Positions 1 to 64,000 are shown, counted from the stretch's first letter. The stretch: DNA of 64,000 nt from an uncultured Aquabacterium sp. (GCA_964453105.1 CAYVOP010000002.1:6321-70320); one strand, 5' to 3'. Notes: generated from the letters alone by a model not told the origin. Program-made: numbers and translations.

Positions 1-1706
1 CGCACGGGGTTGGGACGATCCAGCACCATGATCCGCACGCCCTGTTCGGCTGCGGCCCGCATGGCTTCGGCCAGGGTGGAAATGTAGGTATAGAAGCGCG
101 CCCCCGCGTCTTGCAGATCAAACACCAGGGTGTCGATGTCGCGCAAAGAGTCTGCCGTGGGGCGGCGTTGATCGCCATACAGGCTGATCAGTGTCAGGCC
201 GCTGAGGGGCTCTAGGCCGGATGCGATCTTGCCTTCGGCATCGCCATACAGGCCATGTTCGGGGCTGAACACTTTGATCAGTTGCACCCCGGGTGCCCAG
301 CGTAGCCGGTCCAGGGTTCGCCAGCCTTGACGATCAACCGCAGCAAGGTGGGTGATGAGGCCGATGCGCCGCCCGATCAAAGGTGCGAACTGTTGGGCTT
401 GCAGCATGTCAATGCCGGTGGCCACAGTCGGGCTGATAGGGCTGGCGGGCGCAGGGGGGGGCGGCGCCTTGGTTGGGGCGTGGGGTGCAAGGGGCGGGTT
501 CAGGCTGGACAGCAGGGCCAAGACCTCGCGCCGCAGCGGCCGTGCGTCGCCCTTGCCATCCGGGTGAAGCCGGTTGCTGAGCAGCACCACGAAGCGCTTT
601 TGTATCAGGTCAATCCACAAACCTGTGCCGGTGTAGCCCGTGTGTCCGATCAGGCCCAACGGGGTCTGCTGGTCCCGGTTGGCGACCAAGGGGGCCTGCA
701 ATTGCCAGCCCAGGCCACGCCACTCCGATTCATGGGCCGGACTTTGCAATCGGGCCAGTTCCTGCAGTGTTTGTGCTTTCAGCAAACGGCCAGGCTGCAG
801 CATGGCCTGAGCGAAACGGGCCAGGTCATCGGCGCTGCCAAACAGGCCGGCATGGCCCGCCACGCCCGCCATGCGCCGAGCGATGGGGTCGTGAACTCGG
901 CCTTGGAGCCACTGACCATGGGCCAAAGGTTCGGTGGGGGCAATGCGGCTGGACCAGGCGCGCGGCGGCAGGTAGCCTGAATCGTGCATGTGCAGTGGCA
1001 GCAAGATGTGCTGTCGAACGTACAAGGGCAAGGGCATGTGCGACACCCGCTGCACAATTTCGCCCAGCACCATGAAGTTGATGTCGCTATAGAGCGTGTG
1101 CGTTCCCGGTGGTGACAAGGGCTGCTCGGCTAACACACGTCGCATGGCCTCGGCTGGGCCTTGCCAATCGGGTTGCAGAGAAATGTCCGGCCTCAGTCCT
1201 GATGTGTGCGCCAGCAGTTGGCGAATCGTGATGCGGTCTTTGCCCTTGCTGGAAAAGGCTGGCCAGTAGCGGGTGGCGGGGGCATCCAGTTGCACGCGTC
1301 CCTGTTCGACCAGTTGCAACACCGCAGTGGTGGTGGCCACCACTTTGGTCAGCGAAGCCAGGTCAAAAATGGTGTCGGGGCTCATGGCCTCGGCCACAGG
1401 CTGGCGACTGCGCCAGCCCCACTGGCGCCGCAGCCAGACGCGATCGGCATCCCCCATCACCAGCACGGCGCCGGGAAGTTGCCCGGCGTTGATCTGCGCT
1501 TGAACGGCTGCATCCAGCGGCGCCCAATTGTTCGCCTGGGCAGGCAGGCCGGTGGTTGACGACTGCAGGCGTTCGATTGGCGCGGTCGTGGTCGATTCCG
1601 CGTGGGCGGAGGCGTGGAAGGCGCCGCAACCGAGCATCATCGACCACAACGCCAGGACGGCCTTCTGTCGATTGGAGGGATGCGACAAGCGCGGTGTGAG
1701 TTTCAT
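1..1706 (-). CDS. Secreted serine hydrolase (beta-lactamase/AmiE-like) fused to a DUF1343/NamZ-like exo-beta-N-acetylmuramidase domain; 3' end runs off the window
   Basis: Translated by hand; absent from the ORF track because there is no stop in the window. ATG at 1706 overlaps the upstream stop (ATGA). Contains a signal-like N-terminus, SxxK (LASLTK), YSD and GHTG, then FSPEHG and DLQDAGARFYTYIST...VLDRPNP, typical of DUF1343. Confidence 0.88.
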   Translation of the reverse strand, partial: MKLTPRLSHPSNRQKAVLALWSMMLGCGAFHASAHAESTTTAPIERLQSSTTGLPAQANNWAPLDAAVQAQINAGQLPGAVLVMGDADRVWLRRQWGWRSRQPVAEAMSPDTIFDLASLTKVVATTTAVLQLVEQGRVQLDAPATRYWPAFSSKGKDRITIRQLLAHTSGLRPDISLQPDWQGPAEAMRRVLAEQPLSPPGTHTLYSDINFMVLGEIVQRVSHMPLPLYVRQHILLPLHMHDSGYLPPRAWSSRIAPTEPLAHGQWLQGRVHDPIARRMAGVAGHAGLFGSADDLARFAQAMLQPGRLLKAQTLQELARLQSPAHESEWRGLGWQLQAPLVANRDQQTPLGLIGHTGYTGTGLWIDLIQKRFVVLLSNRLHPDGKGDARPLRREVLALLSSLNPPLAPHAPTKAPPPPAPASPISPTVATGIDMLQAQQFAPLIGRRIGLITHLAAVDRQGWRTLDRLRWAPGVQLIKVFSPEHGLYGDAEGKIASGLEPLSGLTLISLYGDQRRPTADSLRDIDTLVFDLQDAGARFYTYISTLAEAMRAAAEQGVRIMVLDRPNPV

Positions 1707-3025
1707 GGCCGGCTGTTCACACTGGTCTTGGGCTTCAGGCCCGATTCGTCGTAGTGGTTGCGGGGGTTCCACAGCATCCATCCCTGCGTGTCGGTGGCTT
1801 CGGCCGCATCGATCTGGGCGCGAATCTCCAGCGCGCCAAAAGGGCGCTTGTCAAAGCCATAGTCTCGGAAGGCTTGGAGCCAGGGGCGCCAGCACACATG
1901 GGTGCCAGTGGCGCGCTGCTTAGCCCGTTTGAGTGTGTGTTCAACGATGGCATACGGTTCGGCCACGGGGTTGCGGTGTTCGGGAATGCCAAAGGTGAAC
2001 CCCGATGGGTAGAGCATGGGCGACAGGTAATCGACATGCGGGGCGATGGCTTCGAGTTGTTGGCCGATCTGGGTGTCGTTGGTGTTCCAGGCCACGTAGC
2101 CAAAGATGTCGGCGGCGATCAGCACGTTGTATCGAGCCAGTCGTTGGCGGGCGGCAGCCAGAAAGGCGTTGATCGTGGCCACACGACGTGACTCGGTCGC
2201 GGGCTCGCTGAAGACCAGCCCCGTGGCATCGGGGAAGCGGATGTAGTCGAATTGGATCTCGTCAAAGCCCATTTGCGCGGCCTCTTCGGCCAACGCCAGG
2301 CTGCGGTCCCAGGCGCCTTGTTGAAACGGATCAATCCAGGCCACGTCTTCCCCATCTCGCCACAGGCTGCCATCGGCGCGGTGGACGGCCCATTGCGGGT
2401 GAGCGCTGGCCCACTGGTTGTCTTTGAACACCACCACCCGAGCGATGAGGTAGAGGTTTTGGGCTTTCAGTTGCCGCACCAGCGCGGGCATGTCTGCCAC
2501 GGTGATGGTTTTTTGCGGGCCCAGGCCCGATGCGGCCACCGAGGCACTGCGATGCGGCACCAGTCCACGGTCGTCTTTCACATCGATGACCAAGGCATTG
2601 ATTTCGGTGGCGGCAGCCAGTTTCAGTGCCGATTCGCGCAAAGGCCGGCTGCCAATGCCAAACACCGACAGGTACAAGGCCTTGGGCCGAATGGGTTGCA
2701 GCGCGAGCGAGTTCGGTGAGGCCGAAGCGAGCGTGTCATTGAGCCGGCTGTAGCCGCAGGCCCGAACGCTCAGGCGTGGCGGGTGGCCTGATGTGTTCAG
2801 CGTGAAGTGGCCTTGCGCATCGGTGCGAACCGATGGCTCTGCGCATGGCGCCCCGCATTGCACGGTGGCATGAGCAATGGGCTGGCCTGATTGGGCATCA
2901 ACCACCTGACCAGACCAGGTCGGTGCGATTTGCGCTTGGGCAGGGTGGCGCAGCAGCAGGCCGAGAAGGAGTCCCCAAAGGAGCCTGGACAACAGATTAG
3001 AGCGCGGGTCGATCACGTGCATCAC
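1703..3025 (-). CDS. Putative glycoside hydrolase (DUF4015-like TIM barrel) with an N-terminal carboxypeptidase-regulatory-like domain
   Basis: Signal peptide; GQVVDAQSGQPIAHATV...TDAQGHF domain; NALVIDVKDD, GFDEIQFDYIRFP and LSPMLYPSGF motifs. Confidence 0.75.
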   Translation of the reverse strand: MMHVIDPRSNLLSRLLWGLLLGLLLRHPAQAQIAPTWSGQVVDAQSGQPIAHATVQCGAPCAEPSVRTDAQGHFTLNTSGHPPRLSVRACGYSRLNDTLASASPNSLALQPIRPKALYLSVFGIGSRPLRESALKLAAATEINALVIDVKDDRGLVPHRSASVAASGLGPQKTITVADMPALVRQLKAQNLYLIARVVVFKDNQWASAHPQWAVHRADGSLWRDGEDVAWIDPFQQGAWDRSLALAEEAAQMGFDEIQFDYIRFPDATGLVFSEPATESRRVATINAFLAAARQRLARYNVLIAADIFGYVAWNTNDTQIGQQLEAIAPHVDYLSPMLYPSGFTFGIPEHRNPVAEPYAIVEHTLKRAKQRATGTHVCWRPWLQAFRDYGFDKRPFGALEIRAQIDAAEATDTQGWMLWNPRNHYDESGLKPKTSVNSRP

Positions 3026-3861
3026 TCCGGGGTGGGCAGAGCAAAAGCTCGTTGCAGCCGACGTGCCAGTTCATGTTCGTCCACGCTGTCCACCATCAGG
3101 TGCCTGGGCACGGCATAAAGCGGGGCACTCAGGAGCGCAGAACGATTTTCCAGCGCGAAGGCTGCGCGATAGCCTTCTGCTTCGGCCATGTTTTGCAAGC
3201 CTGCGTCGCTCAATCCAAAAGGCCAGGCCAGCAAATCGGCCTCTACCCCCAGTTTTTGGCGCAGCACTTCGCGAGGCCGATGCAGTTGCATGCGCGCAGC
3301 CTGCTCGAATGCGGCGGCATCCATGGTGCGTCGGTCGCGAACCAGGTTGGGGTGCCAGTAGGTGTGCGATTGAATCGACACACCTGCTTGCTGGCTGGCC
3401 TGCCGCAATTGGTCCCAGGTCATGGCGTAGCGGGCATTTGAAATGGCCGATGGGTAGATGAACAAGGTGACGGGCCAGCCCCGCTTCTGCAGTCGGGGCA
3501 GCAACACATCGGCTTGTGACCGATGCCCGTCGTCAGCCGTCAGCACCACGGCGCGGTCGGGCAGGTGGGTGCGCTCGCCGCGACGAAAGGCCACCCAGTC
3601 AGACAAGGGGATGATGTGGGCGCCCAACTTCTCCAGCGTGTCGAGGTGTGCGTCGAAGCGCTGGGTGCGCACGGTCATGCTGTCCACGGCGGTCTCGCCA
3701 AAGCGGTGGTAGACCAGAATGGGCACGGCGGTGACGATGCCATTCTGCTTGGGTGCCGCGCCATGGGCGTCGCTCGTGCCCCAGGCGGCACAAAGCACAC
3801 TGCCAAGCCAGGTGCGGCGTGACAGGCTGTGGCCGAAAAGGGTATCGTGTGAGGCGTTCAT
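3022..3861 (-). CDS. Polysaccharide deacetylase (CE4/NodB), probably Tat-exported
   Basis: SRRTWL twin-arginine motif; VPILVYH, LTADDG, SHTYWH and WPFG motifs. Start moved to ATG 3861 (MNASH). Confidence 0.85.
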   Translation of the reverse strand: MNASHDTLFGHSLSRRTWLGSVLCAAWGTSDAHGAAPKQNGIVTAVPILVYHRFGETAVDSMTVRTQRFDAHLDTLEKLGAHIIPLSDWVAFRRGERTHLPDRAVVLTADDGHRSQADVLLPRLQKRGWPVTLFIYPSAISNARYAMTWDQLRQASQQAGVSIQSHTYWHPNLVRDRRTMDAAAFEQAARMQLHRPREVLRQKLGVEADLLAWPFGLSDAGLQNMAEAEGYRAAFALENRSALLSAPLYAVPRHLMVDSVDEHELARRLQRAFALPTPE

Positions 3862-3920
3862 CTTGTTTGCAAGACTAGGGCATTCGGCCCCGGTTTGCAT
3901 GCGCAGGATCAAGGAGCATC

Positions 3921-5402
3921 GTGGCATCTGACCGACAGGCGCAAGGCGATGAGCAGGCCTCGTTCATCGACGTGTTGCGTCAACGCTTGCGGGCCACCGT
4001 GGTGGAGACCCATATTTCGTGGGTCTTGCTGGACGGCACCCACGCCTGGAAGATCAAGAAGCCTTTGAAGCTGGCATTTCTGGATGCTTCAGATTTGGAC
4101 ACCCGTCGCCAGTGGTGCGAGGCTGAGGTAAATCTGAACCGTCGATTGGCGCCTGATTTGTACCTGGGCGTGGTGCCCATCTACGGTTCGCGCTTCCTGC
4201 CCAATTTGGTGGGGCAGGGGCCCGTGATCGATTACATGGTGCAAATGCGTCAGTTTCCGGCTGACGCATTGTTGAGCCATCGCATCGGCGAGGGGCAGAT
4301 CGATCCAGCCTGGCTGGATGATTGGGCGAGCGATCTGGCTCGCTTTCACGCAGAAGCGCCCTGTGCGCCAGCCGGATCAAGCTGGGGTAGCGAGGCATGC
4401 ATCGCCGCCGCCATGCAAGGCGTGCTGGATGGCCTGGCCGCGCACGCCAGTGTGCCGGTGGCGGCCTTGCAAGGTTTGCGTGCCTGGGCTGCCGAGCAGG
4501 CGGTGACTTTGGCCCCCTTGTGGCGTGCGCGGCAGCACCAGGGCAGGGTGGTCGAAGCCCATGGCGACTTGCATCTTGACAACGTATTGCTGTGGCAGGG
4601 CCGTGTCACCGCGTTTGACTGCATCGAATTTGACCCTGCCCTGCGCTGGATTGATGCGCTCAGCGATGCGGCCTTCTTCACCATGGATCTGGCCGCGCAT
4701 GATCGGGGAGACCTGGCCTGGCGGTTTCTGAATGCCTACCTCGACGCCAGTGGCGACCACGCAGGCTTGCCGGTGTTGCGGCACCAACTGGTCTATCGCG
4801 CACTGATTCGCGCCCTGGTGGCTCGACTGCGTGCCCAGCAAACGCATGCGGATCGCGCGCAGCCATCGGAGCCAGACTACCTTGGCCTGGCCCTGCGATG
4901 GGCGGGCTTGACGGCGGCTTCCACGGCTCCGCAGCTAGCCATCACCCATGGGGTGTCGGGTTCAGGTAAAACAGTGGCGGCGGGCCATTGGTCGGTGCGA
5001 CACGAAGCCATTCGCTTGCGCTCTGATGTGGAGCGCCAACGCTTGTTCGGCTCAGGGGCCTATGCGCCAGAGCAAACGCAACGCGTGTATGAACGCCTGT
5101 GGTTCCTGGCAGACCAAGCCTTGGCAGCGGGGTGGTCTGTGGTGGTGGATGCCACCTTTTTGGCCCGGGCGCAGCGGCAGCGGTTTCACATGTTGGCCCA
5201 AGCCCATCGTGTGCCATTTCAGATCTTGCATTGCGAGGCGCCCGATGCGGTCTTGCAGCAACGCATTCGGCAACGCCAGGCATTGGGGCGGGATGCTTCC
5301 GAGGCCGATCTGGCTGTATTGGCGCACCAGCAAGGCACGGCCGAGCCCCTGACCCCGCAAGAGCTACGTGACACCCTGTGGGCACCGCCGCATCAACCTT
5401 GA
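3921..5402 (+). CDS. Bifunctional aminoglycoside-phosphotransferase-like / AAA_33 P-loop kinase protein
   Basis: VETHISWV, HGDLHLDN and DCIEF kinase motifs; Walker A GVSGSGKT; VVVDATF; AAGGAG RBS at 3911. Confidence 0.85.
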   Translation: MASDRQAQGDEQASFIDVLRQRLRATVVETHISWVLLDGTHAWKIKKPLKLAFLDASDLDTRRQWCEAEVNLNRRLAPDLYLGVVPIYGSRFLPNLVGQGPVIDYMVQMRQFPADALLSHRIGEGQIDPAWLDDWASDLARFHAEAPCAPAGSSWGSEACIAAAMQGVLDGLAAHASVPVAALQGLRAWAAEQAVTLAPLWRARQHQGRVVEAHGDLHLDNVLLWQGRVTAFDCIEFDPALRWIDALSDAAFFTMDLAAHDRGDLAWRFLNAYLDASGDHAGLPVLRHQLVYRALIRALVARLRAQQTHADRAQPSEPDYLGLALRWAGLTAASTAPQLAITHGVSGSGKTVAAGHWSVRHEAIRLRSDVERQRLFGSGAYAPEQTQRVYERLWFLADQALAAGWSVVVDATFLARAQRQRFHMLAQAHRVPFQILHCEAPDAVLQQRIRQRQALGRDASEADLAVLAHQQGTAEPLTPQELRDTLWAPPHQP

Positions 5403-5412
5403 CGCAGGACAA
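5399..5412 (+). promoter_or_regulatory. Putative FNR/DNR/NnrR-type box TTGAC-GCAG-GACAA
   Basis: 7/10 match to TTGAT-N4-ATCAA, centred about 72 bp upstream of the DUF59 start. Confidence 0.45.
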
Positions 5413-5477
5413 TGCAATGCCCCTGACATGGGCATGACAGGCTTCCTCCTTCTGGCTTCGCTACCATCAACCCCACC

Positions 5478-5813
5478 ATGCAGGAATCACAACGTTTTGA
5501 GTACACCGGGCCCGATGATCTTCTGGCCCCCATCAGCCGTGCCTTGCAGCGCGTGGTCGACCCCGAAGTGGCCCTGTCGATTCTGGACGTGGGCCTGGTT
5601 TACGCTGTGACGCTCACAGAAGACAAAGCCCATGTGCTGATGACCATGACTTCGGCCGCCTGCCCAGTGACCGATCTCATCATCGATGAGGTTCAGGCTG
5701 AGTTGGACCCGGTGATTCCGGCGCACATGAAGATCGAAGTGGAAATTTGCTGGGAACCACCCTGGAGTCCTGAGCGCATGAGCCCGCAGGCTCGTCAGTT
5801 GATGCAATGGTGA
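5478..5813 (+). CDS. DUF59 / SufT-like metal-sulfur cluster assembly factor
   Basis: VVDPEVALSILDVGLVY, MTMTSAACP and WEPPWSPERMS motifs. Confidence 0.9.
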   Translation: MQESQRFEYTGPDDLLAPISRALQRVVDPEVALSILDVGLVYAVTLTEDKAHVLMTMTSAACPVTDLIIDEVQAELDPVIPAHMKIEVEICWEPPWSPERMSPQARQLMQW

Positions 5814-6901
5814 AACCGGTGTCCTTTGCTTTGCTGCGTCCTGTGGCGATGATGCTGGTGGCATTCAGCCTGGTGGGCGGCTTGGTTGGCGGGCTGATTC
5901 GAGCCGGTGCCGTGTCCAACCCGGCGGCCCCCTGGGCCTTGTCTGCCGCAGCTTGGCATGCCGCGCTGATGATGCCCGCCTTCTTTGGCGCGGTCATTGG
6001 CATTGAGCGTGCTGTGGCGGTGCGGGCCCGGTGGGCCTATTTGGCGCCGTTGGCTTCGGCGCTGGGCGGGGTGGGGCTGCTCACTGGTCATCTAGACTGG
6101 GCCAGGGTTTGCTTTGTCCTGGCCGCCACCGTGTTCGTGGCCGTGAATGCCCTCATCGTGCGCCGTCAGTCAGCGCCGCACACCTGGTTGTTGCTGGGGT
6201 CTGCCATCGTGCTGTGGCTGGCCAATGGGTCTTTCGCATGGACCGGCATGAGTGAAGCGGTGTTGGCTGCCTGGTTTGCTTTCCTGGTGCTGACCATTGC
6301 TGCGGAACGACTGGAGATGTCGCGCCTCATGAGGCGTCATCCTGCTGCCCACCCCTTGCTGGGCGTGGTTCTGCTGGCCTTGTCTCTGGGGCTGGTCGGC
6401 TCGTGGATGGGGGCGAGCTGGGCGGGGGGCTTGTTTGGTATCAGCCTGGTTGGGTTGGCGGCGTGGTTGGGCGCGTTTGATGTGGCACGGCGCACCATTC
6501 ACACCCAGGGCCTGAGCCGTTACATGGCTGTGTGTTTGTTGTTGGGCTATGCCTGGCTGGCGGTGGCGGGCTTGTGTTGGTGGGCGCATGACTCAGGGGG
6601 AGCCTATCGCGACGCGGCGTTGCATGCGCTGGGCCTGGGCTTTGTCATGAGCATGGTGATGGGCCATGCGCCCGTGATCTTGCCCGCCGTGGCGCGTATC
6701 AAGGTGCACTACGATGCGCGCTTCTATCTGCCTTTGGCGGCCCTGCACGCCTCACTGCTGTTGCGCTTGCTTGGCGGCCACGCCTCGGCCCAATTGAAAG
6801 CATGGGGCGCAGGCTTGAATGTGGCCTCCCTGGTTCTGTTTGTGTTGACCATGGTGACGGCGGCCATCAGCTGGCAGCGCCGACATCGTCGTCATTCGTA
6901 A
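5807..6901 (+). CDS. NnrS-like polytopic membrane protein
   Basis: About 11-12 hydrophobic segments; conserved His (WHAALMM, LHALGLGFVMSMVMGHAP); IAAERLE motif; overlaps DUF59. Confidence 0.6.
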   Translation: MVKPVSFALLRPVAMMLVAFSLVGGLVGGLIRAGAVSNPAAPWALSAAAWHAALMMPAFFGAVIGIERAVAVRARWAYLAPLASALGGVGLLTGHLDWARVCFVLAATVFVAVNALIVRRQSAPHTWLLLGSAIVLWLANGSFAWTGMSEAVLAAWFAFLVLTIAAERLEMSRLMRRHPAAHPLLGVVLLALSLGLVGSWMGASWAGGLFGISLVGLAAWLGAFDVARRTIHTQGLSRYMAVCLLLGYAWLAVAGLCWWAHDSGGAYRDAALHALGLGFVMSMVMGHAPVILPAVARIKVHYDARFYLPLAALHASLLLRLLGGHASAQLKAWGAGLNVASLVLFVLTMVTAAISWQRRHRRHS

Positions 6902-7827
6902 GCCGCCAGACGCAGTTGCTCCTGCGGGGTGAACAGCGTGGCCTTCAGTTGCTGGGTCTGTTGAGGATCGGTTGTGCGGGCTTGCTGGTACTGGCGAATG
7001 CGCTCTTTCCAAGCGGCTTCTTCCCGGTCCAGTGCTTCCAGACGGCGTGCAGCATCGGCCCCCACCAGGTTCGTGCGGATCTGCTGGATGTCAGTGGTCG
7101 AGGCGCCGTTCTGGCGTGCTTGTTCTTCCTTGGCAGCCAGGGTCAGATGCAGCACAGGCTGTTCAACGTGGGCCCGGTTCTCTGGCGTCAAGGTGTCTTT
7201 CAGCTTGTCCAGTTCGGCATCGCGCTGCTCTGGCGTGAGTGATTTGTTCTGGGCGATGGCCAATTTGCGGGCCATGTAGTCGTCGTACTCGTCCACATCG
7301 CCAAACAGGGCCTTGATTTCATTGGTTGGAAAGTACAAGGCTCGCAGATCACGAATGGACTTGAAGTGCTGAGCCAGGGCCGGGCCACTCACCTCATGCA
7401 TGCGAGGCTGGTTGAGGTTGCCCAGCGCCGCCTTGAACTTCAAGTAGGCGTCCAGAATGCGCATGGCATGTTGTCGGCCTTGCTCATTGAGTTCGCGCGA
7501 CAGGTCGTCTTCAATGGCGGCGCGAATCTGAGCCTGGGTGCGTTCGCCTACCGCAGTCAAGTGGTATTCGAAGCGGCGAATCAACTCCGGGCTCAGGGCC
7601 AGATCATGGCCCGAGTTGACTAACAGGCCATCAGGCTCAGTGCCCGCAAACGTACGCGCAAACGCCTGGTCTGGGGCGCTTAAAGCGATGGGCGTCTGAG
7701 ATGTCGTGGGCGCCGAGGCTTCGTGCGGGCGCAGGGTGTAAGCCAACAACGCTCCGGCACAGGCCGCCAATGCCCAACCCAGCCGTGCCGGTTGGCTCGA
7801 ACGTTGGATGAGTAGCTTGGTCGACAT
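6892..7827 (-). CDS. Lipase-specific foldase (Lif) 1
   Basis: N-terminal membrane anchor; RRFEYHLTA variant of the RxxFDYFL(S/T)A motif; LVGADAARRLEALD; lies downstream of the lipase. Start moved to ATG 7827 (GGAG RBS). Confidence 0.9.
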   Translation of the reverse strand: MSTKLLIQRSSQPARLGWALAACAGALLAYTLRPHEASAPTTSQTPIALSAPDQAFARTFAGTEPDGLLVNSGHDLALSPELIRRFEYHLTAVGERTQAQIRAAIEDDLSRELNEQGRQHAMRILDAYLKFKAALGNLNQPRMHEVSGPALAQHFKSIRDLRALYFPTNEIKALFGDVDEYDDYMARKLAIAQNKSLTPEQRDAELDKLKDTLTPENRAHVEQPVLHLTLAAKEEQARQNGASTTDIQQIRTNLVGADAARRLEALDREEAAWKERIRQYQQARTTDPQQTQQLKATLFTPQEQLRLAAYE

Positions 7828-7837
7828 CGCAGACTCC

Positions 7838-7861
7838 AAAAAAAGACCGCCGAAGCGGTCT
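7838..7861 (-). terminator. Intrinsic terminator between lipase 1 and foldase 1
   Basis: On the minus strand: AGACCGC-TTCG-GCGGTCT followed by a further 6 T. Confidence 0.8.
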
Positions 7862-7909
7862 GTCAAAAGTAGAGAAACAGTGGAGACAAAAACATCCGGA
7901 GCATTCGGA

Positions 7910-8947
<1,038 letters not shown>

Positions 8948-9047
8948 CTAAATGGGCGGTATTGAGGGAAAGTTCGGATTCGATTGGCGGGGTTTGTCTA
9001 CGCTGTGGCGCGCGCGCTGGGGGCGTTGTTGCGTGCAGGTCAGAAGC

Positions 9048-9064
9048 CTTAAGGGAGGTTTAAG
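9048..9064 (+). promoter_or_regulatory. PmrA/QseB-type direct-repeat box CTTAAG-N5-TTTAAG
   Basis: Exact match to (C/T)TTAA(G/T)-N5-(C/T)TTAA(G/T), just upstream of the cytochrome operon. Confidence 0.7.
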
Positions 9065-9087
9065 GTGCGATCGGCAGCATGTGATCC

Positions 9088-9519
9088 ATGGAGGTTCACA
9101 TGAAGCCCATGACAACGTACTCAGCCCCTTGGATCTTTCGCCTGCTTGCTTGTGGGGCCTTCGCCCTGGGCGCCAGCCACATGGCCCAAGCAGAAACCCC
9201 TCAGAGCTTTCTGGCCGACTATGCCCAGCAGGCGGGGGCGCCAGGCAATGCGGCCCGGGGGCAACAGTTTTTTATCAGCCGACATGGCGGTCAGTGGAGT
9301 TGCGCGTCCTGCCATGGTCAGCTTCCCACGCAAGACGGACGCCATGCCTCGACAGGCAAGGTTATTGCGCCGTTGGCGCCAGCCGCGAACCCACAGCGTT
9401 TTACCGATCCCCGCAAGGTAGAGAAGTGGTTTCGACGCAATTGCGGTGATGTGCTGGATCGCGAATGCACGGCGCAGGAAAAGGCCGATGTGCTGGCCTG
9501 GCTGAATGCCTTGCGTTGA
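9088..9519 (+). CDS. Sphaeroides heme protein-like cytochrome c (DUF1924)
   Basis: Signal peptide; CASCH heme site; C-terminal KWFRRNCGDVLDREC. Start may be ATG 9100. Confidence 0.88.
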   Translation: MEVHMKPMTTYSAPWIFRLLACGAFALGASHMAQAETPQSFLADYAQQAGAPGNAARGQQFFISRHGGQWSCASCHGQLPTQDGRHASTGKVIAPLAPAANPQRFTDPRKVEKWFRRNCGDVLDRECTAQEKADVLAWLNALR

Positions 9520-9535
9520 AATCACAGGAGGCACC

Positions 9536-10033
9536 ATGTTCTATTCAATGAAGCGAGTCGTGTGGGCAATGGCGCTGCTTGGGCCGTGGCTGGCCTTGTC
9601 AGGTGCTTGGGCGCATGACGACGAAGGCGACCGTCCGGGGCGTGCGCGAACGCGTGTGCCCATGCTGGCGGCCTACCAGCAAGAGTGCTCCGCCTGCCAC
9701 ATGGCCTATCCACCCGGGTTACTGCCGGCCGCCTCGTGGCAGGGGTTGATGCAGGGGTTGCCCCACCACTTTGGAAGCGATGCTTCTCTGGACCCTGACA
9801 TGGTCAGGAAGGTGTCGACCTGGCTGGTAGACAACGCGGCCCCCAGCAGGGGCTCGGCGCGTCCTCAGCAAGACCGCATCACCCGGTCCAGCTGGTTCGT
9901 GCATGAGCACGATGAATTGCCCCCATCGGTCTGGCAGCGCGCCGCCATTCGCAGCCCGGCCAATTGCGTGGCCTGCCACGCTGGTGCAGAACAAGGAGAT
10001 TTCAATGAACACCGTGTCCGCATCCCCCGTTGA
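9536..10033 (+). CDS. Diheme cytochrome c (DHC)
   Basis: CSACH and CVACH; AYPPGLLP and HFGSDASLD motifs; GGAGG RBS before ATG 9536. Confidence 0.9.
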   Translation: MFYSMKRVVWAMALLGPWLALSGAWAHDDEGDRPGRARTRVPMLAAYQQECSACHMAYPPGLLPAASWQGLMQGLPHHFGSDASLDPDMVRKVSTWLVDNAAPSRGSARPQQDRITRSSWFVHEHDELPPSVWQRAAIRSPANCVACHAGAEQGDFNEHRVRIPR

Positions 10034-10727
10034 GGGCCTGTCCGCGCCCTCTCGGCGCACGATCGATGCCCCCACCCGAGTCTTTCACGGCCTGATGGCG
10101 CTGTCGTTTGTGGGCGCCTATGCCAGTGCCGACAGCGAGCGCTGGCGGCTGCTTCACATCACCCTGGGCTACACCATGTTGGGGCTGATGGGGTTTCGTT
10201 TGGTCTGGTTTCTGATGGGGCCCAAGCCTTCACGCTGGCAGGCCTGGCGTGCGCGCTGGCAGGCTGCCAAGCAGTCTGTCTCAGCCTTGTTTCAGGGGGC
10301 TGGGCGTGTCGCGCCTTTGGTGGCGGGCGCTCAAACTGCGCTGTTGTTGGCCGTGCTGGTGGTGGCCATGCTGGTGCCATTGAGCGGCCATGCCCTGGAT
10401 CAGGGCTGGTGGGGCGATGCCCTGGAAGATGTGCATGAAGCAGCGGGCGAAGCCTTGCTGGCTTTGATCCTGGCGCACATCACCGTTGCGTTGGTCAGTG
10501 GCTGGGTTCGGTCGAACAACCCTCTGAAGCAAATGCTGACCGGGCGTGTGCCGGGTTCAGGGCCTGATCTGGTGCCCCACAACCGTGCTTGGCTGGCTGC
10601 AGCGATGCTGGCTCTGGTGTTGGCCTTCTGGTGGAACCAGTGGCAGAGCGGCCCCACCCCCGGTAGCCCTTTGGATCGCGTGGAATGGCGGGTTCAGCAT
10701 CATCACGATGATGACGATGACGATTGA
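10005..10727 (+). CDS. Cytochrome b/b6-domain membrane protein
   Basis: DAPTRVFH, HITLGY, VHE and AHI heme His residues; MLTG; His/Asp-rich tail; GGAG RBS before ATG 10005. Confidence 0.85.
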   Translation: MNTVSASPVEGLSAPSRRTIDAPTRVFHGLMALSFVGAYASADSERWRLLHITLGYTMLGLMGFRLVWFLMGPKPSRWQAWRARWQAAKQSVSALFQGAGRVAPLVAGAQTALLLAVLVVAMLVPLSGHALDQGWWGDALEDVHEAAGEALLALILAHITVALVSGWVRSNNPLKQMLTGRVPGSGPDLVPHNRAWLAAAMLALVLAFWWNQWQSGPTPGSPLDRVEWRVQHHHDDDDDD

Positions 10728-12064
10728 ATCGGCCAGCTCACCTCGACCCGCAGGCCACCCCATTGTTCGGAGCGACCCAATTGCACTTGCGCGTGATGCG
10801 CTTGTGCGATACGGCGAACAATGGACCAGCCCAGCCCACTGCCGGCTTCAGCTGTGCCCGCCACGCGAAAGAAGCGCTCGCCCATTCGAGCCTGGTCTGC
10901 CTCGCTCAGGCCGGGCCCACTGTCTTGCACGCACAAGGTCGCGGCTTGCGGGCTCAGCATCAGGCTGGCTTGAATGTGCGCGGCGGGCGGGCTGTATCGA
11001 ATGGCGTTGTCGATCAGGTTGCGAACCAGCGCGGCCAGCAAGGTGCCATTTCCCTGAATGAGGCAGGGGGTGGGTGCCGCCAGCTCCAAGGTTTGTTGCT
11101 TGCCCAGCGCATGCATGGCCAGATCGGCCATCGCGCCGCGTGCCACGTCGCGCAGGTCCACTGGTGTCATGGGAGGGGCTTCGCCGCTTTCCAGTCTAGC
11201 CAGGGTCAGCAGTTGGTCGATCAGACGGCTGGCCCGATCACAGCCCAGTAGCGTGGCTTGCAATGCATGTTGGCGTGCGTCTTCCTGCTTTTCGTGCAAA
11301 GCCACTTCGGCCTGAGCCCGAATGGCCGCAATCGGGGTGCGCAATTCGTGGGCGGCATCGGCTGTGAAGCGTCGCTCCGACTGCATCAGTACGCCAATGC
11401 GTTGAAGCAAGTCGTTGAGAGCGGCCAGCATGGGGGCCATTTCGCTTGGTGGATGCGCCAACTCGACGGGTTCCAGGGCCAGTGCCGGACGTTGCTGCAA
11501 AAGCTGCCCCAGCCGGCGCAAGGGTTGGACTCCCTGGTGAACCGACCACCCAATTGCCAACCCCAGAACCGGCAGCGCCACCAGCATAGGCCACAGGGTG
11601 CTGCGCAGCCAGGCCATCAAAATGGCTGATCGCGATTCGACTTGCTCGCCCACGAACACCTGCACATCTCGGTCGCGCCCGGTGGTGGCAAAAACCCGCC
11701 AGGCCACGCCATCGACCACCACGGTCTGGAACCCTCTGGGGGCTGAGCCAGGTTGGGCCAGAAAGGCTTGTGCCGGGGCATTCGCAGAATGGGCCAAGGC
11801 CTGACCTTTGTGGAAGATCTGAAAGGCGACCTTCGGTGCATAGCGATGCAAGGTGGGGGCATCGAGGTGTGCATCCTCGTCCAGTTCATGCGATTGCTGG
11901 GCGACCAGCAGTGCGGCTGCCTGGGCCAGGTGGCCATCCAGCAATTCATCCAGCTCGTGCCGGGCATCCCACCAGGCCGTGGCCGTGGCCATCAGCCACA
12001 CAGTGCAGACCAAGGCCAGCAATAACGCCGTGAGCCGCCCCTGCAATGAGCGCGGTTCCGTCAT
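10703..12064 (-). CDS. QseC/PmrB-like sensor histidine kinase
   Basis: Two TM segments; ELDELLD periplasmic motif; FTADAAHELRTP H-box; N and G boxes. Confidence 0.92.
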   Translation of the reverse strand: MTEPRSLQGRLTALLLALVCTVWLMATATAWWDARHELDELLDGHLAQAAALLVAQQSHELDEDAHLDAPTLHRYAPKVAFQIFHKGQALAHSANAPAQAFLAQPGSAPRGFQTVVVDGVAWRVFATTGRDRDVQVFVGEQVESRSAILMAWLRSTLWPMLVALPVLGLAIGWSVHQGVQPLRRLGQLLQQRPALALEPVELAHPPSEMAPMLAALNDLLQRIGVLMQSERRFTADAAHELRTPIAAIRAQAEVALHEKQEDARQHALQATLLGCDRASRLIDQLLTLARLESGEAPPMTPVDLRDVARGAMADLAMHALGKQQTLELAAPTPCLIQGNGTLLAALVRNLIDNAIRYSPPAAHIQASLMLSPQAATLCVQDSGPGLSEADQARMGERFFRVAGTAEAGSGLGWSIVRRIAQAHHAQVQLGRSEQWGGLRVEVSWPIQSSSSSS

Positions 12065-12735
12065 GGGCTGGCCCTCTGGTCCCGCATCAACATATAGCCC
12101 ACGCCGCGAATGGTCTGAATGCGTTGACTACCCAGCTTCTTGCGCAAGTGGTGAATGTGAACTTCAACGGCGTTGCTGTCGACTTCCTGCCCCCAGCTAT
12201 AGAGCTGCTGTTCGATCTGTTCTCGAGACAGCACGCGCCCGGCGCTCAGCATCAAGGTGTGCAACAGGTCGAACTCTCGTGGTGACAAGGCGACCGGTTC
12301 ACCTGCAAGGGTGACCATGCGCGAGGCGGCGTCCAGGGTCAGGTCTTGGACACGCAACTGTTCCTGCGGTTGCCCATGCGCACGCCTGATCTGGGCGCGC
12401 AAGCGGGCTCCCAACTCCTGCAGGTCAATGGGCTTGAGAAGGTAGTCATCCGCCCCCAGGTCCAGCCCGCGTACCCGGTCGGTGATGGCATCGCGCGCGG
12501 TCAGAACCAGAATGGGAAGGGTGTGGCCCGAGGCGCGCACCTTGGCCAACACATCCATGCCATCCATGCGCGGCAGGCCCAGGTCGAGTACGGCTGCGGC
12601 GTAGTCCTGGCTGCGCAATTCGCGATCGGCTGCCACGCCATCGCGCACCCAGTCCACCTGGAAGCCCATTTGGCGCAAGCCTGCCTGCAGACCATCTCCC
12701 AGTAAAGGGTCGTCTTCCGCAAGCAGGATGCGCAT
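12061..12735 (-). CDS. QseB/PmrA-like OmpR-family response regulator
   Basis: MRILLAEDD, VLDLGLP, GADDYLLKP, VEVHIHHLRKKLG...TIRGVGY. Confidence 0.95.
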   Translation of the reverse strand: MRILLAEDDPLLGDGLQAGLRQMGFQVDWVRDGVAADRELRSQDYAAAVLDLGLPRMDGMDVLAKVRASGHTLPILVLTARDAITDRVRGLDLGADDYLLKPIDLQELGARLRAQIRRAHGQPQEQLRVQDLTLDAASRMVTLAGEPVALSPREFDLLHTLMLSAGRVLSREQIEQQLYSWGQEVDSNAVEVHIHHLRKKLGSQRIQTIRGVGYMLMRDQRASP

Positions 12736-12796
12736 GGTGGCAGTCTCCGGTGAATCGCAAGGGGCCAGATAACAAGTCTACCCCTGCGATGCCACC

Positions 12797-14380
12797 TTAA
12801 GCCACACCTGCTTGCACCAGCAAGGCTCCGGCGCGACGCATCTCCTGGGATTGGGTAGATCTTGCAGGGCTGTGGGCCAGAGGCTTCAGTTTGAAGAAGG
12901 TCATGGCTTGCTGCAGCTGCTCGGCCTGACTGCTGAGCTCCTCGGCTGTGGCGGCCAATTCTTCCGAACTCGATGCATTCTGCTGGGTGGTTTCGCCCAA
13001 GTGTGACACCGCCGAGTTGATTTGCCCCACACCTGACGACTGTTCTTCCGAGGCGGTGGCAATTTCCTGGATCAACTGTGCCGTGCGGCGAATGTTGGGC
13101 ACCATGCGCTCCAGCAATTCGCCGGCCCGTTCGGCCTGCTGCACACTGCTGTCGGCCACTTGGCTGATTTCCTGGGCGGCATCCTGGCTGCGCTCGGCCA
13201 GTTTACGAACCTCTTCGGCCACCACGGCAAAGCCCATGCCGTGCTCACCCGCTCGTGCCGCTTCGATGGCTGCGTTCAAGGCCAGCAAATTGGTCTGGTA
13301 GGCAATGTCATCGATGATGCCGATCTTGGCGGCAATCTGCTTCATGGCGGTGACGGTGGCTTTCACGGCTTCCCCGCCCTCGATGGAATCGGTGGCGGCT
13401 TGGCTGGCCATGTTCTCGGTGAGTCGTGCGTTTTGGGAGTTCTGTTCGATGGACGCAGCCATCTCTTCCATTGACGCCCCGCACTCTTCCACGCCCGAGG
13501 CCTGCTCTCCGGCCGATTGCGACAGACTCTGCGCGGTGGCGCTGACTTCTTCCGACGCGCTCGCCAATGACTCGGCGTTCATGTTCACTTCCGACACGAT
13601 GGCCGACAACTTGTGCACCATGTTCCGCATAGCCTGCAGCATTTGCCCGGTCTCGTCTTGGCTGTGTACCACCACTTCCACGCTCAGGTTGCCATCAGCC
13701 AGTTCGTTGGCCACATGTACCGCCTGGCGCAAGGGGCGAGTGATGCTGATGATGACCCAGACGGCTGCGCCAATGGCCAACATGATGGCGCAGGCGGTCA
13801 AAGCCAAGGTAGTCTGGCGTGCCACGTCGTATTGCTTTTCAGCATCGGCGCTGGCTTGAGACATCAACTCGGCCTGAAAGTCGACCAGGTTCTGCACATT
13901 GCCGTTGTAGGCCTTCAAGACTGGCTGCAATTCGCCAAGCAGATAGCGGCCGGCTTCCTGGCGCTTGCCATCGTTCACGAGCTGCAAGACTCGGTTCTGT
14001 CCGGCAATGAATGCCGCGCGCGAGTCCTTGATGCTCTGCAAAATGACCTTGCCCTTTTCCAACGTGATCATGGGCTCCATCTTGGCGAGGCTTTCGCCAA
14101 TGCGTTTGCGAGCTTCCATGATCTTGTCTTCCTCATCGCGGGCCTGTTCGGCCGTTTCGCTGATGATGGCATTGCGCATGTAGCGCGCAATGTTGTTGAC
14201 CTCTTGGTTGATTTGTGCGGCCAAAGCCACTTTGACGTATCGGTCGTTCACCATGAGGTCAACCTCACGGTTCATCTTTGCCATGCCGGACAGGCCTAGA
14301 TAGGCCACCGCCAACAGCAATGTGATCAGCAGGCCAAAGCCCAGAGACAGCCGCAACGAGATCTTCATATTCTTGAACAC
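12797..14380 (-). CDS. Methyl-accepting chemotaxis protein (4HB ligand domain-HAMP-MA)
   Basis: Two TM segments; HAMP; [40 protein letters not shown]. Confidence 0.95.
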
Positions 14381-14488
14381 GTGGACTCCCAGGCAAAGTT
14401 CAGATGTGTTCCAGATATCGTCCGCGGTTCACCGCAACGCACCGACTTGGCGTGAAAAATGCGCTTGTTTGGTGCAATTCATTGCGCT

Positions 14489-14502
14489 TTGATCTGTCGC
14501 AA
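14489..14502 (-). promoter_or_regulatory. Putative FNR-type box TTGAT-CTGT-CGCAA upstream of the MCP
   Basis: 8/10 match to TTGAT-N4-ATCAA, about 115 bp upstream of the MCP start. Confidence 0.45.
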
Positions 14503-14605
14503 GGAATAAAAAGCGAGTGGCTTCAGGTGTGAGGTAATCCTCTTGTCAGGATGTCCTTGTGGCGTAGGTCGGATGCCTTGCCATTGGGGGTAGGCTTTCG
14601 TGGGG

Positions 14606-15622
14606 TCAGGCCATCACTCTTTGCGCCATCTGGGTATATAGGCTGATGCCGATCAGGATGTTGAACGGGAAAGTCATGCCAAGAGACAGGCTGAAGTAGA
14701 GCGTGGGGTTGGCTTCTGGAATGGCATGGCGAACCACGGCTGGCACAGCAATGTAGGAGGCGCTGGCGGCCAAGGTCATCAGCAATATGGTGTTGCCCAG
14801 CGATACGCCCACCAGGCAGGCCAGGCCCAAGGCCAGGGACGCATGAATCAACGGGGCGCCCAGCGCATACAAGAGCAGCCAGGGCGACTGTCCCTTGAGG
14901 CCACTCATATTGCGAGCTGCCAGCAAGCCCATGTCGAGCAGGAAGAAAGCCAGCATGCCTTTGAACAAGTCTCCGGCAAACGGTTGCATGGCCTTTTGCC
15001 CCGCTGCGCCGCTGACGATGCCAATGAGCATGGCCCCCAGGAGCAGCAGTTGTGCACCGTCTGTCAAAGACTCATGTAGCACGTGGCGCAGCGAATGCGG
15101 TTGGGCGCGCTTGTGCGTTGTCTGGCTTGACTGAGCTGTTGGGAGGGCTGTGGATTGGGCCGCAGCCTGCTTCTGGCGTAGCCAGTTCGACAGCACGATG
15201 GCAATCAGGATGGCGGGGGACTCCATCAGGGCCATGGCGGCAGCCATGTGCCCCCCAAAGGCCACGCCGCGGTTATCCAGATACTGCGTGGCGGTGATGA
15301 AGGTCACTGCGCTCACCGAACCATAGGTCGCGGCAATGGCTGCGGCATCGAAGGCGCTGACCAGTCGGCGCAGCACCCCATAAGCCAGTAGGGGCACGAC
15401 CAAGGCCAGCAGTACGGCCAACCCCAGTGTGGCGGTGACTTCCTCGGTCAAGCCCGATCGGGCCAGCGCGAAGCCGCCTTTGAGGCCCAGGGCCATCAGC
15501 AAGTACAGCGACAAAAAGCGCGATATGGGGGGGGGAATTTCGAGGTTGGAGCGCACCAGGCCTGCAGCCATGCCGAACACGAAAAACAGAATGGCGGGAT
15601 CCAGAAACGCTTGGAACGACAT
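14606..15622 (-). CDS. SbtA-family sodium-dependent bicarbonate transporter
   Basis: DPAILFF, YLLMALGLKGG, ATYGSVSAVTF, MESPAI, ASASYIAVPA, TFPFNI. Start moved to ATG 15622. Confidence 0.9.
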   Translation of the reverse strand: MSFQAFLDPAILFFVFGMAAGLVRSNLEIPPPISRFLSLYLLMALGLKGGFALARSGLTEEVTATLGLAVLLALVVPLLAYGVLRRLVSAFDAAAIAATYGSVSAVTFITATQYLDNRGVAFGGHMAAAMALMESPAILIAIVLSNWLRQKQAAAQSTALPTAQSSQTTHKRAQPHSLRHVLHESLTDGAQLLLLGAMLIGIVSGAAGQKAMQPFAGDLFKGMLAFFLLDMGLLAARNMSGLKGQSPWLLLYALGAPLIHASLALGLACLVGVSLGNTILLMTLAASASYIAVPAVVRHAIPEANPTLYFSLSLGMTFPFNILIGISLYTQMAQRVMA

Positions 15623-15704
15623 GCAAAACAACCAGACAAGCACACAGGTCGAGACTGTGGCTTTTTGCGGTCATGCTGTAAAGTGATATGTTCTGATGTA
15701 AATG

Positions 15705-15719
15705 ATCAACTTATTTGAT
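15705..15719. promoter_or_regulatory. LysR-type T-N11-A palindrome ATCAA-N5-TTGAT
   Basis: Perfect 5-bp arms in the divergent sbtA/lysR gap, overlapping the LysR start. Confidence 0.6.
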
Positions 15720-16671
15720 GAATAACATGACCACTCCCACAGGGCTGGATCGGGTGCCTCGCGCCACCCTGATTCAGTTACGCAGTTTCGAGGCGGTAGC
15801 CCGGCTGGGTGGGGTGGGGCGTGCGGCCAAGGCATTGCACCTGGCGCAATCGACCGTGTCCATGCAACTCAAAGAGTTGACTGAAGCCGTGGGGGTGGCC
15901 TTGTTCGAGCCCTTGGGGCGGGGGCTGATCCTGACCCAGCACGGCGAGGTGCTGCTGCAAACGGTGCGGGAATTGTTTTCAGTCTGGCAACGTTTCGAAG
16001 ACCAGTCCGCTGAATTGCAGGGGCTCAAGCGTGGGCGCTTGCGCATCGCGGCGGTGACCACCACCGAATATTTCTTGCCCGACCTGTTGGGGCCTTTCGC
16101 GCGGGAGCACCCGGGCATTGACATTGAATTGACCGTGCAGAACCGCGATGCCGTCGTAGCCAGATTGGAACGCGGAGAAGACGAACTGGCGGCCATGATG
16201 CTGCCACCGAGTCACCTGCCCCTGAACCGTTGGCCCTTTCTGGAAAACCCACTGGTGGTGATCGCTCCGGCGGCACACCCTCTGGCGCAGCGCAAACGGT
16301 TGAAGCTGAGTCAGCTGATTGACCAGCCCTTGCTAGTTCGTGAGGCAGGTTCCGGCACGCGCCTGGCTACAGAGCAATTTCTTGCCGAGCATGGTGTGCA
16401 ATGGAACCCCCGCATGGCGTTGGGGAGCAACGAGGCCATCAAGCACGCGGTGCGGGCTGGCCTGGGGCTGGCCGTCTTGTCGCGCCACACTTTGTCTGAA
16501 GACTTGTCGGGCACGGGGGTCACGGTGTTGCCGGTGGCAGGGTTTCCCATTCGGCGTATGTGGCACCTGGTCTGGCGCAAAGACCGGCCTCTTTCATTGG
16601 CGGCGCGAACTTTGCTGCAAGATCTGCGGCGTCATCTGGGGGTGCGCGCGCAGCCCACCCCGCAATCCTGA
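15718..16671 (+). CDS. LysR regulator, CbbR/CmpR-like
   Basis: TLIQLRSFEAVAR...LHLAQSTVSMQLKEL HTH; REAGSGTR; GSNEAIKHAV. Confidence 0.92.
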   Translation: MNNMTTPTGLDRVPRATLIQLRSFEAVARLGGVGRAAKALHLAQSTVSMQLKELTEAVGVALFEPLGRGLILTQHGEVLLQTVRELFSVWQRFEDQSAELQGLKRGRLRIAAVTTTEYFLPDLLGPFAREHPGIDIELTVQNRDAVVARLERGEDELAAMMLPPSHLPLNRWPFLENPLVVIAPAAHPLAQRKRLKLSQLIDQPLLVREAGSGTRLATEQFLAEHGVQWNPRMALGSNEAIKHAVRAGLGLAVLSRHTLSEDLSGTGVTVLPVAGFPIRRMWHLVWRKDRPLSLAARTLLQDLRRHLGVRAQPTPQS

Positions 16672-16684
16672 TCTAGGTTTATTC

Positions 16685-17482
16685 ATGTCTCTCTCACCCC
16701 AAGCCATTGCCTCGGCGGCCACCATCCTCTGTCAGCGCCGCCGAACCGGAACGCAGGGGCCCGTGCTGCCTGATGCGTGTCGCCCTCAGACCTTGAGCGA
16801 TGCCTGGTCTGTCCAGCAAGGCGTGGCCGCCCAGTTTGCTCAGATGGGTGATGCCGTGGGGGGCTGGAAGTGCGGTACCCCCGCGCCAGATCGGCTGGTG
16901 GTGGCGCCGATCTATCGCAGCACCGTGCATCATCAAGATACGAGCCCCGTGTGGGCGCACGATGGGCGAGTTCGGGTCGAACCGGAGCTGGCCTTTGTGT
17001 TGGCGCACGACTTGCCGCCCCGTTCGCAGGCGTATTCCCGGGCCGAGGTGGAGGCGGCTTTGGCCAGCGCACACCTAGCCCTGGAGTTGATCGACAGCCG
17101 CTACGACGCCCAGGCGCAACTCACCTTTGCCGACAAGCTGGCCGATGGGTTGGTGAACCAAGGGCTGTGGCTGGGGCCTCAGATTCCCGTGCAGCAGGCT
17201 ATCGGCGCTGTAAGCATGCGCATTCGGTGGCGAACCGGGCAGGGGCCCGAACAGCAGCTGGAGGGGGTTCATCCCGATCAGGACCCCTTGGCCCCTCTGG
17301 TCTGGCTGGTCAACTACCTGAGTGAGTGTGGGCAGGGCATGTCAGCCGGTCTGCCAGTGATCACGGGTTCATATGCAGGCACAATCGCGTGCCCGGTCGA
17401 CGAAGCCCTGTATTTCGGTTTTGCTGACTGGCCCGAGATGTCGTTGCGGCTGGCCGCACGGCCACTTGTACGGCCCATCTGA
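16685..17482 (+). CDS. 2-keto-4-pentenoate hydratase-like FAH-superfamily protein
   Basis: GWKCG, VEPELAF, LELIDSR and ITGS motifs. Start moved to ATG 16685. Confidence 0.8.
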   Translation: MSLSPQAIASAATILCQRRRTGTQGPVLPDACRPQTLSDAWSVQQGVAAQFAQMGDAVGGWKCGTPAPDRLVVAPIYRSTVHHQDTSPVWAHDGRVRVEPELAFVLAHDLPPRSQAYSRAEVEAALASAHLALELIDSRYDAQAQLTFADKLADGLVNQGLWLGPQIPVQQAIGAVSMRIRWRTGQGPEQQLEGVHPDQDPLAPLVWLVNYLSECGQGMSAGLPVITGSYAGTIACPVDEALYFGFADWPEMSLRLAARPLVRPI

Positions 17483-17495
17483 TTTTCCCTCTGGC

Positions 17496-18611
17496 ATGAA
17501 CACCGCAGACGCATTCGACGACGATCCGCACGAAGAGTTGGGCGTCAGCGTGGGGGCCAGCCTGGCTGACATCAAAAAGGCCTACCGCCGCTTGGCGGCC
17601 CGCTGGCATCCCGATCGCAACGACGATCCACAGGCCGTGCGGCGGATGCAGCGCATCAATGCGGCTTATCGGCAGTTGTGTGACTGGCTTGGGGCTGGTG
17701 ATTCGGGTGCGCAGCAGGCAGCTGAGGGCAAAAGCGCGCAAGCCAAGCCCGAAGCAGATGCAGATTCGGGTTCGGATGAACCGCCCGCTCGCCGCAAGCG
17801 CGCCTGGTGGGAGCGTGATTGGGGCTCGGCTCGCTGGCAGGCCGATGGGGCCGTGGCTCCGCAAGCCATCCAGGCCTACGCGCACATTGATCTGGAAGAC
17901 GCGGCAAACGGTTGCACCCATGTACTCAAAGGCGCGGTACAGGATTTGTGCGGGGAGTGCCTGGGCGTAGGGCGCTTGGTGTCTGCCAATACCCATTGCT
18001 CACACTGCGATGGCGAGGGGCGCATCCGCTCGGCGTCAGGGCGTTGGACACGTTGTGTGCATTGCTTGGGTGATGGGCAAGAACGAAAGGTGTGTCCATC
18101 ATGTGAGGGTTCTGGTTTGACCAGTGGCACTCGCACTTACCACTTTGAAGTCCGCTTGCCAGCCGGTGTGGCCGACGGGCAAATTGTGAAATTGCGGGGG
18201 CAGGGCCAACGGTGTGGAACGCAGGCCGGTGACATTGATCTTCAAGTAGGCATTCGGCCTCACCCCCTCTTCACCTGGAACGATCGTCAGGAATTGGCTT
18301 GCGTCGTGCCCATTGATGTGTTCAGCCTGTGGCTGGGCCATCCCGTGGAGGTGCCCACGCTGGATGGGCATCGCGTGCGGGTTCGCCTGTCAGACGGATT
18401 GGATCAGACCTTGCAGGGGCTGGGCTACCCTGATCGACAAGGCCAAGCAGGCCCGTTGCATGTGCATTTCGAAACCGTCACGCCTCAGCAATGGACAGCC
18501 GAGCAACGCGAGTGGCTGAGCCAGTTGGCGCGCTCGGTGCAGTCCGACGGGGGCGGTTGCCCCGAGCTGGCGCAGTGGCAGAAGAAGCTCAGGCAGCAGG
18601 CGTCGCGTTGA
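17496..18611 (+). CDS. DnaJ paralog (J domain, four CxxCxGxG repeats, C-terminal domain)
   Basis: IKKAYRRLAARWHPDRN; CGECLGVG, CSHCDGEG, CVHCLGDG, CPSCEGSG; GDIDLQVGIRPHPLF. Confidence 0.88.
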   Translation: MNTADAFDDDPHEELGVSVGASLADIKKAYRRLAARWHPDRNDDPQAVRRMQRINAAYRQLCDWLGAGDSGAQQAAEGKSAQAKPEADADSGSDEPPARRKRAWWERDWGSARWQADGAVAPQAIQAYAHIDLEDAANGCTHVLKGAVQDLCGECLGVGRLVSANTHCSHCDGEGRIRSASGRWTRCVHCLGDGQERKVCPSCEGSGLTSGTRTYHFEVRLPAGVADGQIVKLRGQGQRCGTQAGDIDLQVGIRPHPLFTWNDRQELACVVPIDVFSLWLGHPVEVPTLDGHRVRVRLSDGLDQTLQGLGYPDRQGQAGPLHVHFETVTPQQWTAEQREWLSQLARSVQSDGGGCPELAQWQKKLRQQASR

Positions 18612-19521
18612 AGGTGCCGCTGAGCAACTCGCCCAGGCGCTCCACCCCCATGCGGAACCCGCAAGCCTGAGGGTGCCCGCCGCCGCCCATGGCTTCAGCC
18701 AGGGGAATGGCGTTGAAGGTGCGCACGGCCCGCAGGCTGACTTTCACGATGTTGTCCTTGGACACCGTCCACATCAGGGCGAAACCATCGCATTGCGCCG
18801 CCAGAATGTTGCCCACTTCACTGGTGAACACGCCAGGGCAGTTCACCATCAAGCCGGTCTGACCATTGAAAGTGATGGGGGCGGCGCTGCTGGCAATGTC
18901 TTGCGCCAGCGACAGGAATTTTTCATTCATGGCCTTGCCGCGTTCGCTGAACTCGGCAATTTGTGCGGGCGTGAAGTCGGCAATTTCCGACCAGCGTGGG
19001 AACTCGTTGGGCTCCATGTCCAGCGCAGCCAGGAAAGCGGCACTCTCGGGGTAGGCCCAGGTCCACAGATCGCGGTCTTGCACATAGCGCACCAAGGCCG
19101 GGGCTTCTTGTTCGGGGAAGAAGAACTTCCACGCCAGCATGGCGCCCGATTGGCTCATGTCGAAATGCACGGCACCGCAACGGCATTGGAATCCGTTGAG
19201 CTTGTCTGCGGCGCTTTGGTGGTGGTCGAGCATCACCAGTTGGCGGGCCTGCTCGTCCAGCGCCGACATCAATTCCGCATCAAACGAAAAATCGAGGATG
19301 TAGACCGCGCGACCCGCCAACTCGGGCAGGTCGGTCAGGGAGGTGCCTTTGCTGTGGCTCAGACCCAGGTACTCGCCGCGGCCGCCAAAAAAGCGCCAGG
19401 CCGCCATGGCGGCGGCAAAGCCATCGGGGCACTTGCCGTGATACAGCACAAGCGGGTTGGTCTCGTTGGGGTCTGGGCGAATGGCCAGGCCCGGCAGGCT
19501 GGTGAAAAGTCCGTTTGCCAT
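18589..19521 (-). CDS. DHH/DHHA1-family phosphoesterase
   Basis: YHGKCPDG, ILDFS, LDHH and GGGHPQACGF motifs. Confidence 0.85.
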   Translation of the reverse strand: MANGLFTSLPGLAIRPDPNETNPLVLYHGKCPDGFAAAMAAWRFFGGRGEYLGLSHSKGTSLTDLPELAGRAVYILDFSFDAELMSALDEQARQLVMLDHHQSAADKLNGFQCRCGAVHFDMSQSGAMLAWKFFFPEQEAPALVRYVQDRDLWTWAYPESAAFLAALDMEPNEFPRWSEIADFTPAQIAEFSERGKAMNEKFLSLAQDIASSAAPITFNGQTGLMVNCPGVFTSEVGNILAAQCDGFALMWTVSKDNIVKVSLRAVRTFNAIPLAEAMGGGGHPQACGFRMGVERLGELLSGTFNATPAA

Positions 19522-19764
19522 GGTGGGTTCGAAGCTAAAGGTCAGCAGTGTAGGGCGATCAGGTTGAAAACAGATGACCTAGTACTACCCCGTATACAAC
19601 TGTGCGAGAAATGCTTCGCGTTAACCCTGGCTTTGCATGAGGAAGCAATCGGTTTGCATGCTTGCGCAAGAAATGAGAGGGGGCATTTTTAACAATGACC
19701 TGGCACCTGATTCAGGCTCAAGGTGCGCAGAGAGCCTCTTATTCGACAAGCAACAGGACAAGAC

Positions 19765-20688
19765 ATGACATCCCTCAAGACTCTGGTGATCGCTGCGGCT
19801 GTGGCCCTGGCAGGTGGTTCGGCTCAAGCGGTGGGCACTTACGCTGCCACCAAGTACCCCTTTGTGATGGCGCACGGCGCAGCCGGCTTTGACAAGATCG
19901 GCCCCGTTGATTACTGGTACGGCATCACCACCGATCTGCGCAACAACGGCGCCAAGGTGTACACCACGTCCATGTCGGCCATGAATTCGAGCGATGTGCG
20001 CAACGAGCAATTTCTCAATGAGTTCAAGCAGATCATGGCCATCTCGGGCGCAGCCAAATACAACCTGATGGGCCACAGTCATGGCGCCCACTCGATTCGC
20101 TATGTGGCTGCAATCATGCCTGACAAGGTGGCTTCGGTGACCACAGTGGATGGTGTCAACGCTGGTACGCCCGTGGCCGATGTGGTGGCGGGTCTGACCA
20201 ACATCCTGGGCCCATCGGGTACGGTTGTGGTGGGCGCTCTGGTTAACGGCCTGGGCAAGATTGAAGCCTACCTGTCGGGTAACCCCAGCCTGCCGCAAGA
20301 TTCGGTGGCCATGCTGAACTCGCTGACCACCCCTGCGATGGTTGCCTATAACAAGAAGTACCCAGCCGGCGTGCCCAGCACTGCCTGCGGTCAAGGCGCT
20401 GGCGTGGTGAATGGCGTGCGCTACTACTCTTGGGGTGGCGCCTCGGTGTTGACGAACCCGCTGGACCCGCTTGACCTGTTTGTGGCCGCCACATCGGTGG
20501 CCTTCCTGGGTTCTGCCAACGACGGTCTGGTCGGCAAGTGCGCGCAGCACTTGGGCACCGTGATCCGCGATGACTACGACATGAACCACTTTGATGCGGT
20601 GAACCAGGCCATCGGCATCCGTGGCTTCTTTGATCCCGTGCCGCTGTACCGTCAGCATGCCAACCGCCTGAAGCTGGCTGGAGTCTGA
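19765..20688 (+). CDS. Secreted triacylglycerol lipase 2
   Basis: Signal peptide; TKYPFVMAHG, GHSHGA, NDGLV, NHFDAVNQ. Start moved to ATG 19765. Confidence 0.92.
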   Translation: MTSLKTLVIAAAVALAGGSAQAVGTYAATKYPFVMAHGAAGFDKIGPVDYWYGITTDLRNNGAKVYTTSMSAMNSSDVRNEQFLNEFKQIMAISGAAKYNLMGHSHGAHSIRYVAAIMPDKVASVTTVDGVNAGTPVADVVAGLTNILGPSGTVVVGALVNGLGKIEAYLSGNPSLPQDSVAMLNSLTTPAMVAYNKKYPAGVPSTACGQGAGVVNGVRYYSWGGASVLTNPLDPLDLFVAATSVAFLGSANDGLVGKCAQHLGTVIRDDYDMNHFDAVNQAIGIRGFFDPVPLYRQHANRLKLAGV

Positions 20689-20690
20689 AC

Positions 20691-21767
20691 ATGGCAGTCG
20701 GTCGGGTGACAATGAATACCGGCCGCCGGCGCTGGCCTCGCATGCTGTTGGGCGGGGTGGCGCTGGTGATGGTGGGGTGGATGGGCTGGTCCTATCTGAA
20801 CCGAGGCGCGTCCGATGCGAACGAACTGGTCGACAAGCCGCAAGGCATGTCGAGCTGGATGTCGCCTTCTGTTGGCGTCAATGCCGCAGATGCGCCCGTA
20901 CCGACTTTCAAGACTGGGTTGGAGAGCCTGCCGCGCTCTCTGGCTGGCACAGAGGTGGCTGGTGACCTGCGCGAAGATGCGCAGGGTGCTTTGGTGATTG
21001 ATCGGGGTGTGCGCGATGTGTTCGACTACTTCCTGTCGAGCCGTGGCGAACAGGCTGATGCGATCATCGATGCGCGCATTCGTGCCTATGTGAAGAACCG
21101 TCTGGGCAGGCGTGCGGCCCAGCAGGCTTTGGGTTTGTTGGATGCTTATCTGGGCTATTTGCAGCGCCTGGATGTGGCGGCCACGCAGTCTCGTGGCGGG
21201 GCCTCGCTTGATCCGAGCGAACGCTTGACGGCACTGCAACGCTTGCGCGCAGGCAGCTTCACGCCCGACGTGGTGCAAGCCTTCTTTGGCCTGGAGCAGC
21301 TGTACGACCAATACACGGTCGACAAGATTGCCGTATTCAATGACCGAAGCCTGACGCCGGTCCAGAAAACCGAGAAACTCAAGACCTTGCGGCAAGCGCT
21401 GCCCGCCGATCTGCAAGGCAGCCTGGATGCCACCGAGGTGGCCCACAGCTTGGAAGCCGTCACCCAGGAGCTGCGCCAACGAGGGGGCTCGGTCGCCGAA
21501 TTGCGCACCGTGCGCGAAAACCTGGTGGGAGCCGAGGCAGCGGATCGACTGGAAGTGCTGGATCGCGAGAACCAAGCCTGGCAGGCCCGCATTCAAACCT
21601 ATCTGCAAGCCCGCGCAGCCGTTCTGGCTGATGCCACCCTGGCCGAACCGGTGAAGCAGGAGCGCATTCAGGCCCTGATGAAGGCCGGCTTTTCCGCCAG
21701 CGAGCAACTTCGGGTGGAGTCCTACGAGCGCATGTCCGACCAGAAACAATTGGCGCAGCTACCCTGA
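20691..21767 (+). CDS. Lipase-specific foldase (Lif) 2
   Basis: N-terminal TM segment; SLAGTEVAG; RDVFDYFLS; LVGAEAADRLEVLD. Confidence 0.92.
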   Translation: MAVGRVTMNTGRRRWPRMLLGGVALVMVGWMGWSYLNRGASDANELVDKPQGMSSWMSPSVGVNAADAPVPTFKTGLESLPRSLAGTEVAGDLREDAQGALVIDRGVRDVFDYFLSSRGEQADAIIDARIRAYVKNRLGRRAAQQALGLLDAYLGYLQRLDVAATQSRGGASLDPSERLTALQRLRAGSFTPDVVQAFFGLEQLYDQYTVDKIAVFNDRSLTPVQKTEKLKTLRQALPADLQGSLDATEVAHSLEAVTQELRQRGGSVAELRTVRENLVGAEAADRLEVLDRENQAWQARIQTYLQARAAVLADATLAEPVKQERIQALMKAGFSASEQLRVESYERMSDQKQLAQLP

Positions 21768-21779
21768 TCACATGATCGT

Positions 21780-22874
21780 TTGTCTGAACTGACAAGTGGT
21801 TTTTCAGACATTAGGATCGGCCCATCTTTGAGTTTTTCTATGCAGTGCACCGAATTTGCCCACGATCCGTCTGATGGCTACACCGTCAGCGTGGGCTACG
21901 TGCGCGCTTTGATGGAATTCCTGCAGCAGCAGGGCGTGCCAGCCGAGGCGATCTGCCCCTCCGCACAGCGCTTGAAGGAACTGAAAAATCTCGACACCAG
22001 CGCACGCTGCGAAGTTCGCGAGTGGGAAGCCTTGATGGCTGCTGCTGAAACCGCGCTGCAAGATCCCCTTCTGGCCTTGACCATGTCAGCCGAACTCAAA
22101 CCGCGGCATGCTGGGTTACTCGGTTTTTTGGCCATGACCAGCGGCACCTTGCGAGATGTGGGCAGTGTGGTGGTGCGCTTTCACCATCTGCTCAACGATG
22201 TGGAAACCGTCGAGGCTTACCCGGAAGATCAGCATTTCGTGCTCGAGGTTCGCCAGATGACCACTGCGCGTTCGACGCGTCTGACCTTGCTGACCCTGGG
22301 CTCATGGGTTTGGTATGCACGTTGGCTGACCGGGCGCGACGACATGCGTTTTCACATCGATCTGATGCAGTCGGCCCCCCCCGCAATCGACCAGCATTGG
22401 GCGTTCTTTGGGGGCGAGTTGCGGTTCAATCAGCCGCGCAATGCCTTGCGTGGCGATCGCGACTATCTGAAGCTCACCGTCACGCAACAGGAGCCTTTGG
22501 TCAACCGCATCTTGCAGCAACAGGCGCAGGCCCAGTTGGATCGACTGTCCAGTCGTTTGGGCAGTTTTCTGGTGCGCCTTGAGCGCTTGCTCAAAGGCCA
22601 GTTGCATCAAGGGGAAGTCACCTTGGCGGCACTGGCATCCGAATTGAACATGTCGCCGAGAACCTTGCAGAACAGGCTGGAAGCGTCTGGCATGAGTTTT
22701 CGCACTGTGGTAGATCGGGTGCGTCAAAAGCAGGCGGAGTCGTACCTTCGTGAGTCGCGTATGCCCCTCATCGAAATCGCGCTGCTGCTGGGGTTTGCTA
22801 ACCAGACCAGTTTTCATCACGCGTTCAAGCGCTGGACGGGAAAATCTCCCGGCGAATTCCGCCGACAAAGTTGA
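21780..22874 (+). CDS. AraC-family regulator (OruR-like, arabinose_bd_2 N-domain)
   Basis: ASELNMSPRTLQNRL and IALLLGFANQTSFHHAFKRWTGKSPGEFR. Start may be ATG 21840. Confidence 0.92.
   Translation: MSELTSGFSDIRIGPSLSFSMQCTEFAHDPSDGYTVSVGYVRALMEFLQQQGVPAEAICPSAQRLKELKNLDTSARCEVREWEALMAAAETALQDPLLALTMSAELKPRHAGLLGFLAMTSGTLRDVGSVVVRFHHLLNDVETVEAYPEDQHFVLEVRQMTTARSTRLTLLTLGSWVWYARWLTGRDDMRFHIDLMQSAPPAIDQHWAFFGGELRFNQPRNALRGDRDYLKLTVTQQEPLVNRILQQQAQAQLDRLSSRLGSFLVRLERLLKGQLHQGEVTLAALASELNMSPRTLQNRLEASGMSFRTVVDRVRQKQAESYLRESRMPLIEIALLLGFANQTSFHHAFKRWTGKSPGEFRRQS
21781..21810. repeat. Perfect 8-bp inverted repeat TGTCTGAA-N14-TTCAGACA
   Basis: Seen directly between foldase 2 and the AraC coding region. 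Confidence 0.6.
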
Positions 22875-24752
22875 GTGTCGGCTTATGATTTGCCGATGAT
22901 CTCGGTGCTCAGGCTTGTTCCCAGGCTGGCGCGTTTTGGCGCCATCGTACTGATCCTGCTACTCGGTGTGGTGACCGGCGCTCGTGCCGTGCCCATCGAA
23001 GTGGCCATGGGCGGCGCCGAGCGTCAGATCAATCTGGGCATGAACAGCCAGTTGTTCGAAGACACGACAGGCTCCTTGGCTTTGGCCGATGTCATCCAGC
23101 GTGACCGCGACTGGACCGCGTACCACAGCGACAGCTACAACCTCGGTTTCTCGCGTTCGACCTGGTGGGTTCGCATGCGCGTCAACTACCGGGGCGATTT
23201 GCCTGTTCGGCGCATTTTGGAAGTGGCCTCAGCCCTTCAAGATGAGGTTGATTTCTACGTGCTCAAGCCCGATGGCACGGTGCTGCAAAGCGTGCAGACC
23301 GGCGACCGCAGGCCATTCGGCAACCGCCCCATTCACAGCCGGGTCCCTACTTTCCAGATCGATTTCGCGCCCAATCAGGTCCTGGACATCTATGTGCGGC
23401 TGGGCAGCCACGACGGCTTGCAGGAAGCCGGTTCGTTCAAGCTGTGGCAGCCCGACGCGCACGTGCAGTCGGTGCAGGCCGAAACCCTGGCCTTCGGTCT
23501 GTACTACGGTACCTTGGGCACCGTGCTGCTGTATCACCTGTTCCTGTTCCTGTCGACGCGGCAGCGTTCCTTCGGGTGGTACTGCGCTTACGTGTCGGCC
23601 TTCTTGTTCTGGAGCTTTGCCTTCCGGGGCTATGCCTTCCAGTACTGGTGGCCAGAATCGCCGAATTTCAACAACCAGATCCTGCCCATTGCCGCAGCGG
23701 CTTGCTATGCGTTTTTCGGCATGTTCATGGTGTCGTATCTGCAAACTGCGAAGCGCGTGCCTCGTTTGATGCATCGGATCATGCTGTCGTCGGTCGTGGG
23801 CAGCGTGATCTGCGTGTCACCTGCCTTGTGGGACCACTATGCCTTGTCATTTGCGCTGAGCATTCCATTCGGGGTGGTCCAGATCGTGATGGCCTTGCTT
23901 GTTGGGGCCTGGCTGGCTTCGAGTGGGTATCGGCCTGCCCGCTACTTCATCATCGCCTTTTTCATGCTGGCGGTGGGCGTGGTGCTGTACTACATGCGGG
24001 TGTTGGGCGTGGTGCCATCCAACATCGTCACGGAAAACTTCCTGCAGATTGGTTCGGCGGCCGAGGTGCTGTTGTTGGCATTTGGCCTGGCGGATCGCAT
24101 GAACACCATGCGCGCAGAGAAGCTGGAGGCCGAGCGTCAGGCCTTGGCCGCACAAGCTGCCCTGACCACCGAACTGGAAAGCCTGGTGCAACGCCGCACG
24201 CGGGCCCTGGAGTCAGCCAACCAGCGTCTGGCGGCCATGGCCATCACCGATGAATTGACGGGGGTGTACAACCGGCGGCATTTCAACAGCGTTCTGCAAG
24301 CCGAGGTGGCGCGGCACAAGCGGCATCACAGTCCCTTGGTGTTGTGCATGCTCGACATCGATGAGTTCAAACGCTACAACGACCGCTACGGGCATCTGGC
24401 CGGCGATCGCGTGTTGCAGCAGGTGGCTCAGACCGTGAAAGCGCACCTGCAGCGGGCGGGCGACCAGTTCTTCCGACTGGGGGGCCAAGAGTTTGCCCTG
24501 ATCCTCAATGTCAATGAGCCCATCGAGCGCGCGCAAGAGTTTGTCGAGCGCATCCGTGCCGATCTCGAAGCCCAGGCCATCGAGCATGACAAGTCAGCAC
24601 GCGGCGTGATCACTTGCAGTTTTGGCCTGTTGTGGGTGTTGCCGGGTTCGTCTTTGGCTCGGGCTGAAGATGTTTATGCCGCGGCCGATGCCTTGCTGTA
24701 TCAAGCCAAGGCAGAAGGCCGAAACCGAGTGGTGTCTCAGCAGGCGTCTTGA
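22875..24752 (+). CDS. 7TMR-DISMED2 / 7TM-DISM / GGDEF protein with a degenerate GGQEF site
   Basis: Periplasmic DISM domain; 7 TM segments; TDELTGVYNRR, DIDEFKRYNDRYGHLAGD, RAGD-x5-GGQEF. Confidence 0.9.
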   Translation: MSAYDLPMISVLRLVPRLARFGAIVLILLLGVVTGARAVPIEVAMGGAERQINLGMNSQLFEDTTGSLALADVIQRDRDWTAYHSDSYNLGFSRSTWWVRMRVNYRGDLPVRRILEVASALQDEVDFYVLKPDGTVLQSVQTGDRRPFGNRPIHSRVPTFQIDFAPNQVLDIYVRLGSHDGLQEAGSFKLWQPDAHVQSVQAETLAFGLYYGTLGTVLLYHLFLFLSTRQRSFGWYCAYVSAFLFWSFAFRGYAFQYWWPESPNFNNQILPIAAAACYAFFGMFMVSYLQTAKRVPRLMHRIMLSSVVGSVICVSPALWDHYALSFALSIPFGVVQIVMALLVGAWLASSGYRPARYFIIAFFMLAVGVVLYYMRVLGVVPSNIVTENFLQIGSAAEVLLLAFGLADRMNTMRAEKLEAERQALAAQAALTTELESLVQRRTRALESANQRLAAMAITDELTGVYNRRHFNSVLQAEVARHKRHHSPLVLCMLDIDEFKRYNDRYGHLAGDRVLQQVAQTVKAHLQRAGDQFFRLGGQEFALILNVNEPIERAQEFVERIRADLEAQAIEHDKSARGVITCSFGLLWVLPGSSLARAEDVYAAADALLYQAKAEGRNRVVSQQAS

Positions 24753-24759
24753 CTGGGCG

Positions 24760-25668
24760 TCAGCGCGACTGCGTGGCGTTGCTCAATTCGCGTTGCGACT
24801 GCAGCATGCCGTAAGCGGGTACCACTTCGCCATGCCGATCATGAACCTGATCCAGTTCGGCGTGTAGCATCTCGGCCGCATCGGGGCGCGCCCCCAGGTA
24901 GAGGCCCTCGGTCAAGGTCACGTGGGCGGCAGCAAACGTGCCGGCGCCAGCGCAGAGTATGGTGCGGCTGGGGGCTTCGTCGCCAACCAGCATCAGCAAG
25001 CCCGGTGTAACCCGCTCGGGTTGGAATTGGGCCAGCACCTCAGGCGTGAGAATGCCCTCGGTCATTTGCGTGGCCGCGGTGGGGGCCAGGCAGTTCACCC
25101 GGATGTTGGCTTTCTCGCCTTCCAGTGACAAGGTCTGCATCAAGCCGACCAGGGCCATTTTGGCGGCACCATAGTTGGCCTGGCCAAAGTTGCCGAACAG
25201 GCCGGACGACGAGGTGGTGAACACGATGCGGCCAAACTGCTGGGTCTTCATCGTTTCCCACACGGCCTTGGTGCAGTTCACCGCCCCCATCAGATGCACG
25301 TCTACGACGAGGCGGAAATCATCGAGCGACATTTTCGAGAAGCTCTTGTCTCGCAAGATGCCGGCGTTGTTGACCAAGATGTCGATGCGGCCCCAGCGGG
25401 CCACAGCTTCATTGGCCATGCGCTGCATGGCCTCGGCATCGGTGACCGAGCCTGCAAAGCCCATGGCTTGCCCGCCTGCCGCCACGATCTCATCGACCAC
25501 CGCTTGGGGGTTGCCCATGTCATTGACCACCACCTTGGCGCCACGTGCGGCGAGCGCCAGGGCGTGCGCGCGGCCCAGCCCTGCGCCTGCACCCGTCACG
25601 ATGGCCACCCGGTTGTCGAATCGAAGGGGGGAAGAGGTCGATGTGGGCTGGCTCATGGTGTTCGGCAT
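24760..25668 (-). CDS. SDR-family dehydrogenase (MFE-2-like 3-hydroxyacyl-CoA dehydrogenase)
   Basis: TGAGAGLG, NNAGILRD, GNFGQANYGAAK. Confidence 0.9.
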   Translation of the reverse strand: MPNTMSQPTSTSSPLRFDNRVAIVTGAGAGLGRAHALALAARGAKVVVNDMGNPQAVVDEIVAAGGQAMGFAGSVTDAEAMQRMANEAVARWGRIDILVNNAGILRDKSFSKMSLDDFRLVVDVHLMGAVNCTKAVWETMKTQQFGRIVFTTSSSGLFGNFGQANYGAAKMALVGLMQTLSLEGEKANIRVNCLAPTAATQMTEGILTPEVLAQFQPERVTPGLLMLVGDEAPSRTILCAGAGTFAAAHVTLTEGLYLGARPDAAEMLHAELDQVHDRHGEVVPAYGMLQSQRELSNATQSR

Positions 25669-25803
25669 GGGTTTGAGTGTCGGCTGTTTGGCCGATCCCC
25701 CTTTGGTGGGTGGCCGTCGTCACAGTTTGCTTACGTTCGAACGATATCATCCGCCCCGGACCGTCTCGGTTCCAACCCAATATCAAATCAGAGAGGAAAT
25801 CAC

Positions 25804-26820
25804 ATGAACCCCATTCGCGTCCTGTGCGCGCGCCGCGCCCAATACCTGGCTCTGACCTTCGTGTCGGCCGCCGCCCTGACCGCATGTGGTGGTGGCGGTG
25901 GCGACAAAGACACCCCAGCACAGGCGTCGTCGCTGCAGCGCTTTGTCATCAACGAAGGCAACTACAAAGATGTGATCAGCACCTCGGGTGCCGCCACCAT
26001 GCAAGCCACGCAGCCTAGCGGCACAGCGTCGCTGGTGGGTGTGCAGGCCCGCACCGGCAACTGGATGAGCTGGGTGCAGGCCGTGATTGATCAGGTGCGT
26101 GCCACGCCTGCAGTTGAACGCTCTTTGGTGGGTGTGGAACAGTCGATCCCTTGTGCTTCAGGTTCGGGTACGGTGGTCTATACCGATGCCAACAAGAACG
26201 ACAAGGTCGATGGCGGCGATGTGTTCCAAGCCGACTTCCGTGCTTGCCAGGCGCAAGATGGTTCGGGCAAGTACGACGGCAAGTTTGTCATGACAGTGCA
26301 AAACGTCACCGGCAACACAGAAGGTCACGCAGCGAAGCTGGCTTTCACTTCGCTGAAGGTTGAGCAGGCCGAATTCAAGGGCACCATCGACGGCAACATG
26401 TTGCTGGTGACCACCTCGGATCTGGTCATGATCAATGCGCCCGAGTTGAAGCTGGCCACGTCTGCGGCTGGCGCGGCCGTGGTGGAGTCGTGGAGCAACT
26501 TCCAGTTCTCGGTCGAAGCGGCCAACGGCGGTTTCTCTGCTGGTTCGAAAATGACTTTCTCTGGCGCCTTGACCAGCAGCGAGTTGGGTAACAAGCTAGT
26601 CGACATCAGCACGCCCGCCGCCTTGGTTTTTGAAGGTGAATCCGAGTCGCCCAGCACGGGCTCGATTCTGGTGACCGGTGCCAATGGCTCGACCGCCAGC
26701 GTGACGGTGACCAGCTCGACCGCGATCGTTTTGGCTGTTGACGCCAATGGCGATGGCAAGTCGGAGCAGTCCAGCACCACGACCTGGAAAGATTTCCTGG
26801 GCGGCGCAGCACCCCTGTGA
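25804..26820 (+). CDS. Hypothetical beta-rich lipoprotein
   Basis: Lipobox LTAC followed by GGGGG; AGAGG RBS; Thr/Ser/Gly-rich; D-x-N-x-D motifs. Confidence 0.75.
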   Translation: MNPIRVLCARRAQYLALTFVSAAALTACGGGGGDKDTPAQASSLQRFVINEGNYKDVISTSGAATMQATQPSGTASLVGVQARTGNWMSWVQAVIDQVRATPAVERSLVGVEQSIPCASGSGTVVYTDANKNDKVDGGDVFQADFRACQAQDGSGKYDGKFVMTVQNVTGNTEGHAAKLAFTSLKVEQAEFKGTIDGNMLLVTTSDLVMINAPELKLATSAAGAAVVESWSNFQFSVEAANGGFSAGSKMTFSGALTSSELGNKLVDISTPAALVFEGESESPSTGSILVTGANGSTASVTVTSSTAIVLAVDANGDGKSEQSSTTTWKDFLGGAAPL

Positions 26821-27680
26821 AGTTGGTTCGTTTGCCTTTGAAGCAAACAAGCGCGCGGGGCTGCCTGATGGCGGCCCTGCCGCTTTTTGGGGCATCTGTG
26901 GTGACAAGTTGCGCGCAGGCTCAGGTGCATGCCCCATCGGGGTGGGCGCTGGAGGCCGCGCCTGTGGCGTACAGCAGCCATTGGCGTGAGTTTGATGCGC
27001 AGGGGGCTCGCCTTTTGCGCGAAGACGGTTTGCTGCGTGGTGGGGTCGTCAAGGCTCGGGTCGATTGGCTGGGGGCACATTGGTTTGTGGCTGGGCAAGC
27101 TGTTTCGGGACAGCGCCGCTACGACGGGCAAGACAACGCTGGCATGCCTGCGCAAACCGATGTCCAGGTGAACGTGCGCCAGTGGCAGGTCGGTGGCCAA
27201 TACCAGTGGCCCACTGGCTGGTTGGTGGGCTGGGAGGCCCAGTCTCGGCATCAGAAGCGCGAGTTGCTCAGCATTGCGGGGGGAGCTCAAGGCTATGTCG
27301 AGCGGTGGCGTGGCGACATGGCTTGGTTGCGTCTGGGGTATGCGCAACGTTGTGGGGCGGGGCAGGCCTACCTGTCGTGGGCCCTGGCCCCTTGGTCGCG
27401 AACCACGCTCGATCTAGCCATGCCGGGCCATGACCCGGCACGCCTCAGGCCTGAACTGGATCAAGCGATGCAACTGCAGGCCGGTTGGCGTAGTGAGCCC
27501 ATGCCGGGCGGATGGGTGGGGTGGCGGTGGGGCATTCAGGGCGAACTGGAGCAGCGTCGTTTTGATCGCAGCGAGGCCGTCCCGCTCAAGCGCAATGGCC
27601 GACTGATCGGAGTGGTCAGGCAGCCGCAGACGGAAGAAGTGGGCACTTCGGTTGCGCTGCAACTGAGTCATCACTGGTAA
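26817..27680 (+). CDS. Hypothetical outer-membrane beta-barrel protein
   Basis: Signal-like N-terminus; alternating aromatic strands; C-terminal aromatic residue (LQLSHHW); overlaps the lipoprotein stop. Confidence 0.55.
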   Translation: MKLVRLPLKQTSARGCLMAALPLFGASVVTSCAQAQVHAPSGWALEAAPVAYSSHWREFDAQGARLLREDGLLRGGVVKARVDWLGAHWFVAGQAVSGQRRYDGQDNAGMPAQTDVQVNVRQWQVGGQYQWPTGWLVGWEAQSRHQKRELLSIAGGAQGYVERWRGDMAWLRLGYAQRCGAGQAYLSWALAPWSRTTLDLAMPGHDPARLRPELDQAMQLQAGWRSEPMPGGWVGWRWGIQGELEQRRFDRSEAVPLKRNGRLIGVVRQPQTEEVGTSVALQLSHHW

Positions 27681-27702
27681 CGAAGCACGCCACAATGGCG
27701 GC

Positions 27703-28632
27703 ATGCAGACCCATTCTTTGACGGCGCGGCTTGCTCCGGCTCGGCCGCCATTCCTGTTGTTGGCGCTGGCTTGTGTCGGGCTGGGTGTGGCTCTAGCCTG
27801 GCAACTGGGGTGGAACGCACGCACCATCTGGGTCGATGGGGCGTTGGCCTTGATCGGTGGGGTGGCTGCACATGTCGCAGTCAACGCCCTCAATGAATAC
27901 CTTGATTTCCGATCTGGGCTTGATCTCATCACGCAGCGCACGCCGTTCAGTGGGGGCAGCGGGGCCTTGCCGGCGCATCCACAATTGGCCACCTATGCCC
28001 TGCGCATGGGGCTAGTGGCTGTGGCGGTGACGGTGTGCATCGGGGGCGTTTTCATGTGGTTGCATCCCGATCGCTTGCCTTTGTTGTTGCCCATCGGGCT
28101 GTTGGGGCTGGTTTTGGTGGTGTCTTACACGCCCTGGATTACTCGGCATCCCTTGCTGTGCCTCGTGGCGCCGGGCCTGGGCTTTGGTCCCGTCATGGTC
28201 TTGGGCACCTTGGTGGCTTTGACGGGGCGCGTGTCCTGGCCAGCCGTGGCGCTGAGTTTGGTGCCATTTTTTCTGACTAACAACCTGCTCTTGCTCAATC
28301 AGTTTCCTGATGTCGAGGCCGACCAGCGGGTGGGGCGTCGAACTGGGCCCATGGTCTGGGGGCTGCGAACGTCTGTCAATGTGATGGGCCTGCAATGGGC
28401 CTTGGCAGGAGGTGTGTTGGTCGTCCTGCTCGTGAGCGGGCGTATGCCGGGGGTGACTGCTTTGGGGTGGGCCATGTTGGCCGCCTTGTGCCTGTGGCTG
28501 GTTTGGGTTTGGCGCATGCTTTGGCGCCATGCAGAGGCGCCATCGTCTCCGGTTCCTCCGTGCATGGCCGCGAATGTCGGGCTGAGCGTGGGCCTGCCGT
28601 TGGTGATCGCGGCTTTCTGCTTGGTGGGGTAA
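27703..28632 (+). CDS. UbiA-superfamily prenyltransferase (MenA-like)
   Basis: NALNEYLDFRSGLD and NQFPDVEAD...GRRT; multiple TM segments. Confidence 0.85.
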   Translation: MQTHSLTARLAPARPPFLLLALACVGLGVALAWQLGWNARTIWVDGALALIGGVAAHVAVNALNEYLDFRSGLDLITQRTPFSGGSGALPAHPQLATYALRMGLVAVAVTVCIGGVFMWLHPDRLPLLLPIGLLGLVLVVSYTPWITRHPLLCLVAPGLGFGPVMVLGTLVALTGRVSWPAVALSLVPFFLTNNLLLLNQFPDVEADQRVGRRTGPMVWGLRTSVNVMGLQWALAGGVLVVLLVSGRMPGVTALGWAMLAALCLWLVWVWRMLWRHAEAPSSPVPPCMAANVGLSVGLPLVIAAFCLVG

Positions 28633-28654
28633 AACCCCTTCAATCTTGTGGGTT

Positions 28655-28672
28655 AAGACGACTGGTCATATT
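28655..28672. promoter_or_regulatory. Imperfect palindrome AAGACGACTGGTCATATT, putative NemR-type operator
   Basis: 12/18 self-complementary positions; GAC-TG-GTC core; immediately upstream of the TetR start. Confidence 0.55.
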
Positions 28673-28680
28673 ATGTCGTC

Positions 28681-29286
28681 ATGCCACGCACCGCCGACAA
28701 AACCGACATTCCCCAGCGCCTGACCGACGCGGGCTATTTGCTGTTTACCCGCCTGGGCTACAACGCCACCGGCATTCAGCAAATTGCCGACGAGGCAGGG
28801 GTGCCCAAGGGGTCGTTCTACAACCATTTCGACAGCAAGGAAGCGTTTGCGGCGGTCATCATCCGCCAGTACACCGACTGGGTACACGCTTCCTGGGCGC
28901 AATGCGTCAGCGATGCGCCGTGCTTGCCTCAGGACGATGCCCTGGGCGTGATGCGATACGTCTTTGGGCGCTTCGTTCGCCACCACGAGCAAGCCGCTTG
29001 CCCTGGGTGCCTGGTGGGCAACTTCGCCGCTGAAGTGGCCGAGTCCAGCCCGACTTGTCGCGCGGTGCTGGACGCATCGATGCGCGAATGGCGAACCCTG
29101 CTGGGCGAGCTGATTGGCCAGGCGCAGCAGCAAGGGCAGATCCGAAGCGACCGCAGCGCGTCTGAACTGGCGGCCTTCTTCTGGGATGTCTGGGAAGGGG
29201 CTTTGCTGCGCATGAAGATTGAACACACCTCCCAACCGCTCAAAGACGCGGTCCAGTTGATGCTGGATCACTTTCTGCGTCCTTGA
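28681..29286 (+). CDS. nemR: NemR-like TetR regulator
   Basis: TetR HTH (GVPKGSFYNHF); GCLVGN cysteine motif; adjacent to an OYE gene. Confidence 0.75.
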   Translation: MPRTADKTDIPQRLTDAGYLLFTRLGYNATGIQQIADEAGVPKGSFYNHFDSKEAFAAVIIRQYTDWVHASWAQCVSDAPCLPQDDALGVMRYVFGRFVRHHEQAACPGCLVGNFAAEVAESSPTCRAVLDASMREWRTLLGELIGQAQQQGQIRSDRSASELAAFFWDVWEGALLRMKIEHTSQPLKDAVQLMLDHFLRP

Positions 29287-29338
29287 GTCTTTCCTCTCAA
29301 CCGTTTCCTTTCAACCGCTCACTGTCTGGAGAAACCAC

Positions 29339-30439
29339 ATGGCAAACCAAGCCACTTCCCCCTTGTTCCAGCCTCTCAAGCTGGGTCGCATTGAACTGGC
29401 CAATCGCATGGTGATGGCCCCTCTGACCCGCAACCGTGCCGGCGAGGGCAATGTGCCCGGCGACATGACGATCGAGTACTACGCGCAGCGCGCCTCTGTG
29501 GGTTTGATCGTGGCCGAAGCCACCCAGGTTTCCGCCCAGGCTCAGGGCTATGTGTCGACCCCTGGGGTGCACACGCCCGAGCAGATCGCGGGTTGGCGCA
29601 AGGTGACCGATGCTGTGCATCAGCGTGGCGGCCGCATTTTTGTGCAGCTCTGGCATACGGGGCGCATGTCACACACGGCGTTCCAGCCGGAAGAGAAGGC
29701 CCCTGTGGCGCCATCGGCCATTGCGGCCAAGGCCAAGACCTACATTCCCGGTGTGGGTTACACCGATACCTCGGTGCCTCGCGCGCTGGAAACCGCCGAG
29801 ATCGCTGGCATCGTGAACGACTTCCGCACCGCCGCGCGCCACGCCATTGAGGCGGGTTTTGACGGCGTGGAAATTCACGGGGCACACGGCTATTTGATCG
29901 ATGCCTTCCTGCGCGATGGCTCCAACCACCGCACCGATCAATATGGCGGCAGCATTGAAAACCGTGCGCGGTTCCTGTTGGAGGTCATGCAGGCCGTGAC
30001 AGAGGAAATCGGTGCCGATCGCGTGGGCATTCGCATTTCGCCTGTGTCGCCAGTGAATGATTCCAGCGAAAGTCAGCCGCAGCCCTTGTTCGAATACGTG
30101 GTGCGCGAACTCAACAAGATCAAGCCCGTTTACATCCACGTGGTGGAAGGCGCCACCGGTGGCCCTCGCGATAACGCGCCCTTCGACTACGAGGCCCTGC
30201 GTCGCCTGTATGACGGCGTTTGGATGTTGAACAACGGCTATACCCAAGAGATGGCTGAGGCCGCGCTGAAGGACGGCCGTGGAGAGTTGGTGTCGTTTGG
30301 TCGTTTGATGATTTCGAACCCCGACTTGCCGCGCCGCTTCCGCGAAAACGCGCCTTTGGCGCCCTTGTTTGCCGATGCACCTCTGTATGGCGGCGTGGGC
30401 CCGCATGGCTACACCGACTACCCGGCTTTGGCGGCCTGA
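29339..30439 (+). CDS. nemA: Old yellow enzyme / alkene reductase
   Basis: NRMVMAPLTR, QLWHTGR, EIHGAHGYL, YGGSIENRARF. Confidence 0.92.
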   Translation: MANQATSPLFQPLKLGRIELANRMVMAPLTRNRAGEGNVPGDMTIEYYAQRASVGLIVAEATQVSAQAQGYVSTPGVHTPEQIAGWRKVTDAVHQRGGRIFVQLWHTGRMSHTAFQPEEKAPVAPSAIAAKAKTYIPGVGYTDTSVPRALETAEIAGIVNDFRTAARHAIEAGFDGVEIHGAHGYLIDAFLRDGSNHRTDQYGGSIENRARFLLEVMQAVTEEIGADRVGIRISPVSPVNDSSESQPQPLFEYVVRELNKIKPVYIHVVEGATGGPRDNAPFDYEALRRLYDGVWMLNNGYTQEMAEAALKDGRGELVSFGRLMISNPDLPRRFRENAPLAPLFADAPLYGGVGPHGYTDYPALAA

Positions 30440-30531
30440 CCCGCCCATTTGAACTAGCGGCTTTCCCTCTTCTGTGAGGGGCCGCGTCTGGGGTAAAACG
30501 TCGGTTTGCGATCCAGCAGGAATTTCCAGCG

Positions 30532-34269
<3,738 letters not shown>

Positions 34270-34275
34270 TGAACG

Positions 34276-37200
34276 GTGTTCGACATGGAAGTGAAGTGGA
34301 GCAGGGGCCGCGTGGCGGCACTGGCAGCCGGTGGTTCGGTGGTGGCCGTTGTGGCCGCAGCGTACGTCTGGGGCCCGGAGTGGCTGCGTCAAACCGCCAT
34401 GGCACAACTGGGCCAGGCACTGGGGCGTCGGGTCACGCTTGAGCGTGTCGAGTTCAAGCCCTTGCAATTGCGTGTGGGCCTGGATGGCCTGACCATTTAT
34501 GAAGCCGATGGCCGCCAGCCTTTTGTGCAGGTGGCCCAGGCACGCGTTCAGTTGTCGTTGGCATCGTTGCGGCATCTGGCGCCGGTGGTGGAGTCGGTGT
34601 CGGTCACGGCGCCGCAGGTCCACCTGGCCAGGCTGGCGCCGCAACGCTGGAATTACAGCGACATCGTCGCCCGCATGGCCGCGCAGCCTGCCAAGCCCTC
34701 TGATGGCGAGCCCGCCAAATTTTCGGTTAACAACATTGCCCTGTCGCAGGGGGTGCTGACCTGGGACGATCGCATCAGCGGCAGCCGTCATGAGGTGCGC
34801 GACCTGGCCGTGGCGCTGCCCTTTATTTCCAATCTGCCCTATGTGGCCGAACAGTTCACCACACCGTCGTTGAGTGCTCGGGTGGATGGGGCGCCGTTCA
34901 AGCTGACGGGCAAGACACGTCCGTTCGCCGCCAGCCGCGATGCCATCCTGAATGTGGCGGTAGACGGTTTGCCTCTGGCGTCATTTCTCTCGCTGGCGCC
35001 CTTCAAGATGGCGGCCAGCCTCGACAAAGTCGACCTGGATGCCGGCTTGACTGTGACCTTTCGGCAAGACAGCAAGGGCTCCAGCTTGCATGTGCAGGGG
35101 CAGGCGGCCTTGAAAGACCTGGCCTTGCACGACGAGGAGGATGACCCGCTGGTGCAATGGCGTGCCTTGTCGGTGCGCCTTGGTGACAGTGAGCCCTTGC
35201 TCAACCGCTGGCACATTGAGCAGGTGAGCTGGGACCAGCCGCGTGTGTGGCTGGAGCGCGAACGTGATGGGCAGTTGGCTCTGGTGAAGGCGCTGACGCC
35301 GAAGCCAGCTTCAACCCACGAGGCGGTTGCGGTGGGGGCGTCGGCTGCCAGTGAGGCACCGGACTCCGGTGCGAAAGCCAGCTCTGGCACCAGCTTGCGT
35401 TTGCAACTGGCGCAGTTCCTGATTCACGATGGCGAAGTGCATTGGGTGGATGCCGCTGTGCCGGCGCGTCAAGCCCCGCGAGCGCAAGACGTGACCGACA
35501 TCGAAGTGGCTGTGTCGGGCATCAGCATGGCCGGTGGGCAGTTTGGTGATCAGCCCGTGCCGGTGAAGCTGTCGGCCACGCACAACCAAAGTGGCGAACT
35601 GAGCTTGGGTGGCGATGTGCGCCTGCCGCAGCAGGCCCAGCCTTTGTCCGCGGCACTGGAGGTGGGCTTGCACGGCATTGAACTGACCGCAGCCCAACCC
35701 TATGTGGCTGACCAGTTGAACGTGGCGCTGACGCGTGGCGAGTTGTTCACCGATGGGCGTCTGGACCTGTCTTTACCGACCGGGGCCATGCCGCGCATCC
35801 GCTTTGAGGGTGACGCATCGGTGCGGGGCTTGCGCAGCGTGGACAAGACAGGGGGCGACGACTTCCTGCGTTGGAAAACCTTGGGCTTCAAGGCTTTGCA
35901 GGTTCAATATGGCGGACAAGAGAGCGGCAGTGGGAATCGCGCCAAAGCGCATCCATTGAATCTGGGTGTGGGCGAAATCTTGCTGGATGACTTCTTTGCC
36001 CGAATCATTGTCAAACCCACCGGCCGCTTGAACTTGCAAGACATTTTGCGCACGGCCGAAGCGCAGGCGGCCGCCGAGGCCAAGGCCGCCCCGTCCGCTG
36101 ATCAGGCAGCCAGCCAAGCCTCTGGGGGCGCCACGGCCAATGCCAAGGCTTCTGGCCCTTCACCCCGCATTGCCATTGGTCGCATCGTGATGAAGCATGG
36201 TCGGGTGGACTTTGCCGACAACTTCATCAAGCCCAACTATGCGGCCAACCTGACCGACTTGGATGGCACCGTGTCGGCCCTGGCGTCTGACCGCAGCCAG
36301 CCGGCCGACTTGAATCTGCGTGGCCGCATCGACCACGACAGTCCCTTGTCCATCAGTGGCAAGGTCAATCCGCTGGCGCCCAAGCTGTATTTGCAATTGG
36401 CAGCCCGGGCCACCGACATCGAGTTGACCCGCCTCACGCCGTACTCGGCGAAGTACGCGGGCTACCCCATCACCAAGGGCAAGCTGTCGGTAGACCTGAC
36501 GTACCTGATCGACAACGGCAAGCTCGATGCGCAGAACCAGGTGTATGTGAACCAGCTGACTTTTGGCGGCAAGGTGGACAGCCCCGATGCCGTGAAGCTG
36601 CCGATTTTGTTTGCCATTGGCTTGCTGACCAACAGCAAGGGGGAAATGGACGTGAACCTGCCTATTTCGGGCACTTTGTCGGATCCCGATTTCAGCATTG
36701 GTGGCATCGTTTGGCGCGTGGTGGTGAACTTGGTTGAAAAGGCCGTGACGGCGCCGTTCAGCCTTCTGGCATCGGCATTCGGGGGGGATGCCGCCGAGCT
36801 CGGCTATGTGGCCTTCGCGCCCGGTAGCACTGAACTGGCGCCCGAAGCCAAGACCAAGTTGGATACCTTGGTCAAGGTTTTGCTGGATCGTCCGGCCTTG
36901 AAGCTGGAAGTGGCGGGTCGTGTGGACCCCGCCACCGAGCAGGAGGGCGCCCGCCGCGCCTATGTGGCCAGCCGCATCAAAGCTCAAAAGGTGGCCGATC
37001 TGGTCAAGCAAGGGCAGGCCGCCAACAGCGAGCAGATTACCGTGTCGGTTGCGGAGTACCCGAAGTACCTGGAGAGGGCTTACCTGGCTGAGCCCTTTGA
37101 CAAACCTCGCAACGCTTTGGGCATGACGAAGTCATTGCCCGTGCCTGAGATGGAGCAGATCATGCTGCAACACGCTTTGGTCGACGAGATGTGGTTCAAG

Positions 37201-37359
37201 TCCATCGCCGATGCGCGTGCGCTGGCAGTGAAGAAATACCTGGATGAACAAGGGCATGTGCCGGTGGACCGTCTGTTCCTGGTGGCGTCCAAGCTCAGCC
37301 CCGAGGGCATTGCCGATAAGGGGGCGCCCCAGCGGGTCGACTTCACCTTGGCCCACTGA
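34276..37359 (+). CDS. DUF748 (AsmA-like) envelope protein with an OmpA-like C-terminal region
   Basis: N-terminal anchor; repeated beta segments; LPISGTLSDPDFSIG; VAFAPGS...RVDFTL. Confidence 0.8.
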   Translation: MFDMEVKWSRGRVAALAAGGSVVAVVAAAYVWGPEWLRQTAMAQLGQALGRRVTLERVEFKPLQLRVGLDGLTIYEADGRQPFVQVAQARVQLSLASLRHLAPVVESVSVTAPQVHLARLAPQRWNYSDIVARMAAQPAKPSDGEPAKFSVNNIALSQGVLTWDDRISGSRHEVRDLAVALPFISNLPYVAEQFTTPSLSARVDGAPFKLTGKTRPFAASRDAILNVAVDGLPLASFLSLAPFKMAASLDKVDLDAGLTVTFRQDSKGSSLHVQGQAALKDLALHDEEDDPLVQWRALSVRLGDSEPLLNRWHIEQVSWDQPRVWLERERDGQLALVKALTPKPASTHEAVAVGASAASEAPDSGAKASSGTSLRLQLAQFLIHDGEVHWVDAAVPARQAPRAQDVTDIEVAVSGISMAGGQFGDQPVPVKLSATHNQSGELSLGGDVRLPQQAQPLSAALEVGLHGIELTAAQPYVADQLNVALTRGELFTDGRLDLSLPTGAMPRIRFEGDASVRGLRSVDKTGGDDFLRWKTLGFKALQVQYGGQESGSGNRAKAHPLNLGVGEILLDDFFARIIVKPTGRLNLQDILRTAEAQAAAEAKAAPSADQAASQASGGATANAKASGPSPRIAIGRIVMKHGRVDFADNFIKPNYAANLTDLDGTVSALASDRSQPADLNLRGRIDHDSPLSISGKVNPLAPKLYLQLAARATDIELTRLTPYSAKYAGYPITKGKLSVDLTYLIDNGKLDAQNQVYVNQLTFGGKVDSPDAVKLPILFAIGLLTNSKGEMDVNLPISGTLSDPDFSIGGIVWRVVVNLVEKAVTAPFSLLASAFGGDAAELGYVAFAPGSTELAPEAKTKLDTLVKVLLDRPALKLEVAGRVDPATEQEGARRAYVASRIKAQKVADLVKQGQAANSEQITVSVAEYPKYLERAYLAEPFDKPRNALGMTKSLPVPEMEQIMLQHALVDEMWFKSIADARALAVKKYLDEQGHVPVDRLFLVASKLSPEGIADKGAPQRVDFTLAH

Positions 37360-37981
37360 ACCACGGTTGAGCCAGTCGGGCCAGGTCATCTGGGGTGTCG
37401 ATGTCTTGCAAGACACCCGCGTGGCCCACATCGACCTGCAGCGCCTCTGACCAGTTGACCACCCTCTGCGCACCTCGGTCACCTGACAGGGCTGCCAACT
37501 GTGGGAAGTAGCGTGCGGGCAGCACGCGTGGGTGGCCCATCTGTGGGGGCTGGTCCGTGGCGCTGAAGACCACAGGCACGACCGGTCGCTGTGCGCCATC
37601 TGCCTGCGTGGCTTGTGCCAGACGCTCAATGAGTTCGGTGTCAACCGCTGGCATGTCGGCCAGCCCAATGATCACGCCGGCGAATGTGGGTGCCTCTGCG
37701 CTGGCCTGAATGGCCTGGATGGCACGAATACCGCAGGCCAGTGACGAGCCCAGCCCCAGCGCCGCATCCGGGTTCACCACTTGAATGGCGCCGAACGTCT
37801 GACACAGCTCAGTGCCCAGCGCATCGTGGGGTGGCGTGACCACCCACAGCATCGGGCAAACGGGACGGTATTGGCTCAACACATGCGCCAACATGCCTTG
37901 GCCATTGGGCAGCAGCGCAGCACGCTTGTCTTGCCCGAAACGGCGCGCCTGCCCGGCCGCCAGAATCAGGCCAGCGAGCAT
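37343..37981 (-). CDS. MocA-like molybdenum cofactor cytidylyltransferase
   Basis: LILAAGQARRFG, LADMP, GDRGA and DIDTPDD. Start uncertain (37981-38041). Confidence 0.85.
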   Translation of the reverse strand: MLAGLILAAGQARRFGQDKRAALLPNGQGMLAHVLSQYRPVCPMLWVVTPPHDALGTELCQTFGAIQVVNPDAALGLGSSLACGIRAIQAIQASAEAPTFAGVIIGLADMPAVDTELIERLAQATQADGAQRPVVPVVFSATDQPPQMGHPRVLPARYFPQLAALSGDRGAQRVVNWSEALQVDVGHAGVLQDIDTPDDLARLAQPWFSGPR

Positions 37982-39012
37982 GGCGTGGTCAAGGCGCTGG
38001 GGTGCGACGCTGGCATCCAGTCGGGGCGAGACTGGCGCCAATCGGGTGTGCCGATCAGGCTGCGAACCTGAATCAACTCGGCTGCAATCGACACCGCAAT
38101 TTCAGCCGGCGTGCGCGAGCCAATGGGCAGGCCCACAGGGCCTTTCAGGTGCGCCACTTGCTGGGGTGTGACGTCAAACTCCAGCAAGCGGGCCTGGCGT
38201 TTGCGGGTGGTCAGGGTGGAGCCCAGTGCGCCCACGTAAAAGGCGGGCGATTTCAGTGCTTCCATCAAAGCCAGGTCATCCAGCTTGGGGTCGTGGGTGA
38301 CGGTAATGACCGCCGTGCGCTCGTCGCAGGCAAAGCCCTGCACCGCGTCATCGGGCATGTCTTGAATCAACTTCACGTTCATGTCAGACCAACTGCCGGT
38401 GTACTCTTCACGCGGGTCGCATACGGTGATGGCATAGCCAAGAGACTGTGCGATGGGGCACAGATAGCGGCTGACCTCCGTGGCGCCAATGATCAACAGC
38501 CGATGGCGGGGGCCCAGCACCACAGCAAACCCGTGGTCGCTGTCGGAAAAATCGAGGGGCGAGGCTTGGTCCGGCGTGAGCGCCTGCCATTGCGCCTCGG
38601 CGCTGGCGTAGTTGAGTTGTTTGTGAACGCACAGCCCTTGCTGCATGGCAGCCAGGGCTTGGGTCAGTTCCTGGGGCGACCAATTTGCTTCCACGGCCAG
38701 ACGCAGCGCATTGCCGCAGGGCAGTCGGTAGCGTTCGCGTTCGGCAGCATCTCGGCCATAGGTGCGCAGCGCCACGGCCGGTGCATCGGGGGCCCAAAAC
38801 ACGTTTTGCCGCACCTCGTGAACCAGATCGTCTTCCACGCAGCCACCCGAAACCGAGCCCACCACCAGGCCGGTTTCGCTGATGACGGCCATGGCCCCGG
38901 GCGGGCGCGGGCTGGCCCCGTAGGTGCTGAGTACCGTGACCAGCACACAGCGCAGGCCCTGCTGTTGCCACACCAAGGCCTGCTGAAGCACTTCCTGATC
39001 GTTGCTGCGCAT
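37966..39012 (-). CDS. XdhC/CoxI-family Moco insertion chaperone
   Basis: GASPRPPGA, GSVSGGCVE, THDPKLDD, YVGALGS, PVGLPIG...PAEIAVSI. Confidence 0.92.
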   Translation of the reverse strand: MRSNDQEVLQQALVWQQQGLRCVLVTVLSTYGASPRPPGAMAVISETGLVVGSVSGGCVEDDLVHEVRQNVFWAPDAPAVALRTYGRDAAERERYRLPCGNALRLAVEANWSPQELTQALAAMQQGLCVHKQLNYASAEAQWQALTPDQASPLDFSDSDHGFAVVLGPRHRLLIIGATEVSRYLCPIAQSLGYAITVCDPREEYTGSWSDMNVKLIQDMPDDAVQGFACDERTAVITVTHDPKLDDLALMEALKSPAFYVGALGSTLTTRKRQARLLEFDVTPQQVAHLKGPVGLPIGSRTPAEIAVSIAAELIQVRSLIGTPDWRQSRPDWMPASHPSALTTPCSLA

Positions 39013-39015
39013 GGC

Positions 39016-41277
39016 TTAGCTCAAACGAATCGGCAAGCTGCGAATGCGCTGCCGGGTCAGCACATACAGGGCGTTGGCCACAGCGGGCGCAATCGGGGGC
39101 GTGCCCGGTTCACCCACGCCACCAGGCGCCTGGGTGTTGCGCACGATGTGGGTTTCGATGTGAGGCATGTGCGCCAGCCGAACCATGTCGTAGCTGGGGA
39201 AGCTGCTTTGCTCGACGCGTCCTTGGGCCAGGGTGATTTCGCCGAACAAGGCCGCACTGAGGCCGAACACGATGGCGCTTTGAATTTGCGCTTCGACCGT
39301 GTCGGGGTTGACGACGATGCCGCAGTCAATGGCACACACCACGCGATGCACTTTGACCTGGCCCTTGTCCACCGAGACCTCGGCCACTTGGGCGCAGATC
39401 GATCCGAACGACTCGTGCAGGGCGATGCCGCGCGCCCGACCGGCGGGCAGGGCTTGGCCCCAGCCGGCCTTCTGCGCAGCCAGGTCCAGCACGGCCCGGT
39501 GCCGTGGGTGCTGCGCAATCAGTTGGCGGCGGTATTGGTAAGGGTCTTGCCCCACGGCATGGGCCAGTTCGTCTACAAAACTTTCGGTGAAGAAAGCGTT
39601 GTACGAGTGGCCCACGCTGCGCCACGAACCCACGGGGACCGGGGTTTTCGGGCGCACCTGGCGAACCGCGATGTGTTCGAAGTTGTAGGGAATGTCGAAG
39701 GCGCCTTCGATCTGGTTCTTGTCTGGTGTATCGGCTGCCGCCCAAGGCAGCAGGCGCTTGAGCGAGTCATAGCCAATCGATTGCGCCACGAGCTTGTTGG
39801 ACCAAGCGGTGACGCGGCCCTCCTTGTCAAATGCGGCTTCGAACCTGGACAAGGCCGCGGGCCGGTACATGTCGTGCTGGGTGTCGTCTTCACGGCTCCA
39901 CAGCAGCTTCACGGCCTGGCCATCCAGAGCCTTCGCAATTTCCACTGCCTGTTCAACCATGTCGATTTCCAGCCGGCGGCCAAAGCCCCCACCCAGCAGG
40001 GGCACGTGCAAGGTCACCTGATCCAGGTCTACATCGGCGATTTGGGCGGCCTTCCACTTGGCCAGCGAAGGCGACTGGGTAGACACCCAAACCTCGACCT
40101 GCTTGCCCTTCACGCGGGCCACGCAGTTGATGGGCTCCATCGCGGCGTGGGCCAGGTAGGGGGCCCAGTAGGTGGCTTCCAAACGCTTGGGGGCTGCCTC
40201 AATGGTGCTGGATGCGTTGCCCTTGTTGACAAAGCCAAAGCCCGATCGATCTTGCAGTTCTTGTTCAAACTGCTTGCGAATGTCGGCTGAGCTGAGCTGA
40301 TCGTGCTCGGTGGCGGTGTATTCGATCTTGACCTGAGCCAGAGCCTGGCGGGCGCGCCACCAGCTGTTGGCCACCACGGCCACGCCATCGCGAATCTGCA
40401 TCACCTTGAGCACGCCGCGCATGCTGCTGGCGGCGCTGGCGTCGAACGATTTCACACTGGCGCCGAACACCGGGGGCTGCGCCAGCGCGGCATACACCAT
40501 GCCTTCCACTTTGACGTCGATGCCGAACTGGGCCTGCCCATTGGTCTTGGCCGGGATGTCGAGCCGACGCACGGGCTTGCCGATGAGCTTGTAATTCGTC
40601 GGGTCTTTGAAAGGAACGTCGTCGGGCACGGGCAGCTTGGCTGCAGCTTCTGCCAGTTCGGCATAGCGCAAGGCTCGGCCGCTTGCCGTGTGCGTGACGC
40701 GACCGTTGTCGGCCACGCAGGTTTGCGGTTTGACCTGCCATTGGTTGGCGGCCGCCTGAATCAGCATGGCGCGGGCGGTGGCGCCTGCCAGGCGCAAAGG
40801 TTCCCACGCATCGCGGATGCTGCTGGAGCCGCCAGTGACCTGCAGCGACAGAGCGTAGCCCAGCCGTTGCACGGTGGAGCGGGCCACACGGGCCACCCAG
40901 CTGTCGTCGTCTACGCCAAAGGGAATGACATTGAGCAGCAGCGCCGTGTTGGCGTAGATGCGCGCCACGGGTGCTTGCTCGACGCTCACGTCTTCCCAGC
41001 GGGCATCCAGTTCTTCGACCAGCAGCATGGGCAGCGAGGTCATGACCCCTTGGCCCATTTCAGAACGCGGCACGGCCACGGTAATGCGCCCATCCGGGCC
41101 AATCTTCACCCAACCGTTCAGCGCCACTTCGCCCTGTGCGGCGGGGAATTCGGTGGGGGAGCCCAGGCGGTTGGCCGGGGTGGGGGCAGCGCAGCCCACC
41201 AGCAGGCCACCGCCCACGGCGGTGCCGGCGATCAGGAACTGGCGGCGCGACAGAGCCGGCTTGATGAGGTCGCTCAT
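39016..41277 (-). CDS. IorB-like molybdopterin-binding large subunit, Tat/lipoprotein signal
   Basis: SRRQFL and LLVGC; EMGQG; GGSSSI; HAAMEP; GGGFGRR; WRSVGH; GVGEPGTPP. Confidence 0.92.
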
Positions 41278-41744
41278 GCTCGACCTCCTTGACTGGAACC
41301 TTGCCCGGCCGCTTCATGAATGGCCGCACGCACGCGCTGGTAAGTGCCGCAGCGGCAGATGTTGGTCATGGCGTCGTCGATGTCGGCGTCAGAAGGCTTG
41401 GGGTTGCGGCGCAGCAGATCGGTCGCGGCCATCAGCATGCCAGACTGGCAGTAGCCGCATTGCGGCACCTGATGGGTGACCCAGGCGGCTTGCAGGCGTT
41501 GCAGGATCGGGTCGTCTTTCGACTCGATGGTTTGCACGCTGCGACCAGCCACGGCGACCACGGGCATCACGCAGGAACGTGTGGCCACGCCATCGATGTG
41601 GACGGTGCAGGCCCCGCAGGCCGCAATGCCGCAGCCGAATTTGGTGCCAGTCATGCCGAGTTCGTCGCGCAGTGCCCACAGCAGGGGCATGTCGTCTTCG
41701 ACATCAAGTTGGACGGCCTTGCCGTTGACGGTGAAGGTATGCAT
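41274..41744 (-). CDS. IorA-like (2Fe-2S)-binding small subunit
   Basis: [16 protein letters not shown]; QCGYCQSG; NICRCGTY. Start is 41744 or 41753. Confidence 0.95.
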
Positions 41745-41761
41745 GGTGTACATCGTACACC
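41745..41761. promoter_or_regulatory. Perfect palindrome GGTGTAC-ATC-GTACACC, putative TetR operator
   Basis: 7-bp arms in the short divergent iorA/tetR gap. Confidence 0.7.
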
Positions 41762-41798
41762 TTTTGTTTTGTGTCAGTCAAGCGGGTAACATCGCAGC

Positions 41799-42362
41799 AT
41801 GTCCTACCCCAAGAAGACCAGCCGAGAAACCATTCTGGAAGCCGCGATCGGCCTGATCGAGGCGCAGGGGCTGGATCAGTTGTCCATGCGCGCCTTGGCG
41901 GCGCAGTTGGGGGTGACGCCCAATGCCCTGTATCGCTATTTCGCCAGCAAGGCCGAGTTGGAGGTGGCGGTGGCCGATGAGGCGGGGCGTGTTCTGTTGG
42001 CAGACATGCAGAAAGCGGTGGGCCTCAAAGTGGGGCTGGATGCGATCCGGGCCGTGGCTCGCACCTATCTGAAGTTCGCGCGCAAGCAGCCTGCCTTGTA
42101 CGCCTTGAAAATGCGCTACTGCAAGGACGAAAACGAAGAGCCCGACAGCCACAAGCAGTTGTGGGCGGCCATGCTGGCCTTGGTCGATGGCCTGCAAGGG
42201 CCGTGGCAGGCAGAAGACCTGGCCATGAACCTGTGGGCGTATCTGCATGGGTTGGTGGAACTGGACCGTGCTGAACTGCTGGGTGAGCGCAAGCCCGAAT
42301 CCATCATCGACATTGGGCTGGACCTGTTCCTGGCCGGGCTGATGACCACACAAGGCCAATGA
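41799..42362 (+). CDS. TetR-family regulator (WHG-like C-domain)
   Basis: LSMRALAAQLGVTPNALYRYF; WAYLHG. Confidence 0.9.
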   Translation: MSYPKKTSRETILEAAIGLIEAQGLDQLSMRALAAQLGVTPNALYRYFASKAELEVAVADEAGRVLLADMQKAVGLKVGLDAIRAVARTYLKFARKQPALYALKMRYCKDENEEPDSHKQLWAAMLALVDGLQGPWQAEDLAMNLWAYLHGLVELDRAELLGERKPESIIDIGLDLFLAGLMTTQGQ

Positions 42363-42390
42363 AGGTCGCCCGACCTGATTCAGCTTGGCT

Positions 42391-45102
42391 CTACTGCCAG
42401 CCGTAGCGACGGATGTAGAACGTTTTCATGCCTTGTGCCAGCAGCACGTAGGCCAGCAGCACAGCCCCCAGGAATGGGAAATAGCTTGCCGGCAATGGGG
42501 TGAGCTTGAAGGCGCCGGCCCAGGGGCCTTGGGTCAAAGCCAATCCGATCAGGGACATCAGGCCGGTCATCGTGATCAGCACGGCCGAGGCATGGCTTTG
42601 CACAAATGGCAGGCGCCTGGTGCGCACCACATGCACCACCAGCATCTGGGTCATCAACCCCACCAGGAACCAGCCCGACTGGAACAGCGTCTGCAATTCG
42701 GGCCGGTTCGCGTGCAGCCCCCACCACATGAAGACAAAGGTGCTGAGGTCGAATACCGAACTGATGGGGCCGAAGTGCAGCATGAAGCGACTCAGGTCTT
42801 GTGGATTCCAGCGCTGGGGTTGGGCGAGTTGCTCGGGGTCGACGTGGTCAAAGGGGATGCCGATCTGTGCGATGTCATAGAGCAGGTTCTGGATCAGCAG
42901 GTGCATGGGCAGCATGGGCAGGAAGGGCAGCAGCGCACTGGCCACCAGCACCGACAGTACGTTGCCAAAGTTGGAGCTGGCTGTGAGCTTGATGTACTTG
43001 AGCATGTTGGCGAAGGTGCGCCGCCCTTGCTCCACGCCGGTGCTCAAGACAGTCAAGCTCTTTTCCAGCAAGATGATGTCGGCGGCTTCCTTGGCAATGT
43101 CCACGGCCGTGTCCACCGAGATGCCGATGTCGGCTGCCCGCAGGGCCGGGGCGTCGTTGATGCCATCGCCCATGAAGCCCACCACGTTGCCGCCAGCGCG
43201 CAACTGGCGAACCAGGCGTTCCTTGTGCTGCGGGGTGAGCTTGGCAAACACATTATGGGTTTGCAGCGCTTCGCCGAGGGCAGCGTCGCTCAGGTCTTCC
43301 AGCGCATCTCCCAGCAGCAGGCCGTGGATGGGCAGTCCCACGTCATGGCACACCTTGCGGGTCACCCATTCGTTGTCACCCGTCAGCACCATGACTCGCA
43401 CGCCTTGCTGATGCAGCGCTTGCAAAGCGGCCGCCGTGGTTTCTTTGGGTGGGTCGAGAAAAGCCACATAGCCCATCAGCGTCAAGTCGCTCTCGTCGGC
43501 CACGCTGTAGCGTTGCTGATCGGTGCTTTGCTCCTTGATGGCCACAGCCACCACGCGTAGCCCTTCCTGGTTCAGATCCAGGGTGATGTGTTGAATCTCG
43601 GTCAGCAGGTCGGGAGTCAAGGGCTGGTCGAGGCCATCGCGACGCACATGGGTGCAGGCCCGCATGACCTCTTCCAATGCGCCCTTGCAGATCAGCATGT
43701 GGCGGCGGTCGTGCTCGATCACGATGACCGACATGCGGCGACGTTGAAAATCAAACGGCACTTCATCCACCTTGGCATAGGCGGTGGCCACTTCCAGATC
43801 GTGGTGCAGTTGCACTTGTTCCAGCACGGCCACGTCGAGCATGTTCTTCAGGCCGGTCTGGTAGTAGCTGTTGAGGTAGGCCAGCTCCAGTACATCGCGT
43901 GAGGTATGGCCCCAGGCATCGGTGTGGCGTGCCAGGGCAATCTTGTCCTGGGTGAGGGTGCCAGTCTTGTCGGTGCACAGCACATTCATGGCCCCGAAGT
44001 TCTGAATGGCGTCCAGCTGTTTGACCACCACTTTTTGCCCGGCCAGCTTCACGGCGCCTTTGGCCAGAGTGGAGGTCACGATCATGGGCAGCATTTCAGG
44101 CGTCAGCCCCACAGCAATCGACAGGGCAAACAAGCCAGCTTCCAGCCAATTGCCTTTGGTGACGCCATTGAGCAGGAAGACCAATGGCACCATCACGAAC
44201 ATGAAGCGAATCAGCAGCCAGGCCACCTGATTCACGCCGGCTTGAAATTGGGTGAGGGGGCGCTGCGCACTGTTGAGCCGTTCAGCCAGGGCCCCGAAAT
44301 AGCTGCGTGCGCCCGTGGCCACCACCACGGCGGTGGCGGTGCCCGAGACCACATTGGTGCCCATGAAGACGATGTTGTCGAGGTCCAGTGGATTGCTCAG
44401 GTGGGCATCGGCATCGTGCGCAAACTTTTCTACCGGCAATGACTCGCCCGTCATGGCCGACTGGGCTACGAACAGGTCTTTGGCTTGCAAGATGCGGCAG
44501 TCGGCCGGGATCATGTCGCCCGCCGACAGGGCAATGACGTCGCCCGGCACGAGGTCGCGTACGGCGATGTCGCTGGGGGCCTGACCCGGGCGCACAACGG
44601 TGGCTCGGTTGCTGACCAGGGCTTTGAGCTGATCAGCTGCGTGGTGTGATCGGCGTTCCTGCACGAAGCGCAAGGACACGGACAAAGTGACCATGCTGCC
44701 GATGACCACGGTGGCTCGCAGGTCGCCAGTGAGCCAGGAGATCAAGGCCAGCAGGCTGAGCAATAGATCAAATGGGGTGCGATAGCAATGCCACAGTAGC
44801 TGCCACCAGGGCAGAGGGCCTTCTTGCTCGATTTCGTTGGGGCCGACACACTTGCGCAGTCGGTGTGCCGCCTCCAGGGGCAGCCCGTGTTCGCCGCTGT
44901 GCAAGCGGCCCAGCAAAGCCGCGGGAGGGCTGATGGCCGCTTGGCGCAAAGTCTGGGCCTGGTCGGCTGGCACCGCGCGTTCGTGCGGTGAGCCCCCCAA
45001 AGTTTCGAGCATCGACCGGCGGTGGTAATGCCGATGGATGGCGCGGCTTCGCAGGAAGCGCGCGAAAAAGGCATGCAGCGGGTGTCGGTGCGAGCGGGCC
45101 AT
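42391..45102 (-). CDS. mgtA: Magnesium-translocating P-type ATPase
   Basis: TGES, GLTPEMLP, DKTGT, KGALEE, GDGIND; N-terminus typical of MgtA. Confidence 0.95.
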   Translation of the reverse strand: MARSHRHPLHAFFARFLRSRAIHRHYHRRSMLETLGGSPHERAVPADQAQTLRQAAISPPAALLGRLHSGEHGLPLEAAHRLRKCVGPNEIEQEGPLPWWQLLWHCYRTPFDLLLSLLALISWLTGDLRATVVIGSMVTLSVSLRFVQERRSHHAADQLKALVSNRATVVRPGQAPSDIAVRDLVPGDVIALSAGDMIPADCRILQAKDLFVAQSAMTGESLPVEKFAHDADAHLSNPLDLDNIVFMGTNVVSGTATAVVVATGARSYFGALAERLNSAQRPLTQFQAGVNQVAWLLIRFMFVMVPLVFLLNGVTKGNWLEAGLFALSIAVGLTPEMLPMIVTSTLAKGAVKLAGQKVVVKQLDAIQNFGAMNVLCTDKTGTLTQDKIALARHTDAWGHTSRDVLELAYLNSYYQTGLKNMLDVAVLEQVQLHHDLEVATAYAKVDEVPFDFQRRRMSVIVIEHDRRHMLICKGALEEVMRACTHVRRDGLDQPLTPDLLTEIQHITLDLNQEGLRVVAVAIKEQSTDQQRYSVADESDLTLMGYVAFLDPPKETTAAALQALHQQGVRVMVLTGDNEWVTRKVCHDVGLPIHGLLLGDALEDLSDAALGEALQTHNVFAKLTPQHKERLVRQLRAGGNVVGFMGDGINDAPALRAADIGISVDTAVDIAKEAADIILLEKSLTVLSTGVEQGRRTFANMLKYIKLTASSNFGNVLSVLVASALLPFLPMLPMHLLIQNLLYDIAQIGIPFDHVDPEQLAQPQRWNPQDLSRFMLHFGPISSVFDLSTFVFMWWGLHANRPELQTLFQSGWFLVGLMTQMLVVHVVRTRRLPFVQSHASAVLITMTGLMSLIGLALTQGPWAGAFKLTPLPASYFPFLGAVLLAYVLLAQGMKTFYIRRYGWQ

Positions 45103-45158
45103 GAGCGCATCTTAGCCCTGCTGCCTGGCTCGGTCGTGACCGGTGGATGACGGACGAG

Positions 45159-46730
45159 TCAATCCCGCTTGGGGTAGCCGGTGATCGACTGGATTTCGCT
45201 GTACAGCGGCGCCAGGCGCTCGTACATGTGCTTGTAGACGCGGCTGTAGAGTTGGTCGTACAAGCCGGCATGCGCGGCAATGGGCTCGAAGACCCGATCC
45301 ACACGGGTCATGGCGCGAATGGCGGCGTCGAAATCGCCGTACAGGCCCAGCCCCACGGCGGTGTCGATGGCGGCGCCCAGGCCGGAGGTTTCGTAGGTGT
45401 GCGGGCGGCAGGCGGGCAGGTTGAAAATGTCGGCAGTCAGTTGCATGGCCGCGTCCGACTGTGAGCCGCCGCCCGATACGCGCAACTCCTTCATGGGCGT
45501 GCGGGTTTTCTTTTCGATGCGTTCGCGGCCATCACGCAGGGCATAGGCCAGGCCTTCCAGAATGGCACGGTACAAGTGGGCCCGCGTGTGGATGTCGCCA
45601 AATCCGACGATGGCGCCTTTCGCATCGGGGCCAGGGTGGCGAATGCCGGGGGACCAGTAGGGCTGCAGCATCAGGCCCATGGAGCCCGGCGGTACCGTGG
45701 CCACCATTTCATCAAACAGGGCTTCGGGCAGGATGCCGGTTTGTTCGGCCGCCAGCATTTCGTTGTGGCCGAACTGCTCCTTGAACCAGCGCACCATCCA
45801 GTAGCCCCGGAAGATCTGCACCTCACAGCTGAAATGCTGGGGCAGGGCGGCGGGGTAGGGGGGCACCAGGGGCAAGGCTTCCAGGTACTTGCTGGAGTTG
45901 ATGTTGATGGTGGCCGTGGTGCCATACGACAGACCGCCCACCTCCGGGCCCAGGCAGCCCGATCCCAGCACCTCGCACGCCTTGTCGGCTGCAGCGGCCA
46001 TGACGGGCAAGCCCTCGGGAATGCCGGTGGCTTCGGCTGCTTGCCGGGTGATTTGGCCCAACTGACTGCCCACGGGGTAGAGCTCGGGCAGGTGGCGAGG
46101 CTCCATGGCCATGGCTTGCCATTTCCAGTCCCAGCCAGCAGCCCATTTTTGCCGCTTGAAGTCAAAGGGGATGTAGCCCACCTGCGAGCCGATCGAGTCC
46201 ACAAAGCGACCGGTGAGCCGGTGGTTCAACAAGCCTGACAAGAGCAGGAACTTATGCGTTTTTTGCCATATGTCGGGGCGGAATTCGGCCAGCCAGTTGG
46301 CATCGGCTTCGCGCTGAAAGTATTCGATGGTGTCGGTGGCGCCGACCGCTCGGAATGCCGCTCGCCAAGGGGCGCTGATCTTGGGCAAGCGGGTGGCATT
46401 GCGCTGGTCCAGCCAGATGATGGCAGGGTAAAGCGCTTCGCCTTGCGCGTCCACGGGCATGATGGTGCCGCGCTGTGTGGTCACCGACACGCCGCGCAGC
46501 GCAGGCTTGCGTGCGCCGTGGGTTTGCCACAGACCTTGGCAGGCTTGCGCCGTGGCTTGCCAGAAGCCATTGACATCGTGTTCGAGCCAGCCCGGTTGAG
46601 GAACTTGGTAGTCGTCAAACCGCACTTGCGACTTGGCCACCACATTGCCCTTGAGGTCGAACAAGATGGCTCGCACGCTCTGGGTGCCGCAGTCGATGGA
46701 CAGCAGCAGGTCGTCCGGTTGGCGTGTCAT
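45159..46730 (-). CDS. FGGY-family carbohydrate/glycerol-like kinase
   Basis: SIDCGTQSVRA, TTQRGT, WLDQR, LEGLAYA, GGGSQSD. Start moved to ATG 46730. Confidence 0.92.
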   Translation of the reverse strand: MTRQPDDLLLSIDCGTQSVRAILFDLKGNVVAKSQVRFDDYQVPQPGWLEHDVNGFWQATAQACQGLWQTHGARKPALRGVSVTTQRGTIMPVDAQGEALYPAIIWLDQRNATRLPKISAPWRAAFRAVGATDTIEYFQREADANWLAEFRPDIWQKTHKFLLLSGLLNHRLTGRFVDSIGSQVGYIPFDFKRQKWAAGWDWKWQAMAMEPRHLPELYPVGSQLGQITRQAAEATGIPEGLPVMAAAADKACEVLGSGCLGPEVGGLSYGTTATININSSKYLEALPLVPPYPAALPQHFSCEVQIFRGYWMVRWFKEQFGHNEMLAAEQTGILPEALFDEMVATVPPGSMGLMLQPYWSPGIRHPGPDAKGAIVGFGDIHTRAHLYRAILEGLAYALRDGRERIEKKTRTPMKELRVSGGGSQSDAAMQLTADIFNLPACRPHTYETSGLGAAIDTAVGLGLYGDFDAAIRAMTRVDRVFEPIAAHAGLYDQLYSRVYKHMYERLAPLYSEIQSITGYPKRD

Positions 46731-48277
46731 GGCGCGTCCTTTTTCATCGAGGCAGGCAGGCCGTAGCAGCGCGCAATCAGGGCCCCGTAGCGCAGGCGTT
46801 CCTGTTCCCATCGGGCATCATCCCAGCCCAGTGCAGTTTGCATGAGAGGGCGAATTTGCGGGAGCAGGGCTTGGCCGCCGTGGGGCAGAACCAGACCCAG
46901 GCGAGTGCGGCGCAAGAGCAAGTCATCCAAATGATGGACGGCTTCGTGCTGCGCAATCCAGCGCAGTTCGGCCCACCAGATGCGGGTGCCCGCAATGGGC
47001 TGGCATTCGCTTGGCATGGCCGAGGCGAGCAAGGCATTGGCTTGATCGCCGTAGCGACCGATCAGGCGCGCTTGTTCGGTGGCATCGAGTTTCAGTAGGT
47101 CCGGGCCCACGGTGGGGGTCGACAAGATGCGTTCGTCCTGCCAGTTCAGCTTCAGGGTGGCATGGGCGCGAGCGGCGTGCCGCAGGGTGTCGAGCGCGAT
47201 GGCGCGAAAGGTGGTGAGCTTGCCACCCGTCACGGTGATCAGGCCCTGCTCGTTGAGCACGATGTGATCGCGTGTTTCTTTGGAAGGATCGGCCGCGCCG
47301 CTGGACACCACCGGCCGCACGCCAGCGTAGGTGGACACGATGTCGTGCGCTTGAATGCCCAGGTGTGGGAAGGTGTGTTGCACGGCTTCCAACAGGTAGG
47401 TCACCTCGCCTTCGGTGATGCCGGGTTCCTCATTCAGGTCATGCGGGTGGTCGATGTCGGTGGTGCCAACCAGGGCCATGCCTTCCCACGGGTAGGCAAA
47501 TACCGGGCGACCATCACGCGGATGAAACAGGCTGACCGACTGTGCCACGGGCAGACGCCACAGGGGCAACAGCAGGTGGCTGCCGCGCAGGGGGCGCAGC
47601 TTCGGGGGCTGGCCCATTCGCTGGCGCAGCCCATCGGCCCAGGCCCCAGTGGCGTTGATGACGCAGGTGGCGGCCTGGCTTCGCGTGCGGCCCTCTTCGG
47701 TTCGCAGGTGCGCTCCGCAGACACGGCCTTGTTCCACCATCAAGCTGTCGACCGTGGTGTAGTTGTGGACTTGGGCGCCGTGTTGGCGGGCTTCCTGCAG
47801 CACGCGCCAGACCAGGCGGGCATCGTCGGTTTTGGCATCCAGGTAGCCTGAGCCGCTGATCAAGCCTCGGGCATCGGTGTGGGGCGCCAGTTGCTGGTAG
47901 CCACTGGCATCGACGGCATGGCGGTGGCGTTCGCCACCCAGCAGGTCGTACACCGCCAGGCCCAGGCGCATCAGCGTCTGACCGGGTGAGCGGCCTGCGT
48001 AGTGGCCCATCAGGAAGCGTTGCGGCTCGACCAGTCCGGGCGCATCGCGCAGAAGTTGGCGGCGTTCCAGTACCGATTCACGGGTCAGCCCGATGGCGCC
48101 TTCGCGCAAATAGCGCAGCCCACCGTGGACCAGTTTGGACGAGCGCGAAGAGGTGCCCCAGGCAAAGTCGCGTTGCTCGACCAGTTGAACCCGTGCGCCA
48201 CGTCGTGCGGCTTCCAGCGCAATGCCCGCGCCAGTGATCCCGCCTCCGATGACGAGGATGTCGACGGGCGAGTTCAT
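46727..48277 (-). CDS. FAD-dependent glycerol-3-phosphate dehydrogenase/oxidase family protein
   Basis: GGGITGAG, GTSSRSSKLVHGGLRYL, GGKLTTFR. Start moved to ATG 48277. Confidence 0.92.
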   Translation of the reverse strand: MNSPVDILVIGGGITGAGIALEAARRGARVQLVEQRDFAWGTSSRSSKLVHGGLRYLREGAIGLTRESVLERRQLLRDAPGLVEPQRFLMGHYAGRSPGQTLMRLGLAVYDLLGGERHRHAVDASGYQQLAPHTDARGLISGSGYLDAKTDDARLVWRVLQEARQHGAQVHNYTTVDSLMVEQGRVCGAHLRTEEGRTRSQAATCVINATGAWADGLRQRMGQPPKLRPLRGSHLLLPLWRLPVAQSVSLFHPRDGRPVFAYPWEGMALVGTTDIDHPHDLNEEPGITEGEVTYLLEAVQHTFPHLGIQAHDIVSTYAGVRPVVSSGAADPSKETRDHIVLNEQGLITVTGGKLTTFRAIALDTLRHAARAHATLKLNWQDERILSTPTVGPDLLKLDATEQARLIGRYGDQANALLASAMPSECQPIAGTRIWWAELRWIAQHEAVHHLDDLLLRRTRLGLVLPHGGQALLPQIRPLMQTALGWDDARWEQERLRYGALIARCYGLPASMKKDAP

Positions 48278-49878
48278 GAGATGTCGCCCAGCAAATTGCC
48301 TGGCGCCATCACGCCCTTCTGGTCCCACTCACGAATCACGGCGCCAATGGCCGCGAGATTGGCGGGGCCCTTTTCACGCTGGAACCAGGGGGCGTGGTCT
48401 TTGCCCACGCCGTGCTGATGGGTGATGGTGCCGCCGTGGTCTGCAATGGCATTGCCCACCGATTGCTTGAGCGACTGCCAGCGCGCCAGGGCGCTGTCGT
48501 AGTCGGGGCCAATGCGGTAGACAAAGGTGCTGTACACGCTGGAGCCCTGTGCGTACACATGCGACAGGTGGGTGTAGCAATGGGTTTTCTCGCCATGGCG
48601 AGCCAAGGCCTGTCGCCCGGCTTCTTCCATGGCTTCCATCATGGGGGTGACACGGGGCCAGTCGCAAGCGGTTTCCATGGTGTCGACGGCATAGCCGGCT
48701 TCCCACAAGCTGTTGCGCAGGTAAACGTTTTGGAAGCGCTTGGCTGCCCACTTCTGGCCCAGCACCGTGCCGGTGGACACGCCGCCATGCGCGCCAATGA
48801 TGGCAAAGCCAAGTTGGCGCATGGCGCGTACCTGCGCCCGGCTGCCAGTCAGGCCCATCATCATCAGGCATTTGCCTTCGCCCACGCCGCGCAGAGCCAG
48901 GTAACGTTCCAGCCAGCCAATGGCGCGTGCATGGCCGGCCATGCGCAAGGTGGTGAAAGTTTCGACCGCGTTCGACACCCGCAGCATCGACAAACCCAGT
49001 TTGGCCTGAGCCAGTTCGCGCACTGCAGTCTGGGCCGCTTCCCACGAGGGGAAAAACACGCCCACAAAGTCTTCCCGCTCGGGCAGACGGGTGACACGCA
49101 CCTTGGCTTCGGTCAGCACGCCCATGCGGCCTTCCGAGCCCATGATCCATTCGCGCATGTCGGGGCCAGCAGCCGAAGCGGGGAAGGTGGGCAACACCAC
49201 GGTGGTGTCGGGCGTGACCAGGGTGCCGCCGGCAAACATGGCCTCAATTCGGCCATAACGGGCGGATTGCTGGCCCGAAGAGCGGGTCACGATCCAGCCG
49301 CCCAGCGTAGACAGTTCGAAACTCTGTGGAAAGTGCCCCAGGGTGAAGCCGTGGGCGCGCAGTTGGGCTTCCAGATCAGGGCCGGCCACGCCAGCTTCGA
49401 AGGTGGCAATTTGAGAAACCGGATCCAGACTGACCAGTCGCATCATGCGCGTGAGGTTCAGGGTCAGAACGGGCTTGTCTCCCACCGGTGTCAGGTGTCC
49501 GGCCACACTGGTGGCGCCCCCGCAAGGCAGCACATGCACGCCATGCTGTTTGGCCCAGGCCAGCAGGGCTTGAACGTCTTGTGTGGTTTCGGGGTGGGCC
49601 ACGCCATCGGTGACCCGACCGATCTGGCCGAATCGCAGGCGCAGCCAATCCCAGGCGGATTGGCCAAAGCTGGCGCTCAGGCGGGCCGCGTCGCTGGTGT
49701 CGATCAGAGGATGGGCTGCCAGGCGCGAGGGCTGGCGCGCCACTTGGGCCAGGGCTTGATCCCAGCTGGCATCGCTGGGGGCCGTGGCGGTCCCGATGGC
49801 TTCCTGCAAAAAGGACAGGGCTTCGGGTTTGAGTGCTTCGGTGTTGTGGGTGTCGCCCCAGCCGTTCCAGCGTCGCAT
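48274..49878 (-). CDS. FAD-linked oxidoreductase, alkyl-dihydroxyacetonephosphate synthase-like
   Basis: MRRWNGWG, GHFPQSFELSTLGGW, GSEGRMG, HLSHVY, THQHGVG. Confidence 0.88.
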   Translation of the reverse strand: MRRWNGWGDTHNTEALKPEALSFLQEAIGTATAPSDASWDQALAQVARQPSRLAAHPLIDTSDAARLSASFGQSAWDWLRLRFGQIGRVTDGVAHPETTQDVQALLAWAKQHGVHVLPCGGATSVAGHLTPVGDKPVLTLNLTRMMRLVSLDPVSQIATFEAGVAGPDLEAQLRAHGFTLGHFPQSFELSTLGGWIVTRSSGQQSARYGRIEAMFAGGTLVTPDTTVVLPTFPASAAGPDMREWIMGSEGRMGVLTEAKVRVTRLPEREDFVGVFFPSWEAAQTAVRELAQAKLGLSMLRVSNAVETFTTLRMAGHARAIGWLERYLALRGVGEGKCLMMMGLTGSRAQVRAMRQLGFAIIGAHGGVSTGTVLGQKWAAKRFQNVYLRNSLWEAGYAVDTMETACDWPRVTPMMEAMEEAGRQALARHGEKTHCYTHLSHVYAQGSSVYSTFVYRIGPDYDSALARWQSLKQSVGNAIADHGGTITHQHGVGKDHAPWFQREKGPANLAAIGAVIREWDQKGVMAPGNLLGDIS

Positions 49879-49986
49879 GATGGCAGTGCTCTCGTTGTGT
49901 TCGTCAGTGCGCGCATCTTGCCGATTTCAGTCGGCTGATGATTGACAAATGACGACAGGGTGCGAGCGCCTGCCAAAGCGCGAATT

Positions 49987-50256
49987 TCAGATGCCGATCT
50001 TGCCCAGTCCGTCCATCAGGTCGCGCAAGGTGGCTTCCAGGTAGGGATGTTGTGCGGCAAATTTGGCGGAGACGTCGCGAGCGCGGTCTTCGAGGCTTCC
50101 CTCATCGGCAGGGGCTGTGGCAGGCTGCTCCAAAGCGCGATGAATGTCTTGCGCCAGGGTTTGCAAAATGGCACGCAGTTCGGGATCTGGGCTACCCCCA
50201 GCTTCCAGATCGGTGTGCAGTTGTTCTAGGGTTTGCTTGATTTTCTGGTTGTCCAT
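49987..50256 (-). CDS. DUF4404-like small helical protein
   Basis: LEQLHTDL...FAAQHPYLEATLRDLMDGLGKIGI pattern. Confidence 0.7.
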   Translation of the reverse strand: MDNQKIKQTLEQLHTDLEAGGSPDPELRAILQTLAQDIHRALEQPATAPADEGSLEDRARDVSAKFAAQHPYLEATLRDLMDGLGKIGI

Positions 50257-50332
50257 AGCGGGCCTCTTTGTTTAGGGAAATTGTAGGTCTGAGGGCGCTG
50301 TTGTGGCGAGTTTCGTCTGGAGGTCATCCATC

Positions 50333-50635
50333 ATGGGCTCTGTTTCTGCCATTGCCATGTCTGGCGTCAATGCGGCGTCGATGCGTATGGGGGCTGCGGC
50401 CCACAACATCGCCAATACCGAGACTGCCAACTTCCGGCGCCAACAGGTGTCGCAGGCGGCCGAGGCCGCGCTCGGCGGGGTCACGGTGACCCTGAGCCAG
50501 TCTTCGGCCGAAGGCGATGCCTTGGCCAACGACATGGTGGCCCACAAGATGGCGAGCTATCAATACCTGGCCAACCTGCGGGTCATCCGTACCCAGGATC
50601 GCATGATGGGTTCCTTGCTCGACATGCAGGCCTGA
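50333..50635 (+). CDS. Miniature FlgB/FlgC-like rod-domain protein
   Basis: IAMSG...AAHNIANTET N-terminal motif; YLANLRVIRTQDRMMGSLLD C-terminal motif; GGAGG RBS. Confidence 0.8.
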   Translation: MGSVSAIAMSGVNAASMRMGAAAHNIANTETANFRRQQVSQAAEAALGGVTVTLSQSSAEGDALANDMVAHKMASYQYLANLRVIRTQDRMMGSLLDMQA

Positions 50636-50642
50636 TTACACT

Positions 50643-50676
50643 GCCCCCAATTGGGATGCTGGATGCATTTGGGGGC
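50643..50676 (+). repeat. Hairpin GCCCCCAA...TTGGGGGC after the mini-Flg gene (possible terminator)
   Basis: 8-bp perfect arms with imperfect outer extension; no clear U-tract. Confidence 0.45.
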
Positions 50677-50735
50677 GTGGTGTGATTGGGTTGAACGTTG
50701 AATGGAGCAAGCGAACGAGGCGGGCTGTGCAGGCT

Positions 50736-51593
50736 ATGGCCGTGTGGTCGGCGGGAGCAATCCGTGTAGTGCGAGCCCTGGCCCTTGGTTTGGCGCCTAG
50801 CTTGGTGCTTGGCTTCATGCCTGGCGCCGAGGCTCGCGCCGCCAGCGAAGGAGCCGCCACCGTGTTCCTGGAGGAGATGACGTCGCCCGAGTTGCGCGAC
50901 CGCATTGCTGCCGGGGCCACGGTGGCTTTGGTGCCCATTGGCGGCACCGAACAGAACGGTCCCCACATGGTGCTGGGCAAGCACAATGCGCGTGCGCATG
51001 TGCTGGCTGGGCGCATTGCGCGCCGTCTGGGCCATGCGGTGGTGGCGCCAGTGATCAGCTATGTTCCCGAAGGGGCGGTGTCCCCCCCTCAGGCACACAT
51101 GCGTTTCACGGGCACCTTGAGCGTGCCGGAACCGGCTTTCGAAGCTTTGCTGGAAGGCGCTGCGCGCAGCTTGGTGCAGCATGGGTTTCGCACCGTGGTT
51201 TTCCTGGGGGACCATGGTGGTTATCAAAAGTGCGAAGAGCGAGTCGCGGCCCGTTTGAATCGGCCTTCAGCCGGTTTGTCTGGCGCTCGCGTGCTGGCCT
51301 TGCGCGAGTATTACGAGGTGACCCAGACGCGCTACGTGGCCGACTTGAAGGCGGCCGGGTTCTCGCAAGCCGACATTGGCACCCATGCCGGTCTGGCCGA
51401 TACCGCACTGACCCTGGCCCTTGATCCGACCTTGGTTCGGGTGCCAATGTTGTCGGCAAGCCGCAAATGGACCCCGTCAGATGGGGTGTATGGCAACCCC
51501 ACACGCGCCACCGCTGATCTTGGGCAGATCGGGGTGCAGCAGATTGTGGAATCATCCGTTCAGGCCATCCGTGCGGCCGAAGCCGTGCGTTGA
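50736..51593 (+). CDS. Exported creatininase-family amidohydrolase
   Basis: Signal peptide (AEARA); LVPIGGTEQNGPH, DHGG, HAGLADT. Start uncertain (50682-50736). Confidence 0.8.
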   Translation: MAVWSAGAIRVVRALALGLAPSLVLGFMPGAEARAASEGAATVFLEEMTSPELRDRIAAGATVALVPIGGTEQNGPHMVLGKHNARAHVLAGRIARRLGHAVVAPVISYVPEGAVSPPQAHMRFTGTLSVPEPAFEALLEGAARSLVQHGFRTVVFLGDHGGYQKCEERVAARLNRPSAGLSGARVLALREYYEVTQTRYVADLKAAGFSQADIGTHAGLADTALTLALDPTLVRVPMLSASRKWTPSDGVYGNPTRATADLGQIGVQQIVESSVQAIRAAEAVR

Positions 51594-51624
51594 AGCTTTC
51601 TGATTCCGAACCGATATCTTGATC

Positions 51625-52896
51625 ATGAAACCGACTGTTCGTCTGCTGGGGGGAGCCGCTGCGGTGGCCGTGGTGGCTTTGGCGTGGCCGCGACTGGGCT
51701 TGTATGCCGCTGCGCCCGGTACGCCGGTGGCGGCTGGGTCATCGGCTACAGCGGTGTCGACCGTGCCGGGCATGCCCCCGGTGGTGGATGCTCGCAACCT
51801 GTACAGCGAAACGGCCCCTGGCAAGGTCTCTCCGGCGTTGAAGGGCGATCTGGCTCGCATTTATGTGCCCAACTTGCGCTCTGACGACGTTTCGGTCATT
51901 GATCCCGAAACCCTGAAGGTGGTGGATCGTTTCAAGGTGGGTGACTCGCCGCAGCACATCGTGCCGTCGTGGGACCTGCGTACCTTGTGGGTGGCCAACA
52001 ATGCCGAACGCAAGAAGACCGGCAGCCTGACCCCGATTGATCCGCGCACCGGCAAGCCTGGGGCGGCGGTGGATGTGGATGATCCCTACAACCTGTATTT
52101 CACACCGGATGGCAAGTCGGCCATTGTGGTGGCGGAGGCGCGTCATCGCCTGGATTTCCGCGACCCCAAGACCATGGTCATGCAGTACTCGATTGACGTG
52201 CCGCAATGCGGCGGCATCAACCATGCTGACTTTTCCATGGATGGGCGCTATGCCATCTTCACCTGCGAATTCCAGGGCAGTCTGGCCAAGATCGATTTGG
52301 TGAACCGCAGCGTGTTGGGCTACCTGACCTTGCAAATGCCCAAGACCCGCTTCAAAGATGTGCCCGTGATTGGCGGTCCCGATGTTTCCGAGATCTGTAC
52401 CTCGCGCAAGGGCATGCCGCAAGACATTCGCGTCTCACCCAATGGCAAGCGCTTTTTCGTGGCTGACATGGAAGCCGACGGTGTGCATGTGGTCGATGGC
52501 GAAACCTTCCAGGAAATCGGTTTCATTCCCACCGGTGTGGCTGCGCATGGCTTGTACCCTAGCCGTGACGGCAGGAGCCTGTATGTGGCCAATCGTGGCT
52601 CGCACAAAATTCATGGCCCCAAAAAGGGCAAGGGTAGCGTGTCGGTGATCGACTTCGCCTCCGAAAAGGTGGTGTCGCAGTGGCCCATTCCCGGTGGCGG
52701 CAGCCCCGACATGGGCAACATCAGCGCCGACGGGCGCTGGCTATGGCTGGCCGGTCGTTTTGACGATGTGGTCTATCGCATTGACACCTCCAGCGGCGAC
52801 ATGCGCAAGATCAAGGTCGGCATGGAGCCGCATGGCTTGGTGGTGTGGCCCTTGCCCGGACGCTACTCCTTGGGGCACACAGGCAATCTGCGCTGA
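51625..52896 (+). CDS. YncE/YVTN-like beta-propeller protein, exported
   Basis: Signal; repeated VSVID, VGDSPQH, YVANRG, VGMEPHG blades. Confidence 0.85.
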   Translation: MKPTVRLLGGAAAVAVVALAWPRLGLYAAAPGTPVAAGSSATAVSTVPGMPPVVDARNLYSETAPGKVSPALKGDLARIYVPNLRSDDVSVIDPETLKVVDRFKVGDSPQHIVPSWDLRTLWVANNAERKKTGSLTPIDPRTGKPGAAVDVDDPYNLYFTPDGKSAIVVAEARHRLDFRDPKTMVMQYSIDVPQCGGINHADFSMDGRYAIFTCEFQGSLAKIDLVNRSVLGYLTLQMPKTRFKDVPVIGGPDVSEICTSRKGMPQDIRVSPNGKRFFVADMEADGVHVVDGETFQEIGFIPTGVAAHGLYPSRDGRSLYVANRGSHKIHGPKKGKGSVSVIDFASEKVVSQWPIPGGGSPDMGNISADGRWLWLAGRFDDVVYRIDTSSGDMRKIKVGMEPHGLVVWPLPGRYSLGHTGNLR

Positions 52897-52897
52897 G

Positions 52898-53551
52898 TCA
52901 TGGTCCCATTGCCGGTGTGGCTGGGCTGGTTAGATAGCGCAGCACCACCGTGCTGATTTCCTCTTCGATGGCCTGAGGGCTCACCCCAAGCGGGTCTGGC
53001 GTCAGGGTGGCGTGGATGAGCGCGTCGACCAACCTCACCAGCACCAGGCTGGCCACGCTGACATCCCCCACGGTCAATTGAGTTTGGTGATGGGCCAGGT
53101 AGGCCTGTAGTTTCAGGCGCAGCGTGGTTTCCCATTCGGTGGGCACGGCCTGTTGTGTTTGCCGTGGCACTTCCTGCTCCAGTACCTGATGCAAGCGTGG
53201 CTGCAGGCGATGGGCCGCCCCCACGGCGCCCACCAGGGTCCGAATGGCTTGGGGCAAGGTTTGGCTCAAGGCCTGCTCGGTCAGCTCGTTGACGAGCGAC
53301 TGCATGTCTTGGGCGTGTCTTTGCCTCAAAGCCGACAGCAGTGCCTGTTTGTTGGGGAAGTACTGGTACAGCGAGCCAATGCTGACGCCCGCCCGTTCTG
53401 CCACCCGGTTGGTGTTCAGGTGTTCGTAGCCTTCGGTGACCAGAATGTGAGCCGTGGCTTCCAAAATGGCGCTGACCGTGGCCACCGATCGCCCTTGACT
53501 CGGCTGTTTGCGGGGGCGAGTTGACTTGCGTGCCGGTGCGGGGGCGGTCAT
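52898..53551 (-). CDS. TetR-family regulator
   Basis: RKQPSQGRSVATVSAILEA; VAERAGVSIGSLYQYFPNK. Confidence 0.92.
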   Translation of the reverse strand: MTAPAPARKSTRPRKQPSQGRSVATVSAILEATAHILVTEGYEHLNTNRVAERAGVSIGSLYQYFPNKQALLSALRQRHAQDMQSLVNELTEQALSQTLPQAIRTLVGAVGAAHRLQPRLHQVLEQEVPRQTQQAVPTEWETTLRLKLQAYLAHHQTQLTVGDVSVASLVLVRLVDALIHATLTPDPLGVSPQAIEEEISTVVLRYLTSPATPAMGP

Positions 53552-53574
53552 AGGCAAATGCGAGTTGAGAAAGC

Positions 53575-53588
53575 TGAGCTTTTGCTCA
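53575..53588. promoter_or_regulatory. Palindrome TGAGC-TTTT-GCTCA, putative TetR operator
   Basis: Perfect 5-bp arms in the divergent tetR/FAH gap. Confidence 0.55.
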
Positions 53589-53636
53589 CAATATCAGGCG
53601 TTCCCTCCTTTTGGCAAGGTCACCAGGAAATCGCTG

Positions 53637-54491
53637 ATGGATACCTCCGGACAATGGCGCCCGTTTCATGAACTGATGCCCCCTGATCGCCCCCCTTCGG
53701 TCTGGGCACTGGGGCTGACCTTTGCCGACCATGTGCGTGAAACGGGTGAGCGGGCAGGTGCTGCGGTGGTGTTTGCAAAGCCCTGCCGACCTGAACCGGG
53801 CGCCACGCACATCACCATGCCTTCTTCGTCAGCGCTACGGCAGTGCCTGCAGCAAGTCGAAGGGGGGGATGTATACGGCGAGGCCCTCTGCCACGCCGGG
53901 GCCTTGTTGGACTATGAAGTCGAGGTGGGCATGGTGTTGCTGGCCGATTGGCATCCTTCCGATTCACACAGCCCTCGCTGGGGTTTTGTGTTGGTCAACG
54001 ATGTGACTGCACGCAGTGTGCAGATGGCCGGGTTGGGGGCGCGTGACCCGTTGCGCCACTGGTCTGCCGCCAAGGGCTTTCCGGGCTTTCTGCCTGCGGC
54101 TTCGTCCGTTTGGTGCCCAGATGCCAACGACCTGTCGGCATGGCCCCAAGTGACCTTGAGCACCCGGGTGAATGGCGAATTGCGTCAGCGCGCCCCCTTG
54201 TCTGACTTGTTGTATTCGCCCTTGCAGCTGTTGACCTTGGCTGCCCAGTGCGCGCCCGATGGGTGGCTGCGTCAGGGCGACGTGGTGTTGGCTGGCACCC
54301 CTGCCGGCATTGCCTTGCAGGTGTCGCCCTGGAAGCGGCGTTTGGTGCAGTGCTTGCCCAGGCGTCTGGCCATTGCGCTGGCTTGGCGAGCGCAAAGCGC
54401 ATCACCCCGGTTTTTGAAAGTGAATGACCGCATTGACATGCAAGCCGACTGGCTGGGGAGCCTGTCGCTGACGGTGAAAGGCGCCGCATGA
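53637..54491 (+). CDS. Fumarylacetoacetate hydrolase-family protein
   Basis: LGLTFADHVRE, LDYEVEVG, VNDVTAR, AKGF, GDVVLAGTPAG. Start moved to ATG 53637. Confidence 0.88.
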   Translation: MDTSGQWRPFHELMPPDRPPSVWALGLTFADHVRETGERAGAAVVFAKPCRPEPGATHITMPSSSALRQCLQQVEGGDVYGEALCHAGALLDYEVEVGMVLLADWHPSDSHSPRWGFVLVNDVTARSVQMAGLGARDPLRHWSAAKGFPGFLPAASSVWCPDANDLSAWPQVTLSTRVNGELRQRAPLSDLLYSPLQLLTLAAQCAPDGWLRQGDVVLAGTPAGIALQVSPWKRRLVQCLPRRLAIALAWRAQSASPRFLKVNDRIDMQADWLGSLSLTVKGAA

Positions 54492-55381
54492 ACATCCTGA
54501 TGCCTTTGCCCGCGCATGATTACGACCCCACTGAAGCGGCGGTGGCCTGGCAGGTGCTGACCCAGGCTGGGCACACCGTGTGCTTCACCACACCGAATGG
54601 CTTGCCTGCTCAGGCCGACCCGTTGATGTTGAGCGGCGAGGGGCTGGACCCCTGGGGTTGGGTGCCGGGTTTGAGAAAGATGAAGGTGCTGGGGCTGCTG
54701 TTGCGGGCGCAGCATGCAGCTAGGCAGGCCCATGCGGTCATGGTTCAGTCCCCCCACTTTGGCCAACCCCTGACCTACGAGCAAGCGGCCGAACAGCATC
54801 GGCTCACCCCGTTTGATGGGCTGGTTTTGCCGGGGGGGCATGCCAAGGGCATGCGCCCCTATCTGGAAAGCACGGTGCTGCAAGCCTTGGTGGCGAGCTT
54901 CTTCGATGCGCGCGACGAACACGGACAACACCGGCCCGTTGCGGCGGTATGCCATGGTGTGTTGCTGGCGGCGCGGGCGCGCTCGGTGCTGACCGGGCGC
55001 TCGGTGCTGCACGGACGTCGGACCACGGCCCTGACTTGGCGGCTGGAAAAATCCGCCTGGGACTTGACCCGTTGGTGGGCGCGCTTCTGGGACCCCCTCT
55101 ACTACCGAACTTATGCCGAAGGGCCGGGCGAACCATCAGGCTATTGGAGCGTCGAGGCTGAGGTCAAACGGGCCCTGGCGGCCGATGGCGATTTTGCGGA
55201 TGTGCCCCGTGAGGCCCCTTATCACTGGCGCAAGACGGCTGGCCTGTTTCGCGATACCGACCACGATGACCGTGCCGCCTGGGTGGTGCGTGATGGCCGA
55301 TACTTGTCTGCCCGATGGCCGGGCGATGTGCATACCTGGGCACATCGCTTTGTCAGCCTGTTGGCCGAGTCAAACCCTTGA
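54488..55381 (+). CDS. DJ-1/PfpI-family protein
   Basis: YDPTEA, LPGGH, AAVCHG, SARWPGD. Confidence 0.88.
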   Translation: MNILMPLPAHDYDPTEAAVAWQVLTQAGHTVCFTTPNGLPAQADPLMLSGEGLDPWGWVPGLRKMKVLGLLLRAQHAARQAHAVMVQSPHFGQPLTYEQAAEQHRLTPFDGLVLPGGHAKGMRPYLESTVLQALVASFFDARDEHGQHRPVAAVCHGVLLAARARSVLTGRSVLHGRRTTALTWRLEKSAWDLTRWWARFWDPLYYRTYAEGPGEPSGYWSVEAEVKRALAADGDFADVPREAPYHWRKTAGLFRDTDHDDRAAWVVRDGRYLSARWPGDVHTWAHRFVSLLAESNP

Positions 55382-55390
55382 GGCGCTTGC

Positions 55391-56539
55391 ATGAGTTCAT
55401 TGGATCGTTGCCACAACATCGACAGTCTGCGCCGGGCTGCGCAACGCTATTTGCCCCGCCTGGTGTGGGACTACATTGAAGGGGGCGTGGAGGACGAAAC
55501 CTGCTTGTTGCGCAACCGTCAGGCGTTTGACGACGTGACGCTGACGCCCCGGTATCTGGTCGATGTGTCTGCTCTGACCTTGTCTCGTTCTCTGTGGGGG
55601 CAGACTTGGTCGATGCCTTTGGGTATGGCCCCAACGGGCCTGGCCGGTTTTGCGCGCCATGGTGCCGATTTGATGTTGGCTCGGGCTGCGCAACGAATGG
55701 GTGTGCCGTTTGTGCTGTCGGGTGCTGGCACCGCATCGATCGAAGCGGCAGCCAAGGCTGCGCCTGATCAAACCTGGTTTCAGTTGTACGTGTCGCGCGA
55801 GCAACGCATCACCGACGATTTGGTGCGGCGTGCTGCGGCCGCAGGGTTGCGGCATTTGGTGGTCACGGTGGATGTGCCCGTTCACAGCAATCGCGAGCGA
55901 GATGCGCGCAATGGGTTTGTGCCCCCCGTCAAGCCCACCCTGTCGGCCATTGCCGATGCCTTGTGCCACCCAGCGTGGCTCGCACGCTTTGCCAAGCAGG
56001 GCTTGCCACGTTTTGAGAGCTGGGCGGCGTATGCAGGCGAGGGTGCCTCAGCAAGGCAAATTGCCGATCTGTTTACCTCTCAGATTCCATTTACGCAAAC
56101 CTGGCGCGATCTGGCGCGTCTGCGCGAACTCTGGCCGGGCAAGCTCATCGTCAAAGGCATCTTGCATGAAGACGATGCTCGCCGCGCGGTGGAAGTGGGG
56201 GCCGATGCCGTTTGGGTGTCAAACCACGGCGGCAGGGTGCTGGACAGCGCACCAGCGGCCTTGATGTGCTTGCCTGCGATTCGTCAGGCTTTGGGTGACC
56301 AGGCTGTGTTGATGGTGGATGGCGGAGTGCGCCGGGGTAGTGACGTGATCAAGGCCTTGTCCTTGGGGGCAGACTTTGTGTTTGCCGGGCGGCCCATGAT
56401 GTATGGCGTGGCCGCTGGAGGCCAGGCAGGCGTGGAGCGCGCCTTGGCCATTTTTCAGCGAGAACTGTCGCTGGGTGTAGCGCAGTTGGGTGGCTGGGGT
56501 TCCGCCACCCAAACGCGTGCGCCAGATCAGGGCTTGTAA
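55391..56539 (+). CDS. FMN-dependent alpha-hydroxy-acid oxidase/dehydrogenase
   Basis: DYIEGG, APTG, WFQLY, TVD, RERD, VKG, SNHGGR, DGGVRRGSD. Confidence 0.93.
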   Translation: MSSLDRCHNIDSLRRAAQRYLPRLVWDYIEGGVEDETCLLRNRQAFDDVTLTPRYLVDVSALTLSRSLWGQTWSMPLGMAPTGLAGFARHGADLMLARAAQRMGVPFVLSGAGTASIEAAAKAAPDQTWFQLYVSREQRITDDLVRRAAAAGLRHLVVTVDVPVHSNRERDARNGFVPPVKPTLSAIADALCHPAWLARFAKQGLPRFESWAAYAGEGASARQIADLFTSQIPFTQTWRDLARLRELWPGKLIVKGILHEDDARRAVEVGADAVWVSNHGGRVLDSAPAALMCLPAIRQALGDQAVLMVDGGVRRGSDVIKALSLGADFVFAGRPMMYGVAAGGQAGVERALAIFQRELSLGVAQLGGWGSATQTRAPDQGL

Positions 56540-57822
56540 GGGTCGTCCAGGCCACCGGACAGGAACGACAGGTAGGGCCGAACCCATTCACCCAGGATGT
56601 TGATGAAGTCCGTCTTGCCGCGCTTGTAGTCGCCCACGGTGTCGCGCTCAAACGCCTTGATCGGAGGGGCGGAGCGATCCAGCGTGTTGTTGATGAAAGT
56701 CTTCACCGACGACAGGCCGGCCTCCTCGATGCCGGTGTTGGCGAAGTCCATCACCGTCATGGTGTGAGCGGCGGCCAGACCGCGCCAGTAGGCCACGTAG
56801 TAACCCACATTGGGCAGATCGCTCATGTCGGTCGTCCACTGGTTCACGTCCTTCATCCACATGCCGTTGACCACGTCAAAGCGAGCCTTGTCGTTCGGCG
56901 CGTTGCGGATGCTGTCGTAGAAATACGAGTACGAGAACATGGAGTACACCCCGTCGCGCTGGAAGGTGGTGTAGCCGAAGCGGTCGCTGGGGTATTGCTG
57001 TGCCAATGCGCGGGTCAGACTGCCGAAGTTGTCGGTGTTCAGGCCCCCGCTGACCAATTGGGTCTTCAGGCGCGGCACGATGCTGTTGGTGGCTTCCAGG
57101 CCCCAGGCGTCGCGGATCTTGTCGTGCAAGGGCGACGAGGGGTGTTGGCTGGGGTCGCCATTGCGGGGGGCGTTGAAGAAGGGGCCACTGTCGTTGAGCA
57201 GCGAGGACTTTTTCGGGTTCATCGCATTGCGAATGGTGGCGTACTGGGCCGTGGAGCCCGTGCCGCCCGCCGAGAAGCCGGTGACCAGCAGTTCATCCGG
57301 ACGGTACATGTTGGCGGCCAGCCAGTTGGCTGTGGCGACGATGTTTCGGTCGCCTCGGTGGTATTCGGTGCGAGGCTGGCTGGCGTTCTTGTCGTTGTAC
57401 ACCGCGATCTTGTTGCCCACGTGCACGTCGCCGGTGCAGTAGGGCACATAGACGATGTTCCACGATTGCGTTTGCACGCTGGCCAAGGGGTTGAGGCGTG
57501 AGGTGAAAGGCGTGACATAGCCCAGGAAGGAGCGTGTCAGGCCCGTCAGGTAATTGGTGGGCAGACCATTGGGGTTGGAGGCGCCCAGGATGCCGCCATC
57601 GCCTTCGCACACGCCCTGGCTCCAGCAGGCACCGCCGCCTTCAAACATCACCACCGTTTTCTTGGTGAACAAGGCGCGGTTGACAAAGATTCGGTAGGGC
57701 GAGCCGTCACCACAGGCGGCGCCACTGGCGGCGGGCAAGGTCACGGTTTCCCAGGTGTAGTAGCCGGCTTGTGCTGTGGCGGTGCACAGCAAGGCGGTGG
57801 CGGCCAGTACGAACGATCTCAT
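56527..57822 (-). CDS. Secreted pectin-acetylesterase/Notum-family esterase
   Basis: Signal peptide; CGDGSPY, FEGGGACW, VPYCTGD, TGFSAGG nucleophile elbow. Start moved to ATG 57822. Confidence 0.85.
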   Translation of the reverse strand: MRSFVLAATALLCTATAQAGYYTWETVTLPAASGAACGDGSPYRIFVNRALFTKKTVVMFEGGGACWSQGVCEGDGGILGASNPNGLPTNYLTGLTRSFLGYVTPFTSRLNPLASVQTQSWNIVYVPYCTGDVHVGNKIAVYNDKNASQPRTEYHRGDRNIVATANWLAANMYRPDELLVTGFSAGGTGSTAQYATIRNAMNPKKSSLLNDSGPFFNAPRNGDPSQHPSSPLHDKIRDAWGLEATNSIVPRLKTQLVSGGLNTDNFGSLTRALAQQYPSDRFGYTTFQRDGVYSMFSYSYFYDSIRNAPNDKARFDVVNGMWMKDVNQWTTDMSDLPNVGYYVAYWRGLAAAHTMTVMDFANTGIEEAGLSSVKTFINNTLDRSAPPIKAFERDTVGDYKRGKTDFINILGEWVRPYLSFLSGGLDDPYKP

Positions 57823-57985
57823 GTCTTCTCCTGTGATGAATGATGAATGGGTACTGCAGGGAATACAGGAGCGAGTGTGCGACATCATGATGTTCGTATC
57901 ACTTCGGGTTTTTTCTTGTTGGCGCGCAAATGAGGGGTGAGGAACGAAAACGCGCTTGACAAGCGTGGCGTTATGCTGTGGGCCC

Positions 57986-58303
57986 ATGAATGGCCCACCT
58001 GCCCGATTTCAACTTCGCATTGAGCCCCAGGGGTGGGAGTGCGAGGTGCCTGCCGGTGTGCCACTCTGGCGCGCCGCGCGTCGGGCCGGCATTCGTTTGC
58101 CCAGCAGCTGCCTCAATGGCACCTGTCGCACCTGTCTGTGTCGAATGAGTCAGGGGCAGGTGAGTTACATCGTCGAGTGGCCGGGCGTGAGCGCGGACGA
58201 GCGGGCCGAGGGCTGGGTGCTGCCTTGCGTGGCGCGTGCCTTGACCGATGTGGTTCTGGAGGTGCCAGCCGCCTTGCGGGAGGGGCTGGACGGGGCTCAA
58301 TGA
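57986..58303 (+). CDS. Plant-type 2Fe-2S ferredoxin
   Basis: SSCLNGTCRTC...LPC. Start uncertain. Confidence 0.88.
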   Translation: MNGPPARFQLRIEPQGWECEVPAGVPLWRAARRAGIRLPSSCLNGTCRTCLCRMSQGQVSYIVEWPGVSADERAEGWVLPCVARALTDVVLEVPAALREGLDGAQ

Positions 58304-59232
58304 GCCGCAGGGTCGGCTGGTGGGTTGGCCGCCTTGGCCGCCGCAGCGGTGGTCACAGAAGCGTGCGCGGCCGCATCCAGGTCGAGCAGTTTTTCTTCAA
58401 TGAAGTCCTTTTCGATGAGCGTACGCTGCATCGATTCGCGCAACTTCTCTAGCTGCGCTTTCAAGCCGTCGCGTTCGCGGCTGACTTCTTCCAACTGTTT
58501 GCGCACGGCGGAACTGGCGCCATCGCCCTTCGATTCGGTACGGCTCGCTTCGGCTTGCATCAATTCGATTTCGCGGCTCAGTGTGGCGGCGCGAGCTTCG
58601 GCGGCTTGCGCGCGTTCCTTGGCACGGGTCAGCAATTGCTGCTGCTGGTCCATATTGGTCCGCAGGGCTTCGCTCGATTGGTTGGCGGTTTCGGCAACGC
58701 GCACCGCACGGCGCAGCTCCTGAATGACCTTTTGTGATTCATCCAGCCTCGCTTTGAGGCCCTCCATCTCCGAGGCCATGCGGGTGCGTTGATTCTGCGC
58801 GGCTTCCAGCTTGTGCTGATGGGCATCGCGCCATTGGGCAAATGAATCAGAGCCGGACGGGCCACTCATCGAGTCCAGGACCTGGCGGATGTCTTCCAGA
58901 AACTTGCCGTGGTCTTGCAGCTTCTTGCCGCTCAGGTCTTGCAGCATCGCTTCGAGCTTGCGGAAATGTTCTTCAGTCTCGGATGCGGCGGGGGGCGGTG
59001 CATTGCCGGGCTGCTGGTTCATGTCGGACAGGCGGTCCACCAGCCGATCGGTTGACTTGGTCGAATCGCGCAGGCGCTTGCCAGCCTCCAGTAGGTCGCG
59101 GGTGCCATTGACCAGCAGGCTGTGGGTGGCTTCTGTCTGCTTGGAAATCTTGAACAGCATGAAGCCCAGCATCAGGATGGACACCGCGTTGCCAATGAAG
59201 ACAAACAGGACGGCAATCTGTTCAAGCTGCAT
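58297..59232 (-). CDS. Hypothetical N-terminally membrane-anchored coiled-coil protein
   Basis: One hydrophobic helix at about residues 5-24, then long E/K/R/Q/A/L heptad-rich stretches; GAGGAG RBS. Confidence 0.75.
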   Translation of the reverse strand: MQLEQIAVLFVFIGNAVSILMLGFMLFKISKQTEATHSLLVNGTRDLLEAGKRLRDSTKSTDRLVDRLSDMNQQPGNAPPPAASETEEHFRKLEAMLQDLSGKKLQDHGKFLEDIRQVLDSMSGPSGSDSFAQWRDAHQHKLEAAQNQRTRMASEMEGLKARLDESQKVIQELRRAVRVAETANQSSEALRTNMDQQQQLLTRAKERAQAAEARAATLSREIELMQAEASRTESKGDGASSAVRKQLEEVSRERDGLKAQLEKLRESMQRTLIEKDFIEEKLLDLDAAAHASVTTAAAAKAANPPADPAAH

Positions 59233-59245
59233 GATGGCTCCTCAA

Positions 59246-60457
59246 TCAGACAGCCAGGAACGACAGTCGGCCTTCGCCGTAACCCGGAACCGCAACGCGA
59301 AAGTGCGCCCGGCCTGAATTCTTCAAAAGCAGTTCTTCCAGCTTCTTGAAGTTCTGCGGAACCAGGCTGGTGCGAGACAGCGGTGCCGTGCCGACCGCGC
59401 CGTCCATGTGCAAGATCGCCCCGGCCATTTGCATGAAGCGGGTGGCGTTCTGAACCATGGCTTCGCTGGGGGCGCCTGCGGCCATGGCTGCCCGAACAAT
59501 ATGGGGTGGCATCTTGCCGGCGCCGCCTCCCAGAATGCACAGGGCATTGGTGTCGAGCACGCACAGCGCGGCAATGGGCTTGTTCGGCCCCGCGTACAGG
59601 CCAATCAAATTCTTGGCTGTCAGATCTTTGGTTTGCAAGTCATCGTGCCGAATCAGTCGGAACGGGATTTCCTGCAAGGTGGCATGCACCAGCTTTTGGC
59701 AGTCTTCCGTTTTCATCAGAGGCGGAATGGCAGCCAGAGGGACTGGTTTGGCGGCATCGGCGGCTTCCGCTGCAGGGGGAGCGGAGGCTGCGGGGGCAGG
59801 CACAGATTGGGGGGCTGGCGACGCGGCAGGCTCCACCGAGGACGCCGCTGGCGTTGCAACCGCTGTGGCAGCGACTGGGGCGGGTGTGGGCGAGTTGGCG
59901 GGCTTGGCAGGCTCCGCAGCGCGAACCGGGGTGGGAAACTCAGGGGGGCCGTCTTCCACCACAGTCGCCTCAGCTTCGGCTGCCGCCACTTGGTGCTTGG
60001 CCACCGGTTCGGCTGCAGGCAAGGGGGGCGGTGCAGCCGTCGCATCGGCAGGGTGCGGCACGGTTTCCCGCACGCGCTGGATCAGGATGTCGTCGCGGAA
60101 GGGCTTGTTGATGACGAATGCGGCGCCGTTGGTGCGGGCCTCATTGAGCAAGGTTTCTGACGATTCCGTGGTGATGAAGCCCACCTGAATGTCGGTCATG
60201 CCCGATTGCCGCATCGTTTGCAGCAACTCCAGGCCCGACACCTTGGGCATGTGCCAGTCGGTGATCAGCAGGTCGGGCTTGAAGGTGTTGAGCACGTCCA
60301 GGGCTTCCTGCCCGTTCGAGGCCACGCGGATCTCGGCATTCGGGTACTGGCAGTTCTCCACCACGCGCCGCACGATGGCCTGAATGGCCCGGCTGTCGTC
60401 CACGATCAAGAAGCGGTATGCATCCTGCCGGTTTTCGGGGGTTGCACTCATATTCAA
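59246..60457 (-). CDS. CheY-like receiver + Pro/Ala linker + CheX/CheC-like C-terminal domain
   Basis: IVDDS, ITDWHMP, ITT and NKPF receiver motifs; about 110-aa P/A-rich linker. The C-domain assignment is a pattern-level judgement. Confidence 0.75.
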   Translation of the reverse strand: MNMSATPENRQDAYRFLIVDDSRAIQAIVRRVVENCQYPNAEIRVASNGQEALDVLNTFKPDLLITDWHMPKVSGLELLQTMRQSGMTDIQVGFITTESSETLLNEARTNGAAFVINKPFRDDILIQRVRETVPHPADATAAPPPLPAAEPVAKHQVAAAEAEATVVEDGPPEFPTPVRAAEPAKPANSPTPAPVAATAVATPAASSVEPAASPAPQSVPAPAASAPPAAEAADAAKPVPLAAIPPLMKTEDCQKLVHATLQEIPFRLIRHDDLQTKDLTAKNLIGLYAGPNKPIAALCVLDTNALCILGGGAGKMPPHIVRAAMAAGAPSEAMVQNATRFMQMAGAILHMDGAVGTAPLSRTSLVPQNFKKLEELLLKNSGRAHFRVAVPGYGEGRLSFLAV

Positions 60458-60948
60458 GACTCCAAAACGCTTTGATCACTTACATCGAACACAGTGACCA
60501 CGATGCGGTGTTCGTGGTCGATCTCGCTCATCAGGGTGACCCGTGCGATCGCATGCGATTGCAGGGTCAAGTATTTCTCGGCTGACACCTCCAGCGGCAA
60601 GCCGATGTCGATCACATTCGGGTTTTCGCAGCCCTTGATCACGCTGCTGGCCAGCACATTGCAGGTTTCCAGGCAGGCGTCCTGCAAATCGGCCTCGTTG
60701 ATTTCACCTTCCGGCTGACCAAACATGAAGCGGGCAACCGCTTCGGCCTGATCTTCGTCCAGCATCACCGCCACGGCAATCAGCCGATGGCCGTTGAGTA
60801 ACTTGACCGGCAGCACCACGCGATGCTCGCGCTCTCCGGCGCGCGGCGGCTGAACCTCGGCGGGCACGAAATGGCGCTCGTGGCCACTCAAAAATGCCCA
60901 GGCGGGTTCCAGCTGGTTGGCCAGGTTCTGTATGGGAATCAGGGACAT
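60454..60948 (-). CDS. CheX-like chemotaxis phosphatase
   Basis: ARFMFG...DLQDACLETCNVLAS (D-x3-E-x2-N) followed by IGLP. Confidence 0.75.
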   Translation of the reverse strand: MSLIPIQNLANQLEPAWAFLSGHERHFVPAEVQPPRAGEREHRVVLPVKLLNGHRLIAVAVMLDEDQAEAVARFMFGQPEGEINEADLQDACLETCNVLASSVIKGCENPNVIDIGLPLEVSAEKYLTLQSHAIARVTLMSEIDHEHRIVVTVFDVSDQSVLES

Positions 60949-60993
60949 GGGTGTCGTCAGATTTGCCTCACATGGGATCAGAACAAAGCCTGG

Positions 60994-61021
60994 CCCCGAT
61001 TCCCCGATTTATCCCCGATTT
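60994..61021. repeat. Three direct copies of CCCCGATT upstream of the CheX operon
   Basis: Copies at 60994, 61002 and 61013; GATTTATC recurs at 61006 and 61050. Confidence 0.7.
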
Positions 61022-61052
61022 GTGCGTGAACAATCTCGCAATAACCCGGGAT

Positions 61053-61292
61053 TTATCTCACCATTTGGAATCGCAGCACCTGCTGTCCGTCTCGCTCGAC
61101 GGTTTCCGTGAACATCTCGAAGGGGCGAACCCACAGGGTGCCGTCGCCCTCCAGCGGGCGGTACAGGACCAGAGGGGCCAGGGTTTCGCTGTGGCGCACC
61201 ACACCCATGACGTCATACAGGGCGCCTTTGTGATGTTGATAGCGCCCCAGCGGGAGGCTGGGCAGGGGAGGGAGGGGGCGGTCTTGGCTCAT
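61053..61292 (-). CDS. DUF1653 protein
   Basis: GRYQHHKGALY...HSETL...VLYRPL...LWVRPFEMF. Confidence 0.9.
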   Translation of the reverse strand: MSQDRPLPPLPSLPLGRYQHHKGALYDVMGVVRHSETLAPLVLYRPLEGDGTLWVRPFEMFTETVERDGQQVLRFQMVR

Positions 61293-61339
61293 CCTCAGAG
61301 GATAATCGGCCCGCTCCCTTCGTCGTCTGCCGGATTGCC

Positions 61340-62356
61340 ATGCCCGCTTCCACTCCGTATTTCGCTGTTGTTCCGCGTCACACGCTGCCCACCTTGAGCT
61401 GCGTCATTCCTTGCTACAACGAGGCGGCCAACTTGCGCCTGTTGCTGCCCTTGCTGGCCGAGCAGTTGGCGCAATGCTCGCGCCAGTGGGAAGTGATCCT
61501 GGTCAACGATGGCAGCCGAGACGACACCTCCGAGGTGCTGTCTGAGTGGTCGAAGCAACCGGGCTTTCGCGCCATCGAGTTTTCGCGCAACTTTGGCAAG
61601 GAAGCCGCGCTGACGGCGGGGCTGGATGCGGCTGTGGGGGAAACCGTGGTGCTGATGGACGCTGACATGCAGCACCCGCCCCAACTCATTGCCGACATGG
61701 TGCAGCATTGGCAAAACGGCGCCGATGTGGTCTACGCCTTGCGCGCCAATCGCGACGACGAGTCCTTGTTCAAGCAATTGGGCACCCGTGCGTTCTACCG
61801 GTTGATGAATGCCAAGTCGCGCTTTCAGGTGCCCCCCGATGCGGGCGATTTCCGGCTGATGGATCGCGCTGTGGTCAACGCCCTGCAGGCCCTGCCTGAG
61901 CGCAACCGCTTCATGAAAGGCCTGTACGCCTGGGTGGGGTTCAAGTCGGTGGCCATTCCCTACGAACCGGCCGAACGCGCCAGCGGGGTCACCAATTACA
62001 GCGCGCTGCGCTTGCTGGCCTTTTCCATCGATGGCCTGACCGCCTTCACCACCTGGCCCCTGCGCTTTGCCAGCATCATCGGTTTGGTGCTTGCGGTGCT
62101 GGCCTTTGCCTACGGGGCCTTCGTCACGCAAGACTACATCTTCCACGGCAATGCCGTCTCGGGCTGGACCACCATCATCGTCTGCCTGCTGTTTTTTGTC
62201 GGCATCCAGTTGATCTCGTTGGGCATCTTGGGTGAGTACATTGCCCGCATCTTTGAAGAGGTCAAAAACCGGCCGGTTTACGTGGTTCGGCGCGCGCTGG
62301 GGCAGGGTCTGGCTCAAGAGGCCGATTCGCCGCAGCAGCCACGCATCGGGGCTTGA
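61340..62356 (+). CDS. GT2 undecaprenyl-phosphate glycosyltransferase (GtrB/ArnC/LgmA-like)
   Basis: VIPCYNE, VNDGSRD, FSRNFGKEAAL, MDADMQHPP, GDFRLMDR; two C-terminal TM segments. Confidence 0.93.
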   Translation: MPASTPYFAVVPRHTLPTLSCVIPCYNEAANLRLLLPLLAEQLAQCSRQWEVILVNDGSRDDTSEVLSEWSKQPGFRAIEFSRNFGKEAALTAGLDAAVGETVVLMDADMQHPPQLIADMVQHWQNGADVVYALRANRDDESLFKQLGTRAFYRLMNAKSRFQVPPDAGDFRLMDRAVVNALQALPERNRFMKGLYAWVGFKSVAIPYEPAERASGVTNYSALRLLAFSIDGLTAFTTWPLRFASIIGLVLAVLAFAYGAFVTQDYIFHGNAVSGWTTIIVCLLFFVGIQLISLGILGEYIARIFEEVKNRPVYVVRRALGQGLAQEADSPQQPRIGA

Positions 62357-63249
62357 CCATGAGCGCCTCCAGCCGATCGCTGGCCGTGTGCGTGGACGAC
62401 TTCGGCTTGCATGCTGGCGTCAACGCGGCGGTACTGGACCTGCTGGCGCTGGACCGCATCTCCGCCGTCAGTTGCCTGGTGGATGGGGTGGCCTGGCAGG
62501 AAGGCGCGCCGGCCTTGAAAGCGGGCGCCTACGCCGAGAGACCCGGCGGTGGACGGCGGGCCGACGTGGGCCTGCACCTGAATTTCACCGAATGCCTGGA
62601 TCCGGTGGCGCAGGCCGCCTGCCCCACGCACGGGCTGGGTGCGTTGATTCAGGCTACTTATCAGCGGCAGTTGGACCCAGCGTTGCTGCGCCGAGAAGTG
62701 GCTCGGCAGTGGGATCGGTTCGAGGCCGTGTGGGGGGCCGCGCCTGACTTTGTGGACGGGCATCAGCACGTGCATCAACTGCCCCAGGTGCGAGATGCCT
62801 TGGCGGCCGTCTTGGCTGACAAGCCACAGGGCCCCAGACCTTGGGTGCGCCGCTGCCGTGCCCCCGGTTGGCGGGCCTGGATGGCGCCGCGCTATTGGGG
62901 CGACGCCTTCAAGGCCGAGGTGATCGGGGCCTTGGGTTCAACTGCGTTGGCCGGTGCCATGCTGAGCCTGGGTTTGCCGACTTCGGGGCATTTGCTCGGG
63001 GTGTATCCCTTTGATGCCGACGAGTCGGCCTACCTGCAACGTTGGCGCCGGTGGCTGGCGCAACTGGCCCCTCAGGGCGATGTGATCATGTGCCACCCGG
63101 CCAAGCCAGGAGTGCCTGCCGGGGCGGTGCCCGATGTGATCGGCCCCTCGCGTGAAATGGAATACCGTGTGCTGACCGGCGCGGCCTGGGGTGAGCTTGT
63201 GAAGTCGGCCCAAATCCAAGTCGCCCCTTTGTCGGGCACCCTTCGTTAA
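62353..63249 (+). CDS. YdjC/ChbG/HpnK-family deacetylase (NaxD/LgmC-like)
   Basis: CVDDFG, VGLHLNFTE, DGHQHVH, MCHP. Confidence 0.9.
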   Translation: MTMSASSRSLAVCVDDFGLHAGVNAAVLDLLALDRISAVSCLVDGVAWQEGAPALKAGAYAERPGGGRRADVGLHLNFTECLDPVAQAACPTHGLGALIQATYQRQLDPALLRREVARQWDRFEAVWGAAPDFVDGHQHVHQLPQVRDALAAVLADKPQGPRPWVRRCRAPGWRAWMAPRYWGDAFKAEVIGALGSTALAGAMLSLGLPTSGHLLGVYPFDADESAYLQRWRRWLAQLAPQGDVIMCHPAKPGVPAGAVPDVIGPSREMEYRVLTGAAWGELVKSAQIQVAPLSGTLR

Positions 63250-63284
63250 ACTGCTCGGCTTTGTGTGCTGATGGGGACGTGTCT

Positions 63285-64000
63285 GTGACTCGCTTGCGTT
63301 CGAACTGGCTGTGGCCGCTGTTGATGCTGGGATGGCTGCTGCTGACCGCAGGATGGCGCCCATTGGCTGTGCCCGATGAAGGCCGCTACGCCGGCGTGGC
63401 GTGGGAAATGATTCGCTCAGGCGACTGGCTGACGCCCACCCTCAACGGCCTGCCTTTCTTCCACAAACCGCCGCTGTTTTACTGGGTCACGGCTTCGTCA
63501 CTGTCGGTCTTTGGTCTCAATCTGGTGGCGGCCCGCGCTGCCTCCATTCTGGGTGCCTGGATGGGCGCTGTGGCCTTGTGGTGGTTCGTGAAGCGCTGGG
63601 TGGGGCCCAACCAGGCCCGTTGGGTGTCCATCGCCCTGCTGACTCAGCCGTTTTTCTTTGGTGGCGGGCAGTACGCCAACCTCGACATGCTGGTGGCGGG
63701 GTGCATTGCCACCACCATCGTGCTGGCCGCGCATGCCGTGCTGTCGGCCGAGCAAGGCCAGCCTTACCATCTTGCTTTGTGGTCGGCCTACGGCATGGCG
63801 GGGCTGGGCCTGCTGGCCAAGGGCTTGATCGGCCTGGTCTTACCTGGTGGCGTGTTGGTGTTCTGGCTGCTGCTGTCGGGGCGCTGGCGCCGCATTCTGT
63901 GGGTGTTGTCAGTACCGGGCTTGTTGCTGTTTGCTGCCGTGGCCGCGCCGTGGTTCGTGGCCATGCAGCACCTGTATCCCGACTTCTTCCACTACTTCTT
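63285..64000 (+). CDS. ArnT-family (GT83) lipid A glycosyltransferase; truncated by the window end
   Basis: Translated by hand: PDEGRYAGVAWEMIRSGDW, FFHKPPLFYW, YANLDML, LAKGLIG. Start is GTG at 63279 or 63285. Confidence 0.9.
   Translation, partial: MTRLRSNWLWPLLMLGWLLLTAGWRPLAVPDEGRYAGVAWEMIRSGDWLTPTLNGLPFFHKPPLFYWVTASSLSVFGLNLVAARAASILGAWMGAVALWWFVKRWVGPNQARWVSIALLTQPFFFGGGQYANLDMLVAGCIATTIVLAAHAVLSAEQGQPYHLALWSAYGMAGLGLLAKGLIGLVLPGGVLVFWLLLSGRWRRILWVLSVPGLLLFAAVAAPWFVAMQHLYPDFFHYF

What the first reader, a model, noticed from the sequence alone, without database searches (positions are those of the whole stretch)
1..3861. Exported cell-wall glycan salvage operon with an AmiE-NamZ-like fusion
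Three translationally coupled genes: a Tat CE4 deacetylase, a DUF4015-like glycoside hydrolase, and a serine hydrolase fused to NamZ. Established: in Bacillus subtilis the amidase AmiE (beta-lactamase fold) and the exo-muramidase NamZ are separate peptidoglycan-recycling enzymes. Inference: a one-polypeptide amidase + muramidase, plus two more glycan enzymes, for scavenging external peptidoglycan. This would also suggest a substrate for the poorly characterised DUF4015 family. The fusion gene is missing from the ORF track.
Basis: partly seen in the sequence, partly recalled or inferred. Interest (0 to 1): 0.55.

Follow-up and report, generated by a model that had tools for sequence, protein, structure and literature searches.

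The report
Exported peptidoglycan-dismantling gene cassette
Three overlapping genes encode exported enzymes, one of them a fusion of an AmiE/YfeW-like serine hydrolase to the exo-muramidase NamZ, and this set travels as a unit across many bacterial phyla, which makes cell-wall glycan a testable substrate for the uncharacterised DUF4015 family.

Summary
On the minus strand lie a PgaB-type CE4 deacetylase, a DUF4015 TIM-barrel protein and a beta-lactamase-fold serine hydrolase fused to a complete NamZ (GH171). Stop and start codons overlap at both junctions (GTGATG, ATGA). The fusion is 810 aa, and its last 242 aa lie left of the window, which explains its absence from the ORF track.

The fusion is not rare: more than 7,900 database relatives, and the top 120 all have this architecture. 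The set behaves as a unit:
- The fusion and DUF4015 occur in exactly the same 8 of 24 genus genomes.
- The trio recurs in at least eight phylum or class labels, with unrelated flanks.
- One genome has the four modules unfused.
- Other organisms fuse CE4+DUF4015, or DUF4015 plus the same serine hydrolase.

The DUF4015 model is closest to Cwp19, a peptidoglycan lytic transglycosylase, and to the PgaB hydrolase domain. Other neighbours include M23, NlpC/P60, Ddl and a peptide-binding protein. None of the 24 neighbours scanned matched a glycosyltransferase or polysaccharide-export family.

My reading is an exported peptidoglycan glycan-strand disassembly module. The amidase activity, the DUF4015 bond specificity and the "external scavenging" role remain untested. 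Earlier first-reader notes from this scan record the same fusion in at least eight other genomes. I found no experimental paper on it.

The parts
3022..3861 (-). CE4 polysaccharide deacetylase of the PgaB/IcaB type, with an N-terminal twin-arginine-like signal (SRRTWLG). The longest ORF extends to 3927.
   Evidence: Pfam PF01522 scores 2.4e-18. NCBIfam PgaB scores 86.7 bits against a cut-off of 321.9. The alignment to PgaB 3vus/4f9d keeps H74 (YHRF), D132-D133 (TADDG), H188/H192 (HTYWH) and WPFG. The start region was read.
1703..3025 (-). Exported DUF4015 protein, with a Sec-type signal. The CarboxypepD_reg-like beta-sandwich is at about 2738-2914 and the DUF4015 TIM barrel at about 1751-2680.
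   Evidence: Pfam PF13200 scores 2e-108 over the full profile length, and PF13620 scores 9e-08. PDB 4s1a matches at 9e-46. The AF2 model has pLDDT 93.4. It is nearest to Cwp19 (Z 25.6) and the PgaB C-terminal domain (Z 23.8).
1..1706 (-). N-terminal 568 aa of the 810-aa fusion protein. The gene continues 727 nt (241 codons plus the stop and one split codon) beyond the left edge of the window, to G000:C2:5594.
   Evidence: The called protein is P0009, 810 aa. The AF2 model of the whole protein has pLDDT 91.7 and pTM 0.89.
528..1517 (-). Beta-lactamase-fold (PF00144) serine hydrolase domain of the fusion. In P0004 numbering it carries S143-x-x-K146, Y231-S-D and H380-T-G.
   Evidence: Pfam scores 1.8e-72. 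Identity to E. coli YfeW/PBP4B is 30%, E 2e-36, with the same three motifs. These residues are invariant in 16 and in 114 homologues.
366..527 (-). Pro/Ala-rich linker between the two catalytic domains.
   Evidence: Translation. pLDDT is lower (68-85) at residues 401-430 in P0009 numbering.
1..365 (-). Start of the NamZ (GH171) domain. It includes the invariant FSPEHG motif with E508 (window about 258-260). The rest of NamZ_N and all of NamZ_C lie outside the window.
   Evidence: NamZ_N covers residues 473-674 and NamZ_C covers 680-832. PDB 4k05 matches at 2e-63 with PEHG aligned. [quoted passage not shown]

Best explanation
This is a self-contained, horizontally mobile cassette of three exported (periplasmic) proteins carrying four enzyme modules. 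I read it as a system that takes peptidoglycan glycan strands or muropeptides apart.

Inferred mechanism:
1. The fusion protein joins two consecutive steps of the exo-lytic pathway established for Bacillus subtilis (NagZ, then AmiE, then NamZ). Its AmiE/YfeW-like serine hydrolase strips the stem peptide from a MurNAc at the non-reducing end. The tethered NamZ domain then releases that peptide-free MurNAc.
2. The cassette contains no GH3 NagZ, and the only NagZ found in the genome is the cytoplasmic type. The CE4 deacetylase and the DUF4015 TIM barrel therefore most likely handle the GlcNAc side of the polymer. One option is removal of GlcNAc or GlcN after de-N-acetylation, in the way PgaB couples deacetylation to hydrolysis. 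The other is a Cwp19-like cut of the backbone that creates new ends.
3. The products (MurNAc, GlcNAc or GlcN, and peptides) would be taken up and reused.

Shown here: the domain identities, intact catalytic motifs, export signals, translational coupling, and conserved linkage and fusion of all four modules.

Inferred: the substrate, the order of the steps, the amidase activity, the bond cut by DUF4015, and whether the peptidoglycan is the cell's own or foreign.
For: Domains and motifs:
- Pfam, NCBIfam and PDB hits support all domain calls.
- The NamZ domain is full length, and the invariant Glu of FSPEHG sits at the end of strand 2. That matches the putative catalytic Glu92 of BsNamZ (PMC8054146).
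- The serine hydrolase shares SxxK, YSD and HTG with E. coli YfeW, which is encoded in the murQ-murP-yfeW operon.
- AmiE is itself a PF00144 protein (PMC10653849, Table 1).
- NamZ enzymes need peptide-free MurNAc ends (PMC8054146; bioRxiv 10.1101/2021.12.02.470905). This gives a rationale for the fusion.

Linkage:
- The gene order CE4, DUF4015, fusion is the same in 7 of 7 assessable genus relatives, while the flanks differ.
- DUF4015 and the fusion are present in exactly the same 8 of 24 genus genomes and in none of 16 genomes from other families.
- In a 400-genome class sample, 5 of 7 full-length DUF4015 genes lie next to NamZ.
- Across phyla, 12 of 24 assessable loci with DUF4015 at 45% identity or more carry the fusion within 5 kb, and 15 of 24 carry the CE4 within 2 kb.

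Fusion (Rosetta-stone) evidence:
- One genome (L021) has CE4, DUF4015, NamZ and the serine hydrolase as four separate adjacent genes.
- P0134 fuses CE4 to DUF4015.
- P0160 fuses DUF4015 to a serine hydrolase that is 41% identical to this one.
- Other DUF4015 proteins carry LysM or SH3_3 domains.

Structure and context:
- The DUF4015 model is nearest to Cwp19, a peptidoglycan lytic transglycosylase (PMC6016235, PMC5765458), and to PgaB GH153.
- Neighbours elsewhere include Peptidase_M23 overlapping the CE4 start, NlpC/P60, D-Ala-D-Ala ligase and an SBP_bac_5 peptide-binding protein. None of the 24 neighbours scanned matched a polysaccharide synthase or export family.
- The own-genome NagZ is the cytoplasmic type.
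Against: - No activity has been measured for any of the four modules.
- The serine hydrolase scores 131.6 bits against the PBP4B model, whose cut-off is 385. YfeW itself is annotated as a penicillin-binding protein, not an amidase.
- The best structural match of that domain is EstG, listed in the PDB only as 'EstG'. From my own recollection it is an esterase that acts on periplasmic glucans rather than on peptidoglycan.
- The CE4 is most like the PNAG deacetylases PgaB and IcaB. PgaB-C is almost as close to the DUF4015 model as Cwp19 (Z 23.8 against 25.6), and generic GH TIM barrels follow at Z 20-22.
- Half of the close DUF4015 loci lack NamZ, and all distant ones do.
- No MurQ was found in this 91%-complete genome, and AmgK/MurU could not be identified. 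The fate of released MurNAc is therefore open.
Confidence: 0.6

Rival explanations
1. The cassette acts on peptidoglycan, but the serine hydrolase domain is not a MurNAc-L-Ala amidase. It could be a DD- or LD-peptidase that trims or un-crosslinks stem peptides. It could also be an esterase, for example one removing O-acetyl groups from MurNAc, that prepares the strand for NamZ.
For: - The closest named model is PBP4B, a penicillin-binding protein.
- R61 DD-peptidase, alkaline D-peptidase and family VIII esterases are all structural neighbours, and EstG is the best of them.
- The SxxK/YSD/HTG motif set is shared with DD-peptidases such as R61, which has HTG. That last point is from my own knowledge.
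Against: - NamZ enzymes do not act on MurNAc that still carries a peptide (bioRxiv 10.1101/2021.12.02.470905), and no other amidase is present in the cassette.
- AmiE, the one characterised PF00144 enzyme that works directly upstream of NamZ, is an amidase (PMC8054146, PMC10653849).
- The domain is fused to NamZ, or encoded next to it, in every locus found.
Confidence: 0.2
2. CE4 and DUF4015 form a split PgaB-like pair. They deacetylate and cleave a GlcNAc-containing exopolysaccharide such as PNAG, chitin-like or Pel-like matrix. The link to NamZ would then reflect joint amino-sugar scavenging rather than action on one polymer.
For: - The CE4 is most similar to PgaB and IcaB, with the same motif order.
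- The DUF4015 model matches the PgaB GH153 domain at Z 23.8.
- CE4+DUF4015 occurs as one polypeptide, like PgaB.
- The pair occurs without NamZ in several genomes.
Against: - None of the 24 neighbours scanned matched a glycosyltransferase, synthase or export family.
- Where NamZ is absent, the pair sits beside peptidoglycan peptidases: M23 (overlapping start) and NlpC/P60.
- DUF4015 is fused to the NamZ-type serine hydrolase in P0160, and to LysM or SH3_3 in other proteins.
- In this genus the phyletic pattern matches that of the fusion exactly.
- The PgaB equivalog cut-offs are far from met.
Confidence: 0.12
3. The cassette has the biochemistry of the best explanation but a housekeeping role. 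It clears the cell's own peptide-free (denuded) glycan strands and turnover fragments in the periplasm. It does not scavenge foreign peptidoglycan.
For: - All three proteins carry signal peptides and nothing suggests secretion beyond the periplasm.
- No TonB-dependent receptor or porin gene is conserved beside the cassette.
- The genome has AnmK and a cytoplasmic NagZ, so it recycles its own wall.
Against: - The cassette is patchy, present in 8 of 24 genus genomes and 5 of 400 class genomes. That fits an accessory nutritional trait better than core housekeeping.
- Gram-negative turnover products end in 1,6-anhydroMurNAc and are normally imported whole by AmpG (my own knowledge).
- In Tannerella, periplasmic NamZ enzymes are proposed to serve the salvage of foreign peptidoglycan (bioRxiv 10.1101/2021.12.02.470905).
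Confidence: 0.3

Closest known systems
Bacillus subtilis exo-lytic peptidoglycan recycling enzymes NagZ, AmiE and NamZ (murQ-murR-murP-amiE-nagZ-namZ operon; PMC8054146)
   Same: Both have a NamZ (GH171) domain and a PF00144 serine hydrolase partner. In both, the enzymes are exported and co-transcribed. The logic is also shared: the peptide must be removed before NamZ can release MurNAc.
   Different: - Here the two enzymes are one polypeptide.
- There is no GH3 NagZ in the cassette. A CE4 deacetylase and a DUF4015 TIM barrel take its place.
- There is no murQ, murP or murR nearby, and MurQ was not found in the genome.
- The host is a Gram-negative, so the compartment is the periplasm.
Escherichia coli YfeW (PBP4B), encoded in murQ-murP-yfeW
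   Same: The N-terminal domain of the fusion is 30% identical over its full length (E 2e-36) and has the same SxxK, YSD and HTG motifs. YfeW also has a genomic link to MurNAc metabolism.
   Different: YfeW is a stand-alone protein. The NCBIfam PBP4B cut-off is not reached (131.6 against 385 bits). The physiological substrate of YfeW is itself unsettled.
Tannerella forsythia NamZ1 and NamZ2 (bioRxiv 10.1101/2021.12.02.470905)
   Same: These are proposed periplasmic GH171 enzymes of a Gram-negative that act on peptide-free glycans. NamZ1 also releases GlcN-MurNAc from partly de-N-acetylated glycans, which shows that deacetylation and GH171 action can go together.
   Different: The Tannerella enzymes are stand-alone, and the amidase that works before them is still unidentified. 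There is no DUF4015 or CE4 partner.
PgaB (CE4 deacetylase plus GH153 hydrolase, PNAG processing)
   Same: Both combine a CE4 module with a TIM-barrel glycosidase. The catalytic and metal-binding residues of the CE4 are conserved. The structural match of DUF4015 to PgaB-C is Z 23.8.
   Different: - Here they are two genes rather than one, although fused forms exist elsewhere.
- The PgaB model cut-offs are not met.
- There is no pgaA, pgaC or pgaD context.
- The pair is linked to NamZ and to peptidoglycan peptidases.
Clostridioides difficile Cwp19 (GHL10; peptidoglycan lytic transglycosylase; PMC6016235, PMC5765458)
   Same: It is the best structural neighbour of the DUF4015 barrel (Z 25.6, 290 residues aligned, 16% identity). 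Some DUF4015 homologues also hit the GHL10 model weakly.
   Different: It belongs to a different Pfam family. A DUF4015 profile does not reach Cwp19 by sequence. Cwp19 is an S-layer-anchored autolysin of a Gram-positive.

Membership tests
NamZ / GH171 exo-beta-N-acetylmuramidase | Full-length two-domain DUF1343 architecture (NamZ_N plus NamZ_C) | tested here: met
   NamZ_N covers profile positions 1-201 of 203 at 4.3e-71. NamZ_C covers positions 2-152 of 152 at 1.4e-41. PDB 4k05 matches at 2e-63. Foldseek gives a target-normalised TM-score of 0.89.
NamZ / GH171 exo-beta-N-acetylmuramidase | [quoted passage not shown] | tested here: met
   E508 in the FSPEHG motif is invariant in 114 homologues. 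It is aligned to PEHG in both B. fragilis structures. In the model it follows strand 475-481 directly, in P0009 numbering. Equivalence to Glu92 is inferred from the description in PMC8054146, not from an alignment to BsNamZ.
NamZ / GH171 exo-beta-N-acetylmuramidase | Release of non-reducing-end MurNAc (pNP-MurNAc, MurNAc-GlcNAc) | not testable with these tools
   Requires an enzyme assay.
[quoted passage not shown] | PF00144 beta-lactamase fold with an intact SxxK serine nucleophile | tested here: met
   PF00144 scores 6e-72. S143-L-T-K146, Y231-S-D and H380-T-G are invariant. AmiE is listed under PF00144 in PMC10653849.
[quoted passage not shown] | Closer to AmiE than to other PF00144 subfamilies (orthology) | not tested
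   No tool gave access to the B. subtilis AmiE sequence. Only E. coli YfeW could be compared (30% identity).
[quoted passage not shown] | Cleaves the MurNAc-L-Ala amide bond of MurNAc-peptides | not testable with these tools
   Requires an enzyme assay.
PBP4B (NCBIfam NF002968 equivalog) | Score above the curated cut-off | tested here: not met
   131.6 bits against a cut-off of 385. It is a relative, not an equivalog.
CE4 metal-dependent polysaccharide deacetylase | Asp-Asp (base plus metal ligand), His-x-x-x-His metal ligands and a catalytic His | tested here: met
   TADDG, HTYWH and YHRF align to the corresponding PgaB residues, and WPFG aligns to WPYG. PF01522 scores 2.4e-18.
PgaB / IcaB PNAG deacetylase (NCBIfam equivalogs) | Score above the curated cut-off | tested here: not met
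   TIGR03938 scores 86.7 against 321.9. TIGR03933 scores 59.3 against 248. No pga or ica genes were found among the scanned neighbours.
DUF4015 (PF13200) putative glycoside hydrolase | Full-length match and conservation of the family's near-invariant polar residues | tested here: met
   The match scores 2e-108 over profile positions 1-313 of 313. D148, K150, R196, D202, D255, E256, D260, Y261, R263, D306, Q322, D332, Y339, R380 and Q384 are present. The model is a TIM barrel with pLDDT 93.
GHL10 / Cwp19-like peptidoglycan lytic transglycosylase | Sequence-level membership in PF02638 | tested here: not met
   P0002 does not hit GHL10, and a DUF4015 profile does not reach Cwp19. The similarity is structural only (Z 25.6). 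10 of 69 long homologues hit GHL10 weakly.

The most novel reading that the evidence does not exclude
DUF4015 is a new family of peptidoglycan glycan-strand hydrolases: either a GlcNAc/GlcN-releasing exo-enzyme or a Cwp19-like lytic transglycosylase. It works with a dedicated CE4 de-N-acetylase. Together with the AmiE-like-NamZ fusion it would form a complete, NagZ-independent, horizontally mobile periplasmic line that dismantles peptidoglycan to monosaccharides and peptides. This line would be present in many Gram-negative phyla.
Probability: 0.35. Interest if true: 0.65.

Novelty: new variant of a known kind. Interest (0 to 1): 0.5.

Why it matters
- Exo-lytic peptidoglycan degradation by NagZ, AmiE and NamZ has been worked out only in Bacillus subtilis. 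NamZ alone has also been studied in Tannerella, where the amidase that acts first is still unidentified.
- This cassette shows a widespread Gram-negative version in which the amidase-like and muramidase steps are welded into one protein.
- It also ties two further enzymes to those steps. That gives DUF4015, a family with more than 4,600 representative clusters and no assigned function, a concrete substrate to test.
- It would add a route for cell-wall turnover or necromass use in soil and water bacteria.
- It would also supply enzymes for tailoring defined peptidoglycan fragments.

Tried and rejected
Gene context was obtained through the genome search, the fetch from genomes and the search for related loci instead.
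- The B. subtilis AmiE sequence could not be obtained. Litzinger et al. 2010 is not held. A direct AmiE comparison was therefore replaced by E. coli YfeW and by the Pfam listing of AmiE in PMC10653849.
- Search for the downstream MurNAc route in the own genome:
  - MurQ was not found; the best hit was 23 bits.
  - The APH and NTP_transferase hits are not adjacent.
  - The APH gene on contig C50 is followed by a histidine phosphatase, not MurU.
  - AmgK and MurU remain unresolved.
- A DUF4015 profile search against PDB sequences reached only 4s1a and the beta-sandwich domains of SusC/TonB receptors. It did not reach Cwp19 or PgaB, so no residue-level mapping of catalytic residues was possible.
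- The promoter and terminator scan gave nothing on the minus strand.
- Literature searches for DUF4015, DUF1343, GH171, NamZ, and YfeW+AmiE found no paper on the fusion or on DUF4015 function.
- The two small ORFs between DUF4015 and the fusion in the Burkholderia ambifaria locus have no NCBIfam hit.
- I considered a PNAG-type exopolysaccharide operon and rejected it as the main reading. None of the 24 neighbours scanned matched a synthase or export family.

Full report
**What is in the sequence**

The left end of the window carries three minus-strand ORFs.

- ORF 3022-3927 is a CE4 polysaccharide deacetylase (PF01522, 2.4e-18). Its best named relatives are the PNAG deacetylases PgaB and IcaB, but it scores far below their curated cut-offs (86.7 against 321.9 bits).
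- ORF 1703-3025 has a small CarboxypepD_reg-like beta-sandwich followed by a full-length DUF4015 domain (2e-108, profile positions 1-313 of 313).
- The third ORF runs off base 1 of the window.

The window is G000:C2:6321-70320. After fetching the contig start (L002), the third gene is complete. The longest ORF is 835 aa and the called protein is 810 aa. It contains Beta-lactamase (6e-72), NamZ_N (4e-71, 201 of 203 positions) and NamZ_C (1.4e-41, 151 of 152 positions). Only 568 of the 810 residues lie inside the window.

I read both junctions directly.

- The CE4 stop overlaps the DUF4015 start in GTGATG at 3025-3020.
- The DUF4015 stop overlaps the fusion start in ATGA at 1706-1703.

All three products begin with signal-like segments. 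The CE4 has SRRTWLG, and a twin-arginine motif recurs in its genus orthologues. Orthologues from other phyla have Sec-type signals instead. No signal-peptide predictor was available, so export is an inference from the sequence.

**Are the enzymes intact?**

- CE4: aligned to PgaB, it keeps the Asp-Asp pair (TADDG), the two metal-binding histidines (HTYWH), the N-terminal His (YHRF) and WPFG.
- Serine hydrolase domain: it keeps S143-x-x-K146, Y231-S-D and H380-T-G, which are invariant in 16 and in 114 homologues.
- NamZ domain: it keeps the invariant FSPEHG motif. This aligns to PEHG in both Bacteroides fragilis DUF1343 structures.
- AlphaFold2 model of the 810-aa protein: pLDDT 91.7 and pTM 0.89. 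[quoted passage not shown] The NamZ paper places the putative catalytic Glu92 in the same position (PMC8054146).
- DUF4015 protein: it keeps all near-invariant polar residues of 150 family representatives.

**How common is the fusion?**

It is very common. A word-indexed search returned 7,963 relatives among the 8,000 candidates scored. The best 120 all carry Beta-lactamase plus NamZ_N plus NamZ_C. Their source names are "serine hydrolase", "DUF1343 domain-containing protein" or "NamZ domain-containing protein", from Aquabacterium, Ideonella, Pseudogulbenkiania, Thiobacillaceae, Acidithiobacillus and others.

In an even sample of 400 genomes of the class, 37 have NamZ and 5 of those are the fused form, judged by open-frame length. 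That tally includes two unpublished genomes, G181 and G336, both with stand-alone NamZ. No other claim in this report rests on them.

First-reader notes elsewhere in this scan record the same fusion in at least eight other genomes, two of them with the deacetylase and the DUF4015/GHL gene beside it. Those notes are unchecked.

I found no paper in the held library on the fusion or on DUF4015 function.

**Is the trio a unit?**

Yes, by four independent kinds of evidence.

1. Gene order. In the window's genus, 8 of 24 other genomes have the fusion. All 7 with enough contig show CE4, DUF4015 and fusion in the same order. The flanking genes (AlkB, a 966-aa protein and an AAA_33 protein here; PutA elsewhere) are not shared.
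2. Phyletic pattern. DUF4015 is present in exactly the same 8 genus genomes. It is absent from the 16 genus genomes without the fusion and from the 16 genomes sampled from other families.
3. Wider sampling.
   - In the 400-genome class sample, 7 genomes have a full-length DUF4015, and in 5 of them it lies next to NamZ.
   - A scan of one genome per species with a DUF4015 alignment gave 80 loci. I scanned them with HMMs built here.
   - Among loci at 45% identity or more to the query with at least 3 kb on both sides, 12 of 24 carry the serine-hydrolase-NamZ fusion within 5 kb, 15 of 24 carry the CE4 within 2 kb, and 11 carry both.
   - At 40-44% identity the figure is 3 of 6. Below 40% identity it is 0 of 21.
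   - Record titles place the trio in Burkholderiales (Ideonella, Burkholderia ambifaria, Ralstonia), Acidithiobacillus, Terriglobia, Verrucomicrobiia, Desulfobacterota, Thermodesulfovibrionales, an alphaproteobacterium and Rokubacteria. In Rokubacteria the order is different and the fusion is convergent.
   - MAG labels may be unreliable, but the flanks differ throughout.
4. Fusions and splits.
   - In G045 (L021) the four modules are four separate adjacent genes in the order CE4, DUF4015, NamZ, serine hydrolase.
   - In G421 and G273 the DUF4015 gene is divergent from the fusion.
   - Among the 69 longest DUF4015 representatives, three are CE4+DUF4015 in one chain (for example P0134; a cluster member is NCBI MFN7922221.1). 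One (P0160) is DUF4015 followed by a serine hydrolase 41% identical to the one here. Three carry LysM and one carries SH3_3.

**What do the parts resemble?**

The serine hydrolase:
- It is 30% identical over its full length to E. coli YfeW/PBP4B (E 2e-36) and has the same three motifs.
- yfeW is the last gene of murQ-murP-yfeW.
- B. subtilis AmiE, the exo-MurNAc-L-Ala amidase that acts just before NamZ, is also a PF00144 protein (PMC10653849, Table 1; PMC8054146). I could not obtain its sequence, so orthology is untested.
- By structure, the nearest solved protein is EstG. Family VIII esterases, R61 DD-peptidase and class C beta-lactamases come close behind. From my own recollection, EstG is a Caulobacter esterase acting on periplasmic glucans. 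The fold alone therefore does not fix the reaction.

The DUF4015 barrel:
- The model has pLDDT 93.4.
- It is nearest to Cwp19 of C. difficile (Z 25.6, 290 residues, 16% identity). Cwp19 is a GHL10 protein shown to be a peptidoglycan lytic transglycosylase (PMC6016235; structure PMC5765458).
- Next comes the PgaB GH153 domain (Z 23.8). Generic GH TIM barrels follow at Z 20-22.
- A sequence profile does not reach either protein.

**Context elsewhere**

Where the CE4-DUF4015 pair occurs without NamZ:
- In L037 it follows a Peptidase_M23 gene whose stop meets the CE4 start.
- In L024 it lies divergent from an NlpC/P60 gene.

Other neighbours of cassette variants:
- The G421 and G273 fusions are followed by an SBP_bac_5 peptide-binding protein.
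- L021 has D-Ala-D-Ala ligase upstream.

None of the 24 neighbours I scanned matched a glycosyltransferase or polysaccharide-export family.

**Most likely mechanism**

Established knowledge:
- In B. subtilis, NagZ, AmiE and NamZ act in that order from the non-reducing end.
- NamZ-family enzymes accept only peptide-free MurNAc (PMC8054146; bioRxiv 10.1101/2021.12.02.470905).

Inference:
- The fusion joins the "peptide off" and "MurNAc off" steps in one exported protein.
- The cassette has no GH3 enzyme, and the genome's NagZ is the cytoplasmic type (NF003740, 441 bits). CE4 plus DUF4015 therefore most plausibly deal with the GlcNAc residue or with the backbone itself.
- They could do this by deacetylation-dependent release, in the way PgaB couples the two activities. 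Tannerella NamZ1 tolerates GlcN-MurNAc, which fits this option. Alternatively they could make Cwp19-like cuts.
- I put the peptidoglycan-directed reading at about 0.6. The specific role of DUF4015 is much less certain.

Whether the substrate is foreign or the cell's own wall is open. The patchy distribution favours an accessory, nutritional role. The lack of any conserved uptake gene favours periplasmic housekeeping.

The fate of MurNAc in this genome is unresolved. MurQ was not found in the 91%-complete assembly. AnmK is present. AmgK and MurU were not identified.

**Verdict**

It overstates three points:
- the amidase activity, which is unproven;
- "external" scavenging, which is untested;
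- the reach to the whole DUF4015 family, since only the subclade at 40% identity or more is linked to NamZ.

The cassette is a new, widespread variant of a known recycling pathway. The fusion is already visible in databases by its domain annotation. The most useful point is that it makes the function of DUF4015 directly testable.

Noticed in passing
L002:4927-5586 (G000:C2, left of the window): An AlkB-type 2OG-Fe(II) oxygenase gene (PF13532, 8e-62). Its likely ATG lies 7 nt after the fusion's stop codon, on the same strand, so it may be co-transcribed. It is not next to the cassette in any relative examined.
   Followed up: partly
L002:1986-4886 (G000:C2, left of the window): A 966-aa protein with a lipoprotein-like N-terminus (LSGCGGGG) and no Pfam hit at all. 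Function unknown.
   Followed up: no
window 3921-5402 (+): A 493-aa protein divergent from the cassette. Only its C-terminal part matches a family (AAA_33 kinase-like domain, residues 339-477). The N-terminal 330 aa or so have no Pfam hit. It is not conserved beside the cassette in relatives.
   Followed up: partly
G006:C20:799334-801724 (L010/L018): The fusion orthologue in one genus relative has a single in-frame TGA. This could be a pseudogene, a sequencing error or a split gene.
   Followed up: no
L028 / G002:C15 (JBLNAI010000015.1): The closest relative of the cassette (71% DUF4015 identity) is a 698,894-bp contig titled 'Acidobacteriota bacterium MAG181'. The genome search nevertheless places it in the same genus as the window, whose other named relatives are Aquabacterium, Roseateles and Ideonella. 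The public label looks inconsistent.
   Followed up: no
class sample, e.g. G317:C1:2581543-2582073, G075:C62:23823-24344: About 20 ORFs of roughly 300 aa, in genomes that are mostly small, match only the second half of the DUF4015 profile (positions about 115-313, 90-120 bits). They appear to be a separate, shorter subfamily that is not adjacent to NamZ.
   Followed up: no
P0002 residues 38-107 (window about 2705-2914): The N-terminal beta-sandwich of the DUF4015 protein resembles the N-terminal extension domain of SusC/RagA-type TonB-dependent transporters (PDB 9hfj, 8aa4). It is repeated up to several times in longer DUF4015 homologues (54 of the 69 longest homologues carry it).
   Followed up: partly
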